The notes: a model not told the origin generated them from the sequence alone. A stretch of DNA of 64,000 nt from an uncultured delta proteobacterium (GCA_963832165.1 CAWHTE010000007.1:928001-992000), one strand, 5' to 3'; positions 1 to 64,000 are shown, counted from the first letter of the stretch. Translations and numbers: made by a program.

Positions 1-5
1 TCCCC

Positions 6-1104
6 ATGAGACCCTTCCACTCGAGATTCCTCGCCGTCCTCGCGGGCACGCTGTTCGCAGCCGCCCAGGCGGCCGCCCTCGGCGCCGATACCAATGCAGG
101 GACGGACATCAGCAACACGGCCACGGTCGACTACGTGGTGGGCACCGTGAACCAGCCCGACGTGAACTCCAACACGGCCACCTTCGAGGTCGACCGGAAG
201 CGTCCTCCTGACCGTCGCCGAGGTCGGCGGCGCCTACACGGACGTGGCGCCCGGCGATGTCGAGCAGGCGCTCACGTTCACGGTCACCAACGACACCAAC
301 GGGCCGGTCGACTTCCGGCTCGTCGCCAGCCAGGACGCCACCGGGACCACGGAGGCTCACGGCGGCACGGACGACTTCGATGCGGCCACCCCCGTGGTGA
401 TCATCGATTCGAACGGCAGCGGCAGCTACGAGGTGGGCGTCGACACGGGATCCTTCCTCGACGAAGTTCCCGAAGGCGCGACGCGCACGGTGTTCATCGT
501 ATCGACGATCCCGATTCGCCAGCCCAACGGCGACACCGCGGGTCTCACGCTCACGGCGCACGCGGCCCTGGCCGGCGTCGCCGCGACGCTCGGCGCAGAC
601 CTCGCCGAGAGCGCTAGCGACGATCGGACCGACGGTCATCGACACGGTGCTCGCCGACATCGCGGGCGATACCGACGGAGCGCGCGACGGCGCCCACAGC
701 GACGACGACGCGTACCGCATCCAGACCGCGACGCTCACGGTGACCAAGACGTCCACCGTGATCAGCGATCCGTTCAACAACCTCGCCAATCCCAAGCGCA
801 TTCCGGGCGCGGTGGTCGAGTACTGCGTCACGGTGGAGAACGGCGGAGACGCGGATGCCACTCTCCGTGGTGCTCACCGACGTCCTGACCGGCCAGCCGG
901 TGACCTATCAGGCGAGCAGCCTGTTCACGGTGGACACGGGCGCCGACTGCACGGGTGGCGACGCGGAAGACGACGACGCCGCCGGGGCGGACGAGACGGA
1001 CGACAACGGCGCCTCGGAGAGCTTCCGGGACGGTTTCGGCGACGTTCCAGACCGTGCCGGCCGGTGCCGGCAAGGCGATGCGCTTCCGTGTGACGATCAA
1101 CTAG
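6..1104 (+). CDS. Secreted DUF11/Ig-fold repeat protein (pilin-like); about 4 frameshifts, probably sequencing errors
   Basis: Signal peptide, then AGTDISNTATVDY..VDRK. Continues through ORFs 244, 647 and 855 (LTFTVTN, LTVTKTS..SDPFNNLANPKRIPGAVVEYCVTVEN, VVLTD) and ends MRFRVTIN-TAG at 1104. Confidence 0.75.
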
Positions 1105-1225
1105 GCGTCGCGAATCGTGCTCCGAGGCAGCGGGTGCGCCGGATTCCGGCGCACCCGCTGCACGCAGCGCGAGCGGCCGCATGTACTGCGAGCGCGTGAG
1201 GTCGGTTTGGCGCCGCTATCTCGCG

Positions 1226-4200
1226 ATGGCGCGCCAGACGACCGCGCGGACGGCGCTCGGCGTGCTTCTGGTGGCCGCTTTCGGCGCCCAGGCGGCCACC
1301 GTCTCGAACACCGCGCGGCTCTCCTACCTCGATCCGACCGGCGGACCGGTCGATCAGCCCTCGAACACGGTCACGTTCCAGACTGCCCCGGGCCTCTCTC
1401 CCGGACTAGTGACACTTCTGCGTTTCGCACCCGGCGGGGGTTTGGCACAGCCGACCCAGGCGGACGGAGCGTCATGCGGAAACGGTGCGGGCGGATTCTG
1501 CGCCGTCGCCCTCGCTCTGGGCGAATGGCGGCGCGCTCGATCTCTCCGCACCGGTGCCGCTGCTCGACGCCACGTCGTATCACGCGGGCGAGCCCGTATT
1601 CCTCACACTCACCGACTCGAATCGCAACGCGGATCCACTGCTGCGCGAAACGATCGACGTGCGCATCACGACGAGCGGCGGCGACCAGGAAGATCTGCGC
1701 CTGCAGGAGACTGGACCCGACACGGGCATGTTCGCGGGTGGAATCCAGAGCGCGCGCATTCCGCCACCTCTCGCGGCCTTCGATTGCCGGCTCTCTCTTC
1801 CCGAAAACACCATGCTCTCCGCGGACTACGTCGATGCGATGGACGCGTCCGACACCAGCGAGGATCAGGCGCTCGTCGACCCGTTCGGGTTCGCGTTCGA
1901 TTCGGCGAGCGGGACCCCGATCGATGGCGCGCAGATCACGTTGATCGACGTCGACACCGGATTGCCAGCGACCGTATTCGGCGACGACGGCACGAGCGCC
2001 TTTCCCGCGAGCGTCACGACGGGCGGCAGCGCCACGGACAGCGGAGGCGCGCTCTACACCTTCCCGCCAGGTGGCTTTCGCTTCCCGGTCGTCCCGACTG
2101 GCAACTATCGCTTCGAGATCACGCCGCCGCCGACCCACTCGGCGCCTTCGACCGTTCCGCCGAGCGTGCTCGCCGACGTACGGAGTCCGAGTGGCGACCC
2201 GTATGCGATCGTCACGGGCTCGTTCGGAGATGTCTTCGTGGTGATGCCGGGCCCGACGCTGCGCATCGACGTGCCACTCGATCCGCTCGGCGCCGGTGGA
2301 CTCTCGCTCGAGAAGCTCGCGTCGCGCGAAGAGGTCTGGGCGGGTGACTTCGTGCAGTACCAGCTGCGGCTGCGCAACGCGAGCGCGGCGCTCGGTACCG
2401 GTGTGCAGCTCACCGACGTGCTGCCGTTCGGGTTCCGCTACCAGTCGAGCTCGCTGCGCTACGGCGGGCTGCGGCGGCCGGACCTGCCGCCCCCGCTCGA
2501 AGCGGGCGACGGGCGCACGCTGACGATCCCGGCGGGCGACCTTCGCACCGGGCGCGACGCTGCTCGTCACCTACGTGGCCGAGGTCACGGCGGGCGCGCC
2601 GCCCGGCGACGCGGTCAACAGCGCGATCGGCCGCGCGGACGGCGGCGTCACCACGAACCAGGCGAATGCGTCGGTGCGCGTGAAGGAGCCGTTCTTCGGC
2701 AGCTGCGCGGTGCTGGTCGGCCGCGTCGTGGAGGGCGAGTGCACCACGCCACAGGAAGAGCTCGGCGGCGTCGGAAACGTCCGCCTGCTGCTCGACGACG
2801 GCACCTACACCAGCACCGACCCGAACGGCCAGTTCCACTTCGAGAAGGTCTGCGACGGAACGCACGTGGTGCAGCTCGATCTCGAGAGCCTGCCGCCCGA
2901 CAGCGAGGTGATTCCGTGCATCCAGAACACGCGCTTCGCGGGCCGCTCGTTCTCGCAGTTCGTCGACGTGCAGGGCGGCACGCTCTGGCGCACCGACTTC
3001 TACGTGCGGCGAAAGCCGAACGCATCGGGCGCTCCCGCTGCTGAGACCACACCGGCGCCGAAGCCGGCGCCCCCGGCCCCGGACGCGCTCGCGGCGCGCG
3101 CGCCGCGATCCCCGACGACGTGATCGCGGCGGGCGGAAAGATCGACTGGCTCCAGGAGGCGATGCGCGCGGCCGGCCCGGGATGGCTGTTCCCGCGCGAG
3201 AACCACAATCCGCGCGCGCCCACGCTGCGCGTCGCGATCCGACACGATCCGGCGCATCACGTCGAGCTCTCGAACGGCGGCACGCCCGTCGACCCGCTCA
3301 CGTTCGACGGCACCCAGATGAGCGCCGACGGCCGCATCGCGGTGAGCGTGTGGCGCGGCATTCCGCTCGTCGAGGGCGACAACGAGCTCGTCGCGCGCGA
3401 TCGTGGACAAGGCCGGCAACACGGTCATGAAGCTCTCGCGCGTGATCCACTTCGCGAACGCACCCGCGCGCGCCGAGCTCGTGCCCGAGCAGTCCGTGCT
3501 CGTCGCCGACGGAATCGCCAAGCCGGTGATCGCCGTGCGCCTGCTCGATCGCGACGGAAGGCCCGTACGCGCCGGTATCACCGGGTCCGTTCACGATCGG
3601 ACCGCCCTACGTGCCGAAGAATGCAATCGACCAGCAGCAGCGGCGCCAGCTCGCGGGTCTGGATCGCTTCCAGCCCACGTATCGCGTCGAGGGCGACGAT
3701 GGCATCGCCTACATCGAGCTTCAGCCCACCACCGAGAGTGGCCAGGTGGTGCTCGACTTCGCGTTCCAATCCGATCGCGAGCTCGAGCACAACGTGCGGC
3801 ACGAGCAGCTGCGCACCTGGCTCGAAGCCACCCAGCGCGACTGGGTGATGGTCGGCTTCGCCGAGGGATCGCTCGGTTACGAGACGCTGTCCGGGAACAT
3901 GGAGGCGCTCGACGAGACCGGACACGAGGACGACGACGAGGTCACGACGGACGGCCAGATGAGCTTCTACACGAAGGGGCGAGTGATCGGGAAGTGGCTC
4001 TTGACCGTCGCCTACGAGTCGGATCGCCACGAGCAGATGCCGGTCCGCGACGACGAGACGCTCGCCGCAGGTGATCGACCCCGACGAGTTCTACACGATC
4101 TACGGCGACGGCAGCGAGCAGCGCTACGGCGCGCCGAGCCAGAAGAAGCTCTACGTCAAGCTCGAGCGGCCGCAGTTCTACGCGCTGTTCGGCGACTACG

Positions 4201-6503
4201 AAACCGGCCTCACGCAGACCGAGCTCGCGCGCTACAGCCGCTCGCTCACGGGCTTCAAGTCGGAGTACGGCGGCTCCGTTTTCCAGTACAACGCGTTCGC
4301 GTCGGATACGGCGCAGCGCTACGTGCGCGACGAGATCCAGGGCGACGGCACGTCGGGGCTCTACCGCCTGTCCGGCCGGCACATCGTGATCAACAGCGAG
4401 AAGATCGCGCTCGAGACGCGCGACCGGCTCCAGAGCCACGAGATCCTCGAGAGCCGCGTCCTGCTGCGTCACATCGACTACGACATCGACTACACCAACG
4501 GCACCCTGTTCTTCCGCGAGCCGATCTTCTCGCGCGACACGGCCTTGAATCCGATCTTCATCGTGGCCGACTACGAAGTCGAGGACGGCGGCGAGGACGA
4601 GCTCAACGCGGGCGGGCGCGCATCGACCCGGCTGCTCGACGGCCGGCTCGAGGCGGGCGTGTCGTTGATCCGCGACGCCGAGGCGTCGAGCGAGACCGAC
4701 CTCGGCGGCGTCGATCTGAAGGTGAAGCTCCTTCCCAACACCCAGCTGCGCCTCGAAGCGGCCGGCAGCAAGGGCGAGCTGGCCGGGGATGACCTCGAGG
4801 GGGGCGCCTACCTCGCCGAGATCGAGCATTTCGGCGAGCGCTTCGACTCCGTGGTGTACGCGCGGCGTCAGTCTGACGAGTTCGGGGTCGGCCAGCAGTT
4901 CAGCGCCGAGTCCGGCCAGGAGAAGCAGGGCCTGCTCGGCCGCGTGCCGCTCGGCGAGAAGACCGCGATCACGGGCGAGGCCTATCGCCAGGAGAATCGG
5001 ACCAGCGAGGTGGAGCGCCTGGCCGGCGTGATGCGTCTCGAGCGCAGCTTCGAGAAGGGCAAGGTGTTCGGCGGCGCACAGTACGCGCGCGACGAAGACT
5101 CGCAGGGCGACGAGTTCGAGTCGCAGCAGATCGTACTCGGCGCGAGCCGCAAGTTCCTCGCCGACAAGCTCGAGCTGCTCGGTCAGGGCGACGTGTCGAT
5201 CGGCGGCAAGGACGACAGCATCGACTTCCCGAGCCGTTACCTCGCGCAGGCCGGCTACGACCTGACCAAGTCCGTGAAGCTGATCGTCGCGGAGGAGGTC
5301 ACGAGCGGCTCCTCGTTCGACACCCAGACCACGCGCGCGGGTGCGATCGTGAATCCGTGGAAGGGCGCGAAGCTGAACAGCACCGTCAACCAGGACCTCG
5401 GCGAGTACGGTCCGCGCACGTTCGGATTGCTGGGCCTCACGCAGTCCGTGCTGCTCGGCGAGCGCTGGGGCGTGGACGTCGGCGTCGACCAGAGCACGAC
5501 CTTCGCGGGCTCGCGCCGCGCGGATCAACCTCCGCAGATCAACCCGGGCTATCCGATCGCTGCGGGATCGGGGCACGTGGCGCGCACCGCGACCGGCACC
5601 CCGGGTGTGTTTGGCCTGTCCACCGAGGACTTCATGGCCGTGTCGGCCGGCGCCACGTACCGCGCGGACCTCTGGTCTTTGAACACGCGCGGCGAGCTGC
5701 GCGATGGCGAGAGCGACGACCGCTGGGGCGTGGTGGCGAACTTCCTGCGCGAGGCTCGCGCGGGCGTCGCGTTCGCGAGCTCCGGGCGCTTCTTCGAGGC
5801 CGAGCGCGCGGGGGGTACCGAGGGACTGTTCGGTAGCGTCGACCTCTCATGGGCCTATCGCCCGCTCGGCAGCCGCTGGTCGCTGCTCGACCGGCTCGAA
5901 TTCAGCCTCGATCAGCTCGACGGCGGCACGGGCGTGCCGGGCTCCGGTTTGTTCGGCGCCAACAGCCTCACGACGACCGGCGACGCCGTCTCGCGTGCGG
6001 TGGTCAACAACTTCAACCTGAACCGCGTCTCGCGCGCGTGGACCGCGAAGGACCGCAAGGGCAATCTCTTCGACCTGAACCAGCGCAACCAGTGGTCGTT
6101 CTACTACGGCTCGAAATACTCGTTCGACGAGTATGACGGCGTCTCGTACACGGGCTACACGGATCTGATCGGTGCGGAGTGGCGCTTCGATCTCACGACC
6201 TGGCTCGACATCGGCGCGCAGACCTCGATGCTGCACTCGTGGAACGCCGAGAACTACCAGTTCTCGGCCGGTCCGTCGGTGGGCTTCTCGCCGATCGCGA
6301 ACAGCTGGATCAGCATCGGCTACAACGTGATCGGATTCCGTGATCCCGACTTCGACGCGGCGCGCTACACCGCGCAGGGCGTGACCTTGAAGCTGCGAAT
6401 CAAGTTCGACCAGCTGACGCGTCTTCCGGGTCACGACAAGGACGATCCGCGCGCGGTCAGCCCGTTCGCGTGGCCGGGCCGTGCCGAGGGCGAGCCGCGA
6501 TGA
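1226..6503 (+). CDS. Giant outer-membrane protein: N-terminal Ig/DUF11/SdrD-B-like domains plus a large C-terminal beta-barrel; about 6 frameshifts
   Basis: Signal peptide MARQTT..AQAA. Stitched from ORFs 1181/1485/2575/3120/3403/3611/4071. Has a DUF11 motif (LSLEKLASREEVWAGDFVQYQLRLRN), GVGNVRLLLDDGTYTSTDPNGQFHF, IDPDEFYTIYGDGS and about 700 aa of amphipathic beta-strands ending LKLRIKFDQ. Confidence 0.75.
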
Positions 6504-7999
6504 GGGTATGGAAGGCGATCGCACTGCTCGCGCTGCTGGCGACGCTGGCCCCCGAGGTCGCACGCGCCTACGGCGTGAACCAGTGTGCCGGCGATCGCTT
6601 CGGGTCGAACCTCGGCTGCACTGCCAACGACGTCCAGATCACGAACATGCAGGCGCTGAGCGCGCCGCCGTCGTGTGTGGGCGGCGGGACGATCTCGCTC
6701 GATCTCCTGCTCACGGTCAACTTCGGCAGCGCGAGCCGCTGGGACGTCGGCATCTTCCTCTCGAACGATGGAAAGAATCCGCAGCTCACGGTGGCCAACG
6801 GTGGATCGAACAGCTGCTCGGTGGCGATCCTGCCGACGACGAGCCCATTCCTGAATCTCGACTCGAACGGCGGCACGGATACCTGCGGCGACGGCAACAG
6901 CTCGATCGGGGGTGGAACGGGCAGCGGCCAGTTCGTCATGACCAACGTCACCGTGAAGTGTCAGGCGCTCAGCAGTAGTGGTCAGCTCTGGGTGCCATTC
7001 GTCGTGAGCTGGGACAACCAGGCCAGTCCGTCGGGCCTCACGTGCCGGACGGTCGCCGATCCGGTGCCGAACACGAAGTCGAAGTGCAACGCGCCCGTGA
7101 TCGGGCTGACGCCGCAGGTGATCGTGTTGCCCACGATCACGAAGACCGACGGAAAGACCCAGATCACGCCGGGCGAACCCAATACGTATACGATCGCGAT
7201 CACGAACAACACCGGCATCACCCTCTCCGCGGGCAACGGCAACGCGGCGCTGTTCAAGGACCCGGCCGTCACCAATCTCGCGGTGAGCAGCGTCACCTGC
7301 GCCGTGACCACGGGCACGGCCACGTGTCCCGCCGCCGGCAGCGTGACGGTGGCGGCGATGCAGGGCGCCGGGATCACGATCCCGTCGATGGCGGATGGCA
7401 GCGTCGTGACCTTCACCGTGAATGCACAGCTCAATGGGAACCCCACCGGCACCCTCACCAACGTCGCGACCGTGACGTCGAACGGGCAGACTGCGAGCGC
7501 GAGCGACGCGGATACGATCGTCTACCCGAGCCTCGTCAACGTGAAGAGCTCGCAGGCGGTGAGCGATCCATACAACGGCACCACCAACCCCAAGCGCATT
7601 CCCGGCGGTGCCGTGCGCTACGACGTCGCGGTCAGCAACACCGGGCCCGGCACCGTCAACACGGATACGCTCTTCGTCTACGATGCGGTTCCCGCCAGCA
7701 CCGATCTCTACGTCACCGACATCGGAGGGGCGGGGTCGGGACCGGTCGCGTTCAGCAATGGCTCCCCCACGAGCGCGCTCACCTATACGTTCACCTCGCT
7801 CGCGAGCACCACCGACGATCTCAGCTTTTCGAACAACGGCGGCGCCACGTACAACTACACCCCGGTCCCGAACGGGAACGGGGTGGACCCGACCGTCACG
7901 CACCTGCGCATCAACCCGAAGGGCACGTTCGCGGGCGACCCCGTGGCGGGCGCTCCCAGTCCGATCTGCACGATGAGTTTCCGCGTTCGCATCGAGTAA
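6500..7999 (+). CDS. Secreted DUF11 domain protein with Cys-rich N-terminal domain (adhesin/tip-like)
   Basis: ATGA overlap with the previous gene; signal peptide; Thr/Gly/Asn-rich; ITKTDGKTQITPGEPNTYTIAITN and SDPYNGTTNPKRIPG motifs; ends FRVRIE. Confidence 0.8.
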   Translation: MRVWKAIALLALLATLAPEVARAYGVNQCAGDRFGSNLGCTANDVQITNMQALSAPPSCVGGGTISLDLLLTVNFGSASRWDVGIFLSNDGKNPQLTVANGGSNSCSVAILPTTSPFLNLDSNGGTDTCGDGNSSIGGGTGSGQFVMTNVTVKCQALSSSGQLWVPFVVSWDNQASPSGLTCRTVADPVPNTKSKCNAPVIGLTPQVIVLPTITKTDGKTQITPGEPNTYTIAITNNTGITLSAGNGNAALFKDPAVTNLAVSSVTCAVTTGTATCPAAGSVTVAAMQGAGITIPSMADGSVVTFTVNAQLNGNPTGTLTNVATVTSNGQTASASDADTIVYPSLVNVKSSQAVSDPYNGTTNPKRIPGGAVRYDVAVSNTGPGTVNTDTLFVYDAVPASTDLYVTDIGGAGSGPVAFSNGSPTSALTYTFTSLASTTDDLSFSNNGGATYNYTPVPNGNGVDPTVTHLRINPKGTFAGDPVAGAPSPICTMSFRVRIE

Positions 8000-8008
8000 G
8001 ATGCGGGC

Positions 8009-8776
8009 GTGGAACTCGGGTTGGCGGGCACTTCGGCGGCGGTGATCGGCGCCGGGCAGGGGATCGGTCGCGCGACCTCGCTCCTGCTCGCGCGTGCGGG
8101 CGCGCGCGTGGCGCTCGTCGACGAGGTCGAGGAGCGGGCGCGCGCGGTGGCGCGCGAGGTGAAGGAGTGCGGCGTCGACGCGCTCGTGATCGCCGCCGAC
8201 GTCACCGACGCGAAAGCGGCCGAGGCGGCGATCGAGCGCGCCCACGCAGAGCTCGGAGGGCTCGCGAGCGTGATCAACATCGTGGGCGCTGCGAGCTGGG
8301 CGCCGCTGCTCGAGCTCGACGACGACACCTGGCATCGCGACTTCCGCGTGAACCTCGAGCACCACCTCCACGTGGCGCGCGCCGCCGCCGCGCGCTGGCG
8401 CGGCACCGCCGGCGCGGGCAGCCTCGTCGCGGTGGCGAGCGTTTCGGGGGTGTTCGCAGCGCCGCGGCACGGCGCCTACGGCGCGGCCAAGGCGGGTCTG
8501 CTCTCGCTCGTGCGGACGATGGCGGAGGAGTGGTGGCCGAGCGTGCGCGTGAACGCAGTGGTGCCGGGCATGGTGCGCACGCCGCGGATCGAGGGGATGT
8601 GGGCCCGCGGTGAGATCGCGCGCCCCACCGACGACATGCTGGATCGGATGGCGGAGCCCGAGGACATCGCGGGTGCCGCGGTATTCCTGTGCTCGGCTCT
8701 CGCGCGCCGCATCACGGGCCAGGCGATCGTGGTCGACGGCGGCACGAGCACGCGCTTCCCCTATCCGATGTCCTGA
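8009..8776 (+). CDS. SDR family NAD(P)-dependent oxidoreductase
   Basis: GAGQGIG Rossmann motif, YGAAK catalytic motif, VRVNAVVPG, VVDGG. Confidence 0.9.
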   Translation: MELGLAGTSAAVIGAGQGIGRATSLLLARAGARVALVDEVEERARAVAREVKECGVDALVIAADVTDAKAAEAAIERAHAELGGLASVINIVGAASWAPLLELDDDTWHRDFRVNLEHHLHVARAAAARWRGTAGAGSLVAVASVSGVFAAPRHGAYGAAKAGLLSLVRTMAEEWWPSVRVNAVVPGMVRTPRIEGMWARGEIARPTDDMLDRMAEPEDIAGAAVFLCSALARRITGQAIVVDGGTSTRFPYPMS

Positions 8777-8792
8777 ACGCCTCGGAGGAGAT

Positions 8793-9965
8793 GTGTTCGA
8801 CCCGTTCGCACCGATGCCTGCCGGCGAGCGCTATGCAGCACTCGCAGAGCTGCGCGGTCGGACGCCGCTCGTGCGCCTCGCAGCTGGCCCGTGGCTCGCC
8901 ACCGACATGGCGTCCGTGCTCGCGGGTCTGAAGGCGGTCGACCACTTCGCGGGCAGCTTCGGGGCCACGGGCGCGGGTCCCGAGGACGATCAGGTGATGG
9001 CCGCCATTCCGGAGCCGCGCCACGGCAAGATCCGCAAGGTGTTCAACAGCGCGCTTGCCTATCACCACGCTTCGCAGATGGAGCCGTTCGCACGCGAGCT
9101 CGCGACGCAGCGGCTCGACGCGGCCTGTGCCGCGAGCCGGCGCGACGGCGAGGTCGAGGTGGTAGAGCACTGGCTCGCGCCCGTCCCCTCGGCGGTAATC
9201 GCGCGCGTGCTCGGCGTACCGGACGCGGACCACGCGCGCTTCGCGCGCTGGTCCGACGAGCTGCTCGACCGCCAGGGCCAGAGCGACGTCGAGCACACGG
9301 GGATGGCCGGCGCCCATCCCGAGTTCGCCGCGTACGTGGACGGGCTGATCGCGGAGCGTCTCTCGGCGGCGACGCCGCCCGACGACGTGATCTCGCGCCT
9401 GCTCTTCACGGAGATCGAGGGGGAGCGCCTGTCGGCGCGCATGGTGCGCACGCAGACGATGTTCCTGATCGTCGCCGGGAACGAGACCACGCGGAACCTG
9501 ATGGGCAACTGCGTGTATCGGATCGCGTGTGATCCCGCGCTGCAGGAATCGCTGCGCTCCGATCCGGCGCTCGTGCCCGCGGTGATCGAGGAGACGCTGC
9601 GCCTCGACGCGCCCGTGCAGCTGCTCGGACGCAGTTGCACGAAGGCACTCGAGCTCGATGGTGTGCCCGTCGATGCGGGCGAGCGCGTGCTGTTCCATCT
9701 CGCCTCGGCGAACCGCGACGAGGCCTGTTTCGAGGAGCCCGACGTATTCCGGCTCGCGCGACGCAACGCGCGCGATCACGTCGCGTTCGGCGCGGGCGCA
9801 CACGTGTGCCCGGGCGCGTTTCTCGCACGCATGGAGACGCGCGTCGTGCTCGAGACACTGCTAGCGCGCACCGAGAAGATCGCGCTCGCGCCGGGCTACG
9901 TGTGGGACCCGAACCCGGTGTTCTGGGCGCTCGGTCCGCGCACGCTGAAGGTCACACTGTCCTGA
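8793..9965 (+). CDS. Cytochrome P450
   Basis: AGNETT I-helix, EETLR, FGAGAHVCPG heme motif; GTG start after GGAGGAG. Confidence 0.92.
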   Translation: MFDPFAPMPAGERYAALAELRGRTPLVRLAAGPWLATDMASVLAGLKAVDHFAGSFGATGAGPEDDQVMAAIPEPRHGKIRKVFNSALAYHHASQMEPFARELATQRLDAACAASRRDGEVEVVEHWLAPVPSAVIARVLGVPDADHARFARWSDELLDRQGQSDVEHTGMAGAHPEFAAYVDGLIAERLSAATPPDDVISRLLFTEIEGERLSARMVRTQTMFLIVAGNETTRNLMGNCVYRIACDPALQESLRSDPALVPAVIEETLRLDAPVQLLGRSCTKALELDGVPVDAGERVLFHLASANRDEACFEEPDVFRLARRNARDHVAFGAGAHVCPGAFLARMETRVVLETLLARTEKIALAPGYVWDPNPVFWALGPRTLKVTLS

Positions 9966-9980
9966 CGGGAGGGATGCGCC

Positions 9981-11150
9981 GTGAAGCTCGACCTGCTCTA
10001 CGAAGTCGACGCGCCGAAGCCGTGGGGGAAGCCACATCCGTGGGGCCAGCGCGAGCGCGAGCGGCGCGCCTACTACGATGCGATCGAGCAGATCCGGCTC
10101 GCGGATCGGCTCGGCTTCAACACGATCTGGGCCGTCGAGCACCACTTCCGCGAGGGGCGCTCGCATTGTCCCGCGCCCGAGGTGCTGCTCGGCGCGCTCT
10201 CGCAGATCACCGAGCGCATCCGGCTCGGCTTCGGCGTGACGCTCACGCCCTTCGGCTTCACGCACCCGGCCCGGATCGCGGAGAAGGTCGCGACGCTCGA
10301 CATCCTCTCGCGCGGCCGCGCCGAGTGGGGCACCGGGCGCTCGACGCCGATGGAGCAGACCGCCTTTCACGTCGACCGCGAGAAATCGCGCGAGCAGTGG
10401 AAGGAGGCGATCCAGATCGTGTGCGGAATGTGGCGCGAGGAGCGCTTCTCGTGGAACTCGGACACGTTCCAGTTCCCCGAGCGCGTGGTCACGCCGAAGC
10501 CCTATCAGGATCCGCATCCGCCGTGCTGGATGGCGGCGACGAGCGACGGCTCTTGCGAGGTGGCCGGCGAGAACGCGCTCGGCATGCTCTCGTTCGCGAT
10601 CATGCAGCCGCTCGAGCGCATGGCGCAGCAGATCGCGGCCTATCGCCACGCGCAGGAGCGCGCGGTGCCGCTCACCGACGTCGCCACCAACAAGGTGGCT
10701 GCGTACACGCTCGTGCACTGCGCGGACACGATGGCGCAGGCCGAGGCGAACGAGATCTGGAGGAGCGTCGCGTGGTGGTACCAGCACCTCGCGCAGTTCA
10801 CGCTCGACTGGGAGCTCGTGCACCTGTCGAAAGCAGAGCAGGATGCGACCTTTCCGCTCATGAAGCCGCTGCTCGAGGGCAACGTCCCGATCCAGCACTT
10901 CCACGATGCGGACATGATCGTCGTGGGCGACGCCGAGCGCTGCCTCCAGAAGATGAAGCACTACGCCGATCTCGGCGTCGACCAGTTGATCTGTTACGTG
11001 CAGTTCGGATACCACTCGCACGAGTCGGTGATGCGCACGATCGAGATCCTCGGCAAGGAAGTGCTGCCGGAGATCGAGAAGTACCGGCCCGCGCCTCCGA
11101 AGAGCGCGGCGGTATCCGGGACCGAGCGACTTGCGAAGTTCGTCGACTGA
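9981..11150 (+). CDS. LLM class flavin-dependent oxidoreductase
   Basis: ADRLGFNTIWAVEHHF, RIAEKVATLDILSRGR, PKPYQDPHPP, C-terminal GKEVLP. Confidence 0.92.
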   Translation: MKLDLLYEVDAPKPWGKPHPWGQRERERRAYYDAIEQIRLADRLGFNTIWAVEHHFREGRSHCPAPEVLLGALSQITERIRLGFGVTLTPFGFTHPARIAEKVATLDILSRGRAEWGTGRSTPMEQTAFHVDREKSREQWKEAIQIVCGMWREERFSWNSDTFQFPERVVTPKPYQDPHPPCWMAATSDGSCEVAGENALGMLSFAIMQPLERMAQQIAAYRHAQERAVPLTDVATNKVAAYTLVHCADTMAQAEANEIWRSVAWWYQHLAQFTLDWELVHLSKAEQDATFPLMKPLLEGNVPIQHFHDADMIVVGDAERCLQKMKHYADLGVDQLICYVQFGYHSHESVMRTIEILGKEVLPEIEKYRPAPPKSAAVSGTERLAKFVD

Positions 11151-12165
11151 ACGCGCGCGGCCTTCGGAGGTCGAGCCCTACCTGCGCGGCTGTGCGTGGC
11201 CGGCCGCGGAGTGGGCGGCCTACCCGCGCTGCGATCCGGGGCCGGCCGGAGCGCGGCTGCCCGCCGACACGCGCGCGCAGGCGGCGCTGCCCGTGGGCGT
11301 GCGTCTCGAGTTCACGGGGGAAGTGGAGGCGGTGGAGCTCGACTACGAGACGGCGACCGCCGAGCTCGGGCCGCGCGGAGACGGCGCGGGCACGACGTTC
11401 GCGCTCTATCGCGGTGAGCGGCTCGTGAGCGAGGTGCCCGCGGTGCTCGGCAAGGGCACGGTGCGCCTCGCCGCGGGCGCGGGACCCACGCGCGGCATCG
11501 TCTATCTGCCCGAGGCCATGCGCCCGGTCGTCCTGGGATTCCGCGCGATCGGCGGCGCGCTTGCGCCCGCTCCGCCGCAACGGCGCTGGCTCTGTTATGG
11601 CGATTCGATCGCGGAAGGCTGGCGCGCCGCGGGGCCCGCGGGCGCGTGGCCCGCGCGCGCAGGGCGCGCCTGTGAGCTCGATGTGGTCAACCTGGGCTAT
11701 GCGGGAGGCGCTCGCGGCGAGCTCGCGTCCGCGGAGGAGCTCGCGCAGCTCTCGGCGGACGTGATCAGCATCGCGCACGGCACGAACTGCTGGACGCGAA
11801 CGCCTCACGACGTCGACTTGTTTCGCGCCGGGCTCGCGAGCTTTCTCGCGATCGTGCGGCAGCAGCATCCCGCGCTGCCGATCGTCGCGGTCAGCCCAGT
11901 CCTGCGCGTGGACGCGGAGGAGACCTGCAATCGGCTCGGCACGACGCTCGCCGATCTGCGCGGCGCGTTCGAGGACGTGGTGCACGAGCGGATCCGCGAT
12001 GGCGATGCGCGGCTCTCGCTCGTGCCGGGTCTGCCGCTCTTGCCCGCAGAGCGCTTCGCCGATGGCATTCACCCCGACGACGAAGGCCATGCGCGGCTCG
12101 CGGCTGCGCTCGGCCCGCTGATCCGCGCCGCGTGCGACCGCGCGGCGCTCGAGGACGACCGGTGA
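11131..12165 (+). CDS. SGNH/GDSL family hydrolase
   Basis: YGDSI, NLGYAG, GTN and DGIHP blocks. Confidence 0.85.
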   Translation: MRSSSTERARPSEVEPYLRGCAWPAAEWAAYPRCDPGPAGARLPADTRAQAALPVGVRLEFTGEVEAVELDYETATAELGPRGDGAGTTFALYRGERLVSEVPAVLGKGTVRLAAGAGPTRGIVYLPEAMRPVVLGFRAIGGALAPAPPQRRWLCYGDSIAEGWRAAGPAGAWPARAGRACELDVVNLGYAGGARGELASAEELAQLSADVISIAHGTNCWTRTPHDVDLFRAGLASFLAIVRQQHPALPIVAVSPVLRVDAEETCNRLGTTLADLRGAFEDVVHERIRDGDARLSLVPGLPLLPAERFADGIHPDDEGHARLAAALGPLIRAACDRAALEDDR

Positions 12166-12965
12166 GTGATTTCTTCGACGTGTTCCGCCTCGACGGCCGC
12201 GTAGCCGCCGTCACGGGCGCGGCCAGCGGCATCGGGCGCGCGGTCGCAGAGGTACTCTCGGCCGCGGGCGCGCGCGTGATGCTGGGCGACCTCGACACCG
12301 CGGGTGCGCAGTCGGCCGCGCGCGAGATCGAGGCGCGCGGCGGCACGGCGATCGCGCAGCGCGTCGACGTGTCCGTGCGCGCGGATCACGAAGCGCTCGT
12401 CGCGCGCGCTCTCGCGGAGTGGGGCCGCCTCGACGTGATGGTGAACGTCGCGGGCGTGCCGAGCGACGGCCCGCTCGCGGACGTGGATGAGGCGGAGATC
12501 GATCGCGTGATCGCGATCAACTTGAAGGGGACGCTGTTCGGGTGTCAGGCGGCCGTGCGCGCGATGGCGCAGCGCGGCGGCGGCAGCATCGTGAACGTCG
12601 CCTCGGGCGCCATCGATCTCGCCGTGCCGAACTACGGGCTCTACGCGCTCACGAAGTCCGCGATCGCGATGATGAGCCAGACGCTGGCCACCGAGGTCGG
12701 CCGCCACGGCATTCGCGTGAACGTGATCGCACCCGGCGCGACGCTCACGAATTTCACGCAGCGCCACCTGCGCGACGCCGAGGGCAACGTCGACCCCGCG
12801 CGCCTCGACGTGTTCCTGGCTGCGATGCGCGAGCGTTCGCCGCTCGGGCTCGTGGGCGAGCCGATCGACCAAGCCTGGCTCGTGCTCTATCTCGCGTCCG
12901 ATGCTTCGCGCTTCTGCACGGGTCAGATCTGGCGCGCGAACGGCGGCCAGACGATTCCGCGCTGA
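12162..12965 (+). CDS. SDR family oxidoreductase
   Basis: TGAASGIG, NVAG, YALTK; GTGA overlap with the upstream stop. Confidence 0.9.
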   Translation: MSDFFDVFRLDGRVAAVTGAASGIGRAVAEVLSAAGARVMLGDLDTAGAQSAAREIEARGGTAIAQRVDVSVRADHEALVARALAEWGRLDVMVNVAGVPSDGPLADVDEAEIDRVIAINLKGTLFGCQAAVRAMAQRGGGSIVNVASGAIDLAVPNYGLYALTKSAIAMMSQTLATEVGRHGIRVNVIAPGATLTNFTQRHLRDAEGNVDPARLDVFLAAMRERSPLGLVGEPIDQAWLVLYLASDASRFCTGQIWRANGGQTIPR

Positions 12966-12981
12966 GATCGCCTGGCGGCAT

Positions 12982-13749
12982 TCACTCCGGCTTTGCGCTC
13001 TCGTACAGGTCTTCGAGCCGCGGCGACATCCAGCCGTTCGGCGGTGTGAACCCGGGGGCGAGCGCATGCACGCGCGCGAAGGACTCGACTGCGCGATCCG
13101 TCTCTCCGATCGCGGCCAGTGCGCTTCCCGTGACGAACGCAGTGCGCGCGGAGAGCGAGCGCGCCGCCGCGGAACCCTTTACGCTCGCGAGGGTCTCCTC
13201 GGCATCGCGTGCGCTCTCGAGTGCGGACTCGAAGCGCGCTGCGCGGTACTCCTCGAACGCGTGGTCGACGAGCTCTTCGGCTCGCTCGATCTGGGGATCG
13301 GGCGCGTCCGTTGGAGCCGTGGGCGGAGGGGCACGGGGCGGCGTCTTGGCTGCGACCGCCTTCGGCTTGGTCTTCTCCGCAGGCAACACGGCCTGGGGTG
13401 GAAGGATCAGCCGCTGCCCGACTTCGATCCGATCCGAAGTGCGCATTCGATTGAACCAGGCGATTGTAGAAACAGGCACGCTATAGCGCCGCGCCACGTT
13501 CTCAAGCGACTCTCCTTCGTGTACGCGGTGAACGATCAGTGCGCGATTGGGGATCCGGAGGATCTGGCCGGCCGCAATGCTCTTGGGGTCGCGAATTCGG
13601 TTCTCGCGCGCGAGTCGATCGACGCTCACGCCATAGCCCTGTGCGATCCAAGCCAAAGTATCGCCGGCTCTCACGCGGTGGTACGCTGGCTGGCGCCGGG
13701 CGGCGATCGTTTCACATGCGCACAGCAGCGCGGCGATCGCTGCGATCAC
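12982..13749 (-). CDS. Lipoprotein with two LysM domains and a C-terminal TPR-like region (start uncertain)
   Basis: 3' part of ORF 12982..14883: lipobox LLCAC, HRVRAGDTLAWIAQGYGVS and HRVHEGESLENVARRYSV, Pro-rich linker, helical tail. Confidence 0.8.
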   Translation of the reverse strand: MIAAIAALLCACETIAARRQPAYHRVRAGDTLAWIAQGYGVSVDRLARENRIRDPKSIAAGQILRIPNRALIVHRVHEGESLENVARRYSVPVSTIAWFNRMRTSDRIEVGQRLILPPQAVLPAEKTKPKAVAAKTPPRAPPPTAPTDAPDPQIERAEELVDHAFEEYRAARFESALESARDAEETLASVKGSAAARSLSARTAFVTGSALAAIGETDRAVESFARVHALAPGFTPPNGWMSPRLEDLYESAKPE

Positions 13750-13792
13750 CGCAACGCCGCGCCGGGTATCGATTTTGCGTGAGGATCGCGCG

Positions 13793-15310
13793 ATGACGAA
13801 CGCCGCCCCTGCCCGAGGACGAGCAGGCGCGATCCATCTCGACGTGAGGGCGCTCGTCGCGGCGTGGACGGGCGATCGACCCAGCCCAGAGTTCTGGATC
13901 GAGACGGACGCGATCCAGAGCGCGCGGCGCGAGATCGAGAAGGCGCTCGGCAGCCGGCCCGATCCGATCCTGATCACGGGCCCGAGCGGCCGCGGAAAGT
14001 CGCACCTCTTGCGTTCGCTCTGGTATCGCCCGCTGAGCGGATATGCACCCACGGTGGTGCCGTCCTCGACCGCCGAGCCCGATCGGATCGCAGCCCAGAT
14101 CCTCTCGGCGACGCGCGCGGGCCAGGTCCACGACGCCGACGCCGCGCTGACGCGTCTCTTTTCAGCAAAAGCGCTGCGCGGTGACGTCCCGGTTCTGCTC
14201 ATCGACGACCTGCACTCGATGCCCCACGCCAGCCTATCGCACTTGCTCTCGATCGCTGATGCTTCTCGCGTCGAGGTGAGGGTGATCGCTGCGGGATTGG
14301 AGGGACCCGCGCTGGAGGCGGTGGTTCCGATCCTTCCGGGGCGGATCCTCAGGGTCGAGATCGCCGATTCCTGGACCCGCGCCGACGCAGAGCGCCTGAT
14401 CACGCGCATCGCCGAGGCGATCAAGGCCGAGCCGGAGAAGCTGCTCGCGCAGATCGATATCGACGAGGTGATTCGCGCTTGCGATGGCAATCCCCGCCTC
14501 GTGCGCGCCGCGCTCGCGCAGCAGCTCGACGCGCTGGGCCTGGACCGCCTGAAGGCCGAGCAGGTGTCGGCTCCGGCAACGGCGCCCGAGGTTCCTGCGA
14601 GTTCCGAGCGCGTCGATTCTGCGGCAGTGCCTCCGATCGCGTCATGGAGCTCGGCCCGGGTTCCGCTTTCGGAGCGCATGGCGCCCCTCCGCGCGGGGCT
14701 CGCGCAGCCGACCAAGTCAGGGGTGCGGCTGCTCGCGCGACTGTTCGCGTCGCGTCCCGATGTGCGGCTGCGCGGGTCGTCCAAACACGCGCGACAGATC
14801 ACCTTCGCAGGGATCGCCGCCTGCATCGCGATCGCATGGCTGTTCGATCGCGGCTTCGCGATCGCCGCATGGTCGGCGGGCACCGCGTCCGCCTATCGCG
14901 CGGACGTTCTGCGACGAGCCGATGCGTCTGCGCCGCCCGAGTCCGCGGCGGTGCAAGAGCCCGTGATGGAGAGTGCCGAGGTCGATGTCGAGGCCGCGCC
15001 GGTGGAGACCGCGCCGGTGGAGCCCGCCGAGCCGCCGATCCGAGTGGCCGTGAACTCCGACCCGTGGGCGGAGGTGCAGGTGGATGGAATCGTCGCGGGC
15101 ACCACGCCGTTCACGCTCGAACTCACCCCGGGTCTGCACCGCTTCCGCGCCGTGATGGCGGATGGACGCGTGGTCGAGCAGGACCACGAGATCGCGCCGG
15201 GCCGAGATCGCGTGGTATTCCGTCAGGACGTCGCGGAGAAGAGCGACAAGAGCGCGCGGACGCCCTCTGCGAAATCCGGCTCGGGCACGAGCAGGGACAC
15301 GACGAGGTAG
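13793..15310 (+). CDS. ExeA/GspA-like P-loop ATPase with TM segment and C-terminal PEGA-like domain
   Basis: GPSGRGKS Walker A, LLIDD Walker B, CDGNPR, hydrophobic segment, VAVNSDPWAEVQVDG..GTTP PEGA-like motif. Confidence 0.7.
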   Translation: MTNAAPARGRAGAIHLDVRALVAAWTGDRPSPEFWIETDAIQSARREIEKALGSRPDPILITGPSGRGKSHLLRSLWYRPLSGYAPTVVPSSTAEPDRIAAQILSATRAGQVHDADAALTRLFSAKALRGDVPVLLIDDLHSMPHASLSHLLSIADASRVEVRVIAAGLEGPALEAVVPILPGRILRVEIADSWTRADAERLITRIAEAIKAEPEKLLAQIDIDEVIRACDGNPRLVRAALAQQLDALGLDRLKAEQVSAPATAPEVPASSERVDSAAVPPIASWSSARVPLSERMAPLRAGLAQPTKSGVRLLARLFASRPDVRLRGSSKHARQITFAGIAACIAIAWLFDRGFAIAAWSAGTASAYRADVLRRADASAPPESAAVQEPVMESAEVDVEAAPVETAPVEPAEPPIRVAVNSDPWAEVQVDGIVAGTTPFTLELTPGLHRFRAVMADGRVVEQDHEIAPGRDRVVFRQDVAEKSDKSARTPSAKSGSGTSRDTTR

Positions 15311-16383
15311 GGACCGCGCTCGAAGTCGTAGAGCCAGCCCGGCTGCACGAGCACGCCGTGCTCCTCGAGCAGCGAGAGAGCCCATTCGTCGTCGGAGCGC
15401 GTCGCGGGCAGGCGCAGTACGCCGTACCAGCCGCCCTCGGCGTGCAGGAGCGTCGCGGGACTGCCCTCGAGCGCGCGGGCGAGCACCCCCCGGTTGTGCC
15501 CGAGGCGCGCTCCGATCGCAGCGCGCGTCTCGCGTGCGTGCGCGAAGATCTGCGGCAGCGCGAGCTGGACCGGGGTGGCCAGCGACAGGTACGCGTCGGC
15601 GAGGATCTCGAGGCGCGCGAGCGCTTCGGGCGCCTCGCGGCCTCCGGCGATCATCCACGCGAGCTTGAGCTGCGGCAGCGCTGCGTACTTCGAGAGTCCG
15701 CCGAGCGCGAGCACGAGCGGCGCGTCGCCCGCTGCGTCCAGCAGCGACGGCGTCCGCTCCGGATCGCTCGCGAACGCGTATGCCCCGAAGACCTCGTCGC
15801 TCACGATCGGAAGCCCGAGCGCGCCGAGCGCGCACATCTCCTCGTGCGACACGAACGAGCCCGTCGGGTTGTTCGGGTTCACGCACACGATCGCGCGCAC
15901 GCGCGGCTCGCGCGCTCGAACGCGCAGATCGGCGAGGTCGATGTGCCAGGCGCCGTCGTAGGCGAGGCGATACGCGCACAGCTCTACGCCGTCGGCACGC
16001 GCGAGGTGTTCGAGCAGCGGATAGCTCGGGCGCGGCACGAGCACGCGGTCACCCGGATCGCAGAGCAGCCGGAATGCGAGCGAGTAGGCCTCGCTCGTGC
16101 TGCACAAGAGCGCGATGCGATCCCAGCTCGTGGGCGCACCTCCGCGTGCGAGCTCCTCGGCGACCGCGAGCCGCGCCTCGGGGTGGCCGAGCGGGTGCGG
16201 CTCATAGCGGGCTCCGCGCGGGTCCGCGAGCACCGCGAGCAGTGCAGCCGGTGTGGGGAAGCCCGCGGCCGTGGGGTTGCTCTCGGTGAGATCGACGATG
16301 CGCGCGCCGCGCTCGCGTGCGGCGGCGAGGGCGCGCGCGAGCGCGTTGGGCTCGCGTTCGAACGCGGAGCGATCCGAGAACAC
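15223..16383 (-). CDS. PLP-dependent aminotransferase class I/II
   Basis: DLTESNPT, NPNNPTG, SDEVF, GLSK (PLP lysine). Confidence 0.9.
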   Translation of the reverse strand: MFSDRSAFEREPNALARALAAARERGARIVDLTESNPTAAGFPTPAALLAVLADPRGARYEPHPLGHPEARLAVAEELARGGAPTSWDRIALLCSTSEAYSLAFRLLCDPGDRVLVPRPSYPLLEHLARADGVELCAYRLAYDGAWHIDLADLRVRAREPRVRAIVCVNPNNPTGSFVSHEEMCALGALGLPIVSDEVFGAYAFASDPERTPSLLDAAGDAPLVLALGGLSKYAALPQLKLAWMIAGGREAPEALARLEILADAYLSLATPVQLALPQIFAHARETRAAIGARLGHNRGVLARALEGSPATLLHAEGGWYGVLRLPATRSDDEWALSLLEEHGVLVQPGWLYDFERGPYLVVSLLVPEPDFAEGVRALLSLFSATS

Positions 16384-16471
16384 GCGCGCAGTGTACTTCC
16401 AGATGCCGGGCCATCGCGCGGCTCTCGCGCGATCGTTCGGTAGGCTGTGGCCGCGACGGAGGTGAAACTAC

Positions 16472-17447
16472 ATGTGGCGCGCCCTGGCTGCGCAGGGAAA
16501 CGGGGAGCCGAGTCGGATCGAGACCGCCGAGCAGCTCCGCGCGGCACTCGCCGCGGACAAGGGGGGCGTCTGGATCGACTTCTTCGAAGCCACTCCCGAA
16601 GAGGTGAAGCTGCTCGCCGAGACGTTCCAACTCGACCCGCTCACCGTCGAGGACTGCGTCAACGACCTTCACCATCCCAAGATCGACGACTTCGGGAGCT
16701 ACCTCTACCTCGTGGTGCACGGCGTGCGCGCGGGATCGCGGCGCGGCGAGATGAAGACCGTCGAGCTCGACGTGGTGATCAAGAGGAACGCGCTCGTCAC
16801 GTTCCGCCACTCGGAGATGCGCAGCGTCTCGGACACCTGGCACCGCGCGGAATCGCGGCCGGGCTACCTCGCGCACGGGCCCGTGTTCCTGCTCCAGGCG
16901 ATCCTCGCTTCGCAGGCCGACCACTACATCGACGAGGTCGAGACGCTCCAGGAGGAGATCCACAAGCTCGAAGCGAACGTGTTCGCCGACCGCCAGCCGG
17001 TGGGCTTCGAGCGCCAGGTGTTCTCGGTGAAGCGCGACATCGCGCACCTGCGGCAGATCCTCGGCGCGCAGCGCGAGCTCGTGCACCGGATCGGCCGCGG
17101 CGATTTCAGCGAGGTGCCCGAAGCGGATGTGCATGGTCTTCCGCGACGTCTACGACCACCTCTACCGCGCCACCGAAATGCTCGACACGCTGCGCGACCT
17201 CTCGATGGCGCTGCTCGAGACCCACCTCGCGATCGTCGCGAACCGCACCAACCTCGTGATGCGCGTACTGACCACGGTGGCGACGTTCATCCTGCCGCTC
17301 ACGCTCGTGACGGGCTGGTTCGGGATGAACTTCCGCGGGCTCTCGCTCCTCGGGATCGAGAACCCCGACCTGTTCGTTCTGGGGCTGTTCGCGGTCGTGA
17401 CCCTCGTGATGGTGCTCGTGCTGCGCCGAGGGGGCTGGCTCCAGTAG
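16472..17447 (+). CDS. corA: Magnesium/cobalt transporter CorA (frameshift near 17125)
   Basis: HPKIDDF, FRDVYDHL, N..MRVLT, GWFGMNF signature; ORFs 16472 and 17127 join. Confidence 0.88.
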
Positions 17448-17528
17448 TTCCCCTCGGGGAGCCCGCTGACGAACGCGTTTCCCCGCTCGATCTGGCAGAA
17501 TCGGAGGCGCTGCAATGGAGCCGAACCG

Positions 17529-18487
17529 ATGCTGACTGCTGATCGCGACCCGTTCTCGAACACCGCCGATCCGGCCGCGTACATCCCGCGCACCGCGACG
17601 GAGTTTGCGCTGGTTCAGCTCGAGATGGCGCTGCACGACGGCTGCGGCGTGTTATGTCTCGAAGGGCCGGCGGGATCCGGCAAGACGCTGCTCTTGCACG
17701 TGCTCGAGGAGCGGCTCGCGGGAGATTTCTCCACGCTGCGCGTGCCGTATCCGATGCTCGATCCCGACGAGTTCTGTCGCTGGGCTCTCGACGCGCTAGG
17801 CGGCGACCTATCGGCGCCCGATCCCGGGAGCGCGCTCGCGGTGCGCATCGACCGCCTGGCTTCGTCCGGCAAGCCGCTCATCTGGATGATCGACGACGCC
17901 GACAGCATGCCCGCCTCCACGCTGCGTCGTCTGTTGCAGCTGCAGCGCAGTGCGGGCGATGCGCTGCGCCTGCTGCTCACGCGTTCGGGCGAGCTCGTGA
18001 TCGACGAGCTCGCGCAGGCCGGTGTCGCTCCCGAGATCGTCGAGCTCGAGGGCGAGATGGACCGCTCGGAGATGGCGCAGTACGTGCGCGCGCGCCTCGA
18101 CCGCTCGGGCGCTCCACCCGACGAGCGCGAGCAGATCGAGAGCGCGCTCGATCGTCTCTACGCGCGCTCGCACGGGAATCCCGGCCAGCTGCACGCGGCC
18201 GCGGCGGTGCTGCTCTGCTTCGGCTTCGACCGGCTCTGCGCGCTTCCCGCAGACGGGCCCGCAGAATCGCCCGTTCAGGGCGATGTCGCTGCGGCGGTCC
18301 CGGACGAGCGCGTTTCGATCGAGTCGCTAGTCGCAGAGGCGGTTGCGGCGGAGCAGCCCGCGGAGGAGATCACCGCCGCGCTCGATTTCTCACCGGATCC
18401 CGAGTCCGAGCCCGACCCCCAGCCCGATCCCCAGCCGGCGAGGGCTCCGAAGCGGATCCGCCTGCGCGGCGGCTCGGCCGGCGCTAA
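17529..18487 (+). CDS. ExeA-like AAA ATPase (3' end ambiguous: TAA at 18487 via frameshift, or 18665)
   Basis: DPFSNTADP, GPAGSGKT, WMIDDAD, YVRARL, SHGNPG. Confidence 0.72.
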
Positions 18488-18505
18488 CCGCCAAAGGAAC
18501 CCCCA

Positions 18506-19306
18506 TTGCCGCGCGCTCGTCTGTTCACGGCGATCTCTGGACTCGTCTTTGTCGCTCTGTTGTTGCCGAGCTGCGTTCGCACCGTCGATTCGGGGCACGG
18601 CGCCGTGCTCTGGACGCTGTTCAGCGGCACACAGGAAGAGGTCTATGGCGAGGGTGTGCACCTGATCGCACCCTGGAACCGCTTCACGCGCTACGACGTG
18701 CGCACCCAGGACCAGAAGGAGATGCTGCACATCCTCTCCAGCAATGGACTCTCGGTGAATATCGAGGCCTCGATCCGCTTCCACCCGCTGCGCGACGAGC
18801 TCGCCCAGCTGCACACGGAGATCGGCCCCGGCTACTACGAGGTGATCATCGCGCCGGTTCTGCGCAGCGAGGCGCGCAAGGTGGGCGGGCGTTATTCGCC
18901 CGAGGAGATCTACGCGAGCAAGCGCGAGGTGGTGGAGCACGAGATCCTCGAGGTCGTGCGAGGGGCGATGATCGGCAAGCACGTCGAGCTCGAGGCGATC
19001 CTGATCCGCGACGTCGATCTGCCCGAGAACATCAAGCGCGCGATCAGCGAGAAGCTCGAAGAGGAGCAGAAGTCGCTCAAGATGCAGTTCACGCTCACCC
19101 GCGAGCGCCAGGAGGCCGAGCGCAAGCGGATCGAGGCGCAGGGGATCGCCGATTTCCAGCGCATCGTCGCCACGGGGATCAGCGACGAGCTGCTGCGCTG
19201 GAAGGGCATCGAGGCCACCGAGAAGATCGCGCAGAGCAGCAACACGAAGGTGGTCGTGATCGGACAGGGCAAGGACGGCCTGCCGCTGATTCTCGGCGGA
19301 AACTGA
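18506..19306 (+). CDS. Prohibitin/SPFH (band 7) family protein, probable lipoprotein
   Basis: LLPSC lipobox; EGVHLIAPWN; ILIRDVDLP; EAERKRIEAQG; DGLPLILGG. Confidence 0.9.
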   Translation: MPRARLFTAISGLVFVALLLPSCVRTVDSGHGAVLWTLFSGTQEEVYGEGVHLIAPWNRFTRYDVRTQDQKEMLHILSSNGLSVNIEASIRFHPLRDELAQLHTEIGPGYYEVIIAPVLRSEARKVGGRYSPEEIYASKREVVEHEILEVVRGAMIGKHVELEAILIRDVDLPENIKRAISEKLEEEQKSLKMQFTLTRERQEAERKRIEAQGIADFQRIVATGISDELLRWKGIEATEKIAQSSNTKVVVIGQGKDGLPLILGGN

Positions 19307-19312
19307 CGCGCC

Positions 19313-19918
19313 GTGCGCGAGCTGCTGCCGGGCATCTCGACGTGGGGGCGGCTCTCGGAGCGCCACGGCTACGACTTCAACGGCACGCTCGTGCTGCACG
19401 CCGATGGGAACCTCTGCATCGACCCGGTCGAGCCCGACGCGGCGACTCTCGATCGGCTCGCCGAGCTCGGCGTCGCGCGCGTGCTGCTCACGAATCGCAA
19501 CCACGCGCGCGCTGCGAACACGGTGCGCGAGCGCACGGGCGCCACCGTGGCGATCCACGCCGCCGACGCGGACTACGCGCGCGGACAGGGTGCGCAGGTC
19601 GACGCGGAGCTCGCGGTGGGTGAGCGCGTGGGCCCGTTCACGGTCGTCGGCGTGCCCGGCAAGTCGCCCGGAGAGGTCGCGCTCTTCGACCCCGCGCGCA
19701 AGATCCTCGTGGTGGGTGATGCCGTGATCGGGAATCCCCCGGCGAAGCTCTCGCTGCTCTCCGAGCGCGTGATGGACGATCCGGCGCTCTTGCGCGCGAG
19801 CCTGCGCCGCCTGCTCGAGCTCGACTTCGATGCGATCGTGGTGGGAGACGGCGTGCCGATCCTCACGGGCGCGCACGAGCGATTGCGCGAGCTCGTGGCG
19901 GGCCTTCCGTCTCCCTAG
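19313..19918 (+). CDS. MBL-fold protein with atypical metal motif
   Basis: CIDP, LLTNRNH in place of HxHxDH, PGKSPGE, VVGDA. Confidence 0.75.
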   Translation: MRELLPGISTWGRLSERHGYDFNGTLVLHADGNLCIDPVEPDAATLDRLAELGVARVLLTNRNHARAANTVRERTGATVAIHAADADYARGQGAQVDAELAVGERVGPFTVVGVPGKSPGEVALFDPARKILVVGDAVIGNPPAKLSLLSERVMDDPALLRASLRRLLELDFDAIVVGDGVPILTGAHERLRELVAGLPSP

Positions 19919-21026
19919 GCCGCGATCGTACTTCGTCGACCGCGATCTTCCCGATCGCGAGCATGGGCGCCGCGACGATCGCCCCGGCGACGCCCCACAG
20001 CCAGGACCCGAGCGCTACCGCGATCAGCAGCGCGATCGGATCGAGCGCGAGCCGCCGCCCGAGCAGCGCCGGAGTGATTGCCATGTTCTCGACCCCATTC
20101 AGGATGATGTAGGTGAGCGGCACGAGCAGCGCTCTCCCGGTGTCGTCGAAGCTGATCAGCGCAACGCCCGTGAGCACGATCGTGGTGACGAAAGCCCCCA
20201 GATAGGGCACGAAGTTGAGCACGCCGGCCATCACCCCCCAGAGCAACGGGCTCGGCATGCGCAGGAACCACATCGCGATCCAGACCGCGGACCCGAGGCC
20301 GATGTTCACGACCAGAACCGTGAGCAGATATCGCGAGACCTGTTGCTCGGCCTCATCGAGGAGTGTCTTCGCCGAGCTGCGCGACGCGTCTGGGATCGCG
20401 CGCGCGAGGAGGTCGGTGAGCGGCTTGCTCGAGGCGAGCAGGAAGTAGAGCAGGGAGAAGCTCAGCGCGAAGCCGATCAACAGCGATCGCGCACTCGCGA
20501 CCACGATCGTCGCAAAGCTGTGATCCTGGACGGCGACTTCCGGCTCGGCTCCCTTGAGCGAGGCGATATCGGCCACCCTCGCGGTGGCCTCGGCCACGCG
20601 TTCGATCGGGCGCCAGAGCGACTGGACCTTCTGCTCGATCTCGCGGAGCGTGTGCGGAGCGCGCTCCAGCCACTCGGACGCCGGAGCCGACAGCACCGAG
20701 ACACCGAACGCGATCGCGGTCAACGCTCCTATCACCACGATCCCGGCGCCGACCGGGGTGGGAATGCGCGCGCGGTACAGCGCGCGGACCACTGGCCGCA
20801 GTGCCGCGCTCGCGAGCAGCGCGATCGCGATCGGAAGGAAAATCTGCGAGGCGTCGCGCAGCGCGTTCAGTCCCAGCAGCACCGCGATCGCGATCAGACA
20901 GACCGATTGCACAGATTGCAAGTCGAAGCGCCGCAGCGGCGGCGCACGCCGCTCGTCACGCGCACGCTCGGTGCCCGGATGCACGATCTCGGCAGCCGAC
21001 GGCGGTCGCTCGGATTCGGGGAACAT
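19863..21026 (-). CDS. AI-2E family transporter
   Basis: Multi-TM protein; LLWGVMAGVLNFVPYLG, ENMAITP, WLWGVAGAIVAAP. Confidence 0.88.
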   Translation of the reverse strand: MFPESERPPSAAEIVHPGTERARDERRAPPLRRFDLQSVQSVCLIAIAVLLGLNALRDASQIFLPIAIALLASAALRPVVRALYRARIPTPVGAGIVVIGALTAIAFGVSVLSAPASEWLERAPHTLREIEQKVQSLWRPIERVAEATARVADIASLKGAEPEVAVQDHSFATIVVASARSLLIGFALSFSLLYFLLASSKPLTDLLARAIPDASRSSAKTLLDEAEQQVSRYLLTVLVVNIGLGSAVWIAMWFLRMPSPLLWGVMAGVLNFVPYLGAFVTTIVLTGVALISFDDTGRALLVPLTYIILNGVENMAITPALLGRRLALDPIALLIAVALGSWLWGVAGAIVAAPMLAIGKIAVDEVRSRPRETEGPPRARAIARARP

Positions 21027-21070
21027 CGACGTCCTTCTTGCGAGTATGTGAATTCGCTTCGATCCGTCAC

Positions 21071-21087
21071 CGCAAGATGCGCGCCAA
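21071..21087 (-). promoter_or_regulatory. Sigma54 (-24/-12) promoter for the AI-2E gene
   Basis: Minus strand TTGGCGCGCATCTTGCG = GG-N10-GC, 45 bp upstream of the ATG. Confidence 0.65.
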
Positions 21088-21157
21088 GAGCGACCTGTTG
21101 TTCGATAGCGCTTTGTAGAATCTTCTTCGCGCGCCGAACTGTCGATGCGCGCGCGGC

Positions 21158-21173
21158 AGGCATGAGTCTTGCT
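21158..21173 (+). promoter_or_regulatory. Sigma54 (-24/-12) promoter for the nucleotidyltransferase operon
   Basis: AGGCATGAGTCTTGCT = GG-N10-GC with GGCAT and TTGCT. Confidence 0.6.
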
Positions 21174-21185
21174 CCGTACGATCAC

Positions 21186-21827
21186 ATGAGTGAATCGGAG
21201 CGTCCGGGAAGCGCGTGCCACGAGGGCAGCGCCGGCGGGATCGATCAGCTCACCGAGGTGATGGGGGAAGCCGTTCGGGCGTTCGACAAGAACGCGATCG
21301 ATTACCTGTTGATCGGCGGCCAGGCCTCCGCTCTGCTCGGACGGCCGCGCTGCTCGAGCGACATCGATCTGTTCGTGACGCCCGAAGACGCACCCCCTGC
21401 GCTCGACGCGCTCGATCGCGCGGGCTTTCGCACCACGCGCGTCAACCCGCACTGGCTGTACAAGGCGTTCCGCCGCGACATCCTGGTGGATCTGTTGTTC
21501 AAGGTGCGCGGCGAGATCTATCTCGACCAGGAGATGCTGCGCCGGTCCACGGTGCACCGATTCCGCGGCACCACTCCGGTGCGCGTCGTTCCGCCCGAGG
21601 ACCTGATCGTGATGAAGGCGATCGTCCACGACGAGGAGACGCCGCGGCACTGGGGCGATGCGCTCGCGATCCTGCCGGTGACCGACCTGGATTGGGACTA
21701 TCTGCTGACTCGGTCGCAGCGCGCGCCGCGGCGCATGCTCTCCTTCCTCTGTTATGCGTCATCGGTCGATCTGCCCGTCCCGAGGGACGTGTTGCGTCGC
21801 CTCGGCCGTCAGGTGTTCGATGGGTGA
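21186..21827 (+). CDS. Nucleotidyltransferase family protein (Pol-beta-like; start uncertain)
   Basis: YLLIGGQASALLGRPRCSSDIDLFV, WLYKA, VDLLF, PPEDLIVMK. Confidence 0.82.
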   Translation: MSESERPGSACHEGSAGGIDQLTEVMGEAVRAFDKNAIDYLLIGGQASALLGRPRCSSDIDLFVTPEDAPPALDALDRAGFRTTRVNPHWLYKAFRRDILVDLLFKVRGEIYLDQEMLRRSTVHRFRGTTPVRVVPPEDLIVMKAIVHDEETPRHWGDALAILPVTDLDWDYLLTRSQRAPRRMLSFLCYASSVDLPVPRDVLRRLGRQVFDG

Positions 21828-22080
21828 CGACCGCGCAGCCGAACGGGCCCAGCTCGTCGCGAGAATTCGCGATGCGCTGGCCCGGGGTGAAGGCGAGTTG
21901 GGCCTCGATGTGACCGTCGACGATGACGGCGTGGTGACGCTGCGCGGCGTCGTGCAGTCGAACGAGCGCCGCTGGCGGATCGAAGCCCTCTCACGCCTGC
22001 TCTCGAGGGGGCTCCTGGTCGTGAACGAGATCACGGTCCTTCCACCCGAGTCACCGGATAGACCGGAGACGCTCCAGTGA
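21820..22080 (+). CDS. BON domain-containing protein
   Basis: VTVDDDGVVTLRGVV..VVNEITV; overlaps both neighbours. Confidence 0.78.
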   Translation: MGDDRAAERAQLVARIRDALARGEGELGLDVTVDDDGVVTLRGVVQSNERRWRIEALSRLLSRGLLVVNEITVLPPESPDRPETLQ

Positions 22081-22832
22081 TCCGCGTCGCCGCGGTCGGC
22101 GACCTCCACGTCGGAACCGATGCGTGCGCCCGCTGGCGCGACGCGCTGAAGCCCGTGTCGGACGACGCCGACGTGCTGCTGTTGGCCGGCGACCTGACCC
22201 GGATCGGCACCACCGAAGAGGGCGTAGCCGTCGCGACTGCACTCGAGCTCGTGTCGATTCCGATCTTCGCCGTGCTGGGCAATCACGACTATCACAGCGA
22301 CCGCGAGGCCGACATTCGCCGCCTCTTGTCGTCGCGCGGCGTGCGCGTACTGGAGGGCACCGCCGCAACCGTCCAGGTCGGGAGTGCGCGCATCGGCATC
22401 GCGGGCTCGAAGGGTTTCGGTGGCGGCTTCGCGAACGCATGCGGCAGCGATTTCGGCGAGCCCGAGATGAAGGCGTTCATCCGGCACACGGCCATGCTCG
22501 CGGGCCGGCTCCGGCGCGCGCTCGAGGAGCTCGACACGGATCTGCGCGTGGCGCTGCTGCACTACTCGCCGATTCCCGAGACGTTGCAGGGCGAGCACCT
22601 GCAGATCTACCCGTTCCTGGGCAGCTATCTGCTCGGTGAGGCCATCGACGCCGCGGGCGCCGATCTCGTCGTGCACGGCCATGCGCACTCGGGCAGCGAG
22701 AAGGGCGTCACGCCCGGCGGCATATGCGTGCGCAACGTCGCGCAGCCGGTGATCCACTCGGCCTATCGCGTGTATTGCTTCAACGAGCGCGGCGAGGTCA
22801 AGTGCGCCGAACCTGCGGCGAGGAGAGCCTAG
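22077..22832 (+). CDS. Calcineurin-like metallophosphoesterase
   Basis: GDLH, AGDLT, GNHD, LLHYSP, HGHAH motifs. Confidence 0.9.
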   Translation: MIRVAAVGDLHVGTDACARWRDALKPVSDDADVLLLAGDLTRIGTTEEGVAVATALELVSIPIFAVLGNHDYHSDREADIRRLLSSRGVRVLEGTAATVQVGSARIGIAGSKGFGGGFANACGSDFGEPEMKAFIRHTAMLAGRLRRALEELDTDLRVALLHYSPIPETLQGEHLQIYPFLGSYLLGEAIDAAGADLVVHGHAHSGSEKGVTPGGICVRNVAQPVIHSAYRVYCFNERGEVKCAEPAARRA

Positions 22833-22844
22833 GAGGAGGACCCA

Positions 22845-23912
22845 GTGCGCATCGCGCAGATCGCACCGCTGTACGAGAGTGTGCCCCCGCTCGGCTATGG
22901 GGGAACGGAGCGCGTGGTGTCGTACCTGACCGAGGCGCTTCAGGCAGGACGACACCAGGTGACGCTGTTTGCGAGCGGAGATGCGCGCACGAGCGCACAG
23001 CTCTGTGCGGGCGCGCCGCGTGCGCTGCGGCTCGATCCGCAGCGCGGCGACCCCGTGGCGCTCCACCTGTTGATGATCGAACGGGCGTTCGAGCGCGCGA
23101 GCGAGTTCGATGTGATCCACGCGCACCTCGACTACCTGACCTTCCCGGTGGCGCGGCGCTGTGAGGTGCCCGTCGTCACGACGCTGCACGGACGCCTCGA
23201 TCTTCCGTGGATCGCGCCCGTGTACCGGGAGTTCACCGAGCAGCGGCTCGTGTCGATCTCCAGAGCGCAGCGCGCGCAGCTGCCCGAAGGCAACTGGGTC
23301 GGGACCGTCCACCACGGCCTGCCGCACGATCTCTATCGCTTCCACCCCGACGCGGGCCGCTACATGGCGTTCGTGGGCAGGATCTCCGTGGAGAAGCGAG
23401 TGGACCGTGCGGTGGAGGTCGCTGCCCGTTCGGGCGTTCCGCTGCGGATCGCGGCGAAGGTCGATCCGAGCGACGAGGAGTACTTCCGCGCCCACGTCGA
23501 GCCGCTGCTCGATCATCCGCTCGTGGAATACGTGGGCGAGCTCGGCGACGCCGACAAGGACGACTTCATCGGCAACGCCGCGGCGCTCTTGTTCCCGATC
23601 GACTGGCCCGAGCCGTTCGGTCTCGCAATGATCGAGGCGCTCGCCTGCGGAACGCCCGTGATCGCCTGGCCGCACGGCGCCGTGCCCGAAATCATCGAGG
23701 ACGGCGTGTCGGGGCGGATCGTCGACAGCGTGGAGTCGGCCGCGCGCGCGATTGCAGAGATCGACCAGATCGATCGGCGCCGATGCCGCGCCGAGTTCGA
23801 GCTGCGTTTCACGGCCGAGCGCATGGCGCGCGACTACGTGAAGCTCTATACGAAGGTGATCTCCGGTTGCGGCCCGAGAGGCCGCGAAGCCGACGCACAA
23901 TGCATCGCGTAG
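22845..23912 (+). CDS. Glycosyltransferase family 4 protein
   Basis: MRIAQIAP..PP..YGGTERVV; WPEPFGLAMIEALACGTPV. Confidence 0.92.
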   Translation: MRIAQIAPLYESVPPLGYGGTERVVSYLTEALQAGRHQVTLFASGDARTSAQLCAGAPRALRLDPQRGDPVALHLLMIERAFERASEFDVIHAHLDYLTFPVARRCEVPVVTTLHGRLDLPWIAPVYREFTEQRLVSISRAQRAQLPEGNWVGTVHHGLPHDLYRFHPDAGRYMAFVGRISVEKRVDRAVEVAARSGVPLRIAAKVDPSDEEYFRAHVEPLLDHPLVEYVGELGDADKDDFIGNAAALLFPIDWPEPFGLAMIEALACGTPVIAWPHGAVPEIIEDGVSGRIVDSVESAARAIAEIDQIDRRRCRAEFELRFTAERMARDYVKLYTKVISGCGPRGREADAQCIA

Positions 23913-26062
23913 ATCCTTCCGGTCAGGCGTACGAGATCGTCTCTCCGCCCGCACCGATCGGCGACGACCGTACCCTCGTGCTCGCGAGTGGGGATACGTT
24001 CGCGATCTTCGATCGCCACGGAGAGATGCACCCTGCGCCCGCATCGCGCCACGGCCTCTACTCGGGTGGGACGCGCTTTCTCTCGGGCCTCTGGGTGCAC
24101 ATCGCGGGGTTCCGGCCGCTCCTGCTCTCGTCGGGCGTGCGCCATCGCGAAGGCGGCGCGTTCGTGCACGAGACGAATCCAGGCGTGCAGGGCGAGGACC
24201 TGCAGCTCGCGCGCGACCAGGTCCACGTCATACGCCGCATGCGTCTCGAGGACGGGCTGTGCGAGATCGAGCTGTCGTTGCGCAGCTACGCGAGCTCCGC
24301 GATCCGCATTCCGATCCGCATCGGGTTCACCTGCGACCACGCCGACGTGTTCGAGGTGCGCGGCGCACGCCGCGAGCAGCGCGGACGGCCGATCACGCCC
24401 GAGATCTCGAAGGGCGCGGTGTCGCTCGGCTACCTGGGTCTAGATGGTGTGGTTCGCACGACGCAGCTCGACTTCGATCCGGCGCCGGCGCGCGTGAGTG
24501 CGGGATCGGCCGAGTGGATCGCGTCGCTCGCTCCCGGAGAGCGCATGAAGATCGGGATTCGGATCGCGTGCGCGCTGCGCGAGGGAGAGAAATTCCGCGC
24601 GCCCGGCCGTTATGCCATCCGCAACGGCGGAACGCCGCGAGACGGCCTGGAGGTTCGTCTCTCGACCTCGAGCCCCGCGATGAACGCGTGGATCCGCCGC
24701 TCGGCGGGCGATCTCGCGATGCTGACCGCCGCGACCGCGCATGGACCGATGCCCTACGCGGGGATCCCGTGGTTCTGCACTCCGTTCGGTCGCGATTCGC
24801 TGATCGTCGCCCTGGAGACACTCTGGATCGAACCGGAGCTCACGCGCGGCGTGCTGCGCTTCCTCGCGGCACATCAAGCCGATGCGGACGACCCCGAGCG
24901 CGACGCCGAACCGGGAAAGATCATCCACGAGATGCGCAGCGGAGAGATGGCGGCGCTGCGCGAGATTCCGTTCGAACGCTACTACGGCAGCGTCGATGCG
25001 ACGCCGCTGTTTGCGATGGTGGCCGCCGCATATTTCGAGCGCACGGGCGATCTCGCGCTGCTTCGCGAGCTGTGGCCTCACCTCGAACGCGCGCTCGCGT
25101 GGATCGACGGCCCGGGCGATCCGGACGGCGATGGCTTCGTCGAGTATCAGCGCCGATCGACTCGCGGGCTCACGAACCAGGGATGGAAGGATTCGTGGGA
25201 TTCGATCATGCACGCGGACGGGAGCCTCGCTGAAGGGCCGATCGCGCTCTGTGAGGTGCAGGCCTATGTGTACGGGGCGCGCTCCGGGCTCGCGCGCGCG
25301 GCGAGCCACCTGGGCCACCACGAGCGGGCCGCGCAGCTCGCGAGTGCCGCCGAGAGGATGCGCAGCGCGTTCGCGGATGCGTTCTGGTGCGAAGAGCTCG
25401 ACACCTATGCGATCGCGCTCGACGGCGACAAGCGCATCTGCCGCGTGCGGAGCTCGAACGCGGGTCACGTGCTGCTCACGGGGCTCGCGCGACCCGAGCA
25501 CGCCGAAGCCGTCGGCCGCACGCTGTTGTCGCCGGAACTCTTCTCGGGTTGGGGCGTGCGCACGCTCGCGACCTCGGCCCCGCGCTACAACCCGATGTCG
25601 TATCACGACGGCTCGGTGTGGCCGCACGACAACGCGCTGATCGCGGCGGGCCTCGCGCGTTACGGAGACACCCGCGCGGCGGCCACGATCGCGAGCGCGC
25701 TGTTCGACGCATGCCGCGCGCTCGAGGACGATCGCCTGCCCGAGCTCTTGTGCGGCTTCGATCGCCACCTCGGAGAGCCGCCGACTCTCTACCCGACGGC
25801 CTGCTCGCCGCAGGCGTGGGCGTCGGGCGCGGTGTTCCTGCTGCTCCAGGCCCTGCTCGGGCTGGCGATCGACGCCGAGGCGGGCACGATCGAGTTCGCG
25901 CAGCCCGCGCTGCCCGCGGAGGTCGATGCGATCTCGATCCGCGGCCTCGAAATCGGCAGCGGCTCGGTCGACCTCTCGCTCACGCGAAGTGGCGATGCGC
26001 TCGACCTGCGAGTGCTCCGGCCGTGCGAGGGGATCGACGTGCGGGTCAGCCGGACGCGCTGA
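23900..26062 (+). CDS. Amylo-alpha-1,6-glucosidase / glycogen-debranching-like glycoside hydrolase
   Basis: YAGIPWFCTPFGRDS, EPGKIIHEMR, YYGSVDATPLF, NQGWKDS, YHDGSVWPHDN, ACSPQAW. Confidence 0.9.
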   Translation: MHRVDPSGQAYEIVSPPAPIGDDRTLVLASGDTFAIFDRHGEMHPAPASRHGLYSGGTRFLSGLWVHIAGFRPLLLSSGVRHREGGAFVHETNPGVQGEDLQLARDQVHVIRRMRLEDGLCEIELSLRSYASSAIRIPIRIGFTCDHADVFEVRGARREQRGRPITPEISKGAVSLGYLGLDGVVRTTQLDFDPAPARVSAGSAEWIASLAPGERMKIGIRIACALREGEKFRAPGRYAIRNGGTPRDGLEVRLSTSSPAMNAWIRRSAGDLAMLTAATAHGPMPYAGIPWFCTPFGRDSLIVALETLWIEPELTRGVLRFLAAHQADADDPERDAEPGKIIHEMRSGEMAALREIPFERYYGSVDATPLFAMVAAAYFERTGDLALLRELWPHLERALAWIDGPGDPDGDGFVEYQRRSTRGLTNQGWKDSWDSIMHADGSLAEGPIALCEVQAYVYGARSGLARAASHLGHHERAAQLASAAERMRSAFADAFWCEELDTYAIALDGDKRICRVRSSNAGHVLLTGLARPEHAEAVGRTLLSPELFSGWGVRTLATSAPRYNPMSYHDGSVWPHDNALIAAGLARYGDTRAAATIASALFDACRALEDDRLPELLCGFDRHLGEPPTLYPTACSPQAWASGAVFLLLQALLGLAIDAEAGTIEFAQPALPAEVDAISIRGLEIGSGSVDLSLTRSGDALDLRVLRPCEGIDVRVSRTR

Positions 26063-26369
26063 ATCTCTTCTGGTCCGCCGAGTCCGCGGCCGCTTCGGCG
26101 ATGGCTCGCGCCCTGCGACACCGGACAGGCTCGACAGGCGCCGTCTTTCGGTACATGCGCTGGCTCCTGCTCCGTAGGGTCGTATGGGCGCGGCGTCGGC
26201 CGCGAACTCGGCGGTGCCGTGCACCAGTGCAAGCGAAGTGCCAGCGACTCGAGACGCAATCCGGCTCGCGCGGGCGATGCGGGACACCGCGCGGCGAGGT
26301 CAGTGGTGCGCAATTTCTACATTGCGATGCGCGCGCCGATTCAGTTCGGCGTCGACCGAGGCGCGATCG

Positions 26370-26385
26370 CGGCACATCACTTGCA
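26370..26385 (+). promoter_or_regulatory. Sigma54 (-24/-12) promoter
   Basis: CGGCACATCACTTGCA = GG-N10-GC, 43 bp upstream of ATG 26429. Confidence 0.68.
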
Positions 26386-26428
26386 ACCCTCGCAGCCAGT
26401 AATGCGAGAAGACAAGGGAGAACGAATC

Positions 26429-26941
26429 ATGGCAGGCAAGGCAGTCGTGGGCATCGTGAAGAGCGAGCTCGAGGCCGCGCAGATCTTCGAGGACCTCCAG
26501 GAAGCGGAATTCGAAAATGCCGACATTTCGATCCTGATCCCGGAAGGGAACGGAGTCGGTCACGAGAAGGCGACCAAGATGCCGGAAGGCGCCGCTGCCG
26601 GAGCGGCCGCAGGAGGCGTGCTAGGTGGAACGCTGGGACTGTTGGTGGGCGTCGGCTCGCTCGCGATACCGGGTCTCGGCGCATTCATCGCCGCCGGACC
26701 GATCATGGCGGCGCTCGGCGGTGCTGCCGCGGGCGCGACGGCAGGTGGATTGACCGGAGCTCTGGTCGGGCTCGGAATTCCCGAGTACGAGGCGAAGCAG
26801 TACGAGTCGAGAATGATGGAAGGCAACCTGCTGATCTCGGTGCACACCGACTATGACGATCAGCGCGCGATCGCGCGCGAGATCTTCGAGCGCAATGGAG
26901 CCCAGGCCATAGCGACTTCGAGCCTGAGCACTCCGCGTTAG
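26429..26941 (+). CDS. General stress protein-like membrane protein (glycine-zipper hairpin)
   Basis: EGAAAGAAAGGVLGG..IPGLGAFIAAGP..GALVGLGIPEYEAKQYE; SD AAGGGAG. Confidence 0.85.
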   Translation: MAGKAVVGIVKSELEAAQIFEDLQEAEFENADISILIPEGNGVGHEKATKMPEGAAAGAAAGGVLGGTLGLLVGVGSLAIPGLGAFIAAGPIMAALGGAAAGATAGGLTGALVGLGIPEYEAKQYESRMMEGNLLISVHTDYDDQRAIAREIFERNGAQAIATSSLSTPR

Positions 26942-27582
26942 GCGGCGAGTCGCTGCTGGTGCTCCCCGAGCACCTTCTGCCAGGCAGGACGCGACTCGCA
27001 ACGCGCGAGATAGGCGGCGACCTTGGGCACGGCGTCGAGGAGATCGGTCTGCTGCAGCATGCGCAGCACGGTCGCCATCAGGATGTCGGGCGCGCTGAAT
27101 TCGGGACCGGCGACGTAGGGATGGAGCGCGAAGCGGGCTTCGAGCGTCGCGAGGCGCTTCTTCACCTGCTCGACGACGGCGGGTCGGCGCTGCCGTGACC
27201 ACGGCTGCTCCGCGAAGAACGCGTCCATGACGAACAGCTCCGCGACCGCAGGCTCGACCGTGTTGACGGCGGCGAATGCCCACTGTGTGGCGAGGGCGCG
27301 TCCCTCGCGCGTCTGCGGCAGCAGGTGGCCCGCCTTCTCGGCGACGTAGAGGACGATCGCGGCCGACTCGAAGAGTGTGAATCCGTCGTCGTCGATCGAG
27401 GGAATCTGACCGAACGGGTGGATCCGCGTGTAGTCGGGCTGCTTGAGCTCGCCGCGCTCGTAGTCCAGGCGCTGCAGCCGGTAGGGGAGTCCCGACTCCT
27501 CGAGTGCCCAGAGCGCGCGCAGGTCGCGCGTGACGTTGCGGACCGGAATGGGTGCGTTGCCGAACACGTAGACGGTGATCAT
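26938..27582 (-). CDS. Glutathione S-transferase family protein
   Basis: HPFGQIP, LFESAAI, FSAPDI; SD GGAGG. Confidence 0.9.
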   Translation of the reverse strand: MITVYVFGNAPIPVRNVTRDLRALWALEESGLPYRLQRLDYERGELKQPDYTRIHPFGQIPSIDDDGFTLFESAAIVLYVAEKAGHLLPQTREGRALATQWAFAAVNTVEPAVAELFVMDAFFAEQPWSRQRRPAVVEQVKKRLATLEARFALHPYVAGPEFSAPDILMATVLRMLQQTDLLDAVPKVAAYLARCESRPAWQKVLGEHQQRLAA

Positions 27583-27623
27583 GGCTGCTCCTCCGTATTT
27601 GTCTGAGCGAATTCCGCTCTGAC

Positions 27624-27650
27624 GACGAACGAGCGAACCCGAGATCGACA
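27624..27650 (-). promoter_or_regulatory. ECF sigma promoter (ECF42-type TGTCGA-N17-CGTC) upstream of GST
   Basis: Minus strand TGTCGA-TCTCGGGTTCGCTCGTT-CGTC. Confidence 0.5.
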
Positions 27651-27702
27651 GTCCCCACGGGAGAAACGCCAGAAAGAAACGAACGAGGATGCGCGGCTGG
27701 GC

Positions 27703-28629
27703 TCAGTGCTGGTGCCCGACGCGTACCTCGATGTCCGGGTGCGCGACCGCGAACGCGCGCAATTTGTGGAAGCTCGCCGCGCTCTGCTCGGGATCGGCGG
27801 AGTAGGTGCCCGGTTCGACGTCGTTGTCCCAGCCCCAGCGCGTGTGCGATGCGTCGCCCGTGAGCAGCACGGGGCCGCGCGCGGTCCTCACGAGATAGGC
27901 GGTGCTTCCGGGTGTGTGGCCCGGCACCCAGAGGGCCCACACGGTGCCGTCGCCGAATACGTCGACGACGCCGTCGAAGCGCCCGGCCGTGTCGGGAGTG
28001 AAATTCCACTCGCCCAGTGGCCCGTGTCCGTCGAGCAGCCGTTCGATGTTCGGGCGCAGGACCGGGTTCAGCATCGACTTCGGTGTCGTCTCGCCGGGCC
28101 CCGCGAAGATCGGCGTCGTCGGGGGGACGTCCGGCATGCCCATCACGTGATCGAGGTGGAGATGGGTCACGAACACGCCCGCGAGCGGACCACTCCGCGC
28201 GAGGAACGTCGCGAGATCGGTGCGCACGACGAGCTTCTCCTCGATCTCCATGTAGCTGGCGACGAGGCCGCGCACGGCGGCGCGGTCGGGATCGTGGACG
28301 GCGCGCTCGACACCCGTGTCGACGATGTACATGCCGCGCGTGGGATGCCGGATCACGTGGAACGGCACGACGATGGGCTCCGGCCGATCCGAGAGACCCG
28401 CCGCTCTTGCGTTGGGATGATCGAGATTCAACAGACCGGACAGCGGCACCGACCAATCGGCCGAATCGATGCTCTCGAGCTCGATCGGTCCCGGCCGATC
28501 GAGCACTGCGAGCAGGTCGTCGGAGGACCTCGCGACTCCGAGCGCGCTCGGGGTGGTCGCGTGGTGAGAGTAGGCGCAGCCGACGAGCAGCAGGACGAAC
28601 GCGACCGCGATCGGAGCCTTCATCCTCAT
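27703..28629 (-). CDS. MBL-fold metallo-hydrolase, lipoprotein (AHL-lactonase-like)
   Basis: Lipobox LVGC; THLHLDH; DVFGDG; PGHTPGS; LLTGDA. Confidence 0.85.
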   Translation of the reverse strand: MRMKAPIAVAFVLLLVGCAYSHHATTPSALGVARSSDDLLAVLDRPGPIELESIDSADWSVPLSGLLNLDHPNARAAGLSDRPEPIVVPFHVIRHPTRGMYIVDTGVERAVHDPDRAAVRGLVASYMEIEEKLVVRTDLATFLARSGPLAGVFVTHLHLDHVMGMPDVPPTTPIFAGPGETTPKSMLNPVLRPNIERLLDGHGPLGEWNFTPDTAGRFDGVVDVFGDGTVWALWVPGHTPGSTAYLVRTARGPVLLTGDASHTRWGWDNDVEPGTYSADPEQSAASFHKLRAFAVAHPDIEVRVGHQH

Positions 28630-28733
28630 CACGATGAGGGAGCGCGGCACCGACCGTCAAGGTGTAACTCCTCGCCTCTCGCCTATTCTCTGGCCCCATT
28701 GCACCGACCCCATCTCTCACTGGAGAACCCACA

Positions 28734-29537
28734 GTGGCCGAGCCCGCCGTCATCGTCGAGAAGGACGGACACGTCCTCACCGTCACGCTGAACCGCCCCG
28801 AGAAGCGCAACGCGATCAACTGCGAGTCGATGTGCCGGCTCTACGACGCCTGGAAGGAGCTCGACCAGGACGACGAGCTGCGCGTCGCGATCCTCACCGG
28901 CAAGGGCACCACGTTCTGCGCCGGCATGGATCTCTCGGAGATCGCCAAGATGAGCTCGGGCAAGCCCGAGAACGAGTGGATCGAGCGCGCGCTGAAGGAG
29001 CCCGGACTGATCTATGGCGCGTGGCTCAAGACCTATCGGCCGACCAAGCCCGTGATCCTCGCCGTCGAAGGCTTCGCGCGCGCGGGCGGCACGGAGATCC
29101 TCCAGGGCACCGACATCCGCGTCGCGGGCGAGAGCGCCGTGTTCGGCGTGACGGAGGTGCAGCGCAGCCTCTTCCCGATGGCGGGATCGACGGTGCGGCT
29201 GCGCCGACAGATCGGCTATGCGGTGGCGGCCGAGATGCTGATCTGCGGCGAGGACCTGCCCGCGAAGCGCGCGTACGAGCTCGGGCTGATCAACCACGTC
29301 GTGCCCGACGGGCAAGCGCTCGCGAAGGCCAGGGAGATCGCGGGGCGCATCGCGAAGAACGGGCCGCTGGCCGTCAAGGCGATCGTCGCGACGCTGCGCC
29401 AGACGGAGACGCTTCCGGAGGAGGAGGCGTTCACGATCGAGCAGAAGCACGGCATGGTCGTGATGGCTTCGGAGGACGCGAAGGAGGGACCGCGCGCCTT
29501 CCTCGAGAAACGCGCCCCCGTGTTCCGCGGGCGGTAG
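28734..29537 (+). CDS. Enoyl-CoA hydratase/crotonase, EchA19-like
   Basis: FCAGMDL, AGGTEILQGTDIRVAGESAVFG, EGPRAFLEKRAP. Confidence 0.88.
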   Translation: MAEPAVIVEKDGHVLTVTLNRPEKRNAINCESMCRLYDAWKELDQDDELRVAILTGKGTTFCAGMDLSEIAKMSSGKPENEWIERALKEPGLIYGAWLKTYRPTKPVILAVEGFARAGGTEILQGTDIRVAGESAVFGVTEVQRSLFPMAGSTVRLRRQIGYAVAAEMLICGEDLPAKRAYELGLINHVVPDGQALAKAREIAGRIAKNGPLAVKAIVATLRQTETLPEEEAFTIEQKHGMVVMASEDAKEGPRAFLEKRAPVFRGR

Positions 29538-29549
29538 CGGCCGGATCTG

Positions 29550-30710
29550 TCAGGCGCGGAAGCGGCGGAAGAAGGCGCGGATGTCCTCGAGCAGGAGCTG
29601 TGGCTGCTCCAGGGCCGCGAAGTGGCCGCCGCGCGGCATGTCGGTCCAGTGCACGACGTTGAACGCGGCTTCGCACCAGCTGCGCGGTGACGGCAGAACC
29701 TCCTTCGGGAAGCACGCGTGTCCGACGGGCGTCTCGAGGCGCGGCTGCGGCAACACGCTTCCCGCGCGCATGGCCTCGTAGTAGAACCGTGCCGATGACG
29801 CACCCGTGTTGGTGATCCAGTAGATCATCACGTTCGTGAGCAGGACATCGCGCGAGATCGCGTTCTCGATCACGCCGTCGCAGTCGGTCCAGGTGCGGAA
29901 CTTCTCGGCGATCCAGCCGAGCTGTGCCACGGGCGAGTCCGCGAGGCCGAGCCCGAGGGTCTCGGGCTTCGTCGACTGGATGCCCACGTAGCCCGACTCG
30001 CCGGCCGAGTACGCCTGGAAGCGCTTCCACTTCTCGCGCTCCGAAGCCGGAAGCTCGTCGAGCTTCGCGATCGCATCCGGCGTCGGCGGCATCGCGAACA
30101 GGAGGTTCAGGTGGATCGCGAAGCAGTGAGCCGGGTCTTCTCGAGCGAGCCAGTTGCTGACGAACCAGCCCCAGTCTCCGCCCTGGGCGCCGTAGCGCTC
30201 ATAGCCGAGCCGGGACATCAGCGTTGCCCAGGCGCGGGCGGTGCGACGGGGCTCCCAGCCCTTCGCGTTGTTAGGCTGGGAGAATCCGTAGCCCGGCAGC
30301 GACGGGACGACGACGTGGAAGGCGTCCTTGGGATCACCGCCGTGGGCCGCGGGATCCGTGAGAGGACCGATCAGATCGACGAACTCCACGACGCCGCCCG
30401 GCCAGCCGTGCGTGAGGATCAGCGGAGTCGCATCGCGCACCGCAGAGCGCACGTGATAGAAGTGGATGTCGTGCCCGTCGATCTCTGTGCGGTACTGCGG
30501 CCAGGCGTTGAGGCGCGCTTCGTGCTTGCGCCAGTCGTACTCTTCGAGCCAGTAGCGGACCAGATCGCGCAGGTAGGCCTGCTCGATGCCGTACGCCCAG
30601 GTGGAGTCGTCGAGGGCGGCGGGCCATCGCGTGTTGCGCAGGCGTGCGTGGAGATCGTCCAGCACCTCGTCGTCGACGTGGATCTCGAAGGATTCGATGG
30701 ATTTGCTCAT
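29550..30710 (-). CDS. Epoxide hydrolase (EHN N-terminal domain)
   Basis: HGWPG, PSLPGYGFS, AQGGDWG, GGHFAALEQP. Confidence 0.92.
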   Translation of the reverse strand: MSKSIESFEIHVDDEVLDDLHARLRNTRWPAALDDSTWAYGIEQAYLRDLVRYWLEEYDWRKHEARLNAWPQYRTEIDGHDIHFYHVRSAVRDATPLILTHGWPGGVVEFVDLIGPLTDPAAHGGDPKDAFHVVVPSLPGYGFSQPNNAKGWEPRRTARAWATLMSRLGYERYGAQGGDWGWFVSNWLAREDPAHCFAIHLNLLFAMPPTPDAIAKLDELPASEREKWKRFQAYSAGESGYVGIQSTKPETLGLGLADSPVAQLGWIAEKFRTWTDCDGVIENAISRDVLLTNVMIYWITNTGASSARFYYEAMRAGSVLPQPRLETPVGHACFPKEVLPSPRSWCEAAFNVVHWTDMPRGGHFAALEQPQLLLEDIRAFFRRFRA

Positions 30711-30733
30711 CGGGTTGTGATTTCCTGACGCCC

Positions 30734-31624
30734 ATGAAAAGCGATCAATTGAAGTTCGTCACCGATATGCTCCGCAACGCGCCGGCCGTCAACGGTGCCG
30801 ACGTCCTCGCCATGCGCAAGAACATGGAGGCGGTCGTCGGCGCGATGCCGCCTCCCGAGGGCGTCTCCTTGAGCCCGGTCGATGCGAATGGAGTTCCGGC
30901 CGAGTGGACGGTGGCCGACGGCGCGCGCGACGACGTCGCGATCGTCTGCTTCCACGGCGGGGGCTACGTGATGGGGTCGCTCCTCACCCACCGCGGCCAC
31001 TGCGCGCGCCTCTCGCACGCGGCGCGCGCGCGCGTGCTGAGCGTGGACTACCGCCTCGGCCCCGAGCATCCACACCCGGCGGCTGTCGAGGATGCTGTCG
31101 CTGCAGTGCGTTTCGCGCGCGAGAGCGGCATCGCGCCGGGGCGCACCGCCGTCGCGGGCGACTCGGCAGGGGGCGGCCTCACGCTCGCAACCCTCGTTGC
31201 TTTGCGCGATGTGGGCTACCCCGCTCTGGCCGCGGGCCTGTGCATCTCTCCTTGGACCGATCTGGCGTTCACGGGCGATTCGATCGTGACGAAGGCTGCC
31301 GAGGACCCGATGGTGCGCGCCGCCGATCTCGCGCTGATGGCGAACGCCTATCTCGCGGGTCGCGACGCGACGACGCCGCTCGCCTCGCCGCTCTACGCAA
31401 ACCTCGCGGGCCTGCCGCCGCTGCTGCTGCAGGTCGGGAGCGCCGAGATCCTGCTGGACGACGCCGTGCGCGTCGCCGAGCGTGCGCGCGCAGCCGGCGT
31501 CGAGGTCGAGCTGCGCGTGTGGCAGGACATGTTCCACGTCTGGCACGCCTTCGCACAGATCCTGCCCGAGGGGCAGCAGGCGGTGGAAGAGATGGCGCAC
31601 TTCCTCGAGAAGCGCCTCGCCTGA
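30734..31624 (+). CDS. Alpha/beta hydrolase (HSL-family esterase)
   Basis: HGGGY, DYRL, GDSAGG, E..LDD, HVW. Confidence 0.92.
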   Translation: MKSDQLKFVTDMLRNAPAVNGADVLAMRKNMEAVVGAMPPPEGVSLSPVDANGVPAEWTVADGARDDVAIVCFHGGGYVMGSLLTHRGHCARLSHAARARVLSVDYRLGPEHPHPAAVEDAVAAVRFARESGIAPGRTAVAGDSAGGGLTLATLVALRDVGYPALAAGLCISPWTDLAFTGDSIVTKAAEDPMVRAADLALMANAYLAGRDATTPLASPLYANLAGLPPLLLQVGSAEILLDDAVRVAERARAAGVEVELRVWQDMFHVWHAFAQILPEGQQAVEEMAHFLEKRLA

Positions 31625-31635
31625 CGCCACCGCGT

Positions 31636-32508
31636 TCAAGCCTCATCACCGCCGAACACACCGCCTAGCACCGGGTTGGTGGCGTCATCGATGCCCCGGT
31701 GGCGCTGGCGCGCGGCGACGCGCCACGGGTCGCCTTCGGGCGGGAGCACCCAGAAGCGGTTCTCGCGGATCGCCGCGAGCGTGCGCTCGGCGAGCACGCG
31801 CGGGTCGACGCCCAACGAGGCCACGTTGCTCACGGCGGCTTCCACCTGCCTCGTCTCCTCGGGCAGATCCTCCTCGGCTTCGCGCTTGAGATCCGGGGGC
31901 CGATTGCGCCCGGCCTGGAAGATGCGCGTATTCACGAGCTCGGGGCACACGACGGAGACGCCGACCGGGCAGCTCTCGCGCGCTGCGAGCTCGTGGAAGA
32001 GACTCTCGGAGAGCGCCACCACGGCGTGCTTGCTCATGGAGTACGCGGCCGTCAGCGGGCCGGTGGTGAGCCCGGCCATCGAGGCCGTGTTGATCACGTG
32101 GGCCGGCTCATTCTGCTCGAACAGGATCGGGACGAACGTGCGGATGCCGTGGATCACGCCCCAGACGTTCACCTTGAGGATCCACTCGTAGTCGTTCAGC
32201 GACGTCCCCCAGCTCGTTCCTCCAAGGAAGACGCCCGCGTTGTTGCAGACCACGTGGACGCGGCCGAATGCCGAGCGCGCGTCCTCGGCGAGCTTGCGGA
32301 CGGCGTCGGCCTGCGAGACGTCACATGCGAAGGCCTCGACCTCGACGCCGTCGGCCGCGAGATCCTTGCGCACCTCGCGGAGCGCTCCCATCTCGACGTC
32401 GGCGAGCGCGACCTTCATGCCCGCGGCACCGAAGGTCCGCGCCATCGCGCGGCCGATTCCGCTGGCCGCACCCGTCACGACGGCGACCTTGCCCTCCACG
32501 ACCTGCAT
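31636..32508 (-). CDS. SDR family oxidoreductase
   Basis: TGAASGIG, CNNAGV, YSMSK. Confidence 0.92.
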   Translation of the reverse strand: MQVVEGKVAVVTGAASGIGRAMARTFGAAGMKVALADVEMGALREVRKDLAADGVEVEAFACDVSQADAVRKLAEDARSAFGRVHVVCNNAGVFLGGTSWGTSLNDYEWILKVNVWGVIHGIRTFVPILFEQNEPAHVINTASMAGLTTGPLTAAYSMSKHAVVALSESLFHELAARESCPVGVSVVCPELVNTRIFQAGRNRPPDLKREAEEDLPEETRQVEAAVSNVASLGVDPRVLAERTLAAIRENRFWVLPPEGDPWRVAARQRHRGIDDATNPVLGGVFGGDEA

Positions 32509-32517
32509 CCATCCTCC

Positions 32518-33723
32518 TTAGAAGCGCACCGGGAGCGTCTCGATCCCCACGATGAAGTTGGTCGGGCGCAGCGGCGGCGCGTCGTTCGTGGAGAGCTCCA
32601 GGTTGGGGAAGCGGCGCAGCAGCTCCTCGAACATCACACATAGCTCCAGGCGCGCGAGGGAGCTCCCGAGGCAGTAGTGCGCCCCGCGGCCGCCGAACGC
32701 GACATGCGGGTTGGGATCGCGCGTGATGTCGAAGCGGAACGGATCGTCGAAGATGGTCTCGTCGCGGTTGCCCGATGGATACATGAGCAGCAGGCGGTCG
32801 CCCGCGCGGAAGCGGTGGCCGGATAGCTCCACGTCCTCGGCGGCGGTGCGCATCATGTTCTGGATCGGAGTCACCCAGCGGAGCATCTCCTCCACCGCGC
32901 GCGGAATGCGGGACGGATCCTCGCGCAGTGCGCGGAGCTGCTCCGGGTGCTGGAGCAGCGCGTACATCCCGCCGCTGATCACGTGGCGGGTCGTCTCGTC
33001 ACCACCGATCAGGATCAGCAGCGACTCCATGAAGAGCGACTCGTCGTCGAGGCGGTCGCCGTCGATCTCCGCGTGCACGAGGACGCTCATGAGATCGTCT
33101 GCGGGAGGCCGCGCGCGCCGATCCTTCACGACGCGCAGGCAGTACTCGCGATACTCGAGCGCGGCCTTCGCCTGGGCGGCGGTCTTCTCCGGATCGCTGC
33201 TGCCGAGCGCTCGCATCAGGTCGTCGGACCAGCGCAGCAGGCGATCGTGATCCTCGGCCTCGACCCCGAGCAGGTCGCCGATCACGATCAGCGGCAGCCG
33301 CGCGGCGACGTCGAAGACGAATTCGCACTCGCCGCGCTCGGCCACATCGTCGAGGATCTGCGTGCAGATCTCGCGCACGCGGCGCTCGTAGTCGGAGACC
33401 CGGCGCGGCGTGAAGCCGCGGTTCACGAGGTTGCGACGGATCATGTGCTCGGGACGGTCCATCGCGATCATGTGCGGGACGGGCGGCGCGTCGGGCCGGT
33501 AGCCCTGCGCGCTCCGGAACACGTCGGAGCGCTTCGAGACGGTCATGATGTCGGCATGGCGCGTCACGGCCCACAGGCCGTTCTTCGCGTCGTGGTAGAT
33601 GGGCTCGTGGTCGCGCATCCAGCGCAGCGCATCGTGCAGATGCGCCGAGGCATAGGTGTGCCCGTCGACGAGGTCGACCTCGGGGCGGCGCCCGACGTCG
33701 GTCGGGTCTGTAACAGTGCTCAT
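32518..33723 (-). CDS. Cytochrome P450, CYP142-like (steroid C26 monooxygenase family)
   Basis: VDLVDG, LLILIGGDETTRH, EEMLRW, HYCLG, PLRPTNF; recalled resemblance to mycobacterial CYP142. Confidence 0.88.
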   Translation of the reverse strand: MSTVTDPTDVGRRPEVDLVDGHTYASAHLHDALRWMRDHEPIYHDAKNGLWAVTRHADIMTVSKRSDVFRSAQGYRPDAPPVPHMIAMDRPEHMIRRNLVNRGFTPRRVSDYERRVREICTQILDDVAERGECEFVFDVAARLPLIVIGDLLGVEAEDHDRLLRWSDDLMRALGSSDPEKTAAQAKAALEYREYCLRVVKDRRARPPADDLMSVLVHAEIDGDRLDDESLFMESLLILIGGDETTRHVISGGMYALLQHPEQLRALREDPSRIPRAVEEMLRWVTPIQNMMRTAAEDVELSGHRFRAGDRLLLMYPSGNRDETIFDDPFRFDITRDPNPHVAFGGRGAHYCLGSSLARLELCVMFEELLRRFPNLELSTNDAPPLRPTNFIVGIETLPVRF

Positions 33724-33738
33724 CTGACTCTCCGCAGG

Positions 33739-33810
33739 CTAACGAAACTTCGGGATCACCTCGCGGCCGAAGCGGCGCATCGCGCTCACCGTCGCGCTCT
33801 GGATCTCCCG
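33739..33810 (-). pseudogene. C-terminal remnant of an LLM-class oxidoreductase
   Basis: ..REIQSATVSAMRRFGREVIPKFR-stop matches the typical LLM C-terminus; no upstream LLM body. Confidence 0.45.
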
Positions 33811-34412
33811 GCGCGGGGCGACGTCGCGCGGACGGACGGCGCCACCCAACGTTGCAGGAGAGAACGCAGCTTCGCCCCGCTGCGGTGGCGCGGCGGAGCG
33901 AGAACCAACGATTGCAGGACGCGCAGCCCGAACTCGACGAGCTCGTCGATCTCCCCAGCTCCGTAGCCATGGGCTGCCCAATCGACGTTCATGCGCTCGA
34001 GCATCGACCGCGCGAACGCCATTCCCTGGGGCGACGTCACGCCCTTGAGGAACGCTTCGGATCGGCCCGTGGTGAGCAGCAGCCCCAGGAACCGCTCGTC
34101 CGGCAGACGCTCGAATGTGTAGGCGATGCCCTCCACGATGGCATCACCGGGTTCGGAGAAATCCGCCACGCGCGCTTCGAGCTGATCCAAGTAGGTATCT
34201 GCAGCCGCCACACCCACGGCGAATAGCAGGTCGTCGGTGCTCTTGAACAGCCGGTACACGGTCTGGCGGGTGACGCCTAGCTCGATAGCCACGTCGGACA
34301 GGCTTGTCTTGTGGGGACCATGGCGATCGACGCATGACATCGCCGCTTCGATGATCCGCTCCCGCGCTTCCTCGTCGTCGCGGGGCGGGTTGCCACGCCA
34401 GCCTCGGGCCAT
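33786..34412 (-). CDS. TetR/AcrR family transcriptional regulator
   Basis: SLSDVAIELGVTRQTVYRLF HTH; SD AAGGAG. Confidence 0.9.
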   Translation of the reverse strand: MARGWRGNPPRDDEEARERIIEAAMSCVDRHGPHKTSLSDVAIELGVTRQTVYRLFKSTDDLLFAVGVAAADTYLDQLEARVADFSEPGDAIVEGIAYTFERLPDERFLGLLLTTGRSEAFLKGVTSPQGMAFARSMLERMNVDWAAHGYGAGEIDELVEFGLRVLQSLVLAPPRHRSGAKLRSLLQRWVAPSVRATSPRAGRSRARR

Positions 34413-34424
34413 GTCACGCGCTCC

Positions 34425-34464
34425 TTGACAATATCATACAATCAATCATATCATGTATGATTGA
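34425..34464. promoter_or_regulatory. Sigma70-like promoter with overlapping inverted-repeat operator
   Basis: TTGACA(34425)-N18-TATCAT; IR TCAATCATA-N5-TATGATTGA (34442-34464); AT-rich island between divergent genes. Confidence 0.7.
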
Positions 34465-34490
34465 ATGGACAAGGCGGGGAGATCGGGCCC

Positions 34491-35735
34491 ATGAGAGCGC
34501 TGGCAGACTTCGACCCGTTCTCCCTCGACGTCGTGCAGGAGCCGCACGAGTTCTTCGCGTCGCTGCGCCGCGAGGCGCCGCTGTATCGCCTGCCGAACGG
34601 CGCCTACTACCTGATCAGCCGATACCGCGACGTGCGCGATGCGGCGATGAACATCGACGACTACTCCTCGAACCTGGTCGCGGTGATGATGCAGGGGCAG
34701 CTCGATCGCCCCGAGCTGCTGTCGCTCTCGGGCGGCGGCGCGATGGGGGCCGTGGATGCGCTCGCGGTGGCGGACCCGCCCGTGCACGCGCGCCAGCGCA
34801 AGCTATCGAACAAGGCGTTCTCGATGCGGCGCGTCGCCGCGCTCGAGCCCGCGATCCGCGCGCTCGCGGAGTCGCTGATCGGCGCGATCCTGCCGCAGGG
34901 CGATGCGCGCTGGAGCTCCGCCGAGTGGATGCGCGAGGTGGCGGTGCCGCTGCCGATGACCGTGATCGCGGGGCTGATCGGTGTGCCGAGCGAAGACATC
35001 CCTCAGCTCAAGCGCTGGTCCGACGCAGCGGTATCGCTGCTCTCCGGGGTCAACACGCCCGCGCAGCTCGCCGAGAGCGCGGGGCAGGTGGTCCAGCTGG
35101 TCGCCTACTTCGGCCAGCGCGTCGACGAGGCGGCGCGCGCGCCCAAGGATGACGTGCTCGGGGACCTCGTGCGCAGTCAGGCCAGCGGCGAGCTCACGCG
35201 CGACGAGGTGATCTCGATCCTGCTCCAGGTCCTCACCGCGGGGAACGAGAGCACCACGAGCCTGATCGGCAGCGCGCTGTGGCTACTGCTCGAGAATCCG
35301 GACGTTGAACAGCGGATCCGCACCGACCACACGCTGCTCGAACCGTTCATCGAGGAGGCGCTGCGGCTCGAGTCGCCGTTCCACGGCCATTTCCGGCTCG
35401 TGCGCCGCGACACCGAGGTCGCAGGGGAGCCGCTGGCGGCGGGCAGCCGCGTGATGCTGCTCTGGAGCGCGGCGAATCGCGACGGCGACGAGTTCCCGAA
35501 CCCCGATGCGATCGACCTCGCGCGCCGCAACGCAAAGGCGCATCTGGGCTTCGGGATCGGCATCCACCACTGCATCGGCGCGGCACTCGCGCGGCTCGAG
35601 ACGCGCGTCGTGCTCGAGACGCTGTTCGCGCGCGCGAGCGCGATCCGGCTCGCGGACGGCGCAAAGCTCGAGCACGTGCCGAGCATGCTGGTACGCTGCT
35701 TCGCGGCGCTCCCCGTCGAGATGAGAGGAGCGTGA
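34491..35735 (+). CDS. Cytochrome P450
   Basis: AGNESTT, EEALR, FGIGIHHCIG. Confidence 0.92.
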   Translation: MRALADFDPFSLDVVQEPHEFFASLRREAPLYRLPNGAYYLISRYRDVRDAAMNIDDYSSNLVAVMMQGQLDRPELLSLSGGGAMGAVDALAVADPPVHARQRKLSNKAFSMRRVAALEPAIRALAESLIGAILPQGDARWSSAEWMREVAVPLPMTVIAGLIGVPSEDIPQLKRWSDAAVSLLSGVNTPAQLAESAGQVVQLVAYFGQRVDEAARAPKDDVLGDLVRSQASGELTRDEVISILLQVLTAGNESTTSLIGSALWLLLENPDVEQRIRTDHTLLEPFIEEALRLESPFHGHFRLVRRDTEVAGEPLAAGSRVMLLWSAANRDGDEFPNPDAIDLARRNAKAHLGFGIGIHHCIGAALARLETRVVLETLFARASAIRLADGAKLEHVPSMLVRCFAALPVEMRGA

Positions 35736-35751
35736 TGGGGGGAGTCACGGC

Positions 35752-36654
35752 ATGACCGCGCTGAAGGTCCGCAAGCTGCGCTGGGAGTTCGACGAGACGA
35801 CTCCGTTCCAGTGGAACCGCTCCAATCCGCGCTTCGGCCTCCAGATGAACAGCCTCAGCTTCTTCGCGCCCGCCTTCGAGCGTTACATCGTCAAGGCGAC
35901 GCGGATGGCGATGCGGGAGATCTCCGACGCCGCTACGCACGAGGAGGCCACCGCGTTTCTTCACCAGGAGGCGCTGCACGCCGCTGCGCACCGCGAGCAC
36001 ACGGCGGCGCTCGTCCATCAGCACCCCGGTCTCCGAACGGTGCTCGAGCACGTCGACGCGAGTTTCGATCGGCTGTTCGAGACGCGCCCGCTCCGCTACC
36101 ACCTGGCCTACATCGCGGACATCGAGGCGACCTTCACGCCGCTGTTCGACCTGATGCTGCGCCATCGCGACACGCTCTTCGACAACGGCGATCGCCGCGT
36201 CGCGCCGCTCTTCATGTGGCACCTGGTCGAGGAGGTCGAGCACCGCTGCTCCGCTCAGCTCATCTACGACGCCGTGGTCCCCTCTCCGTGGTATCGGCTG
36301 CGCGTCGTACCCAGCGTGTTCCGTCACGTCCTGTCGTGCACGAACGTCATCTTCCGCGGCTTCGACGAGCACGTTCCGGCGGCGGACCGGGGCATGGACG
36401 CAGCCGAGATGATCATCGGCAGGAACACCCTCCGCGCCTTGTTCGAGCGGGATCGATCCGGCGTGCCGCCGCAGTTCCCCTCGGCGTCATGGCGGGAGAT
36501 CGCGATGCTCCTCTGCCGGTTGGTGCGCTCCCAGCGTCCCGGCCACACGCCTGCGACCGAGCGGATACCGCCGTTCGCGGAGGAGTGGCTCGATGCCTAC
36601 GACGCGGGCCGCGACGTCGTGAATTGGTACGCGGAAGGCGCGCCATCGCGCTGA
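35752..36654 (+). CDS. Predicted metal-dependent hydrolase (ferritin-like di-metal family)
   Basis: FERY, QEALHAAAH, EATF, WHLVEEVEH motifs. Confidence 0.85.
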   Translation: MTALKVRKLRWEFDETTPFQWNRSNPRFGLQMNSLSFFAPAFERYIVKATRMAMREISDAATHEEATAFLHQEALHAAAHREHTAALVHQHPGLRTVLEHVDASFDRLFETRPLRYHLAYIADIEATFTPLFDLMLRHRDTLFDNGDRRVAPLFMWHLVEEVEHRCSAQLIYDAVVPSPWYRLRVVPSVFRHVLSCTNVIFRGFDEHVPAADRGMDAAEMIIGRNTLRALFERDRSGVPPQFPSASWREIAMLLCRLVRSQRPGHTPATERIPPFAEEWLDAYDAGRDVVNWYAEGAPSR

Positions 36655-36658
36655 GCAC

Positions 36659-37564
36659 TCAGCCGCGACGCGACGGACGGATCACGTGCTCGGGCCGCGG
36701 CTTCTGCTCGGCGGGCGCCTGGCTGTAGTCGCCGAACGGTGCGTCGCGCCGGCGCACCGCTGCGGGCACACCCTCCTTCGCCGCGACGTCGATGAACTCG
36801 TGTGCCTCGGCGATGTTGCGCATGTAGCCGTCGAGGATCGGGCCGAGCAGCTGAGTCGAGCCGAGCCCCATGTTGTCGAAAGCCTGGTTCACGATCAGCT
36901 TCATCGCGGCGAGCTGCGGGAGCGGAAGCAGCGCGAGCTCCTCGGCCTGCTGGCGCACGGTGTCCTCGAGCTCCGCGAACGGCACGGCGCGGTTGATGAG
37001 ACCGATCTCGGCCGCCTGCTTTCCCGACAGCGGCCTGCCCGTGAGCGCGTGCTCCTTGGCCTTCGTGAGACCGAGGCGGTAGATCCACATGCCCGACAGG
37101 TAACAGCCCCAGACGCGCGCATACGGCGTGCCGATCTGCGCGTCTTCGGACGCGATCACGAGATCGGCGCATAGCGCCATGTCCGATCCGCCGCCCACGC
37201 ACCAGCCGTGCACCTGCGCGATCACGGGCTTCGGGCTTCTCCAGAGGCTCATGAACTTCGGAACGGGTCCCGTGAACGGACTCGTGACGCCGATCATGTC
37301 GCGTCCCGGATCCCAGCGGCCCTCGTTCTCGAGCAGGCCCGACCACGCCGACACGTTGTCGGCGAAATCGAAGCCCGCACAGAAGCTGCGGCCCGCGCCG
37401 CGCAGCACGATCACCTTCACCGCCCGATCGCGGTTGGCCTCCGCCACGCAGCGCTCGAGCTCGTCGGGCATCGGCGGCACGATCGTGTTCAGGCGCTCGG
37501 GGCGATTGAACGTCAGCGTGGCGATCGCGCCGTCCACTTCGTAGAGCATGGTTTCGAGCTGCAC
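36659..37564 (-). CDS. Crotonase/enoyl-CoA hydratase family protein
   Basis: NRPERLN, FCAGFD, KPVIAQVHGWCVGGG. Confidence 0.88.
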   Translation of the reverse strand: MQLETMLYEVDGAIATLTFNRPERLNTIVPPMPDELERCVAEANRDRAVKVIVLRGAGRSFCAGFDFADNVSAWSGLLENEGRWDPGRDMIGVTSPFTGPVPKFMSLWRSPKPVIAQVHGWCVGGGSDMALCADLVIASEDAQIGTPYARVWGCYLSGMWIYRLGLTKAKEHALTGRPLSGKQAAEIGLINRAVPFAELEDTVRQQAEELALLPLPQLAAMKLIVNQAFDNMGLGSTQLLGPILDGYMRNIAEAHEFIDVAAKEGVPAAVRRRDAPFGDYSQAPAEQKPRPEHVIRPSRRG

Positions 37565-37612
37565 GGGTCTGCCTCCCGGAACAATTGTACCCTCGCCCCC
37601 CACGGAGGCGTC

Positions 37613-38624
37613 ATGCAGCTCGGAATGATCGGGCTCGGAAGAATGGGCGCGAACATGACGCGCCGGTTGCTCGCGGGCGGCCATGTCTGCTGCGTATACG
37701 ACGTCGATCCCGCCGCGGCCGCGCGTCTCGCCGCGGAAGGCGCAAAGGCGGCCGCGTCTCCGCGCGAGCTGGTCGAGCAGCTGGCCCCGCCTCGGGTGCT
37801 GTGGATGATGGTTCCCGCGGCTTTCGTCGACGAGACGATCGAGCGGTTCGCCCCGCTGCTCTCTCCCGGAGACGTCCTGATCGATGGCGGCAATTCCCGC
37901 TATCACGACGACCTCCGCCGCGCACGCGAGCTCGGCGATCGCGGTCTGCATTTCGTGGACGTGGGCACGAGCGGAGGCGTGTTCGGACTCGAGCGCGGCT
38001 ATTGCCTGATGATCGGCGGCGAAGCCGAGATCGTGGGAAGACTCGAGCCGATCTTCGCGACGCTCGCTCCGTCATCGGATGCGACCGCGCGCACGCTCCG
38101 GCCGCGGTGGAGAGCCGCACGGCGGCGAGCGCGGTTTCCTCCACTGCGGTCCTCACGGCGCCGGACACTTCGTGAAGATGGTGCACAACGGGATCGAGTA
38201 CGGGCTGATGGCGGCCTATGCCGAGGGCTTCAACATCCTGCGCCATGCCGGCGTCGGCCGTCACCGCGTGGCAGACGATGCGGAGACGACGCCGCTCGAG
38301 CATCCCGAGCACTACCAGTACGACCTCGATCTCCCGGAGATCGCAGAGCTGTGGCGGCGCGGAAGCGTGATCGGATCCTGGCTCCTCGATCTGACGGCGA
38401 GCGCGCTTCGCAAGGATCCCGAGCTCGCGAGCTTCGCGGGCCGCGTCTCCGATTCGGGCGAGGGGCGCTGGACGATCCAGGCGGCCATCGAAGAGGGCGT
38501 CCCCGCTCACGTGCTCACGGCGGCGCTCTACGAGCGCTTCGGCTCGCGCGACGCCGACCAGTTCGCGAACCAGCTGCTCTCGGCGCTGCGCTCCGAATTC
38601 GGCGGCCACCACGAGAAATCCTGA
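37613..38624 (+). CDS. gnd: 6-phosphogluconate dehydrogenase, decarboxylating (frameshift near 38100)
   Basis: [45 protein letters not shown]. Confidence 0.9.
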
Positions 38625-38649
38625 GCGTCCGACGAACAGAGAGGTGCCC

Positions 38650-40048
38650 ATGGCACGCGTTCCGTCCGATGGGCTGGTGATATTCGGGGCTACCGGCGAC
38701 CTCGCGTTCAAGAAGATCTTTCCGTCCCTGCACGCGATGGTGAAACGCGGGCGCCTCGAAGTGCCCGTGGTCACGGTGGGCCGCGAACCGCACGACGCAG
38801 GGCGGATTCACGCCCGCGCGCGGGAGAGCATCGAGACCCACGGCGGCGGAATCGATGCAGCTGCCTTCGACAAGCTGGTGCAGCGGATGTCCTACGTCGG
38901 CGGCGACTATGCCGACCCGACGACCTTCGCCGCGATCCGAGCGGCGCTCGGGGCGGCGAGCCATCCCACCTTCTATCTCGCGATTCCTCCGAGCGCGTTC
39001 TCGACCGTGGCGAGCGGTCTGGCCCAGTCCGGTTGCGCGGAAGGCGGACGCGTCGTGTTGGAGAAGCCGTTCGGACGCGATCTCGCTTCGGCCCGCGAGC
39101 TCAATCGGATCCTCCACGAGCACTTCGCGGAGGAATCGATCTTCCGCATCGATCACTATCTCGGGAAGACGCCGATCCACAACCTGATCCACTTCCGCTT
39201 CGCCAACTCCTTCCTCGAGCCGCTGTGGAATCGCCAATTCGTGGAGAGCGTGCAGATCACGATGGCGGAGAGCTTTGGCGTCGAGGGGCGAGGGGGCTTC
39301 TACGAGGAGACCGGTGCGGTGCGCGACGTCGTGCAGAACCACCTGCTCCAGACGCTGGCACTGCTCGCGATGGAGCCGCCCGTCGGATCGGACTCGGAGG
39401 GACTGCGCGACGAGAAGGCGAAGCTCCTCAGCGCGATCCAACCCCTCGACTGCGGCGACCTGGTGCGCGGCCAGTTCCGCGGCTATCGCGACGAGACAGG
39501 GCGTCGCCGCCGGGTCGAGCGTCGAGACGTTCGCGGCCGCGCGACTGCGCGTGGAGAACTGGCGCTGGTCGGGCGTTCCCTTCCTGATCCGCGCGGGCAA
39601 GAAGCTGCCCGTCACGGCCACGGAAGTGCTCGTGAAGCTGCGCCCGGCTCCGCAGCGCGTCTTCTCCGGCCTGACGTTCGCCAATGAAGGTCCCAACCAC
39701 TTCCGCTTCCGCCTGGGACCGGAGGTCGAGATCGCGCTGTCCGCCCACATCCGCGCGAACGGCGACGTACCGCCCGGAGTCGGCGAGACCGTGGAGCTGC
39801 TCGCGTGCCGCGATCGCCGCGGCATGATCGACGCCTACGATCGACTGCTCAGCGAAGCCATGCACGGAGATCCGCTGCTCTTCGCGCGCCAGGACGAAGT
39901 CGAGCAGTCCTGGCGCATCGTCGATCCGGCGCTCGCGGCGCCGCCGCCGGTCGAGATGTACGAGCCGAACACGTGGGGGCCGGCCGCGGCAGATCAGCTC
40001 GCCGCTCCGCATGGGGGATGGTGGTCGCCCGGCGAGCCGATCTGTTGA
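38650..40048 (+). CDS. zwf: Glucose-6-phosphate 1-dehydrogenase (frameshift near 39500)
   Basis: [38 protein letters not shown]. Confidence 0.9.
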
Positions 40049-40779
40049 TGCGTGTCTGCCGGCTCCGCGACCCGGAAGCGGTCGCGCGGCTCGCCGCGGA
40101 GACCGCCGTCGAAGCGCTTCGAGCCGGGATCGCGGCGCGCGGGATCTTCGCGATCGCGCTGGCGGGCGGCGACACACCTCGGCGTATGTTCGAGCAGCTC
40201 TCCGCGCGAACCGATCTCGATTGGCCCCGCGTCGAGTTCTTCTGGGGCGACGAGCGGCCGGTGCCTCCCGAACACACCGATTCGAACTTCGGCATGGCCC
40301 ATGCGGCGCTGTTGCGCCCGCTCGGCATCGATCCGCGCCGGGTCCACCGCATCGAGGCGGAACGCAGCGATCTGGCCGCGGCGGCTCGCGACTACGAGCA
40401 GGAGCTGGCGAAGACGTGCGGCGCGCCGGACGGGGGCCCACCCATCCTCGACCTCGTGCTTCTGGGCATGGGCGCCGACGGGCACACCGCCTCGCTGTTC
40501 CCGAATACCGCGGCGTTGTCGGAGACGCGGCGCTGGGTCGTCGCGAACGACGTGCCACAGCTCTCGACGCGGCGGATCACGATCACGTTTCCGCTGATCG
40601 AGCGCGCCCGAGCGGTGCTCGTTCTCGTGACCGGAGAGTCCAAGGCGACCGCTCTCGCAGAGGTGCTCGAGGGTCGTCCGGATCCGGAGCGTCTCCCGAG
40701 CCAGCGTCTGCGCGCACTCGCCGGTGTGACGTGGCTCGTCGACGCGCCGGCCGCGAGCGGCCTGCGCGACGGGGCGTAG
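40048..40779 (+). CDS. pgl: 6-phosphogluconolactonase
   Basis: LAGGDTP, GDERPVP, LGMGADGHTASLFP, RITIT; TGATG overlap. Confidence 0.92.
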   Translation: MRVCRLRDPEAVARLAAETAVEALRAGIAARGIFAIALAGGDTPRRMFEQLSARTDLDWPRVEFFWGDERPVPPEHTDSNFGMAHAALLRPLGIDPRRVHRIEAERSDLAAAARDYEQELAKTCGAPDGGPPILDLVLLGMGADGHTASLFPNTAALSETRRWVVANDVPQLSTRRITITFPLIERARAVLVLVTGESKATALAEVLEGRPDPERLPSQRLRALAGVTWLVDAPAASGLRDGA

Positions 40780-40819
40780 ATCGCCACTCCGCAGAGATGA
40801 ACCGACAAGGAGTCGCCTC

Positions 40820-42565
40820 GTGCAGCACTCGCTTCAACGAGCTGTCTTCGATCTTCGATTCGTGCGGCGGTTCGGCCACCTGACCGCGCTCTACTGGAGA
40901 TCCCCCGACGCGGGGAAGGGCGTGCTGCTGCTCGGGGGCGCCGTCTCGCTCGAGCTCGCCACCGTGTATGGCAGCTTCGTACTCGCCGATGCGCAGCGTC
41001 TCATCTACGACGCGCTCCAGGATCGCGCGGCCGCTGCATTCTTCTCGGGCGTCGCGCTGTTCGCGGGCGCCGTGCTCGGGTTCGTAGCCGTATCGACGTA
41101 CCGCGTCTTCGTCCGGCAGGCGCTCGAGATCCGCTGGCGAACCTGGCTCACGGATCATCTGCTCGAGGACTGGATCAGCCCGCATGCGTGCAGCCAGATG
41201 GAGGCGGTGGGCGCGGACGCCGACAATCCCGATCAGCGCATCGCGGAGGACGTGCGCAACTACGTCGCGAGCGCGCTCGGCCTGTCTCTCTCGCTGCTCG
41301 CGGCTCTCGCGACGCTGGCCGCATTCGCCGGGCTGCTCTGGCGCATGTCCAGCGACTGGCCGATCCAGATCGGAGGCGCGCACTTCGACATTCCCGGGTT
41401 CATGATGTGGGTGGCGTTCGCCTATGCCGCCATTGCGAGCTGGATCACGCACCGCGTCGGTCGGCCGCTCGTGCCGATCAACTTCGACCGCCTGCGCCTG
41501 GAAGCCGACTTCCGCTTCGGGTTGGTCCGCTTTCGCGAGAACGCCGAAGAGATCGGGCTGGCGGGCGGGGAGACGTTCGAAGAAGCGAGCGCCGTGGAAC
41601 GCTTCCGGCGCGTTGCCGGGAACTGGTGGCAGCTGATCCGCGCGCAGCGGAACCTGACGCTACTGACCACGGGGATCGGTCAGCTCAACGGAGCGGTACC
41701 GCTACTCGTTGCGGCACCCGGCTACTTCCTCGGCCACCTGACGCTAGGCCGCGTCGCACAGGCCGGGATCGCCTATGGACAGGTCTCGGGCGCGTTGGCC
41801 TGGTTCGTGAACGCCTATCAGGAGATCGCGCTGTGGCGCGCGAGTATCGAGCGCCTGCTCACCTTCACCGACGCCTTGGACGCGTCGCGCACCCGGCACG
41901 CGGAGGGCAGGGTGTGCGTGGAGCGCGACGACCGCGACGCGCTGCAGATCGAGGGTCTGCAGCTCGCGCTGCCCAACGGTCACGCGCTGCTCGAGGCCGG
42001 AAACGTATCGGTGGCCCCGGGCGACCGGATCGCCGTGGGGGGCCCGACCGGCGCCGGTCTGACGACGCTATTCCGCGCGCTCGCGGGTCGCTGGCCATTC
42101 GGCCGCGGTCACATCGCGATGCCGCCGCGCGCGCAGACGATGTTCCTCTCGCCAAAGCCGTACCTTCCGATCGCCACGCTGCGCGCCGCGCTGTCGTATC
42201 CCGCGTCCGAGACCGCGTTCTCGGAAGAGAAGATGCGCGAGGTGCTGACACTGGTGGGACTCCCCGATCTGACGGGTGCGCTCGGCGAGATCGAGCACTG
42301 GGAGAAGCGGCTATCGGACGGCGAGCAGCAGCGCATCGGGATCGCGCGTGCTCTCTTGCACGAGCCGCGGTGGCTGTTCCTCGACGACGCCACCGCCGCG
42401 CTCGACGAGCAGGCCGAGCGCCGCCTGTACACGCTCCTGGAGGAGCGGCTGCCCCAGTCCGCCGTCATTTCGATTGCGCATCGCCCGTCGGTGGCGAGCT
42501 ACCACGCGCGGCACTGGACGCTCGTTCCGCACCCGGATGGACCCGCCGAGCTGCAAGCGGCGTGA
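40820..42565 (+). CDS. ABC half-transporter (YddA/ABCD-like TMD+NBD) with degenerate ATPase motifs
   Basis: DNPDQRIAED, EADFRFGLVR..ENAE EAA-like motif, P..PYLP..TLR, LSDGEQQR, SIAHR. Confidence 0.88.
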   Translation: MQHSLQRAVFDLRFVRRFGHLTALYWRSPDAGKGVLLLGGAVSLELATVYGSFVLADAQRLIYDALQDRAAAAFFSGVALFAGAVLGFVAVSTYRVFVRQALEIRWRTWLTDHLLEDWISPHACSQMEAVGADADNPDQRIAEDVRNYVASALGLSLSLLAALATLAAFAGLLWRMSSDWPIQIGGAHFDIPGFMMWVAFAYAAIASWITHRVGRPLVPINFDRLRLEADFRFGLVRFRENAEEIGLAGGETFEEASAVERFRRVAGNWWQLIRAQRNLTLLTTGIGQLNGAVPLLVAAPGYFLGHLTLGRVAQAGIAYGQVSGALAWFVNAYQEIALWRASIERLLTFTDALDASRTRHAEGRVCVERDDRDALQIEGLQLALPNGHALLEAGNVSVAPGDRIAVGGPTGAGLTTLFRALAGRWPFGRGHIAMPPRAQTMFLSPKPYLPIATLRAALSYPASETAFSEEKMREVLTLVGLPDLTGALGEIEHWEKRLSDGEQQRIGIARALLHEPRWLFLDDATAALDEQAERRLYTLLEERLPQSAVISIAHRPSVASYHARHWTLVPHPDGPAELQAA

Positions 42566-42570
42566 CGACC

Positions 42571-42876
42571 TCAGACGGGCGGCATGGGTCGGAGCGCCGT
42601 TCCCACGAAGTAGATGCCGAGCAGGCTCACGGCCGTGATCAACAGCCAGGCATCGGTGAGGCGACTCAACAAGACCGGAGCGTGCCTCACTTCCATGAAT
42701 TCCCTGAAGATGATCCTGACTTTGATCAGCGCTATCGCGATCACAGCGCACGTGATCGCGATGTTTGCCCTGAATGCGTCCTGACCATCGAGTGATCCAA
42801 CCGAAAGCGACGCGATCGTGATCGCCGACAGGGCCAGCCAGGCGATCAGCAACCTCTTCTCGAATCCCGCGTTCAC
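42571..42876 (-). CDS. Cytochrome c oxidase subunit IV family protein
   Basis: Three TM helices; IKVRIIFREFMEVRHAP. Confidence 0.8.
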   Translation of the reverse strand: MNAGFEKRLLIAWLALSAITIASLSVGSLDGQDAFRANIAITCAVIAIALIKVRIIFREFMEVRHAPVLLSRLTDAWLLITAVSLLGIYFVGTALRPMPPV

Positions 42877-42879
42877 GGA

Positions 42880-43452
42880 TCACCTCACGACATAGAGCAA
42901 TGAAAAGATCATGACCCAGAGAAAGTCCACTGTGTGCCAGTAGGTGGCGCCCGTTTCGACGAGCTCCTGGGAGCGGCGCGCGGGACTCGAGAGCTGGTAC
43001 ACGACGACACCGAGGACCACGAAGCCGATCAGCAGGTGCAGGAAGTGGATTCCGGTGAGGAAGTAGTAGAACGAGAAGAATTCGTTGGTCGAGAACGCGT
43101 AGCCCTTCTGGATCTCCCGGCTCCATTCGAACACCTTCGAGGCGAGGAAGGCGAGGCCGAAGAACAGCGTCAGGAACACATTCGCCAATGCGGGGCGGTA
43201 TGCCCGTTCTCGGGCCGCCTGGACGCATCGCGCCATGGACCACGAGCTGGCAAGCAGAACCAGGGTGTTGAGGACCCCGATCCGCAGGTCCAGCTGAGCC
43301 TGGGAGCTCAGAAACAGCTCCGGGCTCTGCATGCGGCGAACCATGTAGACGCCGAAATAGCCGGTGAAGAGGAGTGCTTCGAAGAGAACGAAGGCCCACA
43401 TGTCCGGTTGGCCGGGCACGAACCGCGCCGGTTTCGCGAAATCGCTCGTCAC
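42880..43452 (-). CDS. Cytochrome c oxidase subunit III family protein (NorE-like short form)
   Basis: NTLVLLASS, FFSFYYFLTGIHFLH, YWHTVDFLW. Confidence 0.88.
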   Translation of the reverse strand: MTSDFAKPARFVPGQPDMWAFVLFEALLFTGYFGVYMVRRMQSPELFLSSQAQLDLRIGVLNTLVLLASSWSMARCVQAARERAYRPALANVFLTLFFGLAFLASKVFEWSREIQKGYAFSTNEFFSFYYFLTGIHFLHLLIGFVVLGVVVYQLSSPARRSQELVETGATYWHTVDFLWVMIFSLLYVVR

Positions 43453-44282
43453 CGGCTGCGCGCTCCGACCAGACCCGACGGCGCCTCTGCGGCTTCCGAC
43501 TCGAGCTCCGGCAGCACACCGGTGCCGAAGTCCTCACGGACGATCATCTTGCGGATCAGAGTGATGAACACGGCCGTGTAGATGACGAACACGACCATGT
43601 CGAGCCACCACGTGATCGCGCCGTCCCAGGCGAAGACACCCTGCTTGAAGATCCACGCGGGTGCCACGACGACCTCGGTGAGCGCGTTGCAGAGGTTCAG
43701 GTAGGCGAACCACTTCGGGAAGACGCGATTCTTGTCGAGCAGGATCGCGACCATCCAGACGAGCGAGCCGATCAGGAACACGCCCATGGTTCCGTCGAAC
43801 GCCATGAACGCGAAGTCGTAGAGCCAGCTGATCAGCTCGGGATCGCGGTCGGGGCGCATGGCCCCGACCACCAGCGCGACGCACGTCAGCAGCATGCCGG
43901 GAACCGCGGCGAGCGAATAGATCAGGAGATACGAATAGGCGAACACGGGGCTCACCGACATGCGCCGCATCGAATAAGCGAGGAGCGCATTGACCGCTCC
44001 CAGCATGCCCGTGATGAGGAAGACGATGCCGAAGCCGATGATCAAGCCGTAGTGATTCCCATTGAACCACTGCACGATCGTCGAGGTGTCCCACCAGGCT
44101 GGCGGCGGCGGCTGGACGCGCGTGACCATGAAGAAGAGCAGACCGTACAGCTGGTAGAAGACGACCATCGCCCACCAGGCGATCCACAGCTCGAGCTTGG
44201 GATCGTGGCGCCAGTGCCAGGCGATCCGTTCGAGCCGCGTGCCCGACGGCACGGATGGCGTCCCCGTCACCGCAGCGCTCAT
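43449..44282 (-). CDS. Uncharacterised integral membrane protein (paralog of upstream gene)
   Basis: About 6 TM helices; MRPDRDPELISWLYD, FPKWFAYLN, AWDG. Confidence 0.8.
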   Translation of the reverse strand: MSAAVTGTPSVPSGTRLERIAWHWRHDPKLELWIAWWAMVVFYQLYGLLFFMVTRVQPPPPAWWDTSTIVQWFNGNHYGLIIGFGIVFLITGMLGAVNALLAYSMRRMSVSPVFAYSYLLIYSLAAVPGMLLTCVALVVGAMRPDRDPELISWLYDFAFMAFDGTMGVFLIGSLVWMVAILLDKNRVFPKWFAYLNLCNALTEVVVAPAWIFKQGVFAWDGAITWWLDMVVFVIYTAVFITLIRKMIVREDFGTGVLPELESEAAEAPSGLVGARSR

Positions 44283-44995
44283 GCGGGGACCACTGCTTGC
44301 TCACGCCGCTCGCGGTGGATTGCCTGGCCGAGAACGACACCCATGACGGCGATCCAGAGCGCAATGGCGGCGTTGCGGATCCAGAACGAGAGCAACCCGT
44401 CCCAGGCCATGACACCCGCGAGTGCCAGCGCGGTGAAAGAAGCCGGCGCCAGCGCGGCCGCCACAACAAGATTGAAGTGCGCCACCCAGGTCTTGAATAC
44501 GGGCCGGGGTTGCCGGTCGAGGTAGATCGCCAGCGCGAGGAGCACGCTCTGTCCGATCAGGAAGCCGACCTGGCTCGTGAAGGTCACCCAGGCGAGATCG
44601 TTGAAGAGCTGGGTCAGCTGCGGGTCCCGCTCCGGCCGGAAGGCGGCGAGGAGCCAGAACAGATTGGCGATGAGGAAGAGCGTAGGTCCGCCGGATGCGC
44701 ACCCGAGCAGGGCATACGAGAAGATCGGGGTGCGATGCGCCATCCGACGAACCTGCAGCACGATCAGCACCAGCATCGGGATCAGCCCTACGCCGAACCA
44801 GTTGAACAGGATCATGCTGTAGCGAATGCGCGAAAGGTTCTCCGGATCGCGATAGAAAGCAGCCACGTCCTCCGCAGACATCGTCGGCGACATCGGATGG
44901 ACGAAGCCTGGGAACAACAAGAACGCGGCAATCCAGATTATTCCCAACGCGGGCAACGTCCACAGCAAGATCAACTCGCCATCGGTCCTTCTCAT
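44279..44995 (-). CDS. Uncharacterised integral membrane protein
   Basis: About 6 TM helices; FRPERDPQLTQLFND, FKTWVAHFN, AWDG; ATGA coupling to the next gene. Confidence 0.8.
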   Translation of the reverse strand: MRRTDGELILLWTLPALGIIWIAAFLLFPGFVHPMSPTMSAEDVAAFYRDPENLSRIRYSMILFNWFGVGLIPMLVLIVLQVRRMAHRTPIFSYALLGCASGGPTLFLIANLFWLLAAFRPERDPQLTQLFNDLAWVTFTSQVGFLIGQSVLLALAIYLDRQPRPVFKTWVAHFNLVVAAALAPASFTALALAGVMAWDGLLSFWIRNAAIALWIAVMGVVLGQAIHRERREQAVVPA

Positions 44996-45016
44996 CCCTT
45001 CGATCCTCCGACGATA

Positions 45017-45056
45017 CATAGCCGATCGGCTATGACGATATAGCCGATCGGCTATG
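45017..45056. promoter_or_regulatory. Twin palindromic TetR operators
   Basis: CATAGCCGATCGGCTATG (45017-45034) and ATAGCCGATCGGCTAT (45040-45055): perfect palindromes with a 22 bp period. Confidence 0.8.
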
Positions 45057-45075
45057 ATGAAGCTATCGTCGCGGA

Positions 45076-45978
45076 ATGAGCTCCGCCAACGCAGCGATGC
45101 CTCTGGGCTCCGCCTCCTACACCGCTCCGCAGACCCGGATCATCGAAGCTGCGCTCGTCCTGTTCGCCGAGCACGGCGTCAGCGGGACATCCCTGCAGAT
45201 GATCGCGGACGCGATCGGGGTGACGAAGGCGGCCGTCTACCAGCAGTACAACACCAAGGACGAGATCATCCTCGTTGTCGCCCAGGTCGTGCTCGCGCGT
45301 CTCGATGCCGCCGCCACGGCCGCGGAGGCGGAGCGCTCGCGCTCGCGAGCGCGCGAGGTCTTGATCTCGAGAATGATCGATCTCGCCGTCGAGAGTCGCC
45401 GCATGGCGAGCATCCTCCAGCAGGATCCGGTCATGCTGCGCTTTCTCGACGAGCACGAGCCGTTCCGGCGCGTGATGGAGCGCGTGAACCGCCTGATGAT
45501 GGGCGGTGCCTCCGACCCTCAGGCTCGCGTTAGGGCCGCGGTGCTCATCACGTGCATCGGCGGCGCCGTGATCCACCCGCTCGTGCTGGATCTCGACGAC
45601 GAGAGCCTTCGCTCGCAGCTCCTGAAGCAGGCGCGAAAGCTGCTACCGCTCCGCGGCCGATCGCGACGAGCCGCGGCGCGAAATGGCTCGGGTCGAGATT
45701 CACCCGTTCCGGCTCCAAGGGCGGGTTGCGGCCCGGGTCCGTGGCGCCGGCACCGATGCGCTCGAGATACACCACGGCGGGAACGATCGCGAGACGGCGG
45801 AACTCGCGTGCACGCAGGATCTCGAGTGTGCCGTGCACCCGGCCCTCGTCCGGAGCCCGGAACAAGGACGACCCGGTGCAACCGAGGAACCCCACCAGCG
45901 CGCAGATCAACGCGCACGCGAGGCGGCGGGCGCCCCGGCGCCAGCGCGCATCCGGCAACGGGTGAGTCATGGCGATAG
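45076..45978 (+). CDS. TetR/AcrR family regulator (domain ends about 45655; long read-through tail)
   Basis: TSLQMIADAIGVTKAAVYQQYNTKDEI HTH. Confidence 0.85.
   Translation: MSSANAAMPLGSASYTAPQTRIIEAALVLFAEHGVSGTSLQMIADAIGVTKAAVYQQYNTKDEIILVVAQVVLARLDAAATAAEAERSRSRAREVLISRMIDLAVESRRMASILQQDPVMLRFLDEHEPFRRVMERVNRLMMGGASDPQARVRAAVLITCIGGAVIHPLVLDLDDESLRSQLLKQARKLLPLRGRSRRAAARNGSGRDSPVPAPRAGCGPGPWRRHRCARDTPRRERSRDGGTRVHAGSRVCRAPGPRPEPGTRTTRCNRGTPPARRSTRTRGGGRPGASAHPATGESWR
45645..45970 (-). pseudogene. Truncated exported protein (carboxypeptidase-like/cupredoxin-like N-terminus)
   Basis: Lipobox FLGC, GRVHGTL, AVVYLE, FAPRLVAIGRG; sense lost where it meets the TetR gene. Confidence 0.45.
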
Positions 45979-46052
45979 TCCCGATCTGAGAGTGGCCTTC
46001 GGACCATCGACGGGACCCCCACCCCTCTTGAACACATCTCCGTGACGGCCTA

Positions 46053-46889
46053 TCAGCCGCTCTTCGTGAAGCGATCCCGGAGCGCCCGTCCTCCCGAGAC
46101 CCGAGAGAGGCCGCGAATGCCGAAGCCTCCATCGAAGTTCAGGATCGAGCCCGTTGCAGGTGCGGATTCGTCTCGCGCGGCGAAGAACACGTAGGCGGCC
46201 GCGTACTCCTCGGCGCTCGGAATGCGCCCGAGCGGTATGAAGTCCGGAGCGATCTTCGCGAGGCCGAGACTCGAGATCGTTCTCTGGTCCATCCCCAGAC
46301 TGGCGGGGCCGGCGAGGTTCGTCTCGATCGCGCCCGGCGCGATCCCATTGACGCGCACCGCGGGCGCGAGCTCGAACGCGAGCTGCCGCACGAGCCCGAC
46401 GAGCGCGTGTTTGCTCATCGTGTAGAGAGCACCGCCGCCATCCGGATAGAAGCCGGCGTTGGAGATCGTGACCAAGAGCGACCCCGCCGAGCGCACGAGC
46501 GCGGGGAGGGCGGCCTTCGCGAGCAGCAGGGGACCCTTGCTGTTGACCCCTACCACTTCGTCGAACGCGGGCCCGATCGCGTCTTCATCGAGGTCGGCGA
46601 GCGCACGGGAGTAGTCCCAGATGCCGGCGTTCGCGATGGCACAGTCGAGCTGGCCGAACGCGTGCACACACCGCGCGACGGCGTCTCTGTTGCTGTCGAC
46701 GGATCGGACGTCGCCGACGAGCGCCGCGATCCGCGCTCCGTGGTCGCGGCGAAGTGCGTCGACACCCGCCTCGGATCGATCCAGGATCGCGACCCGCGCG
46801 CCCTCGGCGACGAAGCGGTCCACGATCGCCCGCCCGAGACCCGAGGCCCCGCCGGTCACGAGCGCTACCTGCCCCTCGAGCCGGCCCAT
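46053..46889 (-). CDS. cis-dihydrodiol dehydrogenase (BphB/HcaB-like SDR)
   Basis: TGGASGLG, NAGIWDY, SNAGFYPDGGGALYTMSKHA, FELAP. Confidence 0.88.
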   Translation of the reverse strand: MGRLEGQVALVTGGASGLGRAIVDRFVAEGARVAILDRSEAGVDALRRDHGARIAALVGDVRSVDSNRDAVARCVHAFGQLDCAIANAGIWDYSRALADLDEDAIGPAFDEVVGVNSKGPLLLAKAALPALVRSAGSLLVTISNAGFYPDGGGALYTMSKHALVGLVRQLAFELAPAVRVNGIAPGAIETNLAGPASLGMDQRTISSLGLAKIAPDFIPLGRIPSAEEYAAAYVFFAARDESAPATGSILNFDGGFGIRGLSRVSGGRALRDRFTKSG

Positions 46890-46943
46890 GGTGGGACTCC
46901 TTCAACTACCTTCCCCTGCGTATTGTTCGCGAAGGAGACGGAG

Positions 46944-48284
46944 ATGGACACCCCCAACGCGAGGCAATGGGTCGACTTCGAGAAGGGGCTCGTCGACCGG
47001 ATCATCTTCTCGGATCCCGAGATCTACCGGATCGAGATGGAGCGGATCTTCGCCCGCGCCTGGAGCTTCGTCTGCCACGAGTCGCAGATCCCCCGCGTTG
47101 GCGACTTCTTCCAGACCTACATCGGCGAAGACCGGATCCTCGCGGTCCGCAACAAGCAGGGCACCGTGTCCGTGTTGCTCAATACCTGCCGGCACCGCGC
47201 AAACGCCGTGTGTCGCGCCGAGCAGGGGAACGCGAAGGTCTTCACCTGTCCCTATCACGGGTGGTCCTATGGGCTCGACGGCGAGCTCGTGGGCGTGCCG
47301 GGCCTCAAGGACTTCTACCGCAGCGACCTCGACAAGAAGGAATGGGGGCTCGCGCGAGCCGCGCACGTGACGAGCTACCGCGGACTCGTCTTCGCGACCC
47401 TCGATCCGGCGGCGGTTCCGCTCGACGAGTATCTGGGGGAGGTCGGGCGGATCGGGCTCGATTTCATCGCCGAACGCGGCGAGATCGAGGTGATCGACGG
47501 CGTCCAGAAGAACGTCGTCGCGTGCAACTGGAAGCTCGCAGTGGACAACCTCTTCGACTGGTACCACCCCGTGGTATCGCATCGCTCCGCGATCCAGTCC
47601 GGCGTCTTCCCGAGGCTTCAAGACGAAGAGGTCGCCTTCGCCCCGATGAGCCAGATGGTGATGCTAGGCGAATACGGGCACGGCATCGGCGGTCCGATGA
47701 TCTCCGAAGACGTCATGGCGCAGGTGCGCGCGCACGTCGGCGATCCCGGCGCTACAGCCGCGCGCCTGAACGTGGAGCCGTGGCGATTCCGCGCGAAGGC
47801 GCAGGAAGCGCTCGGCCCGCATGGAATCCGGTCGCGGGGACACCCGAGCATCTTCCCCAACGTCTGGATCACGCTGAACGGCTCTCAGCTCTGTCTCCGG
47901 ATCCCGCGCGGTCCGCAGAAGACCGAGCTCTGGTGGTTCACGTTCGCGAACAAGAACGCGACTCCGGAGCAGAGGCAATCGCTCGTCCGGATCACCACGC
48001 ACATGTTTGGTCCAGCGGGACTCCTCGAGCAGGACGACGGAGAGAACTGGGACCAGTGCACTCGCGGAACGATCGGACCTGTTGCGCGGCGCTACCCGCT
48101 GAACTTCGCGATGGGCCGCGGCCATGATCGGGTGCGAAACGACGGGGGCCAAAGGCGCGTCGAGACCGTGGTGAACGAGCACGGGCAGCGCTGGACGTAC
48201 CGCGCCTGGGCCGAATGGATGGATGCCGTGGACTGGCCCGATCTCCGGAGGAACCATTCGCCCGCGCCGAGCGGCGCCATCTAG
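46944..48284 (+). CDS. Aromatic ring-hydroxylating dioxygenase alpha subunit
   Basis: Rieske CRHR..CPYHGW; NWK..DN..DWYH..SH; GPAGLLEQDDGENW. Confidence 0.93.
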   Translation: MDTPNARQWVDFEKGLVDRIIFSDPEIYRIEMERIFARAWSFVCHESQIPRVGDFFQTYIGEDRILAVRNKQGTVSVLLNTCRHRANAVCRAEQGNAKVFTCPYHGWSYGLDGELVGVPGLKDFYRSDLDKKEWGLARAAHVTSYRGLVFATLDPAAVPLDEYLGEVGRIGLDFIAERGEIEVIDGVQKNVVACNWKLAVDNLFDWYHPVVSHRSAIQSGVFPRLQDEEVAFAPMSQMVMLGEYGHGIGGPMISEDVMAQVRAHVGDPGATAARLNVEPWRFRAKAQEALGPHGIRSRGHPSIFPNVWITLNGSQLCLRIPRGPQKTELWWFTFANKNATPEQRQSLVRITTHMFGPAGLLEQDDGENWDQCTRGTIGPVARRYPLNFAMGRGHDRVRNDGGQRRVETVVNEHGQRWTYRAWAEWMDAVDWPDLRRNHSPAPSGAI

Positions 48285-48293
48285 GGGCTCGCA

Positions 48294-48812
48294 ATGGATC
48301 GCGAAATCGCTGCGGTGCTGCTGCAGCACGAGGTCGAGCAGTTCTATTACGCGGAAGCCGCGCTTCTCGACGAGCGTCGCTTCACCGAGTGGCTCGACCT
48401 CTTGACCTCCGACATCCACTACTGGATGCCGATCCGGCGGACCGTGATGAACGCCGACCTCGACCAGGAGTTCACCAAGCCCGGCGCGATGGCGTTCTTC
48501 GACGACGACAAGACCATGCTCGAGGCCCGCGTCAAGAAGCTCGCCACGGGTTACGCATGGTCCGAGGACCCGCCCTCGCGAACGAGACACATGGTGAACA
48601 ACGTGCGCATTCTCGCGGTGGACGGAGACGAGCTGACCGTCGAGTCCAACTTCCACCTCTACCGCACGCGTCTCGAATCCGAGGAGGACGGCTGGCTCGG
48701 CCGGCGCCGTGATCGCCTCCGCCGCGTGGACGGCGCGCTGCGGATCGCCGAACGCCACGTGTTCCTGGATCAGACACTGATCCTGTCGCGCAACCTCAGC
48801 AACTTCTTCTGA
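48294..48812 (+). CDS. Aromatic ring-hydroxylating dioxygenase beta subunit
   Basis: EAALLDERRF, YWMP, WSEDPPSRTRH, NLSNFF. Confidence 0.93.
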   Translation: MDREIAAVLLQHEVEQFYYAEAALLDERRFTEWLDLLTSDIHYWMPIRRTVMNADLDQEFTKPGAMAFFDDDKTMLEARVKKLATGYAWSEDPPSRTRHMVNNVRILAVDGDELTVESNFHLYRTRLESEEDGWLGRRRDRLRRVDGALRIAERHVFLDQTLILSRNLSNFF

Positions 48813-48823
48813 GGAGAATCGCC

Positions 48824-49714
48824 GTGACTCGCATCGCCCGCCTCGGATATCTCGAATTCGAAGTCTCCGATCCAAGCGCGTGGAGGACCTTTGCGGCCGA
48901 TCGGCTGGGTCTCGCGGTGGGTGCCGAGCACGCGGATGGCTCGATGGCGCTGCGCATGGACGAGCAGGCGCAGCGGATCTTTCTCCGCCCGGGCGAGCGC
49001 GACGACCTCGCCTGCGCGGGCCTGGAGGTGGCGGACGAGGCGTCGCTGCGAGCGCTCGCGACCCAGCTCGAGGCGGCTGGAGTTCCGGTCCTCGAGGCGA
49101 GCGCCGAGGTGGCGACACAGCGCGGCGTAGATCATCTCTACCGGCTGGAGGACCCGAGCGGCATTCCGATCGAGCTCTTCAGCGGTCCGAAGTCGGGCAG
49201 CCGCTTCTCGTCCAGCCTCGTGCCGTCCGGCTTCTGCACCGGGGACGAGGGCCTCGGGCACGCCGTCGTGCTAGTCCGCAATGCGGAGAGCACGCAGCAT
49301 TTCTACTGCGATCTGCTCGGCATGCGCGTCTCCGACTACATCGAGTCGGAAATCGCTCCGGGCCGCAAGCTCCGGATCGCCTTTCTGCACGCGAACGCCC
49401 GGCACCACACGCTGGCCTTCTTCGAGGGGCCGCCCCGGAAGCGGATCCACCACTTCATGATCGAGATGAACGCGATGAACGATGTGGGGCTCGCATGGGA
49501 CCGCTGCGTCGACGCGGGCGTGCCGATCGCCAACGCGCTCGGTCAGCATCCGAACGACCAGATGTTCTCGTTCTATGCGCGCACGCCCTCGGGCTTCGCG
49601 GTCGAGGTCGGCTGGGGCGGTCGCAAGGTGGACGACGCAACGTGGGAAGTCCGCACCTACGATCGGATGAGCAGCTGGGGGCACCGACCCGCGCTCGACC
49701 GGGGAGCGCGCTGA
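48824..49714 (+). CDS. Type I extradiol dioxygenase (BphC/HsaC-like)
   Basis: LGYL, GLGHAV, NARHHTLA, HHFMIE, LGQHPND..SFY..TPSGFAVE. Confidence 0.92.
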   Translation: MTRIARLGYLEFEVSDPSAWRTFAADRLGLAVGAEHADGSMALRMDEQAQRIFLRPGERDDLACAGLEVADEASLRALATQLEAAGVPVLEASAEVATQRGVDHLYRLEDPSGIPIELFSGPKSGSRFSSSLVPSGFCTGDEGLGHAVVLVRNAESTQHFYCDLLGMRVSDYIESEIAPGRKLRIAFLHANARHHTLAFFEGPPRKRIHHFMIEMNAMNDVGLAWDRCVDAGVPIANALGQHPNDQMFSFYARTPSGFAVEVGWGGRKVDDATWEVRTYDRMSSWGHRPALDRGAR

Positions 49715-49736
49715 GAGCGCCGTTCATCCAGGGTCG

Positions 49737-50399
49737 TCAGGCTCGATTTTCCGACCCCAGCCACCTGAAGAACAGCGCTGCAGAGAGCGCACCGAAGAGC
49801 TGCGCGCCGATGAAGGCTGGCACGTCGACCGGCCGGATGCCGGCGAACGTGGCCGTCATGGCGCGCGCCAGCGTAACGGCGGGGTTTGCGAACGACGTAG
49901 ACGCCGTGAACCAGTACGCAGCCGTGATGTACGCGCCGACCGCGAACGGTGCCGCGCTGCTGCGCGTCCGCGAGCAGGACAAGACGATGCCGACGAGGCC
50001 GAACGTGGCGACGTACTCACTGAACCCTTGCGACAGGCCCGATCGAACGTGCGCCGACGCAGAGATCACGGGCTCACCGAACATCAAGTGCGCCGCAATC
50101 ACGCCGAGCACGGCTCCGCTGACCTGCGCGGCGGCGTAGCCGAGAGCGTCCCTCCGCGCCAAGCCGCCCTCGAGGACCACGCACCACGTGACGAGCGGAT
50201 TGAAGTGGGCGCCCGAGATCGGGCCGAACGCGAGGATCAGGGCGACGAGCGCGCTGCCGGTGGCGATCGAGTTCGCCAGCAGCGCGATGGCGACGTTCCC
50301 ACCCGCGAGGCGCTCGCCCATGATTCCCGATCCGACGATGGCCGCGAGCAGGAATGCGGTGCCGACGCCTTCCGCCGCCATGCGCCGAGCGCACGTCAC
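49737..50399 (-). CDS. MIP/aquaporin family channel (AqpS-like, arsenic-associated)
   Basis: GSGIMGERL, SGAHFNPLVT, AYWFTASTSFANPAVT; GTG start overlaps the TauD stop. Confidence 0.9.
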   Translation of the reverse strand: MTCARRMAAEGVGTAFLLAAIVGSGIMGERLAGGNVAIALLANSIATGSALVALILAFGPISGAHFNPLVTWCVVLEGGLARRDALGYAAAQVSGAVLGVIAAHLMFGEPVISASAHVRSGLSQGFSEYVATFGLVGIVLSCSRTRSSAAPFAVGAYITAAYWFTASTSFANPAVTLARAMTATFAGIRPVDVPAFIGAQLFGALSAALFFRWLGSENRA

Positions 50400-51463
50400 G
50401 GTGCGGCTCGAGTCGAGGCGGCCGTGACCGGCAGGGTCGCCGCGTCCGCCATCGTCGCATCCGATGTCCGGTCCTGCTGCGCGGGAACTCCACTCTGCAG
50501 GAGGGAATCGCCATCCGTGAAGACGCGGTGCGAGGTGAGCCACAGTCGCAGCAGGTGCCGCTTGCGTTCGGGTTCGGCGTAGTCCTCGAACTCGGTGCGG
50601 GCGTGGAGGATCGCGGAGTTCTTGAGCCACTGGATGTCGCCCGCGCGGAAGTCCATGTCGAGATGGATCTGGGGATCGACCGCGATCGCGTCGATCAGAT
50701 CGATGACTTCGCGCTGCGACCGCGTGAGCCGCGGCGCCGCTGCGTGGCGCTGCGAATCGCGGATGTACCAGCCGATGTAGAACGTTCGGATCCGTCCGTC
50801 TGCCTCACGGCAGATCGGAATCGAGAAGTAGGGCGGCTCGCCGGGACCTTCCTCACCGTTGCGGTCGAAAGGGAAGGGCTCGTGGAGCGTCGGGATGAGA
50901 TCGGGCCTGCGTCGAAGGATCTCGTTGTAGATGGCGAGCGAGCTCGCGATGCGACTGGTTCCGCCGGACCTGGCAGGACGCAGGCAGAGCAGGCCCACGA
51001 TGTCCGATCCGTCGCAGTGGAAGCCGAGCTGCTCGCGCGTTCGATAGAGGCGCAGCGTCGGATCGCGGCGCTCGAGACCCGCATCGCGCACGTGTCCGAG
51101 CAGATCGCCCGCCGCGTTCTGCGAAACCGCTCTGCCGAGGTGGAGTCCGAGGCCCCAGTACGCCAACGACGAGTCGTCCTCGCCGTACCGCTCGACCGGC
51201 ACGCCGCGCACGAGCACGAAGCCTCGTCCGGTGTCGAGCACATCGAGCCAGTCCGCCGCCGAACGGGCCAGAGCCCCGAGCGGGAAATCGCCGCGAGTCA
51301 GCTCGCCGAGCGGCTTTCCGGTGCTGCGCGCATGCGCGACCGCGCGATCGAGGTCCAGGGTCTCCTCGGCGGAGAGCACGTGAACCCAATCGCGCCGCGG
51401 CGCCATCTCGGATCCGACCCAGGCGGAATCACTCTTCACGGGTTGCATCTGGATGCTCGTCAT
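50396..51463 (-). CDS. TauD/TfdA family Fe(II)/2-oxoglutarate dioxygenase
   Basis: GRGFVLVRG, FHCDGSD (HxD), N..ILHART (distal His), RHLLRLWL; ATGA overlap with the arsR stop. Confidence 0.9.
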   Translation of the reverse strand: MTSIQMQPVKSDSAWVGSEMAPRRDWVHVLSAEETLDLDRAVAHARSTGKPLGELTRGDFPLGALARSAADWLDVLDTGRGFVLVRGVPVERYGEDDSSLAYWGLGLHLGRAVSQNAAGDLLGHVRDAGLERRDPTLRLYRTREQLGFHCDGSDIVGLLCLRPARSGGTSRIASSLAIYNEILRRRPDLIPTLHEPFPFDRNGEEGPGEPPYFSIPICREADGRIRTFYIGWYIRDSQRHAAAPRLTRSQREVIDLIDAIAVDPQIHLDMDFRAGDIQWLKNSAILHARTEFEDYAEPERKRHLLRLWLTSHRVFTDGDSLLQSGVPAQQDRTSDATMADAATLPVTAASTRAAP

Positions 51464-51840
51464 GCGGACCTCGCAGCGCGCCGCTCCATCGAGGCGGTCA
51501 ATCGCTTCGGCGGCACCAGCGCGCTGCAGAGTTGTTGCAGGCGTTCCAACCGAAGGCGGTAGTAGATCCAGGTCGCGCGGCGCTCGCGCTCGAGCAGACC
51601 CGCCTCCGTGAGCACCTTCAAGTGGTGGCTCACCGTGGGCTGGCTGAGTCCGAGCGGCTCGGTGAGGTTGCACACGCACGCTTCACCTCCCGGCTGGGCG
51701 GCGAGGTAGCTCAGCAGGCGCAGCCGGCCCGGATCGCCCAGGGCTCGGAACAGCGTGGCCAGCTCCGCGGCCTCCTCGGTTTCGAGCCGGCCCGTGAGGA
51801 CCGGCGCGCAACAACGGTTCGAGGTCTTCTTGATCGGCAT
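51460..51840 (-). CDS. arsR: ArsR/SmtB family metalloregulator
   Basis: N-terminal CC, ALGDPGRL, EACVCNL, SQPTVSHHLKVL. Confidence 0.9.
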   Translation of the reverse strand: MPIKKTSNRCCAPVLTGRLETEEAAELATLFRALGDPGRLRLLSYLAAQPGGEACVCNLTEPLGLSQPTVSHHLKVLTEAGLLERERRATWIYYRLRLERLQQLCSALVPPKRLTASMERRAARSA

Positions 51841-51842
51841 GG

Positions 51843-51891
51843 GTCAATATTGACATATATCGATGGATGTCACAATATCGATATCCATCGA
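51843..51891. promoter_or_regulatory. Divergent promoter region with inverted repeats (probable ArsR operator)
   Basis: Palindrome GTCAATATTGAC (51843-51854); IR TCGATGGAT-N14-ATCCATCGA (51860-51891); AT-rich. Confidence 0.7.
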
Positions 51892-51908
51892 AATAGGAGG
51901 AGCCCTCC

Positions 51909-52328
51909 GTGGCCAACACCTTCCACGTCTCGTTGAATGTCGAGAACATCTCCGACGCGGTTGCGCGATACCGCAAGATCCTCGGCGCCGAGCCGGCGAA
52001 GGTTCGCGAGGACTACGCGAAGTTCGAGCTCGCCGACCCGCCGCTGATCCTCTCCTTGAACCTCGGCGGCGAGCCGGGCACCGTCGGACATCTCGGCATC
52101 CGCTATCCCGAATCCGCCACGGTGGCGAACGAGCTGCGACGGGCCGAGGGCGACGCACTGGAACCGCTCCGCCAGGACGGCGTCACATGCTGTTATGCGA
52201 AGGCCGACAAATTCTGGGTGAACGACGCCGACGGCCTCGCGTGGGAGATGTATACGTTCCTGGCCGATGCGGAGCCCGAGCGGGCCCCTGCGCCTCCGCC
52301 GGCATCCGGCTGCGGGTGCGCCGCCTGA
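51909..52328 (+). CDS. arsI: ArsI/CadI family VOC metalloenzyme (C-As lyase-like)
   Basis: FHVSLNV, YAKF..DPP, GHLGI, TCCYAKADKFWV..WE; SD AGGAGG. Confidence 0.82.
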   Translation: MANTFHVSLNVENISDAVARYRKILGAEPAKVREDYAKFELADPPLILSLNLGGEPGTVGHLGIRYPESATVANELRRAEGDALEPLRQDGVTCCYAKADKFWVNDADGLAWEMYTFLADAEPERAPAPPPASGCGCAA

Positions 52329-52341
52329 GAAGGATGAAGGA

Positions 52342-52893
52342 ATGAGCGAGCGCATCTACGACGTGCTCTTCCTCTGTACGGGAAACTCCGCTCGGAGCAT
52401 CCTTGCCGAATCGATCCTGAACCGCGCAGGCCACGGTCGGTTCCGCGCTCACAGTGCCGGAAGCCTTCCGAAGGGCCGCGTCCATCCGATGGCGCTCGAG
52501 CTGCTGCGCGCACGCGGGTACGAGACGAATGCGCTGCGCAGCAAGAGCTGGGACGAGTTTGCGAATCCCGGAGCTCCGAAGCTCGACTTCGTGTTCACCG
52601 TATGCGACAACGCGGCGGCCGAAGTCTGCCCGATCTGGCCCGGCCAGCCGATGACGGCGCACTGGGGGATTGCGGATCCCGCGGCCGTCTCGGGAACTCC
52701 TCTGGACCAGAGCCGCGCATTCCGGCGGGCCTATCAGGAGCTGGCTCGCCGGATCGATCTGTTCCTCGCGCTACCGCTCTCCAGCATCGACCGGATGAGC
52801 TTGAAGAACCGACTGGACGAGATTGGCAAGTCGCCTCGTGCGATGGAGGCGGCAGGCCGCGACACCCGCCCAGCCGAAGGCGAGCAGGAATGA
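52342..52893 (+). CDS. arsC: Arsenate reductase, LMW-PTP family
   Basis: LFLCTGNSARS, RSKSWDEF, TVCDNAAAEVCPIWPG, HWG..DP. Confidence 0.92.
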   Translation: MSERIYDVLFLCTGNSARSILAESILNRAGHGRFRAHSAGSLPKGRVHPMALELLRARGYETNALRSKSWDEFANPGAPKLDFVFTVCDNAAAEVCPIWPGQPMTAHWGIADPAAVSGTPLDQSRAFRRAYQELARRIDLFLALPLSSIDRMSLKNRLDEIGKSPRAMEAAGRDTRPAEGEQE

Positions 52894-53412
52894 GCTCGAC
52901 GGCTCCGGCACGACCGTCACCACCACGTCGTTGAACACGTTGCTGAATTCCGGCGGCGTCATCTCGAACGGATTGCCGTTGTGCAGCGCAACGATCCGGC
53001 TCGAGTCGAGCATCGAGAGCGTCTCGTCGGGAGCGCCCGCGACCATCGTCACCTCGGCCACGGGGAACTGGCCGTCCGCTGGCAGCGGGTTGCTGGTGAA
53101 GTCGCCGACGATCGAGAAGTGGAGCGGGTCGGCGTCCGCGTCGTAGACGAACGAGAAGCCATTGCCCAACTCCACCGAGGGCGATCCGAACGCGAACGGC
53201 GCGGAGAGCTCGAAGTCGAGCTGGACCGAAGTGACCGGTGTGTCGCCCGGGAAGACCACCATGATCAGCACGTAGTTCGCGCCGCTCTGCGCCGTGGCGG
53301 GCGGGAAGGGCTGGACGTCGAGAAAGGGATGCGCCGCCGCGAGGCCGGGAGACCAGAAGGCCAGGACAACGATGGCGCGTCGGCAGACCTGCAATAACCG
53401 CTTGAACCGCAT
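52771..53412 (-). CDS. PEP-CTERM sorting domain-containing secreted protein
   Basis: Signal peptide; cohesin-like beta body; VPEPSSSFLLAFGWAGVAACRLHRTRR. Confidence 0.75.
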   Translation of the reverse strand: MRFKRLLQVCRRAIVVLAFWSPGLAAAHPFLDVQPFPPATAQSGANYVLIMVVFPGDTPVTSVQLDFELSAPFAFGSPSVELGNGFSFVYDADADPLHFSIVGDFTSNPLPADGQFPVAEVTMVAGAPDETLSMLDSSRIVALHNGNPFEMTPPEFSNVFNDVVVTVVPEPSSSFLLAFGWAGVAACRLHRTRRLANLVQSVLQAHPVDAGER

Positions 53413-53531
53413 CCGGAGCGCCTCATCCCATCGACGAGTTCACGATGCTACGCGCCGAGTGGGCACGGTTCAAGCGAGGAACGCGAGCGCTTCCCCTACG
53501 CTCACCGGGAAGGTGCGGAGACGATGACGCA

Positions 53532-55694
53532 ATGGTGAAACCCCAGAAGCCTGCGCCGCTCCTCGGAACGCTGTCGCAATGGACCGCCATCGCCATCTGC
53601 GCCGCGCTCGGCTTCGGCGTGTTCGCATTCGTCGATCTCACTCCCGAGATCCAGGCCGACTTCTTCTTCTCCACCGACGATCCGCAGCTTCAGAACTCGC
53701 TCCAGATCGAACGCGAGTTCGGAGGTACGCAGCAGATCCTCGTCGCAGCGCGTTCCGAGCAGCTCGTAACGAGGGACTATCTGCAGCGACTCCGCGCGCT
53801 GACGGAGGCGCTGCACCAGATCGAGGGCGTCGAGGCATCGTCGCTCACCCGCGGCCCGCAAGAGCGGAGCCAAGAGGAGGAACTCGACCCGGCGGAGGTG
53901 TTCGAGGACCTCTCGGAACGGCCGTTTTCGGAGCGCCTCCTCCTGGCAAGCGACCGCTCGGCCACGTTCGTCGTCCTGAGCCTCGAGGGGAAAGACCACG
54001 ATGCCACCGTGAGCGCCATCGACGAGGTCGTATCGCGTCACACGGCTCCGGGCTTCGAGATCGGCGTGTCCGGCGTTCCCTATGTCTCCGAACACGTGCG
54101 CCGCCAGCTCACGGACGATCTCCGCCGTTTCAGCATCGGCGCGTTTGGTGCGTTTGCCGTCGTCGTGGGCGTTCTGTTTCGCTCGCTCGCCGTCCTGCTC
54201 GGAGTCATGGTCGCTGCGCTCTCGGCAGCCTTTGCGACGTTCGTTGCGCGCGCGCTGATCGGCATGCCGACCGACATCCTCGCCCCGAATCTGTGGATCA
54301 TCGCGGCAGTGCTGACTCTCTCCCATGTGGTCTACCTGACGGCGGAGTGGCGCAGCCGAGCCCACGAGAGCGGCGAGCAGGCGATGCAGGAGTCGATTCG
54401 CCTCACGGCTCCAGCCTCGGGATGGTCACTGGCGGCGAACGTTCTCGGCTTCACGAGCCTGATCTTCTATTCGGCCAAGCCGCTCCAGCAGTTCGGAATC
54501 TCGGGCGCCATCGCCGCCACGCTGGCGATGGCGTGCGCCTATGGGTTGTATCCGCCGTTTCTTCGCGCTGCGGACCCGGGCCAGCGCAAGGCCGACCCGG
54601 CGACGACCCGGTTGGGGCGGTTCTTCACCACTCGCCACCCGTGGATTGCGATGGCCGTCATCATCAGCGGTCTCGCGCTCGCTCCGTTTGCGTGGTACGT
54701 CGATACGGATCCGGCCCTGCCGTCGTACTTCAGTGTCGGCAGCCGCATTCACACGGGACTCGAATCCATCGATCGCGCCGGAGGCAGCAGCCCTCTCGAC
54801 ATCGTCGTCACCGATGCCCAGCGCCGTCCACTCGACGACGACGAGGTCGTCGCGCGGCTCGGGGCACTTCAGCGCCGGCTCGAAGAGCACCCGGAGGTGG
54901 GCTCGGTGCTCTCGGTTGCGCTCCTGATGGAAGAGGCGGAACGGCCCTGGTACTCGAACTTGTTGCCCTGGGAAGTGATCTTCGAACGGCTCGAAAGCCG
55001 CGATCACGGCGAGGTCGGCCGCTATTTCGTCAGTGAAGACCGCCGCCGCGGGAGATTCATCCTGCAAATGCGAGAGCTGGAGCGCGCGCGGCCGCGCGAA
55101 GTCATCATCGGCGAGATCGACGGCATCGTGCGCAAATCCGGCTTTACGCCCGTGCTGGTCGGCGGACTCTATCCCCTGGCCAACGAGATGTCGGAGCTGG
55201 TCGAAGGAAGCGTGATTCGCGGCCTCGGTGGCTTGCTCGGACTGTTCTTCGTGATCGTGCTGATCGTCACGCGCTCGCTCGGGAGCGCGCTTGCGATGGC
55301 GTTGTGTCTCGGCGTCACGCCGTTGTTGTTGTTCGGCCTGGTGAGCCTTCGCGGAATGCCGGTCGACATCATCTCCGCTCCGGCGGCCAACGTCGCCCTT
55401 CCGCTAGGCGTCGACGAGATGATCCACCTCGGCTACGCGATTCGGCGGCAGCGGGGGCGCAAGAGGGCTGGTTGGGCGGCGTGGCAGGAGACACTCTCGA
55501 GAATGTGGCGCCCGATCTTCGTATCCATGCTGATCGTCGTCTCCGGATTCAGCCTGTTCCTTCTCTCCAATTTCCCTCCGACACAGCGGCTGGGAATCCT
55601 GGTCTGTATCGGCGCAGCCATGACCGATCTCGTCGTACTGATCGTGCTGCCCGCAGTAGCGACGTGGAGTCCACGCCGTCGTCGCGATTCTTGA
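53532..55694 (+). CDS. MMPL/RND family transporter
   Basis: Two repeats of TM, large loop and 5 TM; SGVPY, VGGLYP, GVDEMIH, SNFPPTQRLG. Confidence 0.85.
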   Translation: MVKPQKPAPLLGTLSQWTAIAICAALGFGVFAFVDLTPEIQADFFFSTDDPQLQNSLQIEREFGGTQQILVAARSEQLVTRDYLQRLRALTEALHQIEGVEASSLTRGPQERSQEEELDPAEVFEDLSERPFSERLLLASDRSATFVVLSLEGKDHDATVSAIDEVVSRHTAPGFEIGVSGVPYVSEHVRRQLTDDLRRFSIGAFGAFAVVVGVLFRSLAVLLGVMVAALSAAFATFVARALIGMPTDILAPNLWIIAAVLTLSHVVYLTAEWRSRAHESGEQAMQESIRLTAPASGWSLAANVLGFTSLIFYSAKPLQQFGISGAIAATLAMACAYGLYPPFLRAADPGQRKADPATTRLGRFFTTRHPWIAMAVIISGLALAPFAWYVDTDPALPSYFSVGSRIHTGLESIDRAGGSSPLDIVVTDAQRRPLDDDEVVARLGALQRRLEEHPEVGSVLSVALLMEEAERPWYSNLLPWEVIFERLESRDHGEVGRYFVSEDRRRGRFILQMRELERARPREVIIGEIDGIVRKSGFTPVLVGGLYPLANEMSELVEGSVIRGLGGLLGLFFVIVLIVTRSLGSALAMALCLGVTPLLLFGLVSLRGMPVDIISAPAANVALPLGVDEMIHLGYAIRRQRGRKRAGWAAWQETLSRMWRPIFVSMLIVVSGFSLFLLSNFPPTQRLGILVCIGAAMTDLVVLIVLPAVATWSPRRRRDS

Positions 55695-55702
55695 TTCACT
55701 GA

Positions 55703-56935
55703 CTATTTGTGCGCAGCCTTGCGTCGTGCGGCGAGGAACAGCTCGCGCCGGTGCGCATGGAGCGCCGCGGCGTTGCGAGGCTCCGCTTCCTCGACGAGCC
55801 CCAGCGCGCGGCCGATGCCTTCGATGGCGTCGAGTGCACTGCTGGCGAAAGCCTGGACGCTGCCGCCGACGCCCTCGACCGCCGCTCCGCCCGCGCCTAA
55901 CGGATCGCCCTGAGAGAGTTCCTCGACCACGCCGACGGCACCGCCGACGACCGCGTTCCCCGTCGCCCAGGTGACATCGCCGACGCTGCCGAGCTGCGCG
56001 AAGGGCAGGTCCCAGAGCGCGACGAGCTGGCTCGAGCGGTCGAGGACGACGTCGTCGATCCGCCCGCCGAAGAGCAGCGTGAGCGCCCTCTTGCGCTCGG
56101 GCGAGGTCGCGACCGCGGCGCCCCGGCGGATGATTCCCTCGCGCACGTCCATCGAGACGACGAGGTCGAGCTGGTCCACATCGAGGCTGGCCCGGTACGC
56201 GTCGTCGACGTAGGCGGGGAAGGAGTCGAGGTCGATCCCCGTCAGCGCGGCGTGGGCGACGAACGTCGGCTCCCTGGTTGCCGATGACGTCGTCCAATGC
56301 ACGATCGCCAGCGGCGCGGGCTTGCTCTCGGGCTGCTCGAGGTTGGCGTCGATGCTGATCTGCCCGAACCGATCCTCCGACTCTCCGCTGCCCGTCTGCA
56401 CGTCGAGGACGGAGGACTCGATGTCGACGATGCGGAGCTTCACTCCACGCGCGCGGTCGTCACACTCGACCGTACCCCCGTGGATGAACACCTCCTCCCA
56501 CAGCGTGGCAGGTCGCTTCGCCTTCTGGGGATGGGTTCTCGGCCGCTCGAGAATCTTCCCGACGTTCGTCTGCCCGTCGGCTTCGATGCGCGCGTGGAGG
56601 ACTGGATCGTCGAAGACGAGATGTTGGACGATGGTGCGTCCCTCCCAGAGCGCGCGCAGCGAGATCCTCAATTCCATGCGCTTCGCGGTCAGGACTTCCT
56701 CGTCTCCGTCGAGGAAGCGCACGCCGTGAAGGTCGGCAGTGCCACCGGCGACCGACAGATCCTGCCGCTCGGCTTCCATCGTCAACCCGTACCGCGCCCA
56801 CAGATCGGGGAGGACCCTCGCGCGGACGTACCACGGCGGTGCGAACCAGGCGGCAGCGGCGAGCACCAGGCACGCTCCGAGCACCCAGGCCCACGGGAAC
56901 CGTCTCCACGACCTCGAAGTCGACACCTCGGTCAT
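55703..56935 (-). CDS. DUF748/AsmA-like protein
   Basis: N-terminal TM anchor; ISLRALWEGRTIVQHLVFDDPVLHARIEADGQTN AsmA-type motif. Confidence 0.7.
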   Translation of the reverse strand: MTEVSTSRSWRRFPWAWVLGACLVLAAAAWFAPPWYVRARVLPDLWARYGLTMEAERQDLSVAGGTADLHGVRFLDGDEEVLTAKRMELRISLRALWEGRTIVQHLVFDDPVLHARIEADGQTNVGKILERPRTHPQKAKRPATLWEEVFIHGGTVECDDRARGVKLRIVDIESSVLDVQTGSGESEDRFGQISIDANLEQPESKPAPLAIVHWTTSSATREPTFVAHAALTGIDLDSFPAYVDDAYRASLDVDQLDLVVSMDVREGIIRRGAAVATSPERKRALTLLFGGRIDDVVLDRSSQLVALWDLPFAQLGSVGDVTWATGNAVVGGAVGVVEELSQGDPLGAGGAAVEGVGGSVQAFASSALDAIEGIGRALGLVEEAEPRNAAALHAHRRELFLAARRKAAHK

Positions 56936-56986
56936 GGCTTCGCGGGTTCGAGGCGACTTATATTCGCCCGATCAGGGACAGCTTGA

Positions 56987-58324
56987 ATGGCCGTAGTGGC
57001 TCCTTCTCGGTTGGTTACTTCGTCCACACCACCACGAGCATCGTGCCGTGAAACCTTCGTGAAGACGAATCGAAGCGAAGAGTCCGACCGCGCGACGGGC
57101 GAAGAGCGCATGGACTCGCTTCTGGAGTCGAAGCGCCTGCGGCCGTCCCATATGCGGGCGTTGGCAGGGGCCCTCCTCGATCGCCACGCCCGTGCGCCCT
57201 CGGCACCCGACGAGGCACCGGGGCCCGAGTTCTTTCGAGGTGTGCTCGACTCGTTGGCCGTCCGACACGAACTCCCCACTGCGCTGCGAGAGCGGCTCGA
57301 GGCAAACCTCGCGAAGAACGCCGATCACCTCCTCGCCCGTGCCGGGCGCGGACGGATCCTCGCCGCTGCGGACGAGCTGACGCCGATGGACGTCTACTTC
57401 CGTGGCAGAGACGTCGGCGGAAGCGACGCCGCGGCGTCCGACGCCAAGTCCGTGCGCATCGCCCCCGATACCGGGCGTGCCTTCGGCGTACCCGTCGATG
57501 CTGCGCTCGAGGTCGCGGGTCTCTCCGTCTGGCTCGCGAGATACGAGCGTGCAGACCTCTCCGAAACCCTGATCTCGCGTTATGCGAACGAGGCCGAAGA
57601 CTTCGATCTCTATCTCGTCCTCGACTTCTACGAATCGTTCTGCGCGCTCACGCAAGGCGCGCACGCCAACGACGCGTCCGACACGTCGCCCTCCATCGTC
57701 CTCCCGCCGATTCCCTCCGATCGGACGCCCCTCACGCGGCCGATCGTCGTGGCCATGAGCGGGCTCGTCGCGAGCGGCAAGAGCACGCTCGCTCGAGCGT
57801 TGGCGGATCATCTCTCGTCACCGCTGGCGGTGGCCGACCGGATCCGGGATCACCTGGTGCACGGCGTCCCGGGGCGCCCCATCCACGAAGCGGGATGGGC
57901 CCACGGCTTCGAGCCGGGCTTCTCTGCGCGCGTCTATGGCTCGATGCTCCACCGCGGTGAAACCGTTCTCCAGTCGGGTCGTCCCGTCATTCTCGACGCC
58001 TGCTTCTCCACGTCGTTCCAGCGTGCCGCGGCCCGGGCGCTCGCGCGCAGATATGGCGCGCCCTTTCTGTTCGTGGGATGCCGCGTCGATCCGGAGACGC
58101 AGCGCGAGCGCCTGTCGAAGCGGGACGCCGAGTGGGACGACGATCCGGGCGCATGGGCCGCGATCGCCGCAGACATGGCGGGACGCTTCGTTCCTGCGAC
58201 GGACATCGCAGATGACGAGCGCATCGAGGTGGATACGAGCGCCGACCTCGAGGCGCCGCTCGAACAGGTACTCGCGCGACTCACTGGACCGTTGCTGCCT
58301 CGAGAGCTCGCCACACCGAAGTGA
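56987..58324 (+). CDS. APH-like/AAA_33 P-loop kinase fusion with degenerate N-terminal domain (start may be 57110)
   Basis: MSGLVASGKST, DRIR, VILDACF. Confidence 0.72.
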   Translation: MAVVAPSRLVTSSTPPRASCRETFVKTNRSEESDRATGEERMDSLLESKRLRPSHMRALAGALLDRHARAPSAPDEAPGPEFFRGVLDSLAVRHELPTALRERLEANLAKNADHLLARAGRGRILAAADELTPMDVYFRGRDVGGSDAAASDAKSVRIAPDTGRAFGVPVDAALEVAGLSVWLARYERADLSETLISRYANEAEDFDLYLVLDFYESFCALTQGAHANDASDTSPSIVLPPIPSDRTPLTRPIVVAMSGLVASGKSTLARALADHLSSPLAVADRIRDHLVHGVPGRPIHEAGWAHGFEPGFSARVYGSMLHRGETVLQSGRPVILDACFSTSFQRAAARALARRYGAPFLFVGCRVDPETQRERLSKRDAEWDDDPGAWAAIAADMAGRFVPATDIADDERIEVDTSADLEAPLEQVLARLTGPLLPRELATPK

Positions 58325-59079
58325 GTCACCGGTCATCCGCTCTCCTTCCCCAGCCGCTTTGCGCCGTCACCTTCGACTGCTGGAGCACGCTGCTCGTCGA
58401 ACGCAACTGGTCGGTTGCGCACGCGCTGCGGATCGACGCCCTCGTCGAAGCAGCGAAGCGGGCTGGTCGCGAGAATGATCGCGCCGAGTTGTCCGGTGTC
58501 TTCGACGCGGCGTGGAACCGCCACATCGCGCGCTGGACGAGCGGCGTCGCGTCGGGCGCAGCCGAGCTCGCACGCGACGCATTCGGGATCCTCGGCTTCT
58601 CGGAGGAGAGCGCGGGCTTCGCAGCACTCGTCACGGCCTGGGAGGAGGCCTCGCACTCCGGGGCCGTGGAGGCCGTGGACGGGACCCACGCTCACCTCGC
58701 GTTCCTGTCGGGGGCGGGCCTTCGCCTTGGCGTGGTTTGCGACACCGGCCTGACGCCCGGGCGCGTGGTCCGACGCCTCCTGGACGACGCGGGTCTCCTG
58801 ACCTACTTCGATGTCTGCGTCTTCTCGGACGAGGTCGGCGTGCCAAAGCCCCATCCGCGGATGTTTCACACGGCACTCGAGGCGCTGGCAGCCGACGCCT
58901 CCCAAAGCGCTCACGTCGGAGACCTGCTGCGCACCGATGTCGCCGGAGCGCGCGGCGTCGGAATGGCGTCCATCCGGATTCGCGCTGTCTACGATGATCC
59001 GAGCGAGCAACCCGAGGCGGATCTCCTCGCCGACTCCCACGCCCAGCTGCAGGAGATCTTCGAACGCGCACTGGGCTGA
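58321..59079 (+). CDS. HAD family hydrolase
   Basis: FDCWSTL, FSDEVGVPKPHP, HVGDLLRTDVAGA. Confidence 0.9.
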   Translation: MSHRSSALLPQPLCAVTFDCWSTLLVERNWSVAHALRIDALVEAAKRAGRENDRAELSGVFDAAWNRHIARWTSGVASGAAELARDAFGILGFSEESAGFAALVTAWEEASHSGAVEAVDGTHAHLAFLSGAGLRLGVVCDTGLTPGRVVRRLLDDAGLLTYFDVCVFSDEVGVPKPHPRMFHTALEALAADASQSAHVGDLLRTDVAGARGVGMASIRIRAVYDDPSEQPEADLLADSHAQLQEIFERALG

Positions 59080-59110
59080 TCGCGCGTTTTTCGGAAGATC
59101 CGGGCTGAAC

Positions 59111-59127
59111 TTGGCAGGTGAATTGCA
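59111..59127 (+). promoter_or_regulatory. Sigma54 (-24/-12) promoter
   Basis: TTGGCAGGTGAATTGCA = GG-N10-GC, upstream of the coiled-coil gene. Confidence 0.65.
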
Positions 59128-59268
59128 CGGCCGCGGGTAAGAGCTGCAGTTTCGCTGCTCAGGAGCGCGCACAGGCCTTCCCAGCTTGTTTCAACGCGAT
59201 TGAGAAAGCGCGACTGCGCTATACGGCTTGCAGTTTCTACAATTCACTTGCTCCCGAGGAGGTTCACG

Positions 59269-60414
59269 ATGAAGCCGATCCATGTGCTCACGTCCGCGCT
59301 GCTGATGTTCGGACTCGCAAGCGCGGCAAATGCCAACGAATTCGACGATCGCGACGCGCTGGCAGAAATGCTCGCCGCCGACACCGTCGCCGAGCTCGCC
59401 GATGCGGAAGAGGAGCTCGCAGGCGCCCAGGACACGCTCACTGCGGCTGAACAAGACCTCGCCGACGCCCAAGCGGCGCTGACCGAGGCCGAAGCGGCGG
59501 AGACCGAGGCCGAGGCGGCACTGACCGAGGCCGAAGCGGCGGAGACCGAGGCCGAGGCGGCGGAGACCGAGGCCGCGGCTGCGCTCGATGCGGCCGAGCA
59601 GGCAAAGACCGACGCAGATGCCGCACTGGTCACCGCTCAGGATGCGCTCGCCGCCGGCATCGCCGCGGCGCTGCCGCCGGAGCAGCTCGCTCCCCTCGAG
59701 GCGGACGTCGCGGCGAAGACCACTGCACGCGATGCCGCGGCAGCGGAACTCACCCAGGCTCAGGCCGACGACACCGCGGCGCAGGCTGCGACGGACGCTG
59801 CGCAGGCTGCGACGACGGCTGCGCAGGCTGAGGCGGACGCTGCGCAGGCTGCTACCGCGGCTGCACAGACCGCCATCGATGACGCCGAGGCGGCCATCGT
59901 GACCGCACAGGCGGATGTCGACGCGGCGGAAGCCACCGTGGCGGCGCTCGAGGCCGAGGTCGAGGCCTTCCAGCAGTTCGTCGCCGACCTCAGTGATTCC
60001 CAGGTCGTCGCGCTGAACCGCTCCCTCAACAACGCCGTGCACAGCGGCCTGCACATCGACTTCGATCTCGAGCTGCTCCAGCGGATCCTCGACGAGGACT
60101 TCGGGCATCGCGAGATCCAGACGCTCACGCGGGCACTCGAGCTCGAGGCGCGCTTCGCTCAGCACGCCGCGCGGTTCGAAGCGAAGGCCGAGGCCACTGG
60201 CAACGACAAGTTCCTCGGCCATGCCGAGCGGATGGCCGACCGCGGCGCCTCGCTGAAGGAGAAGTTCCTCGACAGGATCGCTTCGGACGCAGTCTCCGAC
60301 GCCACGAGCGACGCGGTCGACGAGGCCACCACGCAGGAGGTCAAGCACGCGGCGAAGCTGGCGGCGCGCGAAGCCGCAGGCGAGGCGGCCAAGAAAGGCC
60401 ACGGACGTAACTAG
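59269..60414 (+). CDS. Secreted Ala/Glu/Asp-rich coiled-coil protein
   Basis: SD GAGGAGG; Sec signal ending AANA; about 200 aa of heptad repeats; helical C-terminal domain. Confidence 0.8.
   Translation: MKPIHVLTSALLMFGLASAANANEFDDRDALAEMLAADTVAELADAEEELAGAQDTLTAAEQDLADAQAALTEAEAAETEAEAALTEAEAAETEAEAAETEAAAALDAAEQAKTDADAALVTAQDALAAGIAAALPPEQLAPLEADVAAKTTARDAAAAELTQAQADDTAAQAATDAAQAATTAAQAEADAAQAATAAAQTAIDDAEAAIVTAQADVDAAEATVAALEAEVEAFQQFVADLSDSQVVALNRSLNNAVHSGLHIDFDLELLQRILDEDFGHREIQTLTRALELEARFAQHAARFEAKAEATGNDKFLGHAERMADRGASLKEKFLDRIASDAVSDATSDAVDEATTQEVKHAAKLAAREAAGEAAKKGHGRN
59479..59583 (+). repeat. 21-nt tandem repeat (about 5 units) encoding (L/E)TEAEAA heptads
   Basis: CTGACCGAGGCCGAAGCGGCGGAGACCGAGGCCGAGGCGGC duplicated at 59479 and 59521. 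Confidence 0.85.
59776..59871 (+). repeat. Degenerate 21-nt tandem repeat encoding AAQAxxx heptads
   Basis: GCTGCGCAGGCT core repeated every 21 nt. Confidence 0.75.
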
Positions 60415-60452
60415 CTCCGCACGGGCGACAGCCGCGCAGCAAAGGCCCCGAA

Positions 60453-61952
60453 ATGGGCCGGCGACCCCTACGAAAGCACCGGTGCGCCGTTCTGCTGGTG
60501 GCGATGCTCGCAGCGTCGGCTGCACTCGGATCCACGGACCCGGGTGCAGCCGACGCGATGACCCGCGCTCGCGACCTGCTCGCGGCGGGACGGCTCTATC
60601 CCGCCGAGCAGGCGGCGCGGGAGGCGATTGCACTCGCGCCCGAGCAATCCGACGCGCACCGGCTACTCGGACAGGTTCTCCTGCGCCGCCGGAAACCGGC
60701 GCTGGCAGTGGTGGCCTTCGAGCGCGCGCGGGCCCTCGCGCCCGACGACGCGGAGATCGATCGCGAGCTGGGCGTGGCCTACTACGGGGCCGGTGATTTC
60801 GCGGCGGCGCGCGACCCATTTCGCAGGGCACTCGACCGGAATCCCGAAGACGCAGCTCTGCGCCTCCAGCTCGGTCGCTGCGAGCTCGAGATGGGTAACG
60901 CCGACGAAGCCGCCCGCGAGTTCGAGCGCGCCGCGCAGGATCCCGATCTCCGGCAGGTGGCCCTGTACAACCTGGGATTGGCGCGCGAGCAGAGCGGCCA
61001 GCGCGACGCGGCGCGCGAAGCGTTCGAGGACGCGCTGCAGCTCGACCAGGCGCCGACCGAGCTCACGAATCGCGCCTGGACGCACATCCAGGCGCTCGAG
61101 CAGAGCGAAAAGGATCGGCCGTGGCAGCTCGGATTCGGCGCCGGCCTGCTCTACGACAGCAACGTCCGGCGCGAGGAAGTCGATCGCGAGACTGGCGGGC
61201 CTGATGGCGCCGGTCGTTTCGAGCTCGACGCCTCCTACGCGCTGCCGGTGCGGGACTGGTTCGAGCTCGAAGCGGGTTACAGCTTCGACCAGACTCTCTA
61301 CTTCGACGCGAGTGAGTTCGATCTTCAGTCACACGCAGTCCACTTCACTGCGGAACGACCGATCGGCCCGACCGACGCCTCGCTGGGCTACCTCTACAGC
61401 TTCAATACCCTCGACGGGAGCCGCTTTCTCGATTTCCACGAGATCCGTCCCGCGCTGGGCATGGCTCCCGCGAAATGGTGGTATGCGTCGCTCTCGCCCG
61501 CGCTGCGCGTGAAGCGTTTCGAGGATGAGCCGGAACGCGACGCCGAGCAGGGCGTGCTCGGCCTCCTGCAACTCTTTCCGCTCGGGAATTGGGAGCGGCA
61601 TCTGCTGCTCGGCATCGACGGCCAGATCGAGGACGCCGACGATCGCGCCTTCGATTATCGCGGGTTCACCGCGGAGAGCGGAGTGCAGCTTCCCTTCTGG
61701 ATCGGAGGAGAGCGTCGGCAACGGCTCCAGCTGCGGTACCGCTTCGGCTACCGCGACTACACCGACTCCTCATCCAGCCCCTCGGGCCATCGCCGGGACC
61801 GCGTCCATTCCGCGCGAGCGCGGATCGAGGTCCCGATCGTGCGCTACGTCGCGGTGCGCGCGGAATACGAGTTCGAGGACGCTACCTCGGACGTGCGCAC
61901 GGCCGACTACACGGATCACAAGGTCGAGGTGGTGCTGCGCTTCGACTTGTAG
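60453..61952 (+). CDS. TPR plus C-terminal outer-membrane beta-barrel protein (DUF560/Slam-like)
   Basis: Signal peptide; about 5 TPRs; barrel begins W..FGAGLLYDSNV and ends YTDHKVEVVLRFDL. Confidence 0.78.
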   Translation: MGRRPLRKHRCAVLLVAMLAASAALGSTDPGAADAMTRARDLLAAGRLYPAEQAAREAIALAPEQSDAHRLLGQVLLRRRKPALAVVAFERARALAPDDAEIDRELGVAYYGAGDFAAARDPFRRALDRNPEDAALRLQLGRCELEMGNADEAAREFERAAQDPDLRQVALYNLGLAREQSGQRDAAREAFEDALQLDQAPTELTNRAWTHIQALEQSEKDRPWQLGFGAGLLYDSNVRREEVDRETGGPDGAGRFELDASYALPVRDWFELEAGYSFDQTLYFDASEFDLQSHAVHFTAERPIGPTDASLGYLYSFNTLDGSRFLDFHEIRPALGMAPAKWWYASLSPALRVKRFEDEPERDAEQGVLGLLQLFPLGNWERHLLLGIDGQIEDADDRAFDYRGFTAESGVQLPFWIGGERRQRLQLRYRFGYRDYTDSSSSPSGHRRDRVHSARARIEVPIVRYVAVRAEYEFEDATSDVRTADYTDHKVEVVLRFDL

Positions 61953-62101
61953 TTGCGCTCGCGTCCGGAGTTCCGGACGCTCGTAACGTGATCGCGCTCA
62001 CATTGTGATCGGTGCGCGGCCGCTAGGCTGAAAGCCCGCGGGTGAGGTTGGGCTCGAGCTGCGGGTTTGCACGCGAACGCCGCTGCGTGAAGGGGGGAGA
62101 G

Positions 62102-62641
62102 ATGGCTCTGAGGGACATGGTCTCGAAGCCCGAGCGAGCTCCGGAGCAGCCCGTTTCGGCAGGACAACAACCGCTGCAGCCGTCGGCACCGGCCGCGGCG
62201 CCGCTGGCGCCCGCCGCCCCGCGGACGCCGAGCGCTGTGAGCACCTTCCTCGACGCATCGACAGTCTTCGAGGGCGTGATCCGCAGCAGCGAGCCGCTGC
62301 GCATCGATGGGCGCGTGAAGGGCGAGATCCACTGCGAGCACAGCGTCGTAATCGGCGAATCGGCCCAGATCGAGGCGACGATCCGCGCCGACACGGTGGT
62401 GATCGCGGGCGAGGTGCGGGGCGACGTCCACGCGGCGCGCAAGCTCACGCTGGCCGCCACGGCGCGGATGGTGGGCGAACTCACCACGCCCGGGATCGTG
62501 ATCGAGGAGGGCGCGGAGCTCGTGGGGCAAATCCAGATCGGCGCCCGGCTGCCGACCCAACCGGAGAAGAATGCGGCCTCGGCCGATCGGTCGCGCGACA
62601 ACCGGCCCGCGCCGGCCACTTCGCCGCCGCCCACGGCATAG
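62102..62641 (+). CDS. Bactofilin (polymer-forming cytoskeletal protein)
   Basis: FEGVI..LRIDGRVKGEI..VVIAGEVRGDV..IEEGA..G.I; Pro-rich flanks. Confidence 0.9.
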   Translation: MALRDMVSKPERAPEQPVSAGQQPLQPSAPAAAPLAPAAPRTPSAVSTFLDASTVFEGVIRSSEPLRIDGRVKGEIHCEHSVVIGESAQIEATIRADTVVIAGEVRGDVHAARKLTLAATARMVGELTTPGIVIEEGAELVGQIQIGARLPTQPEKNAASADRSRDNRPAPATSPPPTA

Positions 62642-62678
62642 CGCGCAAAACCGCGCGAAGCGCGGGTATTCTGGATGC

Positions 62679-63893
62679 ATGAGAGACACGCGCCGCTTCG
62701 CCATGATCCTCGCGGCGGTTCTCGTAGCGGCGGCTGCCCGGCCCAGCGCATCCGCCGGCCACCGAGTCGCGGTCGCCTGGGACACCCAGACCTTCGAAGG
62801 ACGTCTGGCGGCACTCGATACCGTGCCGCCGTATGCCTTCGCGACGCCTCCGCTCGCCATCGGTGCGGACGGCCTCGTGCGCGCCGCGCTCGGCCGTGTC
62901 TACCACCTGAGTCGCACGACGGGCGTGCTGACCGTCATCGATCCGGAAACCTGGACGCCGATCCAGAGCTTCGCGCTTGGCGCCGCCAATCAGCCGCGCG
63001 ACATCGCGGTGATCGACGCGGACACCGCGTACGTCTCGCGGCTCGGCGCTCGTTATTTGTGGCGCCTCGATCTTGGGAGTGGGGTGCGCGTCGACGCTGT
63101 CGATCTCGAACCGCTCGGCGCTGGCGACGGCAACCCCGCCATGGACACGATGCTCGTGCACGCGGGTCGCTTGTATCTGCAGCTCGCCGGCGAGCCGGGA
63201 TCGTCGCAGCCGCACTCGATCGCGGTGATCGAGCTCGCTACCGAGACGCTCGTAGACGCCGACCCCGTCGAGCCGGGCATTCAAGGCATCGCTCTATCCG
63301 GGACGGGGCCGCGCTTCAAGATGCACCGGGTCGAGGGAGCGAACCGCCTGTTGGTGAGCGCCACGGGGATCTTTCACGACAATGGCGGCTTCGAGCTGCT
63401 CGATCTCGACGGACTGGTGTCGCTCGGATTGGTCGTTCGCGAGCAGGAGGAAGCGGGCGCGGACGCAGGCGCCTTCACGATGCTCGACGGGCAGCGCGGT
63501 TGGCTGGTGTTCAGCACCGACCTGCTGCTGTCCTCCCACCTGCACGCGTTCACGCTCACGGGCGGCATGGACCCTACCGAAGCGGACGTCTCGCTCGACT
63601 ACTTCGCGCCGCACCTCGTCTACCACGCCGCGAGCGACACGCTCTTCTGGCCCGAGCCCGGAGGCGTGCGGCCCTTCGATGCGACGACGGGTGCGCCGCG
63701 CGCCGAGCCGACGCCGCTCGACGGCCTTCCTACCGACCTCGAGCTGGTGGCGCTGCCAGAAGGGGGAGTCGCCCCGGCGTGGGCGGCCCTTGGACTCCGC
63801 CTGCTGCTGGGTGCGACGGCGCGATCCAGGAGACGTCGCGCATCAGAAGTTCAACTGGATGCCGGCGAACGCGTTCACGTCTTGCGTTCCTGA
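62679..63893 (+). CDS. Secreted YncE-like beta-propeller protein with variant PEP-CTERM tail
   Basis: Signal peptide; LTVIDPET, PRDIAVID..AYVSR, IAVIELATE; C-terminal LPEG, hydrophobic stretch, RSRRRR. Confidence 0.72.
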   Translation: MRDTRRFAMILAAVLVAAAARPSASAGHRVAVAWDTQTFEGRLAALDTVPPYAFATPPLAIGADGLVRAALGRVYHLSRTTGVLTVIDPETWTPIQSFALGAANQPRDIAVIDADTAYVSRLGARYLWRLDLGSGVRVDAVDLEPLGAGDGNPAMDTMLVHAGRLYLQLAGEPGSSQPHSIAVIELATETLVDADPVEPGIQGIALSGTGPRFKMHRVEGANRLLVSATGIFHDNGGFELLDLDGLVSLGLVVREQEEAGADAGAFTMLDGQRGWLVFSTDLLLSSHLHAFTLTGGMDPTEADVSLDYFAPHLVYHAASDTLFWPEPGGVRPFDATTGAPRAEPTPLDGLPTDLELVALPEGGVAPAWAALGLRLLLGATARSRRRRASEVQLDAGERVHVLRS

Positions 63894-64000
63894 GATGCTG
63901 CGGCCCGCGCGGGCCATGAGCGTCCACCACTCGGATAGATCCAGTTGCGTCGCCAGACCGATCGACAGATCCGACCGCTGGACGTCGCTCACCCGGGTGT
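63843..64000 (-). CDS. 3' end of a probable outer-membrane beta-barrel protein (partial)
   Basis: Minus frame reads ..LSIGLATQLDLSEWWTLMARAGRSISGTQDVNAFAGIQLNF-stop, with a terminal Phe beta-signal. Confidence 0.6.
   Translation of the reverse strand, partial: TRVSDVQRSDLSIGLATQLDLSEWWTLMARAGRSISGTQDVNAFAGIQLNF

Follow-up and report, generated by a model that had tools for sequence, protein, structure and literature searches.

An apparently undescribed iron(II)/2-oxoglutarate oxygenase recurring in bacterial arsenic operons, probably involved in the detoxification of methylated arsenic

How toxic arsenic is in soils and rice paddies is governed by methylarsenite and dimethylarsenic. In the arsenic literature, as far as it was covered (PMC6138428 and PMC13641113, each in part, among it), no demethylating enzyme other than ArsI is listed, and the oxidation of methylarsenite is assigned to ArsH. 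The covered portions of PMC6138428 describe ArsH as oxidising trivalent organoarsenicals in an O2-dependent manner, and ArsM as releasing DMAs(III). A 2-oxoglutarate enzyme in arsenic operons finds no mention in the corresponding portions of PMC6138428, PMC6205960, PMC9623898, PMC12607644 and PMC13641113. Furthermore, our search found no published TauD-like arsenic gene, its coverage ending short of subscription journals and supplements, so that a description there is possible.

Here we describe what appears, from sequence comparisons, to be a hitherto undescribed oxygenase of known fold which recurs in arsenic operons and probably detoxifies methylated arsenic. If this is true, a 2-oxoglutarate enzyme would represent new chemistry for such operons, and its gene one that annotation now misses.

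The locus and its genes

The window, i.e., the whole stretch of DNA analysed, comprises 64,000 nucleotides from an uncultured delta proteobacterium. All five genes of the arsenic locus have intact frames, and they are arranged as follows:

49737..50399, minus strand: aquaporin (MIP), 220 aa; PF00230 E 8e-22, NPL/NPA motifs, under the NCBIfam MIP cut-offs
50396..51463, minus strand: Fe(II)/2-oxoglutarate oxygenase, 355 aa, of the FrbJ/TtnM (clavaminate-synthase-like) branch; PF02668 E 2.6e-34; H149, D151, H287, R302, R306; motif F-Y-I-G-W232-Y-I-R
51460..51840, minus strand: arsR, 126 aa; NF033788 101 bits (cut-off 55); Cys10-Cys11, Cys55/Cys57
51841..51908, no strand assigned: divergent spacer, candidate ArsR operator and promoters; inverted repeats, sigma-70-like site, ATCGA half-sites
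51909..52328, plus strand: arsI/cadI C-As lyase family, 139 aa; NF041414 119 bits (cut-off 116); His6, His61, Glu113, Cys94-Cys95
52342..52893, plus strand: arsC-like reductase of LMWP fold, 183 aa; PF01451, under the TIGR02691 and NCBIfam ArsC cut-offs; Cys12, Cys88, Cys96

An earlier note on this DNA had proposed that arsR, the dioxygenase gene and the aquaporin gene are translationally coupled and diverge from arsI-arsC across an AT-rich palindromic spacer, and the arrangement is confirmed. The two junctions are 4-nt overlaps on the minus strand: an ATGA at 51460-51463 combines the arsR stop with the dioxygenase start, and a GTGA at 50396-50399 the dioxygenase stop with the GTG start of the aquaporin, for which a downstream ATG at 50382 is an alternative. 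The spacer is 68 bp long, has 43% GC versus about 64-70% in the 500-base windows around it, and contains imperfect inverted repeats; its ATCGA half-sites recur in the nine homologous spacers aligned with it (ten in all), and the inverted half-sites constitute a candidate ArsR operator. One sigma-70-like site, where 0.3 are expected, lies within it on the minus strand (51873-51846), and a TTGACA on the plus strand (51850-51855).

The partner proteins resemble known arsenic proteins. For ArsR the best solved match, in which the CC pair also lines up, is 6j0e (E 4e-22), entitled "Arsenic responsive repressor ArsR", while solved arsenate reductases match the ArsC-like protein (e.g., 1jl3, E 5.5e-14), and we take the aquaporin to be AqpS-like. 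ArsI aligns to 5c4p/5d4f (E 2e-21), scores above its family cut-off and has the iron ligands and the CC pair; its His6, His61, Glu113 and Cys94-95 correspond to the Gln8, His65, Glu117 and Cys98-99 given in the covered part of PMC6138428.

This is the only arsenic locus detected in the host genome (89% complete), where aquaporin, ArsI and ArsC give one match each and where neither ArsM above its cut-off nor ArsH nor Acr3 was found. Two further paralogues of the dioxygenase (L153 and L154, 53% and 41% identity) lie in the same genome without arsenic neighbours. A recent foreign origin of the operon is unsupported by codon usage, its GC3 being 0.79-0.87 versus 0.81-0.86 in three neighbour genes. 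We rejected a tie to the aromatic-degradation cluster nearby, whose genes recur at two single loci only. Four DNA read runs yielded short pieces, none of them spanning the operon stretch.

The oxygenase, its relatives and the W-Y group

The assignment to the "TauD family" in the earlier note holds at the Pfam level, with 119.8 bits for PF02668 (gathering threshold 27), and fails as regards taurine dioxygenase itself (equivalog NF007104): no NCBIfam family matches the protein at E<=0.001, while a TauD-like neighbour scored 283 bits in the same library. ArsH (TIGR02690, flavodoxin fold) was likewise rejected as an identity for this PF02668 protein. The HxD...H triad and the C-terminal Arg which the note had read in the sequence are kept as H149-x-D151, H287 and R302, the latter being presumably the 2-oxoglutarate-binding residue. 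Across 146 homologues, H149, D151 and R138 are invariant, while conservation is 90% or higher at H287, R302 and R306.

Among solved enzymes, FrbJ and TtnM are the sole two phmmer matches of the dioxygenase. They also stand at the top of the Foldseek and VIA matches of its structure model (pLDDT 95.7), TtnM (7n7v) and FrbJ (5eqn) with a Z of 32.1 each and the next match about 6 Z lower, at 26.1; hydroxylases of amino acids and betaines are among its further fold neighbours. The dioxygenase belongs to the FrbJ/TtnM branch and is not a taurine dioxygenase proper. However, in the alignment two Arg positions of FrbJ are occupied by Phe228 and Trp232, so that, judging by the pocket, the window protein is not a FrbJ orthologue; such a replacement would suit a less anionic, methylated substrate.

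Trp232 forms part of a motif common to the close relatives, F-[YF]-I-[GP]-W-Y-I-R, after which we call them the W-Y group. It occupies its position in 63/63 subgroup alignment rows and is not among the top residues in any other group. The strict pattern occurs in 81/83 subgroup rows (both misses still read W-Y) and in 0/61 others, a conservation which is partly circular for the metagenome loci, since the motif was one of the two patterns used to scan metagenomes; nine loci chosen solely by score to the window protein all carry it. In a first tree of 135 rows, from which duplicates (L141, L147, L147b) and fragments or frameshifted copies (L036, L145, L146, L155) had been dropped, the group formed a single branch of 68 rows including the window protein (SH-aLRT 95). 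In two later trees it did not, a non-arsenic sister group being nested inside it with weak support, although a test on 56 of 144 rows did not reject a single origin (p-AU 0.47). The motif thus defines the group better than a tree does.

As for other records, the ESM Atlas returned generic TauD clusters only, and two named species of Phenylobacterium have identical proteins on record (WP_110450285.1, WP_211937035.1). Homologues on plasmids amount to 26 records, all below 46% identity; two of them, translated from a Bacillus plasmid, are devoid of the W-Y motif, and the four whose surroundings were examined have no adjacent arsenic gene.

Linkage to arsenic genes and fusion proteins

The loci came out of genome, metagenome and whole-genome searches; where a locus held a second copy (two cases), that copy was not counted. 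Linkage was defined as the presence of ArsI, ArsC, aquaporin, Acr3, ArsM or ArsN2 within 3 kb, using queries taken from these same loci, with self-hits removed and with score thresholds chosen for this analysis. An arsenic gene was found in 38/68 W-Y loci, window included (43/68 counting ArsR), versus 0/65 other homologues, a difference whose p-values overstate the case because kin are not independent and L047 and L048 are identical. Where flanks reached at least 1.5 kb on both sides, the figures were 16/31 W-Y loci (19/31 with ArsR) versus 0/36 others. Since the queries came from the W-Y group, the outside loci were also scanned against NCBIfam, and none of the 116 near neighbours covered (out of 128) lay above any arsenic family cut-off. 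Moreover, among 20 loci fetched after the queries had been fixed, ten had a specific arsenic gene and 14 did when ArsR was counted; in a locus additional to these, L228, the dioxygenase adjoins ArsP. In the host's order, where 22 genomes were chosen by score (E<=1e-108) from 193 searched, a specific arsenic gene lay nearby in 14, or 17 counting ArsR, and nothing of the kind in five.

About half of the well-flanked carriers are without neighbouring arsenic genes when ArsR is left uncounted, and 12/31, Halieaceae among them, have neither an arsenic gene nor ArsR within 3 kb. Linkage is therefore common but not obligatory. Where it exists it takes many forms: the immediate neighbour is an arsenic gene in 43/69 loci, in 30 gene orders, some of which are mere truncations, and the ArsC partners include both the LMWP type and the PF03960 type. 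The identity of the partners was confirmed for eight ArsM proteins (above the family cut-off, in eight loci), four Acr3, three ArsI and one ArsN2.

Fusion proteins add a further layer of evidence. Two dioxygenase-ArsM fusions (L197, 609 aa; P0283, 625 aa) are 70% identical to each other. Single records exist of a natural dioxygenase-aquaporin fusion (P0041, 571 aa), of an ArsN2-like acetyltransferase-dioxygenase fusion (P0136, 92 bits, below the cut-off of 125) and of a SigZ-dioxygenase fusion (P0149); being single, each of these might stem from an error in assembly or gene calling.

Judging from these neighbourhoods, the dioxygenase belongs regularly, as an accessory gene, to arsenic operons under ArsR control, and does so in Myxococcota, Caulobacteraceae, Binatia-level Deltaproteobacteria and metagenome contigs. 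The check suggested by the earlier note, whether the nearest clade lies in ars neighbourhoods, thus comes out in favour (38/68 vs 0/65; 10/20 later loci; 14/22 in the host's order). Its broader claim of a new arsenic-operon enzyme stands inasmuch as the nearest homologues lie far more often in such neighbourhoods and are fused to arsenic proteins, and it does not extend to the substrate.

Possible functions and known systems

That the dioxygenase has an arsenic-related role of some kind is, on these comparative grounds, very likely. As to which role, our leading though tentative reading is that it would oxidise trivalent methylarsenicals in place of ArsH. Trivalent arsenic would release ArsR from the operon; the dioxygenase would form Fe(IV)=O from O2 and 2-oxoglutarate and pass the oxygen on to the arsenic atom of methylarsenite or dimethylarsenite, either imported from outside or released by ArsM; and the pentavalent product, less toxic, would exit via the aquaporin. 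The enzyme would in this manner do the job of ArsH by other chemistry, parallel to ArsI.

The ArsM fusion, the coupling to a channel, the missing ArsH and the replacement of the FrbJ Arg residues by aromatic ones favour this oxidation. ArsH was found in 0/41 carrier genomes, 25 of these zeros coming from the host's order, where they say little, the ArsH baseline being confined to Caulobacteraceae. In Caulobacteraceae, ArsH occurs in 83/301 genomes, distributed as 0/12 carriers vs 83/289 others (p 0.02 one-sided, 0.04 two-sided), an absence that is weak evidence given that several carriers are close kin and genomes are incomplete. Several observations count against this reading: many well-flanked loci have no arsenic neighbour, the two nearest solved relatives are titled hydroxylases and not heteroatom oxidases, a CC, CxC or CxxC motif (the trivalent-arsenic motif of ArsI/ArsR type) occurs in 0/68 W-Y group proteins, and the incomplete host genome has, as said, no ArsM above cut-off.

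Because its solved relatives are hydroxylases, one of them a phosphonate hydroxylase, and because ArsI is so often adjacent, the main rival would be an oxidative demethylase, which we consider unlikely. In this case the enzyme would hydroxylate DMAs, MAs(V) or trimethylarsine oxide at an As-CH3 carbon, formaldehyde would be lost, and the next-lower trivalent arsenical would be left for ArsI, Acr3 or the aquaporin; for the presumed collapse of the hydroxymethyl product, taurine dioxygenase provides the analogy. ArsI is indeed the commonest non-regulator neighbour (26/68 within 3 kb; directly adjacent in 19/69), and the available part of a 2026 review calls the mechanism of dimethylarsenic demethylation unclear (PMC13641113). 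ArsM is enriched in carrier genomes, being present in the host's order in 13/22 carriers vs 32/171 others (p=1e-4, kin not being independent). However, ArsI is not significantly enriched (16/22 vs 94/171, p=0.17, with the same dependence among kin), and no ArsI match exists in three Caulobacteraceae genomes whose dioxygenase copy is arsenic-linked, so that the step "feeding ArsI" postulated in the earlier note is not required. Moreover, the product of a demethylase would be more toxic than the substrate, and fusion of such an enzyme to ArsM would create a futile cycle, though an ArsI-ArsM fusion also exists.

Hydroxylation of a larger organoarsenical next to the arsenic (arsinothricin or its N-acetyl form, arsenobetaine, dimethylarsinoyl-acetate) seems distinctly improbable. 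The ArsN2-like fusion and the one ArsN2 neighbour would fit it, as would the amino-acid and betaine hydroxylases among the fold neighbours and the invariant R138, but this residue is equally invariant in non-arsenic homologues. No uptake transporter or catabolic partner recurs among the neighbours scanned (148/206 representatives; 42/83), which leaves little support for the arsenobetaine-type catabolism envisaged by the earlier note.

We attach equally little probability to a gene that travels with the arsenic operon either as a passenger or in the service of a different metal(loid), e.g., Sb or Cd. The ArsI/CadI model includes cadmium-induced proteins by name, and kin share gene order; nevertheless, the linkage outlasts rearrangement, it involves both ArsC types as well as the arsenic-specific ArsM, Acr3 and ArsP, and it is absent from the other homologues. 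Least probable of all is an indirect stress role, in which arsenic would stay untransformed and the enzyme would turn 2-oxoglutarate into succinate around an arsenite-blocked 2-oxoglutarate dehydrogenase, or repair metabolites: As(III) does target that dehydrogenase (PMC12607644, in the part covered) and many carriers are without neighbouring arsenic genes, but such a role needs a prime substrate and leaves the fusions to ArsM and to aquaporin unexplained.

A wider and rather speculative proposal, which we regard as somewhat unlikely, is that a 2-oxoglutarate-dependent family either demethylates dimethylarsenic or, in a fused methylate-then-oxidise enzyme, oxidises the products of ArsM, and would, in uncultured bacteria of soil and sediment, fill an aerobic gap in the arsenic methylation cycle.

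Compared with the known systems, the dioxygenase is an extra gene beside an ArsI operon; in the covered parts of PMC12607644 and PMC6138428, ArsI is described as working without 2-oxoglutarate, and such a gene goes unmentioned. ArsH uses NADPH and FMN and has a different fold, so that the proposed role is all that it and the dioxygenase would have in common. Oxygen transfer by an Fe/2OG enzyme onto a group-15 atom would have a precedent in the hypophosphite/2-oxoglutarate dioxygenase HtxA, which we take to be of the PhyH family. TtnM, the tautomycetin hydroxylase, superimposes with an rmsd of 2.3 over 284 aligned residues at 34% identity, but it is a polyketide pathway enzyme without the W-Y motif. 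FrbJ has the same fold (rmsd 1.8, 269 aligned, 30% identity) and shares the HxD/H triad and the R-H-L-L-R-L-W end, yet it carries Arg at the positions of Phe228 and Trp232, and its setting is the biosynthesis of FR-900098 and not an arsenic operon.

Genes flanking the window's arsenic locus

The arsenic locus of the window is bordered by the following features:

46053-49714, gene cluster for degrading aromatic rings: a dehydrogenase, Rieske-type dioxygenase subunits and a BphC-like extradiol dioxygenase
52771-53412, minus strand, 213-aa ORF whose N-terminus is signal-like and whose C-terminus bears a VPEP motif

The end of the cluster, whose Rieske-type subunits were identified by reading the sequence, is separated by 22 bp from the aquaporin gene, and its position beside the Fe(II)/2-oxoglutarate dioxygenase is not conserved at other loci. 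The 213-aa ORF overlaps the end of arsC, and searches of Pfam and NCBIfam gave no match for it.

Carriers and settings of the dioxygenase

An arsR-dioxygenase-arsI cassette (L025) lies on a contig labelled Nitrosopumilus; despite this label, its dioxygenase clusters with bacterial copies in the tree, and either mis-binning or transfer may account for this. Another locus (L036) carries homologues of the dioxygenase, arsC and arsI, each of them interrupted by frameshifts that are possibly assembly errors.

Halieaceae copies carrying the W-Y motif (L029, L031, L032) have two genes upstream, one of the B12-binding radical SAM type and one with a V4R domain, and no arsenic genes were found near these copies. 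In two members of the non-arsenic sister group (L080, L165), the dioxygenase adjoins genes of UGSC-family (seleno)proteins, a family match that falls below the cut-off.

At L184 (NZ_CP064267.1 51911-65616), an arsRBCDA operon has two FrbJ-like dioxygenases at a distance of about 5 kb, together with a CoA ligase and an MFS transporter. The W-Y motif is absent from both dioxygenases, an IS1182 stands between them and the operon, and their nearness to it is probably incidental.

Other genes adjoining the dioxygenase

Immediately downstream of one dioxygenase, a single 396-aa frame (L198:1343-2533) fuses ArsI with ArsM and so couples a demethylating with a methylating enzyme.

Elsewhere, the immediate neighbour encodes a hydrophobic protein of about 180 aa:

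L060:4489-5001
L076:6003-6551
L087:5975-6529
L101:1089-1598
L229:6047-6583

Some members were scanned against Pfam and NCBIfam, with no match. ArsR or ArsI is close by in four of these five loci, and the protein may represent another undescribed arsenic-operon gene.
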